From the IMG/VR virus record IMGVR_UViG_3300025018_002594, positions 1 to 35,229 of that record: a stretch of 35,229 nt of DNA. One strand, 5' to 3'. The notes under the pieces are model-generated. The model ran no database searches, was not told where the DNA came from, and worked only from the letters and a program-made list of their open reading frames with translations. This DNA comes from a virus (Duplodnaviria; Caudoviricetes). The translations under genes and the position numbers were made by a program. Every line of letters starts with the position of its first letter. Positions within the stretch are counted from its first letter, which is position 1. Below, one piece after another: positions 1 through 35,229 of this stretch.

Positions 1-1227
1 GTAGTAGCGCATCTGCTTACTACGTTTTTGCCAAACGAACTCACCACCGGTACGATAAGTATCACAAAAGACACAGAGCTTGACGATTTTGATTTGAGCA
101 AAACACAATACGACTTACAAAACGTATTGCAAGCGCTTGCCGATATTGAGGGTGATGTGATATGGGGCGTAGACGAAGACAATGCGGTGTACTTTATATC
201 GCGTGACGAGACGGTACAGAATACAGTTTACGTTAAGACCACCGATATTGCCAGCACGGACACGAATGTTGCATCGCAAATAACGCGCACGAAGTTGCGC
301 GACGGTATTACAAAAGTAAAAGTCGAAGCGGAAGAAGACTTCGAGACGGAAACGAAAGCAGACCGTACAGGCTTGTGGTCGCGCAGTGCGGTTACGCAAG
401 GCGGCGGCGTGCAGGTTAGTATTGCAATTGACCATCGTGTTGTAACGATTGAAGTGGGTGAAGGCTCGCCGGAGATAGGAACGACAAAGGCATGGATAGA
501 TACGTATGCAACGTTAGCCGCATGGCTTGTAGACTTCCCAACTTTGCAATGGTTGTACATCAACAAAGATAGATTTAATACCGCAACGATTGCAAGTATT
601 TTGCGACTCTTGCGCATGGCGCGTCGCAGTGCAACAACTACCGATGGCGTTACGACCAAGAGTGTTAGCGGCCCGCGCCCGCGCTTGGTTGTTAAAACAT
701 TTGCGGGCATTAAAACGCATACGCTTGCCGCACAAGCCGCTGCCAATTGGATGTTGAAATACACGCCGACGCCCGAACGTTGGAGCATCACATTAGAGAA
801 TGTGGATACGCTTATTAAACCGGGTCAAGGTTTCATACGCGTTATTGCGCAGACTGGCGAACGCAGAGACCTAGAAGTGCAAAGCGTAAGTTATTCGTTC
901 GAGGATACCGTCACATGCAATATTGTTGCGGGCGATCCGGTGTTTGATGAAGAGGAAGAAAAGCGTACTAACATGGATGCGCTGATTGCACAATCCATGC
1001 GACGCAGACCCCCGCCAATGGTAATCAATTCAAAAGGTGCAATTCATAAAATTTTATTATTCACCAAAGACGACGCAGTACCAGCGCGTTGTGGTAATGG
1101 TACCGTGGCCGAAGAACTACTTAGCGGACAGGGGCAAATCATGGCCGCGCCCGCAGACCATACGCATGTGCTTGACGTAGATGAAATGCTTAACCGCGTT
1201 GTGTGGAAAGATTATGGCGGCGCATAG
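1..1227 (+). CDS. Phage tail protein, possibly baseplate hub/Tal-like (5' truncated by window)
   Basis: Frame 1 is open from base 1, so the TTG at 28 is probably not the true start. The segment 'LQNVLQALADIEGDVIWGVDEDNAVYFISRD' and the later 'LEVQSVSYSF..TCNIVAGD' resemble hub/late-control tail proteins. Lies upstream of fibre-like and lysis genes. Confidence 0.45.
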   Translation, partial: VVAHLLTTFLPNELTTGTISITKDTELDDFDLSKTQYDLQNVLQALADIEGDVIWGVDEDNAVYFISRDETVQNTVYVKTTDIASTDTNVASQITRTKLRDGITKVKVEAEEDFETETKADRTGLWSRSAVTQGGGVQVSIAIDHRVVTIEVGEGSPEIGTTKAWIDTYATLAAWLVDFPTLQWLYINKDRFNTATIASILRLLRMARRSATTTDGVTTKSVSGPRPRLVVKTFAGIKTHTLAAQAAANWMLKYTPTPERWSITLENVDTLIKPGQGFIRVIAQTGERRDLEVQSVSYSFEDTVTCNIVAGDPVFDEEEEKRTNMDALIAQSMRRRPPPMVINSKGAIHKILLFTKDDAVPARCGNGTVAEELLSGQGQIMAAPADHTHVLDVDEMLNRVVWKDYGGA

Positions 1228-1239
1228 AGGCATTATGTA

Positions 1240-2613
1240 ATGGGCAATCCAAACTCATATCGTGCAACGAATCCAAGCAGCGACCAGATTGTTGGGTTGA
1301 TGCGGCGCGTGAATGCGCTGGAATCAGCGACATCTTTATACACATTGCTATTATCGTGGGGGAATCACGGTTCAGGTGACGGGCAGTTTAATATACCTAT
1401 TGGTATTGCAATCGATTCGAGCGGTTATATTTATGTTGTAGATATGCTTAATTACCGTATTCAAAAGTTTACGCCCACCGGTACGTTTATTACGAAATGG
1501 GGAAGTAGAGGTAATGGCGACGGGCAGTTTGAACAGTCAGGTGCCGGCGCTGGAATGGGCGACGTTGTAATTGATTCTGTTGGTTATGTATATGTTTGTG
1601 ATGCATTCCATTGGCGTATACAAAAATTTAATGCAGGTGGCACGTTCATCGCGAAGTGGGGAAGTTCTGGTTCAGGTAATGGGAATTTTAATGGTATATG
1701 GAGTATCGCTGTTGATTCAAACGACAATATTTATGTGGTAGATTTGTTTAATTTTCGTATTCAAAAGTTTACGTCTACTGGTACGTTCATCACAAAATGG
1801 GGGAGTCAAGGTACTGGTGATGGGCAGTTTGATTTTTCTAACGGTAGTATAGGCCGGGGTGGTATTACGGTTGATTCAAACGACAATATTTATGTTGCAG
1901 ACGCGTTTAATTCCCGTGTGCAAAAGTTTACGTCTACTGGTACATTTATTGCGAAATGGGGAAGTCAAGGTACTGGTGACGGGCAGTTTGCATCTGCGGA
2001 TATAATTGCGGTCGATTCAAATGATAATGTCTATGTTGGTGATCATACTGCAAAACGTATTCAAAAGTTTACATCTACCGGTACATTTCTTGGGCAGTGG
2101 AGCCTTGTATATACACCGCATGGTATTGATATTGATGCAAGTGGATATATCTACATATCGCGTAATAATGATGCTATTGATAAATATGAAATCAGTGTGC
2201 CTGCACCTGCCAGTGAGACCACATTCACGCGCTACAATCGTGACGCTACAGCCTCAGCGCTTGGTACGCCGGATGGTGGTGCAAGTATTCCGTCATTAGC
2301 TGCATTGAACAAAGCGAACAACGCTGAGCTTGACCCGAAGCATCTCACCGATATGCGCACAGCCATTCAAACGCTCGCGCCGTATTATACAAACGCAGTG
2401 ACCGGTAATCCATTCAATTGGACCGCATCGCACGCAGATAATCTTTACTATGTCGCAATGGGCGACCGTACCAAGTACGGCGCAACGGGCGGCGCAAAAT
2501 ATACTTGGACCCGTACGCGGGCGCAAATGCTCAGCGATGGCAACATGTACGATATAGACATTGGCGAGATTGAAGAGTGCATTACTAAACTGGAAGCCAG
2601 CGCGTTGGTTTAG
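1240..2613 (+). CDS. NHL-repeat (6-bladed beta-propeller) protein in the tail module, possible receptor-binding protein
   Basis: About six repeats of 'IAVDSxxNIYVxDxxNxRIQKFTSTGTFIxKWGSxGxGDGQF', flanked by non-repeat N- and C-terminal segments. GAGG upstream of the ATG. Confidence 0.85.
   Translation: MGNPNSYRATNPSSDQIVGLMRRVNALESATSLYTLLLSWGNHGSGDGQFNIPIGIAIDSSGYIYVVDMLNYRIQKFTPTGTFITKWGSRGNGDGQFEQSGAGAGMGDVVIDSVGYVYVCDAFHWRIQKFNAGGTFIAKWGSSGSGNGNFNGIWSIAVDSNDNIYVVDLFNFRIQKFTSTGTFITKWGSQGTGDGQFDFSNGSIGRGGITVDSNDNIYVADAFNSRVQKFTSTGTFIAKWGSQGTGDGQFASADIIAVDSNDNVYVGDHTAKRIQKFTSTGTFLGQWSLVYTPHGIDIDASGYIYISRNNDAIDKYEISVPAPASETTFTRYNRDATASALGTPDGGASIPSLAALNKANNAELDPKHLTDMRTAIQTLAPYYTNAVTGNPFNWTASHADNLYYVAMGDRTKYGATGGAKYTWTRTRAQMLSDGNMYDIDIGEIEECITKLEASALV
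1340..2190 (+). repeat. Degenerate intragenic repeats (about 140-160 bp period) encoding the NHL blades
   Basis: ttgattcaaacgacaatatttatgt occurs near 1712 and 1871; caaaagtttacgtctactggtac occurs near 1762 and 1921. Confidence 0.85.
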
Positions 2614-2675
2614 CGTTTGGATAATATACAACGCCTGCGATAGCATGTGCATGTGAATAAAGGAGAAAGTACATT

Positions 2676-4139
2676 ATGAGATTCAAACGATTCGTTGCGA
2701 TGCTCTGTACGGCGTTTGCGTTCTGTATGCCGGTGTCCGCACAGCAAGGTACAAAAAATTTAGTCAACGATAGTGGCGCGGCGGTTACGCAGTACGCAGT
2801 TGTTGTTGGTGGCACGACAGTCAATAGCACATTCTCCACGACCACCACTGCAGATGATAATCAAGTAGTCGGCGTTGTGCTTGACGCCAGTGTATCAAAT
2901 GGCGTTGCGGGATTGATTGCAACGACCGGCGTTACCAAAGTGCAAGTCACAGGCGCAGTTGCGCGCGGGGATTTCCTAGGCACGCATACCGTAGCAGGTA
3001 AAGCAATCTCAAACGGTACAGACCCAAGCGGCTCGTTTGGTTTTGCGTTGGAAGCAGGCACAGACACCACCGTGCGTTGCATGTTGATGACGCCACAAGG
3101 TGCAAATCCTGCAAGTAGCATGCGCTTGAACGATGACAAAGAGATTCAATTTGGCGACGCGCAAGAAATCCGTTTGGATTATGACAATGCAACGAACAAA
3201 CTAGAATTCACAGACGGCACAAATATTCTAGCGACGCTGACCGACGCGGGCACGACGGGCAACTTCGCGGCGACGGGGACGTTGATAGCGACTGGTGGCA
3301 TAACAGGTACGCCCATTTCCGGCTCGACAGGAGCGTTCACAACTCTGTCAAGCAGCGGCCTCACCACGGCGAACAGCTTGACCGTTACGAACGACCTGCT
3401 CGTTGACGGCGGGGATATCGGGATAACGGCGGACACTGACCTGCTCGGGCTGGCGTCGGGCGCGCTCACGGTGCGCGGCACGCTGACAGCAACCGGCGCG
3501 ATGACAGCGCAAAGCACATTGGAAGTAACCGCCGATACGACAGTCGGCACGAACGCCGGCACGACGCGATACTTGATTTTGAACTCGGCGCAAAGTAACG
3601 CAAGGCATATCCTATATCAGACGGCAGGGGTTTTGCGCTGGCAACTTGGGGCGAACAGCACGGCGGAATCAGGCGGTAATGCTGGTTCAAACTATACGCT
3701 GACCGCATACGGCGATACTGGTACGTTCATCGACCAGCCTATATTTATTGAGCGCGTTGCGGGCGGCACGATGACGCTATCGCGGCCCGTCACAATGACC
3801 GGCGACCTCGCCGTGAACGGCGGGGACCTTGGAATCACAGCGGACCCTAATTTAATAGGGCTGGCTGCGGACGCGCTCACGGTGAATGGTGCATTGACTA
3901 CGACGGGTAATGGCTGGTATAGCAACGGAGTGCTTACAATTGGAACCGCAAATGCTTCACGCGGGGCGCTCACACTGAATAACGGAAGCGGCACCACTAC
4001 TCCGGGCTATATTGCGCTAAAGTCATTGAGTGGCACAGCAACGGGTTATTTGTGGGTTGCCGCCGATGGTAAATTGAGGATACACACTGCTGTGCCTACA
4101 GCGGATACGGATGGCGTAGTGGTTGGTGCACAAACATAA
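2676..4139 (+). CDS. Fibre-like virion protein: N-terminal signal peptide, DUF2190/cement-like domain, Thr/Gly-rich beta-strand shaft
   Basis: MRFKRFVAMLCTAFAFCMPVSA-Q has signal-peptide form. 'VVGVVLDASVSNG..IATTGVTKVQVTGAVARGDFL..AGKA..FGFALEA' resembles DUF2190. Two copies of a 'GGD(I/L)GITAD..L.GLA..ALTV.G.LT.TG' unit. AAGGAG RBS. Confidence 0.6.
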   Translation: MRFKRFVAMLCTAFAFCMPVSAQQGTKNLVNDSGAAVTQYAVVVGGTTVNSTFSTTTTADDNQVVGVVLDASVSNGVAGLIATTGVTKVQVTGAVARGDFLGTHTVAGKAISNGTDPSGSFGFALEAGTDTTVRCMLMTPQGANPASSMRLNDDKEIQFGDAQEIRLDYDNATNKLEFTDGTNILATLTDAGTTGNFAATGTLIATGGITGTPISGSTGAFTTLSSSGLTTANSLTVTNDLLVDGGDIGITADTDLLGLASGALTVRGTLTATGAMTAQSTLEVTADTTVGTNAGTTRYLILNSAQSNARHILYQTAGVLRWQLGANSTAESGGNAGSNYTLTAYGDTGTFIDQPIFIERVAGGTMTLSRPVTMTGDLAVNGGDLGITADPNLIGLAADALTVNGALTTTGNGWYSNGVLTIGTANASRGALTLNNGSGTTTPGYIALKSLSGTATGYLWVAADGKLRIHTAVPTADTDGVVVGAQT

Positions 4140-4153
4140 AAGGAACTCACACC

Positions 4154-4561
4154 ATGAAAAAGATACTCACACTCTCAATTATTATCGCGCTCACGCTGGC
4201 GCTCACGCCCGTCATGGCGCAGCCGGACAGAACTACGCCCGCACCCAAGCCCACCGCACAGGACCGGCGCGTTGCGCGGGTACAGGTGCTCATGGACCAG
4301 ATGCCCGCCGAAAGCATTGTTGCGTTGAACACGGCGCTGGACGTCATACAAACGGAGCTAACCGCCAAGGGTAGCACCATGAAAGCCAAGCGCATCGTTT
4401 TTGATGCGCTCGAAAATCTCTGGCAGGTGAAGGCACTCCAAGCGCAACGCGACCAGATACTGTCAAACGAAATTGCAGCAGACGGCGACCCGATTATCGA
4501 GGCGCTAGAATCCCAAATCATCACAATCGACGCAACCCGCGCAGCGGAATTCGGGCGATAA
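4154..4561 (+). CDS. Secreted helical/coiled-coil hypothetical protein
   Basis: Classic Sec signal MKKILTLSIIIALTLALTPVMA-Q, AAGGA RBS, heptad-like C-terminus. Confidence 0.7.
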   Translation: MKKILTLSIIIALTLALTPVMAQPDRTTPAPKPTAQDRRVARVQVLMDQMPAESIVALNTALDVIQTELTAKGSTMKAKRIVFDALENLWQVKALQAQRDQILSNEIAADGDPIIEALESQIITIDATRAAEFGR

Positions 4562-4573
4562 GGAGGCTCTACG

Positions 4574-4903
4574 ATGACCCCACCGAAACGCAGACAGACA
4601 GACGCGGAAGACGACGTGCGTGAGTGTGCGAGCCTCTGGAAAAGGATAGCGATATGGGCGACGACCGCGCTGGTAGCAACCGGCGGCGGCATCGGCGGGT
4701 ATCGCGCTCTCGACACGCACAGCATCCAGCAAAACGCAACGGGAAGCGCACAGGCCGCCGCATTCGACGCTGGCCGCGTGCAACTAGATCGAGCAATAGC
4801 GGACATATCTGAGTTGAACGTCAAGATGGAGAAAGTTCAAACCGCGATAGCCCGTATTGAGGGCAACGTCGCCTACCTCGTGCGTGAGGGTGCGGGCCGA
4901 TGA
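4574..4903 (+). CDS. Small membrane protein with coiled coil (holin/XhlA-like candidate)
   Basis: One hydrophobic segment (IAIWATTALVATGGGIGGY) then a coiled coil (ISELNVKMEKVQTAIARIEG). AGGAGG RBS. Stop overlaps the endolysin start (ATGA). Confidence 0.5.
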   Translation: MTPPKRRQTDAEDDVRECASLWKRIAIWATTALVATGGGIGGYRALDTHSIQQNATGSAQAAAFDAGRVQLDRAIADISELNVKMEKVQTAIARIEGNVAYLVREGAGR

Positions 4904-5652
4904 CGCTCGACAAGTATCTCCGCGCCGAATACGAACGATTGTTTCGCACCTGCCAGATTGAAACAAAACGGCGTATCTTTGTTGACACAATTGCGATGCG
5001 TATCGAGCAATCGCGTACGCGTTATCTTGCTGCGGTACATGATACAATAATTCCATGGTGGTTTGTGGGTGTGATTCATATGTTGGAATCAAATGGTTCA
5101 TTCAATAAGCATCTTCATAATGGCGACCCGTTAGACAAGCGTACCGTTCAAGTTCCTATCGGTAGACCGATTAAGGGCGAGCCGCCGTTCACTTGGGAAG
5201 CCAGCGCGTATGATGCGTTACATTATGCCGAATTGCATCGTGTGCGCAATTGGGGTATTGCACAAACATTATATCGCCTTGAGGCGTACAATGGATGGGG
5301 TTACAGACGATACGGAATCAACTCGCCTTACCTGTGGAGCTACACGAATCACTACACGGCGGGGAAATACGTTTCAGACGGCAAGTTTTCCGCAACCGCC
5401 ATATCGCAACAGGCGGGCGCGGCTGCAATTATTCGACGCTTGAATGAACGTGGTTTAGCAATAACGTCTTCTGCATGGAAGCCTGTGCAATTTTCTGTGG
5501 CAGTTGTATCGGAAGCGTTTATTTTGCAGACGTTTTTGAATGAGCACACGGGCGCTGCGTTGCGCGTTGACGGGCGTGCGGGTGAACGTACGTCTGATGC
5601 GTTTAATGCGGCGTTCGGTATGTACCTTCGCGGCGACCCGAGAAGCGTGTAA
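4900..5652 (+). CDS. Endolysin, lysozyme family (COG5526-like) with C-terminal peptidoglycan-binding-like segment
   Basis: Motifs PWWFVGVIHMLES, HLHNGDPL, PFTWE, LEAYNGWGY, SPYLWSYTNHYTAGKYVSDG. C-terminal 'LQTFLN...LRVDGRAGERT' resembles PG_binding_1. Confidence 0.85.
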   Translation: MTLDKYLRAEYERLFRTCQIETKRRIFVDTIAMRIEQSRTRYLAAVHDTIIPWWFVGVIHMLESNGSFNKHLHNGDPLDKRTVQVPIGRPIKGEPPFTWEASAYDALHYAELHRVRNWGIAQTLYRLEAYNGWGYRRYGINSPYLWSYTNHYTAGKYVSDGKFSATAISQQAGAAAIIRRLNERGLAITSSAWKPVQFSVAVVSEAFILQTFLNEHTGAALRVDGRAGERTSDAFNAAFGMYLRGDPRSV

Positions 5653-5653
5653 T

Positions 5654-6169
5654 ATGGGCGTGCATATCACAACTGGTAATGATGTGTTGCACATGCAGTT
5701 CTTTCTTTCTGGTATGCACCACTTCGAACACCCCGCTGAGAAACGTTTATATCGTATCGAAGTAGATGTGCTGCATTTCGCGCCTGCTATTGTGCTTGAT
5801 GCGTGGCAGATGGATGCGGGCGTTATAAACTGGACAGGCACGCGTACACAGCGTATGCAGCGATGGAGTACCGTAGAGATTTTTGCGCTTACGCGAGAAA
5901 CAATTTGTCGTGAATTCCCAACCGGCTCTACTGCGATGTATTTATTTGCGGCACGATTCAAGGCAATCATGAATAATGTTAATGCCGAAATTAAAGTCAT
6001 GACACCGCGCGCCTTTGCGGAAGATGGCTCGATAATCCCTACAGAAGTCTTGCACGGTAACATGGTCATTGTGAATCAGAAGCCTGTGTTGAGTTTAAGC
6101 TATGAGATGATGACGCGTGTGTATGCGCTCACGCGAAACCCGCCGGTCTATTCAGAGGGAGGAGTATAA
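5654..6169 (+). CDS. Hypothetical protein in the lysis cassette
   Basis: ATG 1 nt after the endolysin stop; fills the gap to the next gene. No motif recognised. Confidence 0.6.
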   Translation: MGVHITTGNDVLHMQFFLSGMHHFEHPAEKRLYRIEVDVLHFAPAIVLDAWQMDAGVINWTGTRTQRMQRWSTVEIFALTRETICREFPTGSTAMYLFAARFKAIMNNVNAEIKVMTPRAFAEDGSIIPTEVLHGNMVIVNQKPVLSLSYEMMTRVYALTRNPPVYSEGGV

Positions 6170-6172
6170 ATT

Positions 6173-6589
6173 ATGCAAACGATACAACGTATTTTAGAGG
6201 TCGTATTCACAAATGAAAATATATTTACCGCCATTGCGCTGGTAGTCAGTACATTGTGGGCATACATTAAGCGGCAGGATTTTCGTGACGGTAAACTTGC
6301 GTTTGAGAAACAGGTTGCTATCGAAGCCATCGAATCCGGTGTAACGAGAACATATCATCAGTTTGTAAAGGCGCGTAAGTTTGCAAACAACGATGGCAAA
6401 TTGACCGAAGATGAAAAGAAGCAAGCGGTTATTTCTACACTGAACTTTGCCAAAGATTTAGCGAAGCAGCAAGGCGTTGAACTTACAAGCACGATGACAG
6501 AGCATTATGCGCGTGTGCTCATTGAGGCAACGGTAGAACGCCTTAAGACCGGTGCAGCTCTTGCGTCTGAAAATACATTGCCTGTATAA
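6173..6589 (+). CDS. Putative holin (LL-H-like)
   Basis: Single N-terminal TM segment (IFTAIALVVSTLWAYI) followed by 'KLTEDEKKQAV...LIEATV', resembling LL-H family holins. GGAGGAG RBS. Confidence 0.6.
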   Translation: MQTIQRILEVVFTNENIFTAIALVVSTLWAYIKRQDFRDGKLAFEKQVAIEAIESGVTRTYHQFVKARKFANNDGKLTEDEKKQAVISTLNFAKDLAKQQGVELTSTMTEHYARVLIEATVERLKTGAALASENTLPV

Positions 6590-6657
6590 CATAACGGGCA
6601 GCATAATATTAAGTAGGAGCATATTTGACGGGATAAATTTCGAGGGAGGCTGAAGTA

Positions 6658-7083
6658 ATGAAATGCGGTACGCGTGGAAAAAATCCTGAACGTTATACCA
6701 TGCTGCTGGATATCATCGAGCATCGTTATACTTTTACGGCATTGAAGCGTTCAATGCTGTTTCCATTTTTTGAATCAAATGACGTTACGTTTCTTAATCT
6801 TCTTATAGACGCACGCAATGCAATAGACGAGTGTTTCACTACCGGCGATCAAGTATTTCTTGAATATGTGCATTGCTCGCGACGCCTTAAAAAAATATAT
6901 CCGCGTCCGTGGTTGATTACCATACGCACATTCAAGTCCGCGCGTGAAGCAATGCAACGTTATGATCATTTTGAGAATGATTTTCTAGCTCCAAATGAAT
7001 TAGTTATTGAACCATTCTTTTCAGTCGAGTTGGAGTTTGCATACGTCGCGACGCTCGATGCCGCTTACGTATATGATGACTGA
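6658..7083 (+). CDS. Hypothetical protein
   Basis: 141-aa ORF with a GGAGG RBS, followed by a terminator. Confidence 0.65.
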   Translation: MKCGTRGKNPERYTMLLDIIEHRYTFTALKRSMLFPFFESNDVTFLNLLIDARNAIDECFTTGDQVFLEYVHCSRRLKKIYPRPWLITIRTFKSAREAMQRYDHFENDFLAPNELVIEPFFSVELEFAYVATLDAAYVYDD

Positions 7084-7126
7084 TTGATTAACTGATTGCA
7101 TTGTAACGTTTTTCGTTTAGTCTCTG

Positions 7127-7159
7127 CGCGTGCCTACCCAAAGGCGCGCGTTTGTTTTT
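7127..7159 (+). terminator. Rho-independent terminator ending the late/lysis transcript
   Basis: Stem cgcgtgcct / aggcgcgcg (9 bp, one G-U), 6-nt loop, then tttgttttt. Confidence 0.7.
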
Positions 7160-7201
7160 GGTACATATGCGCAAACAAAAAAATGGAAAGGGTAAAATGT
7201 T

Positions 7202-8605
7202 ATGTCTTCGCTTGATTCTCCAATTGCAAGTGTCTTTGGTATTCAGTATGAAGACCTCTTGCTTACGTGCTTAATCAAAGTACCAAACTTTCAGGCCGCG
7301 TATGGCACACACTTAAACGTGGATGTCTTTGATGGTGCGGGCAATCGTTGCATTCGTGAAGCGCACATTGCATTGTACAATGCGGGCCACCGTCACATCA
7401 CAACGCGCATGCTTAATATCCACTTGATTACGGAACGCAAGCGTACACGCGAATCATCCGAGCGCCACAATGTTTTGACGCTTGCACTCAAACGGCTCAA
7501 AGAAGTTCATAAACATAAAGTAAACGGAGATGAAGTACAATACGTTGAGGCAAAACTCACTGAGTTTCTACAACGACAGAATGTCATTGCAGTCTTGCTT
7601 GCGTCAGAAAGTTATGTCAACAAAGCAGACTATGATGGCTTGATTATTGCGCTACGCGACGCCACCCATATCGATGCCAATGCAGGCAGCAATGGCAACC
7701 TCACAAAACGATTGGGTATGAACTTCGCTGCGCCGACGTTGCGCATGAAACAATACATCTCGCGACGAAAAGAAGGCTCACATGTTACGACCGGGATTCC
7801 AATTCTAGATACATTAACCAATGGCGGTATCGCATCCGGTACGCTCACGCTTGTTATGGCTCCTACAGGGCGCGGTAAAACAATGATGCTCATTAACACG
7901 GCTGCCGCTGCAATGCACGCAGGCAAGCGTGTGGTACATATCACGTTGGAAATCAGCGCGCAGATAACCGCAATGCGTTACGATGCGCGATTGATTGGCG
8001 TGCCTATCAACGATATCTTTCGTAACCCGTTGCGATATACAAAACAAATCAAGCATGCGACGCGTGCGGTTACTGCAAACGGTGGCGGATTAGTTATCAA
8101 GGAATGGGGCAGTGCAGAAGCCGGACTGCGCGATATAGAATTGTATCTTGAGTTGCTACGTACGGAAACGCAATACAAACCAGATGTATTGATTGTGGAT
8201 TATGCTGATTTGATATGCCCTAGAGGACTCAAGCAGTCTTCGCGTGCGGAGAACGATAAACGGTTTGCGCTGGCAGAAATCACAACGCGCTTGCGACAAA
8301 TGGCAAAGGATTTAGATTGCGCGGTACTTTCCGCCACACAAACAAACCGTAAAGGCTATGCCGCCACTATCGTAGATTTAGATACCGTTGCGGAAAGCAT
8401 CGACAAAGTAAATATCGCCGATATTGTTATCGGTTTGTGTCAAACCAAAATGGAGCGTGAGAAGAAACTCATGCGATTAGTGTTATCAAAAAATCGATTG
8501 GGCGGGCGTGAAGGAATGATTATTGATTGTGATGTTAATACTGCAACGCAAACGATAACGCAACGCACAAAACAAATGGTACACCGTATCGAAGACTCAG
8601 AATGA
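7202..8605 (+). CDS. Replicative DNA helicase (DnaB / T4 gp41-like, SF4)
   Basis: Walker A APTGRGKT, 'HITLE', Walker B 'LIVDYAD', 'SATQTNR', 'KNR'. Confidence 0.92.
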   Translation: MSSLDSPIASVFGIQYEDLLLTCLIKVPNFQAAYGTHLNVDVFDGAGNRCIREAHIALYNAGHRHITTRMLNIHLITERKRTRESSERHNVLTLALKRLKEVHKHKVNGDEVQYVEAKLTEFLQRQNVIAVLLASESYVNKADYDGLIIALRDATHIDANAGSNGNLTKRLGMNFAAPTLRMKQYISRRKEGSHVTTGIPILDTLTNGGIASGTLTLVMAPTGRGKTMMLINTAAAAMHAGKRVVHITLEISAQITAMRYDARLIGVPINDIFRNPLRYTKQIKHATRAVTANGGGLVIKEWGSAEAGLRDIELYLELLRTETQYKPDVLIVDYADLICPRGLKQSSRAENDKRFALAEITTRLRQMAKDLDCAVLSATQTNRKGYAATIVDLDTVAESIDKVNIADIVIGLCQTKMEREKKLMRLVLSKNRLGGREGMIIDCDVNTATQTITQRTKQMVHRIEDSE

Positions 8606-8647
8606 TACAACGTTAATATATAATATAACGCTCTAGGAGGGCCTACA

Positions 8648-9760
8648 ATGCGCAAACATAAATTAGGTGGCACATTACCGCAGCGCGATGTCGAAAGCTC
8701 GCTGGAGGGCTATGTAGTGGCTGCATTGAACGGTGTACCGGCAAGCGAGCGGGGTGAATACCTTTGTGATTGCCCACAATGCGGTAAACGAAAACTATAT
8801 GTGAACGTTGTGAGTGGATTGGCGCATTGCTTTCACGCGGATTGTTTGTATTCGGCACATCTTGCAAAGTTAATACAAGATGTTGACGGTTGCGATATAT
8901 CAGAAGCGCGCAAGCGGGCGCATGCGTTGCTCGACGATGATGGTAGTTTTTGCAATACAACGCAATGTAAGAACGCAAACGAAACGGAAACGCGTAACGA
9001 TACGCTTGCACGCTTCACAACGTATCTCGCAAACGGTACACACAAAGCAAATGATACGGTATTGCAAAACGCAAACGATACGCAATGTACGATACCGCCC
9101 GGTTGTGTGCCCATTACTTCGCAATACGCAAAGCGGGCAGTGAACTATTTGCGTGCGCGGGGCGTCGCAGACGATACGATGTTGGATTACGTATTGCAGT
9201 TTTGTATTTCGCCGCAATCGCATGAGCACGAACGCTATCGTTCGCATATCGTGTTTCCGTTTTATGAAACGAAAAAGAACGGTACACAAAAATTAGTTTA
9301 TTGGACTACGCGCCGTACGTACGAAACAAAAGATACTCACTTGCCGAAGTCGTATCATCCGAGCGGTATACCAAAGCCAAATATAATTGGCGCGCAATAC
9401 GTGCAGGGCGATGATGTGTTTATCGTTGAGGGGCCAATGGATATGCTTGCGTTTCCGTATCGTGCAATACCGTTGCTCGGTTCGTCCATGACCGAGCAGA
9501 CTGCGCGTGCGTTGTGCAAGCGATACAAATCAATCACGCTGATGCTGGATAACGATGCGCGTCGCAGTCGTGTGCAATGTGCGGAAATCTTATTGCGATA
9601 CGCCAACGATGCAAGCATTGCGTGCTATGTGCTCGTGCCGCGCACCGATCCTGCCGATATGATGTGCGAGATACCGGGTGCATCGTTGCGCATTGATACA
9701 GTGCAGGCGCAACGCGTGCGGTTGGAATTGAGTATGCTCCATCAACTGTATTATCTGTAA
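8648..9760 (+). CDS. DNA primase (N-terminal Zn finger plus TOPRIM domain)
   Basis: CPQC...HCFHADC zinc-binding motif; TOPRIM motifs 'IVEGPMD' and 'MLDND'; adjacent to the helicase. AGGAGG RBS. Confidence 0.88.
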   Translation: MRKHKLGGTLPQRDVESSLEGYVVAALNGVPASERGEYLCDCPQCGKRKLYVNVVSGLAHCFHADCLYSAHLAKLIQDVDGCDISEARKRAHALLDDDGSFCNTTQCKNANETETRNDTLARFTTYLANGTHKANDTVLQNANDTQCTIPPGCVPITSQYAKRAVNYLRARGVADDTMLDYVLQFCISPQSHEHERYRSHIVFPFYETKKNGTQKLVYWTTRRTYETKDTHLPKSYHPSGIPKPNIIGAQYVQGDDVFIVEGPMDMLAFPYRAIPLLGSSMTEQTARALCKRYKSITLMLDNDARRSRVQCAEILLRYANDASIACYVLVPRTDPADMMCEIPGASLRIDTVQAQRVRLELSMLHQLYYL

Positions 9761-9860
9761 TATTACTCATAACGTGCCTGAATAAACGCGCATTTCATTG
9801 GGGTTCTAAATAATGCGTTGACGTAAACCATTGATATATAAGGGGTTATAACTATTTTAT

Positions 9861-9897
9861 TTTTTTGTTGCAATTTTGCAGCAATATAATGTACAAT
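9861..9897 (+). promoter_or_regulatory. Putative sigma70-type early promoter
   Basis: AT-rich tract with TATAAT at 9885-9890, and TTGCAA (9868-9873) 18 nt before TACAAT (9892-9897). Immediately upstream of the long non-coding structured region. Confidence 0.55.
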
Positions 9898-9912
9898 TAG
9901 GTATAGAACATT

Positions 9913-10700
9913 TGAACCGTACCTGCTAACAAGCGCAGGACAAGGCGTGCAACAAACGGCCCGGGATGACATGACGCGCATCGAGCGCGAAGAGACTCCC
10001 CGAAAAGCGGTGGCGAAGATAAACGATGTTGCGCACAGAGCCGATAGGCCGATAACACGGATCACATCGTGACTTGGGAAAGTGATAATAATTGAATCGA
10101 ATAGCCACCCCGCAATAGCGGCGGGGTAAAACGCACAACGCAAACGCGTAGCGGCAGACAGATATTGTATGCAGCGCGGAAACGAAATGCGGGCGGCATA
10201 TACGTAGCGGGGAAACCTTTACATACATTCACACGCGGGGCGACGAAGCGGACCGGGTGATGAAAGCAACGTATATGATAAGCACACGGCAACCCTCACC
10301 TACAAATCACGGCAAAGCAAATCATGGCTTGCACGTGCTCGATGCAGAAGCGACTTGAGTTTGTCGCCGACGCTTCATATGTAATTCGGCCCTGGAAGGC
10401 TACAGCGTTTGGTTATGCAAACGCCGTGAACAAATCTCTGCATTGTATGCAGGTACGATTCACACGGCGACGCGCACAACGCAAACGACGCCAAGAAATC
10501 CGATAGCGTATGAATCCAATCGTTAGGCTCTGATGAAATGCACTAAGTGCGAAAAGATGGAGCTTACACGCCATAGCGTGGCGATTTGAAATTGAACATG
10601 TAGCGCGAACGAATGCACGTTGAGTGCGAACAAATGCGCAGCGGTCAAGCAAAGATTTCCTGATGTAGCGTCAAATGCGAAAGCGTTTGGATGTTGAGGA
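9913..10700 (+). ncRNA. Candidate large structured non-coding RNA or leader (class not recognised)
   Basis: No ORF with an RBS. Long-range helices 9913-9926/10449-10462 (13/14 bp), 9978-9989/10334-10345 (12 bp), 10197-10208/10266-10277 (11/12 bp), plus many local hairpins. Confidence 0.55.
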
Positions 10701-10703
10701 CAC

Positions 10704-10794
10704 CTTTCGAGAAATCGAAACACGCGGCTGGTTTATCCGCCGCGTGTCGTTGCACGGTGGCTCGTGCAACCTGATGATGATAGCCAATCGAAAG
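10704..10794 (+). ncRNA. Type II hammerhead ribozyme with pseudoknot; predicted cleavage after C10748 (GUC)
   Basis: GAAA 10717-10720; stem III cacgcggc/gccgcgtg; UC 10747-10748; stem I gttgcacg/cgtgcaac with loop gtggct; CUGAUGA 10771-10777 plus one extra U; stem II atc/gat extended by ctttcga/tcgaaag; loop-I TGGCT pairs with AGCCA 10782-10786. Confidence 0.88.
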
Positions 10795-10817
10795 AACACA
10801 ACCCAAAGGACAGAGCA

Positions 10818-11132
10818 ATGAAAACGCAAATGCAAACATGGTACGTGACAGTTGAGAATGATGACACCAATAAACTCGAATCAGTTCACGCATTCAGTAC
10901 GAATGCAGCGGCAGGATGTTTTGTTGAGCATGTGCGTAAATCGAATGCTAACGAGAGCCGCAGTACCGCATATCATGCGGAAGTGAAGAGCGGACGTTGC
11001 TACCAAGTTGCCTGTCACGCAAATGGAAAGGGTAAGCAACTCGTAACGTTGAACGTTGTGCTTGATCGAATGACTCTTGTTGGTGATAACAAGCGTCATT
11101 ATTATGGCATCAAGTTTGTTGACCATCGTTAA
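10818..11132 (+). CDS. Hypothetical early protein
   Basis: ATG at 10818 with AAGGACAG RBS, directly downstream of the hammerhead. Confidence 0.7.
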   Translation: MKTQMQTWYVTVENDDTNKLESVHAFSTNAAAGCFVEHVRKSNANESRSTAYHAEVKSGRCYQVACHANGKGKQLVTLNVVLDRMTLVGDNKRHYYGIKFVDHR

Positions 11133-11185
11133 ATCAAATCGAACACAATCGAATACAAACGAAACCCAAACGAGAGGATAGAACA

Positions 11186-11539
11186 ATGAAACTCAGCAAA
11201 ATGTACGATGACGGACAAGAAGAATACGTGGATGACGACAGCGCTGCGGCGCTCGAATCACTACCTGAAAGCGCCTGGGCGCACATCGTAGAGGCCGGCA
11301 AGGCCCTGACGCGCGGCGGCGATAGCCCCGGGATCGACTTTCAAGTCGTCACAACCCGCGAAACGATTGAGAATTTCCTAGACGCCAGACGGTCTTGGAA
11401 TGAAATGGGCCGCCGCGTGGATTGGCAAGAAACCCCCCGCGTAATCATCTTCGAGGATATGCAAGCCCTTAAAGGTCAGTGGCGGGCGTCTATTGCAGTT
11501 ATCGACTTCGGCGACGTGCGCGCCGTGTTGACGGTATAA
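11186..11539 (+). CDS. Hypothetical early protein
   Basis: 117 aa with CGAGAGGATAG RBS. Confidence 0.75.
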   Translation: MKLSKMYDDGQEEYVDDDSAAALESLPESAWAHIVEAGKALTRGGDSPGIDFQVVTTRETIENFLDARRSWNEMGRRVDWQETPRVIIFEDMQALKGQWRASIAVIDFGDVRAVLTV

Positions 11540-11603
11540 TTTTTGAAGCTGCATTAACCCAAAACGCATCTCTGAGCACAATAAATTGCAACATAACTTC
11601 ACC

Positions 11604-11644
11604 GTAGACCGCGTGCCGTCGTATTGTGCGGCGGCACGCATCAC
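11604..11644 (+). repeat. Intergenic hairpin element, copy 1 (copy 2 at 12384-12424)
   Basis: gcgtgccgtcgta-ttg-tgcggcggcacgc forms a 13-bp stem; a near-identical copy lies 780 bp downstream. Confidence 0.8.
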
Positions 11645-11670
11645 ACAACCCGAAACGAGAGGACACGATC

Positions 11671-11895
11671 ATGATAGCAATTACACATATTACGCTCGAT
11701 AAAGAAGGGCGCACGCGGTATGGCACCATTCATATCAATGGTGTTAACACCAAGGGGTCGATTACGTATTATGCAGATCGTTCTTACGATATCACACCCG
11801 CATGGTTGGAGCAGCGCGCTATCAATCTTGCCGGTGGCAAAGGTGCGTTTCGCCGCGCGTTAAACGAAGCAATGACTCAGGAGCACGTATCATGA
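11671..11895 (+). CDS. Hypothetical early protein
   Basis: ATG at 11671 with CGAGAGGACA RBS. Confidence 0.7.
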   Translation: MIAITHITLDKEGRTRYGTIHINGVNTKGSITYYADRSYDITPAWLEQRAINLAGGKGAFRRALNEAMTQEHVS

Positions 11896-12149
11896 GTACA
11901 GGAAACGTTCTACAACTGCAACGTCGCGACGCATTCACTTACGCAATCCGTGACACGGCACGACGCCGGTGGTTCATCGAGCGCATCGATAAGCGCTGCT
12001 GGCAATTGATTTCACCATTCACAAAATCGCCGGTATATGTCTTTGAGACGCGAGCCGAAGTGCTTGAAGAGGCTGCGCTCATGGTGAGCGTTAATGTGCT
12101 TACGTATGAGCTTGATCGTAATCACAACGTAACTATAACGAGGAGTTGA
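11892..12149 (+). CDS. Hypothetical early protein
   Basis: ATGA overlap with the previous stop; AGGAG RBS. Confidence 0.65.
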   Translation: MSTGNVLQLQRRDAFTYAIRDTARRRWFIERIDKRCWQLISPFTKSPVYVFETRAEVLEEAALMVSVNVLTYELDRNHNVTITRS

Positions 12150-12153
12150 TATC

Positions 12154-12360
12154 ATGACCCACACGAAACAAGAACTGATTTGCTGGTTGCGCGGACTTGC
12201 GAGTGCGCGCCCTTCAAACAAGACCGATACCGAGTTTGAATTGCGTGAACGCGGCACTGCCGTTGCGTTGCTGCTGGAATACATCGACGATGATGATGTA
12301 ACGCAGGCGTACTTCGCAGCCATCGGCGTATCGTCTGGTAGTCGCCGACCTATTGCTTAA
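12154..12360 (+). CDS. Hypothetical early protein
   Basis: 68 aa with GAGGAG RBS. Confidence 0.6.
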   Translation: MTHTKQELICWLRGLASARPSNKTDTEFELRERGTAVALLLEYIDDDDVTQAYFAAIGVSSGSRRPIA

Positions 12361-12383
12361 TCAATACATACGCATACGCACAC

Positions 12384-12424
12384 GTATACCGCGTGCCGTT
12401 GTATTGGGTGACGGCACGCTTCAC
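12384..12424 (+). repeat. Intergenic hairpin element, copy 2
   Basis: gcgtgccgttgt-attgg-gtgacggcacgc; differences from copy 1 within the stem preserve pairing. Confidence 0.8.
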
Positions 12425-12457
12425 GTTTGAACACAATCCAAAGAGGACACGAATCAA

Positions 12458-13702
12458 ATGAAAAATAAAGTCAAAAAGCAAACGGCAACACTCACTAGCC
12501 CGGTGTTACTTAAGCGCGTGAACAAAGTCTTGGGTACATTGCGCAAGCACAGTATCGAGCAGGACGACTTGCTCGAAACGCTCATGCTCGCAACGCTCAC
12601 GAAGGAGCATGTAATATTCATTGGCCCGTGGGGCGTCAACAAAACCGCGACCATCGAGAATTTCATGCACTTAATTGGGGCCAACGGTGATTTGTTTAGC
12701 ATCACCATCGACAACACGACGCAGCCCGAAGCGTTGCTCGGGCCGTATGCGCCGCGTGAACTGATTGAGAACAATCGGTACATCCGCAACATTGAAGGCT
12801 CGATACTGCAAAGCCGATATGCGTTCATTGGTGAAGTGTTCAATGGCAACGCCGCCACACGGCACGCGTTGCACCGTGTGCTTAATGAGCGCAAGTTTGA
12901 AAACGGCGGTAGCACCTTTGATATTCCATTGCAGTCGGCGTTCTTCGATAGCAATCAGTATCCTGCTCGAAAAGAAGACAAACCGTTCTACGATCGCATT
13001 CTATTTCGTGCGGCGGTGTGGCCCACGCAAAACGTTGAAACGTTGCAGCGCATCTTGCATTGTTCGCTCATGGTGCGTGACGTAAAAGTGACGCCAACGT
13101 TATTGAATGCGCAAATGCTGCGGGTTATTCGTAAACTTATTGCAACGACCGTGACCATGACGGAGATTGCTGAGCAAGAGTTCTTGAGTCTGTTCGTTAA
13201 GTTGCAGGCCAAAGATATTGCATTGTCGCCACGCCGTTGGTATAAAGCGTTTCACGCGTTGCCAACGATTGCATGGTTGGATGGCTGCGATTGTGTTGAG
13301 CCTTGCCATTTACTTGGTTTACGCCATATTCTTTGGGATAACGCATCTGACATTCCGGTATTGACCAATATCCTTGAGTCGTATCGCGGTATGACACTCG
13401 TTGCAAAAGAAAAAGCCAGCCTGAAAGAGGGCGTGTTGATTCTTGAAAGTATTCTCGGCGGGCGTAATCTCGATGATGTATCTGATGTGACTACGCTTTC
13501 GCGCGGCGAATACGATGCAACGATGGCCAGCCTGCAAAACATTCGTACTACGCTTATTACGAGTGAATCGATTGCCGAGTTGGATGGCATTATGGCGCGC
13601 GCCCAAAAAATCTTGCAAGCGCGTAAGTCCTCAGACGTGGATTCGTTTTTTGATACCACGTTCAAGGATGGCCCGCCTGCCGATGACAAAGGCGACCAAT
13701 GA
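12458..13702 (+). CDS. MoxR-family AAA+ ATPase (RavA-like)
   Basis: Walker A GPWGVNKT, 'TQPEALLGP', Walker B-position 'AFIGEVF', 'LNERKFENG', 'DSNQ', 'FYDR'. Followed by a VWA gene. Confidence 0.85.
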   Translation: MKNKVKKQTATLTSPVLLKRVNKVLGTLRKHSIEQDDLLETLMLATLTKEHVIFIGPWGVNKTATIENFMHLIGANGDLFSITIDNTTQPEALLGPYAPRELIENNRYIRNIEGSILQSRYAFIGEVFNGNAATRHALHRVLNERKFENGGSTFDIPLQSAFFDSNQYPARKEDKPFYDRILFRAAVWPTQNVETLQRILHCSLMVRDVKVTPTLLNAQMLRVIRKLIATTVTMTEIAEQEFLSLFVKLQAKDIALSPRRWYKAFHALPTIAWLDGCDCVEPCHLLGLRHILWDNASDIPVLTNILESYRGMTLVAKEKASLKEGVLILESILGGRNLDDVSDVTTLSRGEYDATMASLQNIRTTLITSESIAELDGIMARAQKILQARKSSDVDSFFDTTFKDGPPADDKGDQ

Positions 13703-13716
13703 TATATAATTTATAC

Positions 13717-13784
13717 TGAGTGCGTGCGCTTCATTGGAGCGTCGCGATTTGTTTACATACTGTAGCGTGAAGCGCACGCACTCA
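13717..13784. repeat. 17-bp perfect inverted repeat between the AAA+ and VWA genes
   Basis: tgagtgcgtgcgcttca (13717-13733) / tgaagcgcacgcactca (13768-13784), 34-nt spacer. Confidence 0.85.
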
Positions 13785-13829
13785 TTACCGAAACACAATT
13801 CAACACAACACAACCGAGAGGACACTATT

Positions 13830-16229
13830 ATGAACACAGATAAAAAAGCAACGCGACATGTTGCCAAATATTTTGGGCGCGACCTTACGCGAGCGCTTAT
13901 TACCAGCGGGTGCGGTACGAAACGCGTCAGCGTAGATACGTACGAAATGCCAACCGTCTCGCGTAAAGGGAAACTTAATTTCCATACTACGCGGGATGTG
14001 CCACGCGTATTGTACGAATCGTTTTCAAGTATACCATATCAGTCACAATTTTTTGATCGTATGATTGATGCGGTACTCTTGCGGACGCCTCAGTACCGCT
14101 CGGTCACAATGCAGTTAACGCAACGCGCTTATAACGCAATGGACGCTGCGATAGATGATGCGCAACACCATGCACATTTCGACGTTGATGTGGTAACGCG
14201 GCATTTTCTTTGCGTTGATCATGTGACCAGCGGCACGGGCTGCATGTTTACTTTGTTCCCCGATGTTGTGCGCTTGCTCTATTGGGGCATTCCGACGTTA
14301 CATACTCGTACGGCAGCGGGTAAAATGCTTGACGCTATATATAGCAATAAGGACTTCGCCGACTTGCATGCGAAGACGAAGTATAATTTAATGGCGTCGC
14401 TCGCGGCGGCATACGATTTACTCACTCAACAGATGCAAACAATCTATGAGAACAATACGCTCACGGATGTTATTGAACAAACTGCCGCAAAAGAAGCAGC
14501 ACAACAAGCGCAAGCGCAATCGCAAGCATCACAATCGCAAGCATCACAAGCGCAGTCTAAATCACAAGCGCAAGCACGCGCAATAGATAGCAGCGTAATG
14601 AATGATGCGCAAGGCGTCGCTCAATATGCCGATAAGTTGCAAGCCAAGATGCAACATCAATCATCCGATAGTGTAACTGTGACGCGTCGGTGCAAGGATT
14701 TAAGCGCTAAACTCACCGAGGCACAGCGCAGCGCATTTGCACAACAACTTGATTCGATGGATGTAAATGATGCAACGTCCGGAGAAAGTGGTGGTGGTGG
14801 TGCGCATTATGATTCCAACTCGGCAACGTTTGACTTTGATGCGTCGCAATCACAACAACAAGCCACCGGGCAAAGCGGTGCGGGTACATCCGCAAGCGCA
14901 CAACAACCGCATTCCGTATCGGATTGTTTTGCGACCATTAAGACATTCGCGAAATTGTCCGCCATACATAATAAGCATAACACAACATCCGTAATGATCG
15001 AACATATCGATGCGCAAGGCAACAAGCACAATATTCGTACGCTCGCGCTTGCAAATGGTGCGCGCTTCATCGATGCACTCGATACAGACGGCATGCACGG
15101 GGATGCCTATCGCTACGCAACATCGTCTAGCGTACATGCAATCGATGCCACGTTGGAAGTGATGGGAGCGCTCGATGCCGGTTATCGTGCAATCGAATCC
15201 GAAACGTCATTTGGGAATGGTGCATACGCAGACATGACACTTGGCAGTAATATTCACAAAGTCCCCGCCAGCATGTTGCACACGGTATACGCTAAGGAGT
15301 TTCAACCGATGTTATATACGCGGTTAGCCGAGGGCATGCTACCCAACGTGCAACACATTTCGCAATCAGACAAAGGGCACGGGCCGGTAATTATTTGTGC
15401 CGACCTGAGTGGCAGTACCGCCGAGCCAATTTGTTCGGGACATGCGCACGAAGTAGGTGAGCATAATGCAATATACAATGTGCCGCGCATCGCACTTATT
15501 AAGGCGCTTGCATTGTTGTTCTATCGCAAGTTGCGCGCCGACGGACGCACGGTTATCTTGCTGCCATTTACCAATCAGCCCTTGCGCTATATGGAGGTTA
15601 TCGCAACCGATTCAAGCGTGCTCAAGCAATCGTTGGCCGAACGCAAACGCAGGCTCGCATTGTTCTTGTCCGCTAATCCAAACGGCGGTACATCTTTTAA
15701 TAATGTGCTGTATCGCGTGACCGGATTGCTTACCAATTTTCAGGAGGAGAATACATTAAACGGTGCGGATGTCATTTACATCACCGACGGCGATTGTAGT
15801 TCGTCCACGCGCAAGCATGTGCTGCACGATGTACAACAAGCGCACGCCAATGTGCGTAGCGTATTCAACAAGGACATGGGTAGTGTGTTTGACGCACCAG
15901 CATATAAGTTCGCCGGTGTGTTGCCGCAGTTTCAGAAAGACATTGTGTTGCCCGACAACACGCGCATCTACGGCGTGCTCGTTGCGCCCGATGCGTTTTA
16001 CGGCGTACCGCAATCCCCTAATTATGATAAGATGCGCGGCAATTGGGTATTCCCATCCGTGCATTGGCCGAAGCATGGTGAAACGGATGCGCCTTGTATT
16101 TTCGATTGTGTAGCCGAACTCGGTTATACTTCTGAGTCTACATTGGCGGGGTTGCGCATGCTGTACGAAGAAATTCTTAAGCGCAGCGTGTACGATTTCG
16201 AAGACACCGATAGTTACGTTACGTTGTAG
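13830..16229 (+). CDS. VWA-domain protein (ViaA-like partner of the MoxR ATPase)
   Basis: MIDAS 'IICADLSGS', 'NGGTSF', 'DVIYITDG'. Q/A/S-rich linker containing a 15-bp tandem repeat at 14517-14546. ATG at 13830 with CGAGAGGACA RBS. Confidence 0.85.
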   Translation: MNTDKKATRHVAKYFGRDLTRALITSGCGTKRVSVDTYEMPTVSRKGKLNFHTTRDVPRVLYESFSSIPYQSQFFDRMIDAVLLRTPQYRSVTMQLTQRAYNAMDAAIDDAQHHAHFDVDVVTRHFLCVDHVTSGTGCMFTLFPDVVRLLYWGIPTLHTRTAAGKMLDAIYSNKDFADLHAKTKYNLMASLAAAYDLLTQQMQTIYENNTLTDVIEQTAAKEAAQQAQAQSQASQSQASQAQSKSQAQARAIDSSVMNDAQGVAQYADKLQAKMQHQSSDSVTVTRRCKDLSAKLTEAQRSAFAQQLDSMDVNDATSGESGGGGAHYDSNSATFDFDASQSQQQATGQSGAGTSASAQQPHSVSDCFATIKTFAKLSAIHNKHNTTSVMIEHIDAQGNKHNIRTLALANGARFIDALDTDGMHGDAYRYATSSSVHAIDATLEVMGALDAGYRAIESETSFGNGAYADMTLGSNIHKVPASMLHTVYAKEFQPMLYTRLAEGMLPNVQHISQSDKGHGPVIICADLSGSTAEPICSGHAHEVGEHNAIYNVPRIALIKALALLFYRKLRADGRTVILLPFTNQPLRYMEVIATDSSVLKQSLAERKRRLALFLSANPNGGTSFNNVLYRVTGLLTNFQEENTLNGADVIYITDGDCSSSTRKHVLHDVQQAHANVRSVFNKDMGSVFDAPAYKFAGVLPQFQKDIVLPDNTRIYGVLVAPDAFYGVPQSPNYDKMRGNWVFPSVHWPKHGETDAPCIFDCVAELGYTSESTLAGLRMLYEEILKRSVYDFEDTDSYVTL

Positions 16230-16255
16230 CGCATAACGCATGTCAAACAAGTTGG

Positions 16256-16355
16256 TGATAGTATAACGGCGTGATGGGCGTGTGGCTCATGATGCGATGT
16301 GATTAGCGCGCGGGCGTTGTTGCTTGCTGTCCTCTCGCAACGACACTCGCTTTCA
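16256..16355 (+). ncRNA. Candidate small RNA or leader with an anti-RBS loop (UGUCCUCUC)
   Basis: Extended -10-like TG-A-TAGTAT (16256-16264); hairpin 16310-16323/16337-16350 (13/14 bp) followed by ttt; loop is the reverse complement of the recurrent GAGAGGACA RBS. Confidence 0.5.
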
Positions 16356-16375
16356 ATTGAATGGAGTGAAATGCA

Positions 16376-17998
16376 ATGCAGTACCAGTTTGCATTCGACG
16401 ATTTGTGTTCCGTCGCAAATGCGTACGAGCGTGCGCAAGTGCCGAGCACTCCTGACAAACGAAAGCGCTACAAACTTCCGTCGGGCTTCACGCCCATCAC
16501 TCCGTTGTATTATCACCAGCTTGTTGGTGTGCATCGCTTGATATGCAATGCGCAATATGGTTTGTTTGACGAGCCGGGTCTCGGCAAGACTTTGCAGTTG
16601 ATGTACGCGGTATATGAGTTGCAACAGACGCGGCGCATCGAGCGCACAATAATTATTTGCAAAGCGTCACATGCGTACACATGGCAGACGCAATTGCAAA
16701 CACACCTTCCGTCTTGTACCGTGCATTCGCTCGTAGGCAAGACGCCTGTGCAACGCATATACAATGATACCGCCGACTTCACGATAGTCAATTATGAGTT
16801 GTTGCAACGTACCGGTAAGCACTACAGTCCGCCGTTACGCGTACCATGGAGCCATCAAACATTGCGCTATAGCGAAGACGTTGCGCGATTGATTGCATAC
16901 GCGACTAAGTACAAGTGTGCCGTTGTATGTGATGAATCGCAGTACATCAAGAGCATGCGCGCCAATATTACGCGTACGCTGTGTGCGCTCGCTCCATTGT
17001 TTACGCGCCGGTATATTGCAACGGGTACGCCCATTTCCGAGCGGCCTGATGACGCGTGGTCGCAGGTATTCTTTCTCGATAGCGGCAAGCTGTTTGGCAC
17101 GTCATATCTTTCGTTTCTGCGCAATCACGCAGACCTGATTCAGACGCAGTACGGTTTGAAAGTTATTCGGTATAAAAATATGCAGTCATTGCACAAGCGC
17201 CTGCGCATGATAAGCGTACGTCGTCTCAAGGATGATTGCCTAGATTTACCACCTAAGTTAGTGCGTGATGTTCCAATGCTTGCCGACGCGACGCACGAGC
17301 GCGTGATGCAACGATATCGTGATGCGTTGTTGACCGCGTTGCATGTGTACAAGGGCAACACCATTACGCCGCAAAAGAACAGTAACATCTCGCAAGCATT
17401 GCAAGACATTCAAGTCGCGGCGGCGATGCCGTGTTTGCTTGACGCGCAATGTGAGCGCAAACACAATACCAAGTACCAGCGTTTGCTCGATGACTTGCAC
17501 GATATGAACGGCGCATATTTGATTGTGTGGTGCGTGCATGTAACGGTTGCCAAAAGGCTCACGCAATTCTTGCAACAAGACGGCATTAACGTTGCCTGTA
17601 TATATGGCGATGTTGCGCACACCGAGCGCGCACGTATTATTGAAGCCTTTCAATCAGGCACCGGTGTGCAAGTGCTTGTGGCAACGCAAGCGTCATTGCG
17701 CGAGAACGTTACGCTCACGCGTGCCAAGCGTGCGGTGTATTATGAATTGGATTGGGCGCTTACAAATTGGGTGCAGTCGCAAGACCGCATTCACAGAATT
17801 GATGCACAATCCGCATCGGGTACTGCACAAACCACCGAGCACATTTTGCTCGATGTGTTCTTGCTCAGGCAATCGCTAGACGAGTATATGTTCTCGGTCA
17901 TTCAAGCTAAGCAACTTGTTGCGCAGTCTGTGACCGATGGCGGACGACACAAGCAAGCATTGACCAAGCTTAAACTTATTCGTGCGCTGCGATGGTAG
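16376..17998 (+). CDS. SNF2-family (SF2) helicase
   Basis: Motif I DEPGLGKT, 'IVNYELL', motif II CDESQ, motif III ATGTP, motif VI 'QSQDRIHRI'. Confidence 0.9.
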   Translation: MQYQFAFDDLCSVANAYERAQVPSTPDKRKRYKLPSGFTPITPLYYHQLVGVHRLICNAQYGLFDEPGLGKTLQLMYAVYELQQTRRIERTIIICKASHAYTWQTQLQTHLPSCTVHSLVGKTPVQRIYNDTADFTIVNYELLQRTGKHYSPPLRVPWSHQTLRYSEDVARLIAYATKYKCAVVCDESQYIKSMRANITRTLCALAPLFTRRYIATGTPISERPDDAWSQVFFLDSGKLFGTSYLSFLRNHADLIQTQYGLKVIRYKNMQSLHKRLRMISVRRLKDDCLDLPPKLVRDVPMLADATHERVMQRYRDALLTALHVYKGNTITPQKNSNISQALQDIQVAAAMPCLLDAQCERKHNTKYQRLLDDLHDMNGAYLIVWCVHVTVAKRLTQFLQQDGINVACIYGDVAHTERARIIEAFQSGTGVQVLVATQASLRENVTLTRAKRAVYYELDWALTNWVQSQDRIHRIDAQSASGTAQTTEHILLDVFLLRQSLDEYMFSVIQAKQLVAQSVTDGGRHKQALTKLKLIRALRW

Positions 17999-18026
17999 TG
18001 GCGCACATAACCGAGAGGACAAACCC

Positions 18027-18752
18027 ATGAAGCAAAAAGATTATCTCGCCAACGCATTCGAGCAAGTGCGGACTGATTCAGCAGAAACGTTAAAAGCGCT
18101 GCATTGCAAAGACGGACGCGTGCTCGGTATCGTACCTTGGTGCGGCTCAATACTGGTATATACCGACGCCGACGCGTTGCAGCAGAACATTCCTACCGCG
18201 TTCAAGCATCGCGTGTTGGATGCATCCGCCGATGGCTCGGTGGATTGGGTGCGCGTATTGCAGACGCGTGCCAACGCTGTAGTCAATACGCCGGTGAAGC
18301 CTGAGCATTGCATTGTGGTCAATCGTAAAGCATTGCTCGATATCCTCAACGCATGTGAGCACGATGTTGTGCAGTTGGAATGCTTGTCCGATGTTTTCAG
18401 TAGCACCGATACGCCGGTTGCAATCGCAGCCACGCGTGAAACGTTGGCACTCGTACAAAAGTATATGCACAATGGGCAAAGCGTTGTCTATATGCAAGAC
18501 GCATTGTGCATTACCGACGGCGCGGGTGCCGATACCGACGATGGTATCATTGTGCAACTCGGCGCGGTGCGCGTAGTGCGGCCTGTGATGCCGTTGCGTA
18601 TTGCATTTGCGCAGACTAAACCTAAGCAAAAGAAAACTGCGAAGGCAAAACTCAAACTCAAAAAGAAAGGAACGGCTATCGCAAACGTAATCATGCCCGC
18701 AACAAAATCAAATGCAACGAGCATGCGCGACAGGCTCAAACAACTCAAATGA
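18027..18752 (+). CDS. Hypothetical protein with Lys-rich C-terminus; weak resemblance to sliding-clamp (beta) folds
   Basis: ATG at 18027 with CGAGAGGACA RBS. 'IVVNRKALLDIL' and 'VMPLRI' recall beta-clamp segments but this is weak. Confidence 0.6.
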   Translation: MKQKDYLANAFEQVRTDSAETLKALHCKDGRVLGIVPWCGSILVYTDADALQQNIPTAFKHRVLDASADGSVDWVRVLQTRANAVVNTPVKPEHCIVVNRKALLDILNACEHDVVQLECLSDVFSSTDTPVAIAATRETLALVQKYMHNGQSVVYMQDALCITDGAGADTDDGIIVQLGAVRVVRPVMPLRIAFAQTKPKQKKTAKAKLKLKKKGTAIANVIMPATKSNATSMRDRLKQLK

Positions 18753-18768
18753 AAGGAGCGAGTGATAT

Positions 18769-19020
18769 ATGCCAAACGAAAAATTATTCAGCGGTAACAT
18801 GTGTCGCATTATAAACGCTTCGCAATACGTGCGCCACGTAACGCAACACACACAGCTTAGTCACGCTGAACTTGCCATGCAAGTTGGATGCAGCCCGAGC
18901 CTCATTCAGCGATGGGCATCAACAAATGAACCATTGCGTACGCATCGACGCATTGCAGAAAAATTTTGCCATATCTATATGCAAGCGCTTGGCACTCCGC
19001 CAAAACGCTTTATCAATTAA
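18769..19020 (+). CDS. Small HTH (XRE/Cro-like) DNA-binding protein
   Basis: 'LSHAELAMQVGCSPSLIQRW' helix-turn-helix pattern. AAGGAG RBS. Confidence 0.7.
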   Translation: MPNEKLFSGNMCRIINASQYVRHVTQHTQLSHAELAMQVGCSPSLIQRWASTNEPLRTHRRIAEKFCHIYMQALGTPPKRFIN

Positions 19021-19075
19021 ACCGAATCGAAACGAAACCAAACCAAACCGAAGAACACAAAGGAGAATTTCAGTC

Positions 19076-20218
19076 ATGGCCAAGAAAGCAAACACCCCCA
19101 AGATTGACCGCACGCAAGTGGTCGCGCTCATCAAAATGTGGAACACTGATAATGAGTTTGTTCCAGCGGATAAGTATTTTGCCAAGGCGTTGAAGAATGC
19201 CGACGTGGATGCGCTTGTCGCGGAACTCAAAGCGAAGATGGTTGCGGCTATCAATGCGAAGTCGTACGCCGATGAACTCAGCGATGAGCTGTATGTGTTC
19301 ATGGATTCCAATGGCGTCGCGGACGAAGTCGATGACGTTGAAGACGCGGACGAAGACGCCGACGAAGATGATGATGATAAGGTACTTGACGGCGGCGATG
19401 AAGATTCCGATGACGAAGATGCGGACGAAGACGGCGATGAGGATTCTGAGGAAGATGCGGATGCGGATGACGAAGAAGAGACCGCCGACGATGACAACGA
19501 AAACACCGATGACGATACCGAAGACGCCGACGAAGACGAACCGGTTGAAGATGAAGACGAAGACGCCGACGAAGCGGAAGTCGAAGTTGATGCGGATGCG
19601 GATGCGGATGATGATGACGATACAGATAACGATGAAGTCATCGTTGATGCCGCCGACGTTAAGTTGTTGGTCGTAAATAACTCTGACAACGTGGCGCAGG
19701 TGTTGCATATGCTCTGCACGCATCTCGCCAACAACGCAACGCCGGTCAGCGTAACGTTTACGTTCGGTGGCAGCAACGGTAGCGCGCAGCCGAAGCCGCA
19801 ACCGCTACCGCTCACGACGCCAGCGCAGAAACGTATCTGGCAGGGCGACGGCGGCGAGATTGTCAAAGGCAAGCGTACACCGAAGCAGCCAAACAAAGTG
19901 CAAGCGGTTGAGACCACCAGTCGCAGCAAGAAACGCGACAAACAAGCCGCGCGTACCGTTGCGAACAAATCGGTATCCACCGGCAAGCCGTTCGATACCG
20001 ATAAGGCGAAGGCCATTATCAAAAAGATTCGGCGCAGCAAAGACCCTATTGCAACGTTTCAGAAGATGTGTTTGGCCCGTGGCGAATTGCATACGATGGA
20101 ACCGCGTGTCGAAGTAATGCGGCTTCTGAAACTGAAACCGCGTAAGTCTGACTCGAAGAAGTCGTCTGCGTTTGCAATCAAGACGTGGATTGAAGAGAAG
20201 GTGCTTGTCGAAAAGTAA
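19076..20218 (+). CDS. Hypothetical protein with a very long Asp/Glu tract and basic C-terminal domain
   Basis: ATG at 19076 after AAGGAG; roughly 100 residues dominated by D/E (about 19320-19640); K/R-rich C-terminus. Confidence 0.8.
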   Translation: MAKKANTPKIDRTQVVALIKMWNTDNEFVPADKYFAKALKNADVDALVAELKAKMVAAINAKSYADELSDELYVFMDSNGVADEVDDVEDADEDADEDDDDKVLDGGDEDSDDEDADEDGDEDSEEDADADDEEETADDDNENTDDDTEDADEDEPVEDEDEDADEAEVEVDADADADDDDDTDNDEVIVDAADVKLLVVNNSDNVAQVLHMLCTHLANNATPVSVTFTFGGSNGSAQPKPQPLPLTTPAQKRIWQGDGGEIVKGKRTPKQPNKVQAVETTSRSKKRDKQAARTVANKSVSTGKPFDTDKAKAIIKKIRRSKDPIATFQKMCLARGELHTMEPRVEVMRLLKLKPRKSDSKKSSAFAIKTWIEEKVLVEK

Positions 20219-20238
20219 TCAAGGCACGGCACTGTACA

Positions 20239-20282
20239 GCGCAAACGTCAGCGATAGGCGCGACGGCTCGGAGAGCACGGGC
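20239..20282 (+). ncRNA. Candidate H-type pseudoknot plus hairpin motif
   Basis: gcgc (20239-42)/gcgc (20258-61) crosses cgtc (20246-49)/gacg (20262-65), followed by gctcg-gagagca-cgggc. Confidence 0.4.
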
Positions 20283-20303
20283 ATTTATTTTGTCAAATAG
20301 TTT

Positions 20304-20465
20304 TACCCCGTGAGGCGTGGCAGCGCCTTGGCAAGAGTGCCCGACGAATCCTAACAGAAACTAAGGCTGGAAAGCTCCGCAGAAAGAACACGAAGTGTTG
20401 AGAATCTGCCAATGGAAGACTTGAGTGAGTGGTTGCCGGGTGGGGAATCCGGCCACGGGGTACAA
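20304..20465 (+). ncRNA. Candidate tRNA-like structured RNA (about 160 nt), not a canonical tRNA
   Basis: Terminal stem taccccgtg/cacggggta; D-arm-like aggcg-tggcag-cgcct; T-arm-like gccggg-tggggaa-tccggc abutting the 3' strand; about 100 nt where the anticodon arm would be. Confidence 0.5.
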
Positions 20466-20490
20466 ATTTTCAATCGGAAAGGAAATTACA

Positions 20491-20970
20491 ATGCACGAAG
20501 TAACCCTATATGACGAGACCCATGTCAGAGGTGAATATCGCAATATCAATTTTGAGATTGTGCAATGGCGCGACGCTGATTGGCGCGTAGACATTATGAA
20601 AGGTATTGGTGATGGCGCGCAGACGTGTTGGAATTATTATATTGACGTTCCGCTTCGTAAACTCACGGACGCATTGCGCGCTACAATATTGCAAGCACCG
20701 GGGGTCGATGCCGTATTCCCAGAGCATATGAATTTTCAAGACGATGCGCTTGCAGAGAATCTTGCAATGCACGGCGGTTGCACGTATCGTGAACTGAAGT
20801 TTCGACATTTTACAACGTCGCCTATTTATCGTCTTGGGTGTGACTACATGCACGCAGACGATATGCTGAATCCAGACAAGCCCACGCAAGCAAGCGTACT
20901 GGAAGATGTCAAGATGACCATCGATGACCTGTACGAAAACTTTATACAATCCGATGCGGATAAAACCTAA
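20491..20970 (+). CDS. Conserved phage hypothetical protein (HGG-x-T ... G-x-D-x-x-H motif)
   Basis: 'MHGGCTY...LGCDYMHADD' motif. ATG at 20491 with AAGGA RBS. Confidence 0.7.
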   Translation: MHEVTLYDETHVRGEYRNINFEIVQWRDADWRVDIMKGIGDGAQTCWNYYIDVPLRKLTDALRATILQAPGVDAVFPEHMNFQDDALAENLAMHGGCTYRELKFRHFTTSPIYRLGCDYMHADDMLNPDKPTQASVLEDVKMTIDDLYENFIQSDADKT

Positions 20971-21008
20971 TGCGCATGCTGTGCGCATAACGCAGAGAGG
21001 ACGGTGAA

Positions 21009-23657
21009 ATGAAAACGGATTGCGTAACACGCCCTGAGTGCATTGCCTGTGCGCTGCATACGCAATGCCGTTCAGAAGCGATGAACGGTTACGGCAATGA
21101 AGCGCAAGGCGGCATTTTAATTATTGGTGATGCACCGAACGACCGAGACGACTTCAAGGGCCAACCGTTCAACGGCAAAGCGGCAGACCTGTTGCGGCGT
21201 ACGCTCAAGCGATACCGTGTGGACATGACGCGTGTGCGCTACACAAACGCGTTGCGATGCAAGCCGCCAGAAAACAAAGCGCCGAGCGTGAAACAAATCA
21301 ATGCGTGCCGTGACCTGCTTGTGCGAGAGATTGATGACTACACGCCTGAGTATATTCTCTTGCTCGGCAATACGCCCTTGCGTGCAGTGCTCAAAAAAGC
21401 AGGCATTACGAAGCAACGGCGTACGGTCTTCGCATACACCACACCGCAAGGAACAGCTTGCAAGGTCATTGCAGCGTTTCATCCGGGCCACGTCATGAAG
21501 CAACAAAACGAACTGAAACGCTTTGAAGGTGACATTAAATTTTTTGCAGACGTTGTGACTAATACGCATACGCACATCGGGAAGTTGTGCAAGCACATCA
21601 ACGCGCAGCCCACTGCAAAGCAATTGCTTGCGTGGTACACATCGCTTAAATATAAACCGCGTCCGGTTGCGTTTGACGTGGAGACCACTTCGTTGTATCC
21701 GCATCTCGAACACGATAGCATGGCTTTATTGTGTTTGGGTTTGAGCGACGGTAAGAAAACATTTGTGATTCGCTGGCAAAGCCTGCGCTCTGAGAAGGTA
21801 GATCGCAAGACCGTGTATATGGTGGACAACGCAACACGCAACAATGCGGCGATGGATGTTGCGCGTATGATTCTCGCAGACCCATGCGTGCCGAAGATTG
21901 CGCACAACGCAAAATATGATTTGCATTGCTTGCAGGTGTTACTCGGCATCCGCGTTGAGCCGGTTGTTTGCGATACGTTGTTGTTGCATGCGTTGTTGTT
22001 TCCGCAAGAAGGCGGGCATGACTTGTCTACCGTCGCTTGCGACCTGCTCAAGATTGATGACTACGCAAAGATGCTTGCACCGTATGTGGGTGACGGGTAC
22101 AACTCAAAAGCATATGGGAAAATTCCGTACAAAAAACTCGCACGGTATAACGCTTACGATATCGTTGCAACGCATGCGATTTATGTTCGCTTGTTGCGGC
22201 GACTCGTACGCATGGACAAGCAACACGTTGAAAAGAAATCACTCGGTGTGTTGCCAAGCGTGTTATTCGACAAACTTATCATGCGTGCGATGTATACGTT
22301 GTACGATGCGGAGTTGTTGGGCTTCACGGTGGATCGCGAACATTTAGAAGGACAGCACGGTGTCGGGGCTGCGCTCAGTACGCGCTTGCTCAAACTGCAA
22401 CGCATTGTTAATAGCAACAATCATGTGAAGGCATACAACGCACGGCACACCGCAGAGGTCATCATGACTATTGCGCAACGCAAGCGTGCGCCTGCGGACC
22501 ATGTGCGTGCGCGCATGCTCAACGATTGTTTGTTCAACCTCAACAGCGATGACAACGTACGCGAGTTGTTATTCACTGCGCCGTATTTTGCGTACACCAT
22601 TCCAGACGATATGCCGAAGACCGATGGTGGGCAAACAAGCGTAAGCGCAAGTGCATTGGAATTGCTCAAGCAATCATTGCCACCACGCGCCAACACGCTT
22701 ATGCTCGATACGTTGATTGAGCACAGCGCATTGCATCAGCGTTATACAACATTCATTGCAGGGCTTGCGCAACGCATTGCACGCGACGGACGCGTGCATG
22801 CCAACTTCAATCTCGGCGTCACGCGTACTGGTAGATTGTCATCGAGCAAACCCAATCTGCAAAACATTCCGCGTGAGAAAGAATTCAGAAATATATTCAC
22901 TGCCAGCGACGGCATGCAGTTGGTCAAAGCGGATTATTCACAAATCGAACTGCGTGTGCTCGCGGTCGTGGCACGCGACGAGAATATGATTGATATCTTT
23001 CAGAGCGGTCGCGACTTTCATGCCGAGACTGCGCGGCGCGTGTTTAATATTCCAAACGATGCAGAGGTGTCTAAAGAACTACGGTCGCGCGCAAAAGGCG
23101 TCAACTTTGGTGTGGCGTATGGCGAAGGTGCATACGGTCTCGCGCGTAACATCGGCATCACGCTTGAGCAGGCCGAAGAGTTTATCACAGCATACTACTC
23201 ATTGTTTCACGGATTGCACGCATGGCAGGAGAAAACAAAAGCGTTCGTACGCATGCACGGCTACGTGCAATCCATCTTCGGCAGGCGGCGCATGATTGCA
23301 AACGCAACCATTAAACCATATGCACAACCGGATTGGCGCAAGTTGGTAGGTGCCGCGTATCGCATGGCGGTAAACACGCCGATACAGAGCGCGGCAAGCG
23401 ATATGTGTTTGTGCAGCGCAAACGCATTGGCAAAACGTTTCACCGTACTCAAACTCGATGCGCGTGTGTTGTCTATCGTGCATGATGAAATTATTACCGA
23501 GTGCGCCGACGCATTAGTGCCGCGTGTTGCGGATTTGATACGAATGACCATGACGCGCGAGCCGCTGCGTTGGGTTGGTAAATGGTTCACGGATGTGCCT
23601 ATCATTGTGGACGTGGAAGGAGGCAAATCATGGGGCAGTACGCTGCCAATTATTTAA
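21009..23657 (+). CDS. polA: Family A DNA polymerase with N-terminal uracil-DNA glycosylase-like domain and 3'-5' exonuclease
   Basis: UDG family-4-like 'CIAC..GDAPN..GQPF.GKA..TNALRCKP..FHP'; Exo I 'FDVET', Exo II 'HNAKYD', Exo III 'YNAYD'; 'TRTGRLSS..PNLQNIP'; motif A 'DYSQIELR'; motif B 'RSRAKGVNFGVAYG'; motif C 'VHDE'. Confidence 0.95.
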   Translation: MKTDCVTRPECIACALHTQCRSEAMNGYGNEAQGGILIIGDAPNDRDDFKGQPFNGKAADLLRRTLKRYRVDMTRVRYTNALRCKPPENKAPSVKQINACRDLLVREIDDYTPEYILLLGNTPLRAVLKKAGITKQRRTVFAYTTPQGTACKVIAAFHPGHVMKQQNELKRFEGDIKFFADVVTNTHTHIGKLCKHINAQPTAKQLLAWYTSLKYKPRPVAFDVETTSLYPHLEHDSMALLCLGLSDGKKTFVIRWQSLRSEKVDRKTVYMVDNATRNNAAMDVARMILADPCVPKIAHNAKYDLHCLQVLLGIRVEPVVCDTLLLHALLFPQEGGHDLSTVACDLLKIDDYAKMLAPYVGDGYNSKAYGKIPYKKLARYNAYDIVATHAIYVRLLRRLVRMDKQHVEKKSLGVLPSVLFDKLIMRAMYTLYDAELLGFTVDREHLEGQHGVGAALSTRLLKLQRIVNSNNHVKAYNARHTAEVIMTIAQRKRAPADHVRARMLNDCLFNLNSDDNVRELLFTAPYFAYTIPDDMPKTDGGQTSVSASALELLKQSLPPRANTLMLDTLIEHSALHQRYTTFIAGLAQRIARDGRVHANFNLGVTRTGRLSSSKPNLQNIPREKEFRNIFTASDGMQLVKADYSQIELRVLAVVARDENMIDIFQSGRDFHAETARRVFNIPNDAEVSKELRSRAKGVNFGVAYGEGAYGLARNIGITLEQAEEFITAYYSLFHGLHAWQEKTKAFVRMHGYVQSIFGRRRMIANATIKPYAQPDWRKLVGAAYRMAVNTPIQSAASDMCLCSANALAKRFTVLKLDARVLSIVHDEIITECADALVPRVADLIRMTMTREPLRWVGKWFTDVPIIVDVEGGKSWGSTLPII

Positions 23658-23980
23658 CGCTTGAAGATGCGCCGAATGAATTGCGTGGCATCCGTATCCC
23701 GCTCACACGGTTTGTTGTGTTGCGCATTCCAGAACAAACACTCGTAGCCACCGACGCGCACATAACCGTGACCAGCGATGGATTGTTCCCAACGGAAGAC
23801 GGTGCATCATGCGCCGTGCTGTCGCCAATACTCATACGCATACCGGTGCGTGCATTCGTTTTGATGTACGCGCATACCGCATGGTTCGGATTGCGATGGC
23901 GTGTGCGATTGCAATGCACCATCGTGTTGGGCCTGCGTACGTTGACCAAAGCACTTAGTGAGAAACAAACGAAACCATAA
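23630..23980 (+). CDS. Hypothetical protein
   Basis: ATG at 23630 with GGAGG RBS, overlapping the end of polA and filling the gap to the SSB gene. Confidence 0.55.
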   Translation: MGQYAANYLTLEDAPNELRGIRIPLTRFVVLRIPEQTLVATDAHITVTSDGLFPTEDGASCAVLSPILIRIPVRAFVLMYAHTAWFGLRWRVRLQCTIVLGLRTLTKALSEKQTKP

Positions 23981-23994
23981 AGGAGAACCCCGTC

Positions 23995-25146
23995 ATGTCA
24001 ATGCCAAAGAAAAATAAAGCGAAGCAGTTACTCGGCACAAAATCTGCGAAGCCCGTGGCGAAGTCAAAAACGAAAGCGGCTACGTCTGCAACTGTAGTGA
24101 AGCCTGCCAAGCGTGCGGGCAAAGCTAACCTGCAAAGCATGCGCGCATTCTTGAAGCGCGTGAAACGCGGCGCGCGTACGGATGACAATAACTATTTGAA
24201 ATTGGACAACGGTACAAACCGTGTGCGCTTCATGTTGAGCAACTCAGACAGCGGCGAAATCTTCGAGTACGTACAGTCGCATTTTATTCCGACTGCCGAC
24301 GGCAAGAAGCACAAGTTCGTTTCGCCGCGTTCGAAAGATCCCAACGCATACTGTCCGGCCAGTCTTGTAGTCAATGCGTTGCGCAATGATCCAGATGAGA
24401 ACAGTAAAATGCTTGCAGATGACTTACGCGCATCGCAACGCGTGGTTGCTAACGCATTGCTCAAGACCAAAGGCTCGGAGAAGTGGGAGCAGGGCATACT
24501 CGATATGCCTGCCAGCGTTGCGCGTGATGTGGCGCAGCAGATGTTCATGACGCTGGACATCGACGAAGAGGAAGACTTGGATGATGCTTATGCAGAAGAT
24601 GGAACGATTGCGGATAAAGCGAATGGCTCAGTTGTGCTTATCAAACGTACTGGCAGCGGGCGCGATACGCGTTACACCGTTACGCTTTCCAATAAGCGTA
24701 TGCCCGTGACCGATGCACAATGGAATGCCTGCGTGGACTTGGCTGCGTTCTCGGAGCCAAGCGACCCACATGAGATGGAAGCGGCATTGTGCGAATTGCT
24801 TGCACTTGATTCACTTGACGAATTGATTGGCGGAAGTGGTAACAAACGCACGTCTGTAAAACAACAACGTAACAATGGTAAAGGGGCAGTGAGTGATGAT
24901 GCCAATAAAACGGAAAGCGAAGACGAAGACGAAGACGATGAAACGGAAAACGAAGATGAAACGGAAGTCGAAGCGGAAGATGCCGACACAGATGAAGACG
25001 ACGAGACCGACCTCGATCTCGAAGAAGAGCCTGAGTGCTTCGGCAATTATGCAGCGAATAAAGTCCGCAAGCGCGGCTGCAAGGATTGTTCCTTCCAACC
25101 CACCTGTAAAGACATCGCAACCATTGACGAAGACGGTGACGCGTAA
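23995..25146 (+). CDS. Single-stranded DNA-binding protein (T4 gp32-like) with acidic tail and C-terminal Cys4 motif
   Basis: 'YLKLDNGTNRVRF', 'CPA', 'G..VLIKRTGSGRDTRYTV'; acidic tract; CFG-x11-C-x2-C-x5-C; located between polA and recA. Confidence 0.7.
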   Translation: MSMPKKNKAKQLLGTKSAKPVAKSKTKAATSATVVKPAKRAGKANLQSMRAFLKRVKRGARTDDNNYLKLDNGTNRVRFMLSNSDSGEIFEYVQSHFIPTADGKKHKFVSPRSKDPNAYCPASLVVNALRNDPDENSKMLADDLRASQRVVANALLKTKGSEKWEQGILDMPASVARDVAQQMFMTLDIDEEEDLDDAYAEDGTIADKANGSVVLIKRTGSGRDTRYTVTLSNKRMPVTDAQWNACVDLAAFSEPSDPHEMEAALCELLALDSLDELIGGSGNKRTSVKQQRNNGKGAVSDDANKTESEDEDEDDETENEDETEVEAEDADTDEDDETDLDLEEEPECFGNYAANKVRKRGCKDCSFQPTCKDIATIDEDGDA

Positions 25147-26197
25147 CTCCGCAAATAAGACCGCACCTGTCATTGCTAAACTCTTGCGGCGCGGTACAAA
25201 AGAATTTGGCGCGCATGCTATCGGTACGTTAAGCGAAACATCTTCCGTGCGTTGTCTGTCTACCGGTTTGCCTGCGTTGGATATTATTTTGTCCGGCGAC
25301 GGTATCACCGGTACAGACGGCGCAATGCACGGCGGGTTTCCGATGGCTCGCATCAGTGAGTTGTACGGACAGTATTCAAGCGGCAAGACTACGCTTGGTT
25401 GTATGATGCTTGCGAACGTACAAGCGCTCGGTGGCGTGGGCATCGTAATCGATACGGAGTCCACGTTGACCAAGCAACGCGCGGAAGCGTTAGGCGTTGA
25501 TACCGATTCGCTGATTCATATCCGCGAGGAGTACATCGGACCGATCTTTGATCAGATGCGTATGTTGCTCGACGAGATACCAAATGATATGCCGTGCGTT
25601 ATCTTTTGGGATACCATTGCAGCGTCACGTTCCAAGAGCGAAAAAGGTTTCTCGTTGAGCAGTGGCGGGCTGGCACTGCAAGCGCGCGAGTTGTCTGAGG
25701 GCTTGCGGCGCGTTACGCATTGTATTTCGCAAAGTAGCTGTGCGGTCATCGGCTGCAATCAACTCAAGGTCGGTGCGATTGGCGTACCGTTCGCAACAGA
25801 ACGCGATACGGAAAGTACAGCGGGCGGTAACGCCATTAAGTTTTACTCGGCGCGTCGCGTGCGTTTCAAGTATGCAAAGAAGTTCATGCGTACCGTCAAG
25901 ACCAAACAAGTCGCAACCGGATTGGAGGTCCGGGCCACCGTTACAAAAAACAAAGACGGACGCGACGGCTTGCGTTGTACGCTCGTCATGGAAGGTGGTC
26001 GCTACAACATCGCAATGTCTTGCTTGCGCACGCTGCAAGACTTGGGTGCAGTCGGCAAGGGCATGAAGGTCGCGTTCGGTACAGATAACGCAACCATGAG
26101 CGTTGCAGATTACGAAGCGCAATACAATGCCGATGCCGCGTTCCGCAACCGTGTGAACGTCGTACTGCGAACCGCATACAACGGCGTGCATTTATAA
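25136..26197 (+). CDS. recA: RecA/UvsX-like recombinase
   Basis: 'STGLPALDIIL..GGFP..RISELYGQYSSGKTT', 'IDTE', 'WDTIA', 'NQL', 'GGNAIKFYS', 'KNK'. Start uncertain (GTG 25136 or TTG 25124). Confidence 0.92.
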   Translation: MTRNSANKTAPVIAKLLRRGTKEFGAHAIGTLSETSSVRCLSTGLPALDIILSGDGITGTDGAMHGGFPMARISELYGQYSSGKTTLGCMMLANVQALGGVGIVIDTESTLTKQRAEALGVDTDSLIHIREEYIGPIFDQMRMLLDEIPNDMPCVIFWDTIAASRSKSEKGFSLSSGGLALQARELSEGLRRVTHCISQSSCAVIGCNQLKVGAIGVPFATERDTESTAGGNAIKFYSARRVRFKYAKKFMRTVKTKQVATGLEVRATVTKNKDGRDGLRCTLVMEGGRYNIAMSCLRTLQDLGAVGKGMKVAFGTDNATMSVADYEAQYNADAAFRNRVNVVLRTAYNGVHL

Positions 26198-26287
26198 ACG
26201 CATTGCATTGAATGCGTGTTGCGTGCGCCACGTTGCGCCATACGCGCATCCGGTCTATAAGGTCAATACGATATGCGTTTGCGCACG

Positions 26288-26469
26288 CAAACGCCATACA
26301 GGGCATCCTAGCGCGTTCTACGCGTATGCGTATCAATGCGGTATTGCATATCCGCCACAATGCGCACAGGGCGCGCTACGTTGACCCGTACGCGCATATC
26401 GTTATCGACCCTGTAATTCCATATTAAATACCAAACAAACGCCGTACAGGGCGTTCTAGCGCGTTGTAC
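26288..26469. repeat. Two 34-bp imperfect direct repeats in a 465-bp non-coding gap
   Basis: caaacgccatacagggcatcctagcgcgttctac (26288-26321) and caaacgccgtacagggcgttctagcgcgttgtac (26436-26469), 30/34 identical. Confidence 0.8.
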
Positions 26470-26662
26470 AGCTATTATACCTCAAAATTCCAGAAAATCA
26501 ATTATTTGCTTAAACGTATTATGTAGGTAGTACGCTTTGCCTGCTTTTATGTAGCGCGACACGCAGGACGCCCGAAACGAAGTAACGCGTCTGTTAGTCT
26601 GTTGTGTGGTGCGTGTCGCGTTGCATTGTACACAATAAAACAAAACGCAAGGAGCAAATCAA

Positions 26663-26983
26663 ATGAACAATATGCAGACACAACGCATCGTGAAAGACTT
26701 CACGGCTGTAATCAAGCAAGCGTGCGATTGGCACGAAAAGGGTTTGTACAAAGATGCAATGTTTTATCGCGACTTCGTTGCGTGGCAAACCACGAGCATT
26801 TTGTTACTGGAGCGCGTGACCCCGCGCGGCAGCGTGCTCGGTCGTCTTATTCAACAACTTGCCGACGAAATGCCGCAACGCATAACTAATGACCATATGA
26901 ATGAATACATCGGGCACTTGCGTGCAATGAAGGATTGTTTCATCAACGGCTTTCTGAATTACACAATCACACAACCGGAGTAA
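26663..26983 (+). CDS. Hypothetical protein
   Basis: 106 aa with AAGGAG RBS. Confidence 0.7.
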   Translation: MNNMQTQRIVKDFTAVIKQACDWHEKGLYKDAMFYRDFVAWQTTSILLLERVTPRGSVLGRLIQQLADEMPQRITNDHMNEYIGHLRAMKDCFINGFLNYTITQPE

Positions 26984-26988
26984 ATATC

Positions 26989-28167
26989 ATGGCCAAGCCG
27001 ACACGCTTATTGATAGACGGAAATAATCTCGTGCATCGTGCACACCATGCGCATTGGGGATTGACCGACCCAAAAGGCAAGCCCACGTCTGCGGTGTACG
27101 GTGTATTGTCTACGCTTGTACGGCTGGAACAAATATTCACGCCGGATGTTGTTGTTGTGTTGTTCGATACTATTGCGCCGGTGTGGCGCAAGGCATTGCT
27201 GCCAGAATACAAACAACAGCGCCGTGAACGATTGCTTGCATCGTCTGAAGAACAACAAGACCAAGCTCGGCAATTGCGTGAGATAGAATTTCCGCGTGTG
27301 TTGCGTACCCTGCAACGTTTTGCGGTACCGTGTGTTTCTGTAGAAGGTCTTGAGGCGGATGACTTGATTGCGCTCATCACATCCGAGAACGACGGTACGT
27401 ATGATGACGTTATTGTTTCCAGTGACCGCGACTTGTGGCAATTATGCAAACGATATCGCACACGTGTATTTGATACGCATGCCGAAGCAATGGTTTACAT
27501 CAACAAGCGCGGGCAACTTAAGCACGCACAACGCGGTGTGATTGCAGCATCGTCGCGAGCGTTCACGTTACAGCGTGCGTTCATTGGCGACGTGGGTGAT
27601 AATATCAAAGGCGTACACGGTATCGGCGAAGTTCGTGCGGCGAAGATTGTAGACGATGCGCCCTTGCCGAATGAAAGCACGATGCAGTATCTTAAACGTA
27701 AAGAAACTAATTTGCTTGCGCTCAAGGCGGCGCGTGACCCAAACGATAGCAGTAAAGTGAACAACGAAGTGTACGCGATTATCAAAAAAAATCTGCAACT
27801 CATCAGTCTCGGCAATCCGACATGGTTGAACAGCATCATGCTCGGACTGCATACGCAAGGGGCCATTGATGAATTTATTATACAAAACGACTCGCGCAGC
27901 TATATGCGTATCATCTATAACGAGTGTCAGCAACAATGCGAGATGCTGGCAGATGAACGTATTACGCATGCCGCATATTTGATTCAACGCACACACAAAC
28001 AACGCGCGCTTACACCGTGCGAGACTATTTTTCGCATGTGGGGTTTTCAATGGGCGTTTTCGCCTGTCATGTGTGAAGCAATGCAAAGCACATTTATAAC
28101 GTGGCGCAACCGTGCCCACGCTACTTATAAAACAAAAAGCATACAACTTAAGAGGACAAAAACATGA
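26989..28167 (+). CDS. 5'-3' exonuclease / flap endonuclease (Pol I N-terminal / T4 RNase H-like)
   Basis: 'LLIDGNNLVHRA', 'VLFD', 'WRK..LPEYK', 'EADDLIA', 'SSDRDLWQL', 'GDVGDNIKGVHGIGE'. ATG at 26989 with GGAG RBS. Confidence 0.92.
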   Translation: MAKPTRLLIDGNNLVHRAHHAHWGLTDPKGKPTSAVYGVLSTLVRLEQIFTPDVVVVLFDTIAPVWRKALLPEYKQQRRERLLASSEEQQDQARQLREIEFPRVLRTLQRFAVPCVSVEGLEADDLIALITSENDGTYDDVIVSSDRDLWQLCKRYRTRVFDTHAEAMVYINKRGQLKHAQRGVIAASSRAFTLQRAFIGDVGDNIKGVHGIGEVRAAKIVDDAPLPNESTMQYLKRKETNLLALKAARDPNDSSKVNNEVYAIIKKNLQLISLGNPTWLNSIMLGLHTQGAIDEFIIQNDSRSYMRIIYNECQQQCEMLADERITHAAYLIQRTHKQRALTPCETIFRMWGFQWAFSPVMCEAMQSTFITWRNRAHATYKTKSIQLKRTKT

Positions 28168-30158
28168 GTATAAAAAAGCAATGGCTATTTGATAAGCAAG
28201 CGACCGGTACGCCGTCGCGGATGTGTGAAAATACAGTACAATTGTTTGCAACGAAAGATGAGATGCGGAAAGCCCTGTCGTTTATTCCGCACGGCTGGCG
28301 GTTGCAGACTATCAACACCATCGACGAACAAGGTAAGGCACATGCGGAAGTATTCATCACGCGCTTGTTTTGCCCGGAGATTTTGTATACTATCGGCACA
28401 CTTGCATTAACGTTTACGCGCTTACTTGCGCATCGTCCAATACGTAACGCCAAGGACTTTACATATGAAGATACCAGCGTATCGTATGTCATGCGGCTTT
28501 TGTTTGCGCCGGTCGATGAGCATCATAATGCGTTGCTAGATACTTTGTATGATGTGCTGTGCGCAACAAACAAGCCCGTACTCGGCACATCGTTCTTTCT
28601 TGCACAGCCACCTACTGATGAGACCGTGGACTTTCTCAATAGTGGTATTCATATTATCGGTGCAAATACGCATGCTGATACCCTTACGCATGCGCTCGAT
28701 GATGCACTCGGAGATATGCTCGATATGAATTTAGAAAACGGCGGGCTAAAATTGACCAGCAGCAAGAAGAAGCATATACGTTATGGTGTGGCACATATTA
28801 TTGAATTGCTTGGCGGTTATCATATTGCGAACGATACATTGCAAAGCATCAGCATGGAAGTAAACGATACGCACCTACTCACGGCGGACAGCGTACAGAA
28901 ACTTATTCAAGCTGCTGTACCCATCGAGTATCAATTTGTTGCGACGGATTATAATGCGCCGTTGCTGCGTCAAAATAAATGCAGCAACACTGTATTTGGC
29001 GTGTGTGGTTTGAAATTGTTTGCGGAATTGGTGAGTGACTTGCACGCAGTCAAACAATACTACTTGCAGCAGACCGGCAAACAGTCTATCGAGCCGGAAG
29101 ATGTTTGTTCGTTGCTGTTCATTGATGCCGTCAGCAAAGTGTTTCCGGCACGCAAGTTTAATCCTCAAACTGATGCGTATGAAATCGATGAGTCGTTTGT
29201 AGCGCATGCGCTGCATTCATACCAGTCGCTTATGGTAGACGGTAAAGATGCAGCGAATATTAGTATGTACAATTTCCTGCAACTGATAAGCAAGGGCAGT
29301 GACGTGGACAATATCAACAGCGTATTTCTTTCAACGCAACTCACGCCGGTTATTTTTATGTTGGGCAAATTGCAAATTGCCGCATATATGCTTACTACCA
29401 TGAGTAGTCTTGCGGATATGTTCATGTGGGATAACGACTCCGCGTTTTCACATGCGTTGCTCTCGCGTGTGGATATTGGTGTAGACAATATACTGGATAA
29501 GCTAATCGCAAAAACAAACGGTGGGCAAGAAATACACGCCTTACAGTTGTTGATGGGGGATCATACCAAAACGTTTGGCTTGGTCCGGTACGACGATGCA
29601 GTTATCGGGATGCTACAAGAAGCACGCATTCAGTTTGAAGCGGGTATTGATGAAACAATAACTAATGAGGGTATCGGTATCGGTATCAGTACGACGGATG
29701 ATTTAGAAAATGATATACGTGCGCATGTGTTGCGACAAGACGCAGATGAAGCTGGTGACAAAGCAAAACTCGACCCGCGTGATTATGTGCCCATGGTCAC
29801 GGCTATGGAGATGCTAAGCGATGTGATGGCGCTCAAGAAAACGCAAGCAATTTGTGCGCGTACTCTCATGGAGATGTTGAATACATTACCTAATATCGAA
29901 AACTGTTTGCGTTTTGCGGACACAACAGTTGACGCGCTTGTACAAACGTTATCGGTGAGGATACAATTTACAGACGACTATATTAAGCAGTTAACCAAAC
30001 AACCTGTATTACGCGAAATATTTTCACAGTGTCGCAAAATTGGTGATGACGTAGATGCCGTTTCCGCGTATATGGCCAAAACCGTCGCGCCGAATATAGC
30101 GCCGCCATCATTCTGGGCTGGTAGCGGCTCGGTGGAGATGTTGGAGGAGTACTTGTAA
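28164..30158 (+). CDS. Large hypothetical protein (664 aa)
   Basis: Long ORF translationally coupled at both ends; AGAGGACA RBS; no motif recognised. Confidence 0.8.
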   Translation: MSIKKQWLFDKQATGTPSRMCENTVQLFATKDEMRKALSFIPHGWRLQTINTIDEQGKAHAEVFITRLFCPEILYTIGTLALTFTRLLAHRPIRNAKDFTYEDTSVSYVMRLLFAPVDEHHNALLDTLYDVLCATNKPVLGTSFFLAQPPTDETVDFLNSGIHIIGANTHADTLTHALDDALGDMLDMNLENGGLKLTSSKKKHIRYGVAHIIELLGGYHIANDTLQSISMEVNDTHLLTADSVQKLIQAAVPIEYQFVATDYNAPLLRQNKCSNTVFGVCGLKLFAELVSDLHAVKQYYLQQTGKQSIEPEDVCSLLFIDAVSKVFPARKFNPQTDAYEIDESFVAHALHSYQSLMVDGKDAANISMYNFLQLISKGSDVDNINSVFLSTQLTPVIFMLGKLQIAAYMLTTMSSLADMFMWDNDSAFSHALLSRVDIGVDNILDKLIAKTNGGQEIHALQLLMGDHTKTFGLVRYDDAVIGMLQEARIQFEAGIDETITNEGIGIGISTTDDLENDIRAHVLRQDADEAGDKAKLDPRDYVPMVTAMEMLSDVMALKKTQAICARTLMEMLNTLPNIENCLRFADTTVDALVQTLSVRIQFTDDYIKQLTKQPVLREIFSQCRKIGDDVDAVSAYMAKTVAPNIAPPSFWAGSGSVEMLEEYL

Positions 30159-30655
30159 TGTATTATCGTGCGCTTGGCATTGACCCGTCTATCACTAAGG
30201 GACTTGTGTTTGCGTGGCGTGCGCCTGATGATTCATGGCAGGTCTATCGTACACTTGCGTATGATCGCGTACATGATACATTAGATGTGATTACGGTACG
30301 AAATGTTTTAGACCGCGCAATGCGCGATAGCATTTGCGCGGTCTATTATGAGATGCCGATGTTGCATCATGGCGTAAAGACCGTAGTGCGCCTTGCGGAA
30401 TGTATGGGGCAATTCAAACTAATGCGAGCATTATACACTCCAGATTTGCCAATGTATATTGTATATCCGGGTACGTGGCGTTCACATTTTGATTTGCCTG
30501 GAAACAAAGATGTAAAAGCGCGGTGCGTTACAATCGCCGCCGGTCTTGTTGATATACCGTTAGACCAGAAGAACGATGATGATATTGCGGAAGCAATACT
30601 GATTGCAGAATACGGATCGTTTCATTATGCAATCAATAACACAATCAAACAATAA
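30158..30655 (+). CDS. RuvC-like Holliday junction resolvase
   Basis: 'ALGIDPS', 'YYEMP', 'VYPGTWR', 'DDIAEAILIAEYG' match the RNase H-fold RuvC pattern. Confidence 0.8.
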   Translation: MYYRALGIDPSITKGLVFAWRAPDDSWQVYRTLAYDRVHDTLDVITVRNVLDRAMRDSICAVYYEMPMLHHGVKTVVRLAECMGQFKLMRALYTPDLPMYIVYPGTWRSHFDLPGNKDVKARCVTIAAGLVDIPLDQKNDDDIAEAILIAEYGSFHYAINNTIKQ

Positions 30656-30668
30656 AGGAAAACACACA

Positions 30669-31355
30669 ATGCGAATCGAAGCCGCAAGCAAAGCAAAACA
30701 AAAATTCAAACGCAGTGCGCAGCGCCATAGCAGCCCGCGCAAGACCACGGTATTAACGTCTTGTTTACTCACAGAGGTCAAGCTCATGCCTATTGAGCAA
30801 CTCAGTACCGCACCGTGGCAATACAAACGCGACTTCTTGGATGATGCCGAGCGCGAGCGCTTCAAGCAATCACTACTTGCAGACGGTGTGACGCCGTTGC
30901 ACGTTGCGGTATGCGAAGAGGATCCATTGTGTACGGAGATTTGCGACGGGCACCATCGTTTAACCGTGTTGCGTGAAATGGGTCTGAAAAAGATACCAGT
31001 CTTTCATCATGGTACGCTTTCGTTGGCTAGACGTAAAGCGCTCGCATTGCGGTATAACGAATGGAATTTTGAGGCGTTTGCCATTCCGATGGCTGCATGT
31101 TTAGATGATATTAAGACTGAAGATATTGCATTGTTTGAAACGTTACCTTTTGATGAGGATGAACTTGCGCGATATGCTGCTGCGTTATCTATGGACATCG
31201 ATACCGTGTCGGATGCACAAACAAAGTCCATGCAGAAAATAAACGCAGTGCAAGACGATGACGCAACGTCTGCGGGGTCCGGTCGCGTTGCCGGTACCAG
31301 CAAGACTAAGCAGATTACATGCCCGCATTGCGGTGAAGTCATCACGTTGAATTGA
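30669..31355 (+). CDS. ParB/Srx N-terminal-domain protein with C-terminal CPHCG Zn ribbon
   Basis: 'FKQSLLADGVTPLHV...EICDGHHRL' ParB motif; ends with 'ITCPHCGE'. Confidence 0.8.
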   Translation: MRIEAASKAKQKFKRSAQRHSSPRKTTVLTSCLLTEVKLMPIEQLSTAPWQYKRDFLDDAERERFKQSLLADGVTPLHVAVCEEDPLCTEICDGHHRLTVLREMGLKKIPVFHHGTLSLARRKALALRYNEWNFEAFAIPMAACLDDIKTEDIALFETLPFDEDELARYAAALSMDIDTVSDAQTKSMQKINAVQDDDATSAGSGRVAGTSKTKQITCPHCGEVITLN

Positions 31356-31406
31356 ATAACGGTGGACGTGCCCGATATTATGCACGTATAAGGAGCGTGT
31401 TACATA

Positions 31407-32114
31407 ATGGCAAAAACAAAAGTAAAAACAAAACAAAAGCGTACGCAAACATTACCGCGTACTGCACACGTAACGCTTGACCAATGGAAAATCATGCTCA
31501 ATACGTTTGCCGAGACACGCAGCATTGAGCAATCAGCACAAGCCGCAGGTGTAAGCATTACTACGGCCACACGGTATATTTATTCCGGCACCGAAACGCA
31601 AATGAGTATCCGTGAGATTGTAGACCAGCGTACAAAAGACGCCTTTGCAAAAGCAGATGATGAACTCGGTGAAGCGTTACTCAAGGTCGCCAAAAATGCG
31701 CGCATTACACAAATCACTGCATTACAAACTGTACTGGTGACGCTTAATAAAGCGCGTGTCAAACTCAAGGGTGAAACGGATGCAGACGGTAACGTGCATA
31801 CCAGCGCGATGCAATACAAGACATTGGTTGAAAGCGCATCAAAGGTATTGCGCATCACCGAAGACATTGCGGTGCTGCTTTCTAGTTTACAATCTATAGA
31901 TACTGTAGGGAATGCCGCATCTGTAACGCAGACATTGCAGACGCGTTCTATACTTGAGTTGCAATCGGCCACGGTTGCATTATTACAGGAATCAGATATC
32001 ACACCCGGAAGCGAGCAAGAAGCCAAATATGTCAACACGCTCAAGAAACTTGTTGCGCCTACTCAAGTCGTCGACAAGTCCAGCACAGACTCATCCAATA
32101 GCAACACCCATTGA
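31407..32114 (+). CDS. Putative terminase small subunit
   Basis: N-terminal HTH 'SIEQSAQAAGVSITTATRY', helical body, immediately upstream of and overlapping terL. Confidence 0.55.
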   Translation: MAKTKVKTKQKRTQTLPRTAHVTLDQWKIMLNTFAETRSIEQSAQAAGVSITTATRYIYSGTETQMSIREIVDQRTKDAFAKADDELGEALLKVAKNARITQITALQTVLVTLNKARVKLKGETDADGNVHTSAMQYKTLVESASKVLRITEDIAVLLSSLQSIDTVGNAASVTQTLQTRSILELQSATVALLQESDITPGSEQEAKYVNTLKKLVAPTQVVDKSSTDSSNSNTH

Positions 32115-33804
32115 TTTTGCGTCGCGTATGCGCGCCGCCGTTACCGATACGTTGATTCATACGCTCGGTACGCATGCGCAAGACGCAAACGATATGGCAT
32201 TGGAGGCTGTAGCGCACGCCATGCAGGCACCAAATGATGCGGCGTTTGCCACGAACATCTCGCATGATTTGAGTGCTTATGCGCACGGTGCGTTTGCACA
32301 AGAAGAGTTAGAGCATGTGTTGTCTTTGTTGTCGTTGGATTATTATGCGACGCGATATCTACCCAATTATTTTACCGTTCCATTCAACGATAGATACCAC
32401 GGCGACTTGTTTCCAATATACCGCAAGATTGAAACGCATGCAATACATATGCCAGTGGTCATTGCAGGCTGGCGCGAGTGCGGCAAGACATCGTACGGGC
32501 AGTTTCTTCTACCGCTGCGCTGTATAACATTACCTGCCTTTGGCATGCAACACAATGTTAATCCACGCATTGTACAATTGACCAAACTAGAAATGCGCAA
32601 ACGATTCATTGTATTTGTGTCCTCTGTGATTACAAACGCACGCGCAAGCCTGAGCGACGTATGTGATGAAATAGAAAACAATACACTACTGCGCGAGGAC
32701 TATGGCGTGCGCTTACGACAGCGTGCGCAGACCAATGCGTTGACCAGCAACGGTGTTATGCTCACAGCCAAGTCGCGGCACTCAAAATTTCGTACGCTCA
32801 AGTTTCAACAGTTTAGGCCGGACCTAATGTTGCTCGATGAAGTGGAGGATGATAAATCCGTACAGAATAGGGCGCGCCGCGATGAAGATTTCCAATGGCT
32901 AACACGCGTGATTATCAATACGGTATCCACAAACAACGGTAATGTATTATTGCAAGGCAATTGGATTCATGATGATTCATTGATGGGCCGCGCAATGGAA
33001 CATGGTAAAGCATGTGGATGGATAACACGCTTGTATCGTGCGGAAGAACTCAATGAAACCACCGGCGAGATGGAATTCATTTGGCCAGAGAAGTTTGGCG
33101 CTGAGTGGAAGACACAAAAAATGCAACAGTTGCTTCATCAGCAATCTGTATACGAGCAAGAATATTTGCAAAATCCGCATGCGGGTAACGTAGACTTATC
33201 GCTGGCTGACTTTACGTTCTATGAGGAACCCATCACCGCGCAATTCCTTTCAAACACAGTTCGCTTCACCGCAGTGGACCCCGCTATCAGTAAAGCGCGT
33301 ACCGCAGACGATACATCGATATGTACCATTGCATACAATCACGCGACCGGTATCGTGTACGTGTTGCCGTTTACGTACGGACACTTCACGTTGTCTGAGA
33401 TGATTGAAAAGATTCTACTCGCTAATGATAAATACAAACCACATACCGTCGGCGTAGAGCGCGTTGCATTTCAAGCGGCATTAGAACAATCACTCAGCGA
33501 ACGGGCGCGTCGCGATGGTATTTTGTTGAATGTTGTGCCTATCAAGCAGACCACCGGTATTGAGAAATCAATTCGCGTCAAGCGGATGTATAATGCAATC
33601 AAGCAGGGCTGGATACGATTTATACAAAGTGATGTGGGCCACCGTTACTGTATCGATCAAATTATCAATATAGACACTACAGCGCATGATGACCTTGCTG
33701 ACTCGTTAGAGATGGCAATACGTTTGCGCGATAACTTGTACATACGGTCGCGCTCACGTGGACGCGCTATAGCACACGTTGCAAAAGTTACGGCGGCATC
33801 ATAA
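32029..33804 (+). CDS. terL: Terminase large subunit
   Basis: Walker A 'GWRECGKTS', Walker B 'RPDLMLLDEVED', 'WPE', 'EQEYLQNP', nuclease 'AVDPA', 'HDDLADSL'. Start uncertain (32029 or 32128). Confidence 0.92.
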   Translation: MSTRSRNLLRLLKSSTSPAQTHPIATPIDFASRMRAAVTDTLIHTLGTHAQDANDMALEAVAHAMQAPNDAAFATNISHDLSAYAHGAFAQEELEHVLSLLSLDYYATRYLPNYFTVPFNDRYHGDLFPIYRKIETHAIHMPVVIAGWRECGKTSYGQFLLPLRCITLPAFGMQHNVNPRIVQLTKLEMRKRFIVFVSSVITNARASLSDVCDEIENNTLLREDYGVRLRQRAQTNALTSNGVMLTAKSRHSKFRTLKFQQFRPDLMLLDEVEDDKSVQNRARRDEDFQWLTRVIINTVSTNNGNVLLQGNWIHDDSLMGRAMEHGKACGWITRLYRAEELNETTGEMEFIWPEKFGAEWKTQKMQQLLHQQSVYEQEYLQNPHAGNVDLSLADFTFYEEPITAQFLSNTVRFTAVDPAISKARTADDTSICTIAYNHATGIVYVLPFTYGHFTLSEMIEKILLANDKYKPHTVGVERVAFQAALEQSLSERARRDGILLNVVPIKQTTGIEKSIRVKRMYNAIKQGWIRFIQSDVGHRYCIDQIINIDTTAHDDLADSLEMAIRLRDNLYIRSRSRGRAIAHVAKVTAAS

Positions 33805-33899
33805 GATTGAATAAGGCGCGGCACGCTTGATAAACTCGTAATGGATAGTTTGTACAATGGATTGGCTGTTGTACGCATTCATAAAGGCGACGTAACGAG

Positions 33900-35229
33900 A
33901 TGGCAGACAAATCAAACGGCGCACATAACGCACTTGCGCAAGCGATTGTGCCTAACCATGTGATGCGCGCCAATAAGCGTTCCAGTATTTGCGCGGGCTT
34001 TATCTCTGGTAGCGGTGAGTTTATTACCACAGAGGCGTTGCGAAAGAGCAACATGCAAATCGTGCTTGGCGATAACAACGCCGTGCAATTCAAAGCGCTC
34101 AGCGGCGACGGCATCACAATGCAAACATCTAAAGAAGTGCGCGACGATGACAATGCTTTTGATTCATCGCGTGACGGTACGGTCAACCCCGCATATAGTT
34201 TTGAGACATTGGAAACTTTGTATGCATCCAACGTTGTGCATTCCGCAGCGATTGAGACTAAGGCGGATGACATTGCGTACAACGGATGGGAACTAAAATC
34301 ACGCCCGGAAGCGGCAGACGTTAATCAAAATGAACTCGATGCAGCTTACGAGTATGTACATAACTTTCTTACGTCGTGCGTGAATGGTGCGCCTATTGAT
34401 GATTTGCTGCATGATAGCGAAATTGATCGCAGCGTATTCGGATGCCGCGCCATTGAAGTATTGCGTAACTCAAAAGGATTTGTTGCGGGTTTGAATCATA
34501 TCCCGTTTCGTAACATGCGTATCTTGCGGCAGAAGGTTCAAAGCGAAACCGGTTTACTTGCAATGCAGAAGCGCTTCGAAAACAAAGCGATGTACTTTGT
34601 ACCGTTCGGCGCGAACATTACATACAATGCAAGTTTTGACCCGCTTATGGCACCGCTCGATGAATTCCCGATGTTTGCGCAACGCGAAAATATTCTCAAA
34701 CTTGCCGAGTCTTTTCGTAAAGTAGGCTCACGCACCGAGACCACCAGTGAATTCAACGATGCCGCAACCGAGGTGATTATTGATGTGCGTCCGCCATTAT
34801 ATGCGTCTGTGTATTACGGTACGCCTGCCGCCACGGCGGCGTTTGATTCCATGATTGCACAAATGCACATCGATACATTCAACAGAGATTTCTTCAAGAA
34901 CAAAGGCGTGCCGCAGTACGCAGTTATCTTCGAGAATGTTGATACTGCGTTCGGCGCACCGATGGCCGACGCAGATGAGTTTGATGATACCGGTGCGATT
35001 GCAAACTCTGATCCGCTTAAAGCCAGTACGCTCACATCTGAGTTAATAGAAACAGTCACGTCATATTTTAGAACAAACATCTCGGCGGGCAATCGCAGCG
35101 TGTTGGTCTTAACGTTATCCGATGGGGCAAAGGTTCGCTTTGAAAAACTTTCTAGTGACTTACTCGATGCATCGTTTGCCGAGTACGAGAAACGTTGTAC
35201 GGACAAAGTTCGTATGGCGCACAAAATAC
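33900..35229 (+). CDS. Portal protein, PBSX-like family (3' truncated; absent from the ORF track because it has no stop codon in the window)
   Basis: Manual translation from ATG 33900 gives 'NPAYSFETLETLYASNVVHSAAIETKADDIAYNGWEL', 'FGCRAIEVLRNSKG..LNHIP', 'YYGTPA', 'FNRDFFKNKGVPQYAV'. Directly follows terL. Confidence 0.88.
   Translation, partial: MADKSNGAHNALAQAIVPNHVMRANKRSSICAGFISGSGEFITTEALRKSNMQIVLGDNNAVQFKALSGDGITMQTSKEVRDDDNAFDSSRDGTVNPAYSFETLETLYASNVVHSAAIETKADDIAYNGWELKSRPEAADVNQNELDAAYEYVHNFLTSCVNGAPIDDLLHDSEIDRSVFGCRAIEVLRNSKGFVAGLNHIPFRNMRILRQKVQSETGLLAMQKRFENKAMYFVPFGANITYNASFDPLMAPLDEFPMFAQRENILKLAESFRKVGSRTETTSEFNDAATEVIIDVRPPLYASVYYGTPAATAAFDSMIAQMHIDTFNRDFFKNKGVPQYAVIFENVDTAFGAPMADADEFDDTGAIANSDPLKASTLTSELIETVTSYFRTNISAGNRSVLVLTLSDGAKVRFEKLSSDLLDASFAEYEKRCTDKVRMAHKI

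What the first reader, a model, noticed from the sequence alone, without database searches (positions are those of the whole stretch)
9913..10700. About 800 nt of ornate non-coding sequence downstream of a promoter: candidate new large ncRNA
Seen: in a genome otherwise packed with overlapping genes, about 1 kb has no ORF with an RBS. It contains nested long-range helices 9913-26/10449-62 (13/14 bp, enclosing ~520 nt), 9978-89/10334-45 (12 bp) and 10197-208/10266-77; helices acgatgt/acatcgt (10023-10070) and accccgc/gcggggt (10107-10127); a crossing pair gggtga (10255-60)/tcacct (10296-301) that would be a pseudoknot; and a GAAA-capped hairpin at 10671-10690. It is bounded by a promoter and a hammerhead. 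Known: phages encode large ornate ncRNAs such as GOLLD and ROOL. I see no RNase P, tmRNA or group I/II signatures and cannot assign a class. Inference: an early structured RNA matured by the ribozyme.
Basis: partly seen in the sequence, partly recalled or inferred. Interest (0 to 1): 0.72.

Follow-up and report, generated by a model that had tools for sequence, protein, structure and literature searches.

The report
Orphan phage RNA ending in hammerhead
An uncultured groundwater phage has an unusually long gene-free stretch (1,057 bases) that is likely copied into a folded RNA of about 850 bases and likely cut free at its 3' end by a self-cleaving hammerhead ribozyme, but no relative was found, so its fold and job remain unproven.

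Summary
The sequence facts hold. The gap 9761-10817 is 1,057 nt, against 235 for the next longest of 36 gaps. All listed pairings exist, and a canonical type II hammerhead lies at 10713-10789.

The 'ornate' claim is only weakly supported. Three long helices occur in 4 of 300 shuffles but also in 8 of 87 windows of this genome. Folding z is -3.2, falling to -1.2 without the closing stem. In the full transcript the closing stem and two other reader helices have probability 0.01 or less. The pseudoknot is chance-level. One 41-codon ORF does have a ribosome-binding motif, occluded in every fold tested.

No homologue was found, so covariation is untested. Rfam, ROOL, GOLLD, RNase P, tmRNA and group I/II tests were negative. 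A syntenic relative lacks the gap.

Best reading (0.42): an orphan structured early RNA released by the hammerhead, likely a protein scaffold or decoy. Main rival (0.33): a mosaic processing leader. Extras: a hammerhead-like element at 10524-10566, a hairpin masking the ribozyme core, and a natural core-variant allele.

The parts
8648..9760 (+). DNA primase gene (upstream boundary; DnaB helicase gene at 7202-8605 before it)
   Evidence: PHROG 47 E 7e-30, Toprim_2
9812..9828 (.). 17-nt intergenic DNA motif shared with a distant syntenic phage (possible operator or origin site)
   Evidence: Matches only in the window's own copy and in L002 8641-57 (L253 is the same contig) among 259 loci; noticed after the fact, BLAST E about 0.1
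9868..9897 (+). Promoter-like site; a perfect TATAAT also lies at 9885-9890; predicted start about 9897-9905
   Evidence: 9/12 match, not above chance; a similar -10 box follows the primase stop in relative L002
9913..9939 (+). 5' arm of the closing stalk; alternatively a local hairpin 9922-9939
   Evidence: Stalk probability 1.0 if the RNA ends at 10463, 0.01 if it ends at 10748; 3.8 kcal/mol between the two folds
9937..10072 (+). AGGA motif plus 41-codon GTG ORF, predicted occluded; translation doubtful
   Evidence: product not in the protein collection
9978..10345 (+).
   Evidence: Present; ensemble probability 0.01-0.10
10107..10127 (+). 7-bp hairpin
   Evidence: probability 0.82
10197..10277 (+). 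Best-supported internal helix, enclosing a GAAA-capped hairpin and the 5' half of the proposed pseudoknot
   Evidence: probability 0.99 at all lengths and both temperatures
10255..10301 (+). Proposed pseudoknot pair 10255-60/10296-301
   Evidence: Present but chance-level: 214 of 300 shuffles have at least one
10437..10462 (+). 3' arm of the closing stalk; alternatively a local hairpin 10438-10452
10524..10566 (+). Hammerhead-like element: 6-bp stem, CUGAUGA, hairpin, GAAA. It has G at the cleavage position, no stem III and a 3-nt insert; it can also be read as a kink-turn (consensus recalled, untested)
   Evidence: 0 of 3000 shuffles, unique on both strands of the contig, descriptor written after seeing it; stem probability 0.96; not hit by Rfam; no convincing relative in 120 viral pattern hits
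10666..10696 (+). GAAA-capped hairpin; superficially like group II domain 5 (AGC with G.U) but with the wrong bulge geometry
   Evidence: probability 0.85-0.91; no RF00029 match
10705..10720 (+). GAAA-capped 6-bp hairpin that pairs away the hammerhead's stem II arm and its GAAA core (possible off-switch)
   Evidence: probability 0.78, -4.8 kcal/mol; the pseudoknotted active fold is not modelled by ViennaRNA
10713..10789 (+). Type II hammerhead ribozyme: GAAA 10717-20, GUC 10746-48 (predicted cut after C10748), CUGAUGA 10771-77, pseudoknot 10758-62/10782-86
   Evidence: RF02276 43.8 bits; a core-variant allele at depth 7.3 against 18 in run X1, also in X2 and partly in X3
10807..11132 (+). Ribosome-binding site and first early ORF (ATG 10818, 104 aa, no family)
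   Evidence: positive codon score; no PHROG or Pfam hit for the 122-aa form; Atlas hits under 0.9

Best explanation
The 1,057-base gene-free gap is likely transcribed on the plus strand from just after the primase gene, and its type II hammerhead is predicted to cut after C10748, releasing a folded non-coding RNA of about 850 bases that likely acts on its own early in infection as a scaffold or decoy for host proteins. SHOWN: the gap, the lack of coding signal, the hammerhead motif, the possible pairings, and the absence of the gap in a syntenic relative. INFERRED: transcription; cleavage; a two-part layout (a 5' domain 9913-10462 of about 550 nt and a hairpin chain 10463-10720); a switch in which the closing stalk forms only while the 3' end lies near 10465-10475; tuning of cleavage by the 10705-10720 hairpin; and the scaffold or decoy role, which rests only on analogy to ROOL and GOLLD.
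For: The gap is 4.5 times the next largest of 36. All six frames score negative across 9700-10840. 9913-10462 folds better than 40 of 40 shuffles, z -3.18. Predicted unpaired bases on the plus strand are 52% A; GNRA hairpins with stems of 5 bp or more number 2 on plus and 0 on minus, against 0.41 per equal length of genome. A non-random hammerhead-like element lies inside (0 of 3000 shuffles). A long non-coding stretch before a type II hammerhead is rare: 3 of 36 distinct viral examples. One of them, L140 from an unrelated phage, shows the same layout of a long folded leader, hammerhead and small early ORFs, with z -3.98. In run X2, 10285-10761 carries one listed change (C10639U, which keeps a predicted pair as G.U) against six listed changes plus an insertion in 10762-10815; this is one contig at depth 3.7.
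Against: No homologue was found, so there is no covariation. The folding signal rests on the closing stem (z -1.15 without it; tail 10463-10712 z -0.5), and 2 of 14 control windows fold better than the target. The stalk, the 9978/10345 helix and the 10023/10070 helix have probability 0.01 or less in the full-length product. The pseudoknot is chance-level. This phage puts strong hairpins in several ordinary intergenic spacers. Most such hammerheads just separate genes (30 of 36; PMC3088659 section 6). A natural allele changes the ribozyme core (C3 to U without the G8 to A partner), so exact release may not be essential. Similarity to L140 is borderline (6 of 150 shuffles, one of three leaders tested).
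Confidence: 0.42

Rival explanations
1. Mosaic leader: the gap is the 5' untranslated region of the early operon, a patchwork of local hairpins, a nuclease-processing stalk, a decayed hammerhead and an active hammerhead. Its job is to shape and stabilise the downstream mRNA, and the released 5' piece is a by-product.
For: Only local hairpins and one 80-nt helix are stable in the full-length ensemble. Long hairpins sit before other genes of this phage (11611-11639, 12391-12419, 13717-13782). The hammerhead lies about 20 nt before a ribosome-binding site, like 22 of 36 viral examples. Hammerheads flank genes or gene blocks in prophages (PMC3088659, section 6 read).
Against: About 850 nt is far more than any other spacer here, and the syntenic relative goes from primase to the next ORF in 49 nt. 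A leader of 450 nt or more precedes only 3 of 36 such hammerheads.
Confidence: 0.33
2. DNA element: the gap is a replication origin or other protein-binding region beside the helicase-primase genes, and the inverted repeats act in DNA.
For: It follows the primase gene; 9760-9910 is AT-rich; both strands fold equally; a 17-nt motif is shared with a relative's intergenic gap near its helicase; the stalk's single mismatch would be G.U on the minus strand; a 15-nt direct repeat occurs at 10132 and 10473.
Against: No iteron array; no reversal of cumulative GC skew within this 34%-complete contig; the other wobble pairs, the GNRA loops and both hammerhead cores are on the plus strand. An origin would explain at most the first 150 bp.
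Confidence: 0.1
3. Relic of a mobile element: a non-autonomous insertion with 20-bp terminal inverted repeats (9913-10462), or a decayed group II intron-derived RNA, with no present function.
For: The arms begin TG and end CA, as in IS3-type ends (recalled). The stretch is absent from the relative. There is a domain-5-like hairpin at 10666-10696, and a GGGCGAC near 10238 resembles the circularly permuted group II splice-site consensus (compared by eye).
Against: No target-site duplication flanks the arms and there is no second copy in the contig. RF00029, RF02001 and RF02005 give no match at E 10 or below. The hairpin has 3 pairs and a 1-nt bulge after the triad, where five pairs are described (PMC8637638 part 2), and no domain 6 follows.
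Confidence: 0.1
4. Translated leader peptide: the 41-codon ORF 9947-10072 is made and controls folding of the leader.
For: AGGA lies 6 nt before GTG, like the phage's other start sites.
Against: The codon score is ambiguous and the ribosome-binding motif is predicted paired in all folds; the product is not in the protein collection; it covers 126 of about 850 nt.
Confidence: 0.05

Closest known systems
ROOL (RF03087) and GOLLD (RF02032) large ornate RNAs (PMC5737381 and PMC12286853, passages read)
   Same: Phage-encoded, 550-850 nt, no protein product, multi-stem predicted fold, function unknown.
   Different: No covariance-model match in the region; no tRNA in the contig, whereas ROOL and GOLLD are often near tRNAs; no covariation support here; this RNA heads an early operon and ends in a hammerhead.
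Type II hammerhead ribozymes of phages and prophages (RF02276; PMC3088659 sections 6 and 8 read)
   Same: 10713-10789 is a full member: consensus core, 3-bp stem II, loop I/3'-tail pseudoknot, just before a ribosome-binding site.
   Different: It is preceded by about 950 non-coding bases rather than a gene (3 of 36 comparable cases); an upstream hairpin can mask its core; a core-variant allele exists in the population.
Circularly permuted group II RNAs (PMC8637638; parts 1, 2 and 4 of the text, passages of supplement 3 and part 1 of supplement 4 seen)
   Same: About 900 nt, ORF-less, large bacterial RNA; a splice-site-like heptamer occurs near 10238.
   Different: No domain 5 or 6 matching the published consensus near the 5' end (by eye; no RF00029 match).
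Uncatalogued leader of viral contig L140 (G001)
   Same: Long folded non-coding stretch (z -3.98), then a type II hammerhead and small early ORFs; three short blocks shared in the same order, with a possible common 5-bp helix.
   Different: Unrelated phage; overall similarity borderline (6 of 150 shuffles; 109 of 500); no BLAST match; that 5-bp helix has probability 0.0 in this RNA's ensemble.

Membership tests
ROOL (RF03087) | Covariance-model match (six multistem junctions, three pseudoknots) | tested here: not met
   No match at E 10 or below in the own contig; the control genomes did not ring either, so sensitivity is unproven; none
GOLLD (RF02032) | Match to the conserved 3' domain model | tested here: not met
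   Only an 8.3-bit hit at 34458-86, outside the region
ROOL / GOLLD | Often next to tRNA genes | tested here: not met
   0 tRNA genes in the contig, which is about 34% complete
Large ornate ncRNA in general | Covariation-supported multi-junction fold | tested here: inconclusive
   No homologues found; only one listed substitution within 10285-10761 in related contigs
Large ornate ncRNA in general | Accumulates as a discrete RNA; forms multimers | not testable with these tools
   Needs RNA data or bench work
RNase P RNA (RF00010) | Covariance-model match | tested here: not met
   0 candidates; the control rang in 11 of 14 genomes
tmRNA | tRNA-like domain and tag peptide | tested here: not met
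   ARAGORN 0 genes; no Rfam hit
Group I intron (RF00028) | Catalytic core match; insertion inside a gene | tested here: not met
   No match at E 10 or below; the stretch is intergenic
Group II intron, canonical or circularly permuted | Domain 5 with triad, five pairs and bulge; domain 6; domain 1 motifs | tested here: not met
   RF00029, RF02005 and RF02001 negative; the other domain-1 models were tested only in the all-family scan; the 10666-96 hairpin has the wrong geometry
Type II hammerhead (10713-10789) | GAAA, stem III, NUH, stem I, CUGANGA, stem II, tail pseudoknot | tested here: met
   43.8 bits over the cut-off of 37; all elements read from the sequence
Type II hammerhead (10713-10789) | Self-cleavage | not testable with these tools
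   Inferred from the consensus
Type I hammerhead (10524-10566) | Stem III and NUH cleavage triplet | tested here: not met
   Core words and stems I and II are present, but there is G at position 17, no stem III and a 3-nt insert; no Rfam hit
Non-autonomous insertion element | Target-site duplication and further copies | tested here: not met
   No duplication beside 9913 or 10462; single copy in the contig

The most novel reading that the evidence does not exclude
First member of an undescribed class of large phage RNAs that head the early operon and are released at their 3' end by a switchable type II hammerhead. A domain of about 550 nt closes into a stalked fold once its tail is trimmed, carries a hammerhead-like non-cleaving module, and assembles into a protein-binding scaffold or cage; the L140 leader would be a distant second member.
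Probability: 0.27. Interest if true: 0.75.

Novelty: new variant of a known kind. Interest (0 to 1): 0.44.

Why it matters
Large structured bacterial and phage RNAs are rare, and those known (ROOL, GOLLD, OLE) form RNA-only assemblies of unknown purpose (PMC12286853). A further class, made at the head of the early operon and released by a ribozyme at its 3' end, would be directly testable in vitro: transcription would yield the RNA with a defined end. It would also give a purpose to some of the roughly 1,000 viral stretches matching this hammerhead pattern (estimate). Until homologues or RNA data appear it is a single uncorroborated candidate, and the mosaic-leader reading is nearly as likely.

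Tried and rejected
HOMOLOGUE SEARCHES, all negative for the RNA.
- blastn against phage records and plasmids (best E 3).
- One metagenome scan with a 22-mer, which found only the window's own record.
- Eight viral scans: primase and helicase, no relatives; helicase alignment, 2 loci; gapped pseudoknot pattern, 2 loci, of which L005 was read and is coding and L006 was not read; 5' stalk 14-mer, 119 of about 140 stretches, no extended similarity and one weak inverted partner; type II hammerhead pattern, 127 of about 1000, only 80 with long flanks; ATPase alignment, the same contig as L002; hammerhead-like pattern, 120 of about 310, none convincing.
- One genome scan: 6 loci, no similar stretch.
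- A close sister phage exists (helicase 86%, primase 68%) but its DNA could not be fetched.

SEQUENCING RUNS. No RNA holder was listed. Runs X6 and X7 showed only short matches from unrelated contigs.

CHANCE HITS. Hits in G004 fall inside a coding gene on the other strand. L193, the top chained-word score among 80 upstream regions, looks coding when read. L129 and L194 show no similarity.

DROPPED TESTS. The first stalk test had gap costs too low and was redone. Three helix rows were mis-indexed and are not used; they were re-run, where the row 'local3' was mis-indexed and is not used.

OTHER. A recalled likeness to group II intron domain 1 came from memory and was not borne out by the models. 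The profile search for ORF 11186 never left the queue, and the second Atlas query did not complete, so that ORF is uncharacterised beyond PHROG and Pfam.

LITERATURE. Five searches showed no description of this RNA. The list of over 10,000 viral candidate RNAs in PMC10690425 was seen only as a search listing and was not checked. The supplements of PMC12286853 were listed but not read.

Full report
CONTEXT. The window is a whole 35,229-base virus record, about 34% complete. It encodes DnaB, primase, a MoxR-type ATPase, an SNF2 helicase, a family A polymerase with a UDG domain, gp32, UvsX, RuvC and terminase, all on the plus strand. The best-listed phage records for the polymerase are 27-28% identical. 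Contigs 95-100% alike were laid from one aquifer run, which may be the source, and from five groundwater runs. One unfetchable sister has 86% helicase and 68% primase identity; all other relatives are below 40%. The syntenic relative L002 has helicase, primase, one small ORF and the ATPase, with 49 nt after the primase. The non-coding stretch and most of the small early ORFs are therefore specific to this lineage.

OBSERVATION. The gap 9761-10817 is 1,057 nt; the next of 36 gaps is 235. All 9 ORFs of 50 aa or more inside it score negative for codon usage, as do all six frames in sliding windows over 9700-10840. One caveat: a 41-codon GTG ORF at 9947 has AGGA 6 nt upstream, an ambiguous codon score and a predicted occluded start. 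Rfam finds only the type II hammerhead at 10713-10789.

HOW FAR ABOVE CHANCE. Three helices of 12 bp or more are reached by 4 of 300 shuffles but by 8 of 87 same-length windows of this genome. The domain 9913-10462 has z -3.18 (0 of 40 shuffles), dropping to -1.15 without the closing stem. The tail 10463-10712 has z -0.5, and 2 of 14 control windows are lower than the target. The stalk alone is matched by 113 of 1000 shuffles, or 84 of 2000 when tied to the 5' end. The crossing pair is ordinary, at 214 of 300. In the predicted ensemble of the ribozyme product 9897-10748, the 10197/10277 helix (0.99), the 10107 hairpin (0.82), the 10524/10566 stem (0.96) and the 10672 hairpin (0.91) are stable. 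The stalk, 9978/10345 and 10023/10070 are at 0.01 or less. Energy models are poor for RNAs this large, so this weakens the model without refuting it.

STRAND AND ENDS. Free energies do not tell the strand. Plus is favoured by gene direction, the ribozyme, A-rich unpaired bases (52%) and GNRA hairpins. The promoter match is not above chance, but a TATAAT at 9885-90 sits where the relative has its -10 box after the primase. The hammerhead has all consensus parts and is predicted to cut after C10748, giving a 5' product of about 850 nt and a downstream mRNA.

(a) A hammerhead-like element at 10524-10566, found in 0 of 3000 shuffles by a descriptor written afterwards. It lacks stem III and a cleavable triplet, so it is probably inactive or a kink-turn-like motif (consensus recalled). 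(b) A hairpin at 10705-10720 that pairs away the ribozyme's GAAA core (0.78), a possible off-switch. (c) A second allele, at depth 7.3 against 18 in X1 and present in X2 and partly X3, with changes clustered in 10762-10815. One keeps stem I as G.U, one is at the free core position, and C3 becomes U without the G8-to-A partner described in PMC3088659 section 8, so cleavage is likely weaker. Its one-base insertion puts an upstream ATG in frame with the next gene, matching the 152-aa protein P0030 from other assemblies; that ATG has no ribosome-binding motif. By contrast 10285-10761 shows a single listed change, which keeps a predicted pair. This is too little to test structure.

HOMOLOGUES. None were found (see Tried and rejected). 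A scan for type II hammerheads gave 127 loci of about 1000. Of the 80 listed with long flanks, 38 passed a stem-and-core filter and 36 were distinct: 30 have an ORF ending within 150 nt upstream, 22 have a ribosome-binding motif and start within 45 nt downstream, and 3 have 450 nt or more free. That ORF call is crude and over-counts in GC-rich DNA. One of the three, L140, has a folded leader (z -3.98) before a hammerhead and small early ORFs. It shares four short blocks with this RNA, three of them in order, at borderline significance (6 of 150; 109 of 500 by another score). It is a parallel in layout and at most a lead for homology.

MECHANISM. I commit to this reading: an early promoter makes a transcript, the hammerhead frees the 5' RNA, and that RNA acts as a protein scaffold or decoy (0.42). 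The gap, the missing coding signal and the ribozyme motif are shown. Transcription, cleavage and fold are inferred, and the role rests on analogy alone. Rivals are a mosaic processing leader (0.33), a DNA origin or operator (0.10), a mobile-element relic (0.10) and a leader peptide (0.05).

COMPARISON. It works, if at all, like ROOL or GOLLD in being a large phage RNA without protein product, but it fails their models (the ROOL control was silent) and those of RNase P, tmRNA and group I and II introns. It does not show the circularly permuted group II domain 5 consensus (by eye). Earlier notes of this scan describe large phage RNAs led by a hammerhead at the 5' end, and one case that proved to be a mosaic leader (unchecked by me). 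No look-alike of this sequence is among them.

PAPERS SEEN. PMC12286853: passages and supplement list. PMC8637638: parts 1, 2 and 4, passages of supplement 3 and part 1 of supplement 4. PMC5737381: passages. PMC3088659: passages and sections 6 and 8. PMC10085705: abstract and outline. PMC10690425: listing only; its unread candidate list could bear on novelty.

VERDICT. A real and unusual non-coding stretch with a real ribozyme; its ornate fold is unproven and it has no known relatives. Interest 0.44.

Noticed in passing
window 16246-16282 and 16489-16525: A 37-nt, 89% inverted repeat (extending to about 70 nt) pairs the intergenic leader with the coding sequence of the SNF2 helicase and encloses its start at 16376. 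It is by far the strongest long-range helix in the contig; possible translational control or nuclease site.
   Followed up: partly
window 13714-13787; 11611-11639; 12391-12419: Long hairpins just before ribosome-binding sites of early genes; the last two share arm sequence. Possible processing sites or terminators.
   Followed up: partly
window 9812-9828 and L002 8641-8657: A 17-nt intergenic motif with a near-palindromic core is shared with the distant relative, each time just after a gene end near the helicase-primase genes.
   Followed up: partly
window 10762-10815: A second allele with clustered changes in the hammerhead, about 30% of depth in run X1; its insertion fuses a 48-codon upstream frame to the next ORF (P0030).
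   Followed up: partly
L140 1180-1870 (minus strand); G001: An uncatalogued non-coding stretch of about 600 nt (z -3.98) leading into a type II hammerhead motif with a long stem III, with a second hammerhead one gene downstream. No Rfam family matches the leader, and no phage record matches. A candidate in its own right.
   Followed up: partly
L129 1170-1700 (minus strand): Another non-coding leader of about 500 nt before tandem type II hammerheads.
   Followed up: no
window 10790-10817, 11158-11185, 11643-11670, 12428-12457, 13795-13829: The early ORFs share an A/C-rich unstructured run followed by an AGGA-type ribosome-binding motif.
   Followed up: no
window 21009-23657: Family A DNA polymerase fused to an N-terminal uracil-DNA glycosylase-like domain; best matches are SPO1-like Bacillus phages at 27-28%.
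   Followed up: no
L254-L258: Five loci with this phage-type helicase (34-38%) lie in two Myxococcales genome bins, four of them in one bin; L259 (Ignavibacteriaceae bin) has helicase plus polymerase. Too distant to name a host.
   Followed up: no

Follow-up and report, generated by a model that had tools for sequence, protein, structure and literature searches.

Can one hairpin, carried on a phage's own messages, address a whole class of genes through their ribosome-binding sites (RBSs)? The question is raised by a gap between two phage genes in which the loop of a hairpin is complementary to a motif that recurs just before start codons. The first-pass annotation had taken the hairpin for a candidate small RNA, a discrete transcript of ~85 nt with a promoter and a terminator of its own, that would silence early and replication genes sharing the motif. 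Here we consider what the loop is complementary to, how the relation is kept in other phages and what kind of RNA would carry it.

The DNA analyzed, called the window below, comes from an uncultured groundwater phage; it is a virus record of IMG/VR, 35,229 bases long, and makes up an estimated one third or so of the genome. All its plausible genes are on the plus strand; the products include a DnaB-like helicase, a primase, a MoxR-like AAA ATPase, a 799-aa protein without family matches (gene 13830-16229), an SNF2-type helicase (16376-17998), DNA polymerase I (PolA), SSB-like, UvsX-like, exonuclease, RuvC-like and ParB-like proteins, the large terminase and the portal protein. We saw no sign of lysogeny genes in the window. 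The hairpin is situated in the 146-nt gap between the gene for the 799-aa protein (stop codon 16227-16229) and the helicase gene.

Searched against named phages, the region 13700-18100 gave no blastn match, and the window PolA reached 28% identity at best in tblastn, with SPO1-like Bacillus phages. Among viral contigs the window helicase had relatives only 23-27% identical, and for PolA no relative was found there. A search of metagenome contigs with the helicase gave one close relative, L015, which has a helicase 84% identical and covers the element. DNA contigs from four groundwater runs represent nearly the same phage (one contig spans 16144-16468 without a difference) and for this reason add no informative variants; among the runs found to contain the window sequence there was no RNA run.

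Ribosome-binding sites complementary to the hairpin loop

The hairpin, P2, extends over 16310-16350 of the plus strand and appears in both the MFE and the centroid folds. Its stem (16310-16323 / 16337-16350) has 13 pairs out of 14, two G.U pairs among them, and one C.A mismatch; CUUUC follows directly at the 3′ side. Position, stem, loop and the UUU behind the stem are all as the first-pass annotation had described them. The 13-nt loop, UUGCUGUCCUCUC (16324-16336, plus strand), which is the anti-RBS sequence, is predicted to be open, with an unpaired probability of 0.71-1.00 per base in four sequence contexts. P2 begins 80 nt past the stop of gene 13830-16229, and the loop is 80-107 nt past that stop.

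The 10-mer CGAGAGGACA occurs on the plus strand only at 11656, 13815 and 18012, each time 5-6 nt before an ATG, and its reverse complement is present in the window only once, at 16328-16337. Nine of the ten complementary nucleotides are in the loop, since the 3′ stem arm begins with 16337. Read on the minus strand, the motif has no ATG, GTG or TTG within 20 nt, so that, as had been remarked, it has no nearby start codon to serve. For a given 10-mer, the chance of one reverse-complement copy in 35 kb is ~0.03 (35,220 / 4^10).

The three exact copies belong to a 74-aa gene starting at 11671 (RBS at 11656-11665, plus strand as all sites below; 10 nt complementary to the loop, duplex energy -16.4 kcal/mol), to the 799-aa gene 13830-16229 (13815-13824; 10 nt, -15.4 kcal/mol) and to a 241-aa gene starting at 18027 (18012-18021). 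Shorter matches precede further genes: AGAGGACA, with 8 nt complementary, stands before the MoxR-like AAA ATPase gene starting at 12458 (12442-12449) and before a 664-aa gene starting at 28164 (28151-28158); CGAGAGGA(UAG) stands before a 117-aa gene starting at 11186 (11171-11178; 8 nt, -16.7 kcal/mol) and AGGACAG before a 104-aa gene starting at 10818 (10807-10813; 7 nt). The RBS of the DNA polymerase I gene starting at 21009, GAGAGGACGGUGA (20995-21007), matches the loop as GAGAGGACGGTGA, with 8 nt in Watson-Crick pairs plus G.U pairs, and its duplex with the loop, at -20.3 kcal/mol, is the best in the window. Every one of these sites had been listed by the first-pass annotation, and all proved to be where it had placed them. 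The tag common to them can be written (C)GAGAGGACA; the spacing is fixed, at 5-8 nt before the start codons, and CA follows GGA in six of the eight tagged RBSs. AGAGGACA is the commonest 8-mer found 2-8 nt before candidate starts in the window.

We compared 34 curated translation-initiation regions with the loop and its closing bases, counting Watson-Crick complements of at least 7 nt. Such complements were present at eight starts (10818, 11186, 11671, 12458, 13830, 18027, 21009 and 28164), against a background of 1.4% of all 25-nt windows (binomial p 2e-8); out of 2000 shuffled loops 0.55% did as well as the real one. When the whole plus strand was scanned by duplex energy, RBSs made up five of the seven best loop-pairing sites. 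The complementarity between the loop and the RBSs is far beyond chance.

Is the motif simply a Shine-Dalgarno sequence? As a yardstick we used a generic 16S tail; by this measure the eight tagged RBSs match the tail over 4 contiguous nt (6 in one of them), while the other RBSs (AAAGGAG, GGAGG etc.) match it over 5-8 nt and match the loop over no more than 5 nt. Duplexes of the loop with the tagged sites (-11.6 to -20.3 kcal/mol) exceed those formed on the same sites by the generic yardstick. The split into two groups of RBSs supports the earlier suggestion that the motif mirrored by the loop marks a distinct class, apart from AGGAG/GGAG sites. The CA after GGA presumably has no partner in the standard 16S tail. 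On the other hand, a long 16S tail could form a duplex of 7 positions with GAGAGGA, including one G.U pair; thus, a part of the motif may be simply a Shine-Dalgarno variant. As for a second hairpin directed at RBSs of the AAGGAG type, CTCCTT, TCTCCT, CCTCCT and CTCCTC are all absent from the plus strand of the window.

The only relative in the lineage of the window, L015, is informative on what selection has kept. The consensus fold of the two sequences has 96 pairs; there are 49 substituted columns, 26 of them paired, and the changes hit 19 pairs, replacing both partners in 7 and a single partner in 12, with none disrupted. The stem of P2 is the most changed part: its arms differ at 5/14 and 6/14 positions (11/28), four pairs being changed on both sides and three on one side, and every pair is kept or improved. 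The loop differs at 0/13 positions. The pattern shows that the loop is under selection for its sequence and the stem under selection for its structure. L015 covers one homologous target, the gene 3′ of the helicase, and keeps CCGAGAGGACA (3774-3784) in front of it, with a spacer different in sequence and length and with different flanks; at the corresponding site in the window this is the RBS of the gene starting at 18027. Retention of the loop in a relative that keeps the RBS, a point on which the first-pass annotation had staked its proposal, is therefore what we found. Co-variation of loop and RBS is not visible in L015 because neither of them changed.

Taken together, we consider it likely, with a probability of roughly 0.55, that the P2 loop base-pairs with the GAGAGGACA-type RBSs of eight genes and would lower their translation. 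To judge by the sequences, P2 is a real, conserved anti-RBS hairpin, and the pairing of loop and RBS, as predicted, is well supported. In the cell the loop would pair with the tagged RBSs and cover the Shine-Dalgarno region and the spacer; ribosome entry would then be blocked and initiation lowered. P2 is in the 3′ UTR of gene 13830, and the RBS of this gene matches the loop over 10 nt, so pairing within one molecule would be possible besides pairing in trans. One may speculate about an early-to-late or a lysis/lysogeny switch, as was done in the first-pass annotation; such roles would be conjectural.

Loops and tags in a second phage group

In exact-word scans of the collection, the loop 17-mer was found at four loci and the 15-mer at 52 loci, which is the level expected by chance. 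One carrier of the 17-mer is an unrelated phage with 61% G+C (L031/L034, equal to L039/L079), where the word makes a 13-nt hairpin loop between genes; among the 52 loci with the 15-mer an open hairpin loop was seen only in the two loci of this one phage, L031/L034. We rejected the shared 17-mer as evidence of homology, as the match counts are no more than chance.

This phage belongs to a group of 80 loci with capsid identity of 71-100%; complete genomes are ~30 kb long and have terminal repeats. Against named phages, the capsid protein of the group gave one weak match, to Myxococcus phage Mx9. Hairpin 1 is preceded by a 271-aa gene, the gene for the major head protein and a 157-181-aa gene, in this order, and is followed by a terminator-like hairpin 2 and then a 449-aa gene. 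Hairpin 1, behind the capsid genes, displays GUCCUCUC; replication and recombination genes, some of them on the other strand, start with GAGAGGACA. Rfam searches with the hairpin gave sub-threshold hits only (sX13 at 13 bits, against a gathering score of 50). As to placement, the 30-kb phages have the anti-tag behind their capsid genes, and the window phage has it in the helicase leader.

Capsid identity is 90% or more in 18 distinct haplotypes; the loop of hairpin 1 carries GUCCUC(UC) in every one of them, while the stem varies between genomes, and in all 18 the loop complements the RBS of the 271-aa gene over 8-15 nt. Variants are matched on the two sides: UGUCCUCUCUC(ACUG) occurs with (CAGU)GAGAGAGGACA, a match of 15 nt in which the loop is longer by UC and the RBS correspondingly longer by GA; UGUCCUCUCUU occurs with AAGAGAGGACA; and GUGUCCUC occurs with GAGGACAC (six loci). 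The mean match was 7.18 nt for a loop with its own RBS and 5.76 nt for cross pairs, and 0 of 5000 permutations reached the own mean, in a statistic that ignores phylogeny.

Among 26 more distant haplotypes, one (L164) has a match of 9 nt, while L135 and L136 (7 nt) and L165 (6 nt) have in the loop a different pair, UUGCCCU / AGGGCAA. The pair CCCCGAGG/CCUCGGGG of L127/L128 (8 nt in L127) was not counted: it is located in a stem, and in this G+C-rich genome the word is frequent. The remaining haplotypes, about 20 of the 26, show 4-7 nt, which is chance level (the expected longest match is ~5.7 nt for 113 x 25 nt); hence, the arrangement is not universal in the second group.

A count free of gene calls was made of 8-mers located 2-8 nt before an ATG or GTG opening at least 60 codons. 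In genome G001, AGAGGACA and GAGAGGAC came first (seven each), and in G002 both were among the most frequent (five each). In G003 the first word was GAGGACAC, the loop of this genome being GUGUCCUC; in G005, with the loop UUGCCC, AAGGGCAA and AGGGCAAA were among the top words. At the level of such counts, the commonest extended word at putative RBSs is the complement of the genome's own loop in G001, G002 and G003, and also in G005 with its different pair. Five starts in G005, distributed over both strands, are preceded by (A)AGGGCAA(A), a CA-rich leader; the ATG comes 3-6 nt after it. Cross-genome swap counts with all candidate starts were too noisy to support the AAGGGCAA/UUGCCC clade alone; the evidence for this clade is its loop/RBS pair, the word counts and the leaders of G005.

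The first 16 kb of G001 have six GAGAGGAC sites, each followed after 2-5 nt by an ATG, and all of them are on the strand that does not carry the hairpin and the capsid operon; among the products encoded behind them are an Erf-like annealing protein, an exonuclease VIII-like protein and an SSB. Targets on the opposite strand cannot share the transcript of the hairpin, and some of the pairing in these phages would need to act in trans. A tagged gene class in a second group agrees with the regulon that the first-pass annotation had proposed for the window. A tag that differs between clades, with a matching loop in the AAGGGCAA clade, argues against the 16S tail as the explanation; this, along with the CA that a standard tail would leave unpaired, speaks against the case, named in the first-pass annotation as a refutation, that a host anti-Shine-Dalgarno sequence accounts for the motif in full. 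Co-variation of loop and RBS, put forward in the first-pass annotation as a mark of the mechanism, is seen at sequence level in this other phage group only and not in the lineage of the window.

The mRNA structure around P2 and other readings

P2 is not alone in its surroundings. A self-search gave a 37-nt inverted repeat, 16246-16282 against 16489-16525 (89% complementary), enclosing P2 and the helicase start. The region 16230-16540 folds to -147 kcal/mol (z = -8.2; 0/100 shuffles fold as well) and is the most stable among 699 overlapping 300-nt windows, with a GC-corrected residual of -5.1 sd. Extended by the consensus fold, the repeat makes up helix P1, the 5′ arm of which (16238-16299, plus strand) has one compensatory change from G-C to A-U and several from G.U to G-C; the 3′ arm (16479-16532, plus strand) is inside the helicase coding sequence, at about codons 35-53, and its substitutions in L015 preserve pairs. 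The consensus fold of the window and L015 adds a domain P3 (16350-16465, plus strand; inverted repeat I2), in which CUUUC (16350-16354) is paired with GAAAG (16461-16465) and the helicase Shine-Dalgarno sequence GGAGU (16363-16367) with ACUCC (16448-16452). The start codon at 16376 is enclosed, and by this predicted fold the helicase start would be buried. There are 13 G.U pairs on the plus strand, and the minus strand folds 27 kcal/mol worse; the structure, therefore, belongs to the sense RNA. In the predicted fold P2 is one arm of a conserved mRNA structure of ~300 nt and no free-standing gene. Rfam covariance models run on 15900-16900 gave no match above gathering scores at E <= 10, c4 included; two unrelated families appeared with E of 0.18 and 0.48, far below gathering.

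P1 is predicted as a helix of ~50 bp with few mismatches, kept in L015, and is as long as RNase III needs (about two turns or more). It would be a substrate of that enzyme; a cut would free an RNA of ~200 nt carrying P2 and would also sever the helicase message. We expect P2 to act while still part of the long mRNA, or once a nuclease has processed it, and not as a small RNA with a promoter of its own. Just upstream of gene 13830 there is a strong sigma-70-like site (13683-13710, 11/12 matches), and this site would fit a transcript from 13717 to ~16355. The start of gene 13830 is likewise enclosed by a long-range pairing (13598-13618 / 13861-13881, z -4.4).

The structure in which P2 sits would on its own regulate the helicase gene, and the P2 loop could serve the structure or a protein. 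This observation leads to the most serious alternative, that the element is a cis-acting leader only: the ~300-nt structure would control the SNF2-like helicase, the loop would be kept for a protein or a tertiary contact and its match to the RBSs would have no function. The pairing of the helicase Shine-Dalgarno sequence, the enclosed start codon and the conserved helix closing the domain all speak for such control, and the similar pairing around the start of gene 13830 suggests that it may be a habit of the window phage. However, a leader of this kind leaves unexplained why its loop is the exact complement of a motif before eight starts and why the relation recurs, with co-variation, in a second phage group whose hairpin is not in a leader. 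A search for a loop partner (pseudoknot) inside 16230-16540 found none among the 30 best duplex sites. We regard the leader-only explanation as unlikely, and the reading of the loop as an anti-RBS element is preferred.

The independent small RNA of the first-pass annotation, starting from an extended -10 element near 16256, ending with the hairpin and UUU and acting in trans on the tagged RBSs, seems to us less probable still. The word on which it depends, TGATAGTAT, is indeed present at 16256-16264; it fits TGnTAnnnT and is identical in L015. A transcript starting past it would be without the P1 5′ arm and would leave P2 free, and the loop/RBS evidence applies to such an RNA equally. Yet there is no -35 element at the site, the promoter scan of the window did not list it, and the word is inside the P1 5′ arm, opposite a strand that encodes conserved helicase residues; its conservation is explained by pairing with these conserved codons. 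The 3′ end does not fare better. The stem itself is adequate for an intrinsic terminator, but the loop has 13 nt against the usual 3-8 nt and the sequence after P2, CUUUCAAUUG, has only three consecutive U against at least five U in eight for a U-tract; P2 fails the pattern on these two counts, and it is not among the 36 terminator-like sites found by a terminator scan of the window. In the conserved structure the UUU is paired with GAAAG. A discrete RNA with its own promoter and terminator is, thus, not supported.

The features that weaken the small RNA also bear on the possibility that P2 is an ordinary terminator or mRNA-stabilizing hairpin after gene 13830-16229, whose loop matches the RBSs by accident. 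A place 80 nt past a stop codon would suit such a hairpin, and at a chance of ~0.03 per 10-mer there are many motifs to choose from. Against it, the loop stayed fixed at all 13 positions while 11 of 28 stem positions changed, a U-tract is absent and the loop is too large; neither the enrichment over eight RBSs nor the recurrence with co-variation in the second group would follow from accident, and we hold this explanation to be very improbable. Even less should be expected of an element acting at the DNA level, either a 10-bp protein site in both orientations or a single-stranded DNA hairpin of a replication origin by the helicase gene: the motif does occur in both orientations, the region is in the replication module, and sub-clade switches of both copies would fit a DNA-binding protein with changed specificity, but on the other strand each of the 13 G.U pairs would become an A.C mismatch and the fold is 27 kcal/mol worse, the forward copies keep RBS-like fixed distances of 5-8 nt to the starts and the inverted copy is always in a hairpin loop with a co-varying stem.

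Comparison with known systems

Promoters, sigma factors, anti-terminators and proteins that repress translation are the usual explanation of temporal control in phages. In bacteria, RNAs of the RsaE, RNAIII, sX13 and CcsR/Cuckoo types carry in a hairpin loop a C/U-rich seed that pairs with purine-rich RBSs of many mRNAs. RNAs of the RsaE/RNAIII type are host RNAs, and their short C-rich seeds fit generic Shine-Dalgarno sequences; the loop of the window, unlike such seeds, fits a private RBS extension of 8-13 nt in one gene class. In the literature searched, we found no description of a phage system made of such a hairpin and such a tag.

Among phage RNAs, the c4 antisense RNA is made from the same operon as its target, and its family is Rfam RF01695. 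In phages P1 and P7, complementary stretches of this RNA, likely in loops, bind around a phage RBS and block translation (PMC12197685). c4 has one target operon and serves immunity; the window has eight candidate targets, no sign of lysogeny genes and no match to the c4 model.

A closer likeness in layout is found in the icaR mRNA of Staphylococcus aureus, in which UCCCCUG of the 3′ UTR pairs with the message's own Shine-Dalgarno region, hinders formation of the initiation complex and makes a substrate for RNase III (PMC3868564). The window has the same ingredients: a pyrimidine-rich loop in the 3′ UTR of gene 13830, with 10 nt complementary to the RBS of this gene at 13815-13824. In the second group, similarly, the hairpin ends the capsid operon, whose first gene has the matching RBS. 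The difference is that icaR is a bacterial gene with a single target on the same mRNA, whereas the phages have several targets, some of them on the opposite strand in the second group.

The start-associated sequences (SAS) of Cluster K mycobacteriophages come closest to the tag (Pope et al. 2011, PMC3203893). The SAS is a conserved extended motif with a Shine-Dalgarno core, located 3-7 bp upstream of the start codons in a subset of non-structural genes, and the 16S tail is not a full explanation of it. Nearly all its copies are oriented alike, and several genomes have one copy on the complementary strand. Its binding partner was left open as 'either RNA or protein' (PMC3203893). Both the SAS and the tag of the window are extended motifs at the RBSs of a gene subset, reaching beyond what the 16S tail would explain. 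The sequences differ (consensus GGGATAGGAGCCC for the SAS and (C)GAGAGGACA for the window), and the tag is an analogue of the SAS rather than a member. A hairpin displaying the complement is not among the features described for the SAS in the parts of PMC3203893 drawn on here, while the single inverted copy of the window is in the loop of a co-varying hairpin. The principle of antisense pairing between loop and RBS is, then, already known, and the private tag has a published analogue in the SAS.

We would tentatively go one step further, at somewhat less than even odds: unrelated phages may run a tag/anti-tag programme, in which a private RBS extension marks replication or early genes and a co-evolving hairpin loop would switch the set off without a protein regulator; such a programme would explain the SAS of mycobacteriophages as well. 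If true, a hairpin on a phage's own messages that addresses a gene class by an RBS tag would add a layer of control that is both cheap and evolvable. Tag and loop would be parts testable in reporters, for which the second group supplies natural compensatory variants, and the finding suggests that this layer of phage gene control may be general and open to test. For the SAS, the inverted copy in the hairpin loop of the window suggests what the partner is; if the reading is true, it would offer a concrete partner for sequences whose function was left open in the description cited (PMC3203893).

Leaders and coding regions near the tagged genes

The block of small genes carrying the tagged RBS, the ribosome-binding site class that eight genes of the window share and that is complementary to the 13-nt loop of the hairpin at 16310-16350, is headed by two stretches without a plausible gene, 563 nt (9761-10323) and 311 nt (10507-10817) long. 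In other groundwater runs, which hold nearly the same phage, we saw differences clustered at 10762-10825, around the start at 10818; AGGACAG, the RBS of that start, was unaltered.

The start of the gene at 13830 is enclosed by a second predicted long-range structure, at 13590-13890 (z -4.4). In the predicted fold, 13598-13618 pairs with 13861-13881, with a 20-bp hairpin (13714-13733/13768-13787) inside this pairing. This hairpin lies immediately 3′ of the region's best sigma-70-like site (13683-13710; 11 of 12 matches) and 5′ of the tagged RBS of gene 13830.

Comparison between runs also revealed indels, at 19461-19485, in the gene for a very acidic, D/E-rich protein (19076-20218). In L015, a metagenome contig from a close relative of the window phage, a 14-nt CA-rich unit occurs in three tandem copies in the leader of the D/E-rich gene (4790-4840 of the contig), upstream of an AAAGGAG RBS.

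Second in stability among the predicted folds of the window is the one at 25180-25520 (-145.7 kcal/mol, z -5.4); it falls early in the UvsX-like gene, right behind the SSB-like gene.

Word depletion

The most depleted words on the whole + strand of the window were GATC-containing 5-mers and CCAGG (e.g., GATCT, 2 observed versus 21.6 expected; CCAGG, 0 versus 8.7); this depletion suggests that sites of the Dam/MboI and EcoRII/Dcm types are avoided. On the sense strand of the window, CCTC and CTCC were depleted about two-fold.

The second phage group

Three members of the unrelated group of phages that also have a hairpin loop/RBS match (G001-G003; loci L167-L172) are complete genomes of ∼30 kb with direct terminal repeats. 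Their structural genes occupy one strand; replication and recombination genes (Erf-like, exonuclease VIII-like, SSB and primase-helicase) occupy the opposite one. The capsid protein of the group has no close named relative. In the sub-clade with UUGCCC in the loop of the hairpin behind the capsid genes (L135, L165), the word GGGCAA occurs ∼25 nt 3′ of the hairpin, upstream of a 449-aa gene and immediately 5′ of this gene's Shine-Dalgarno sequence. The UUGCCC loop could therefore engage as well in a local pseudoknot affecting the 449-aa gene.

The MoxR-like ATPase and its neighbor

Two genes at 12458-16229 both have the tagged RBS: the upstream one encodes a MoxR-like AAA ATPase (Pfam bpMoxR, AAA_5), the downstream one a 799-aa protein with no match in Pfam or PHROG. 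As a pair, the two products recall MoxR-vWA systems, which they may resemble.
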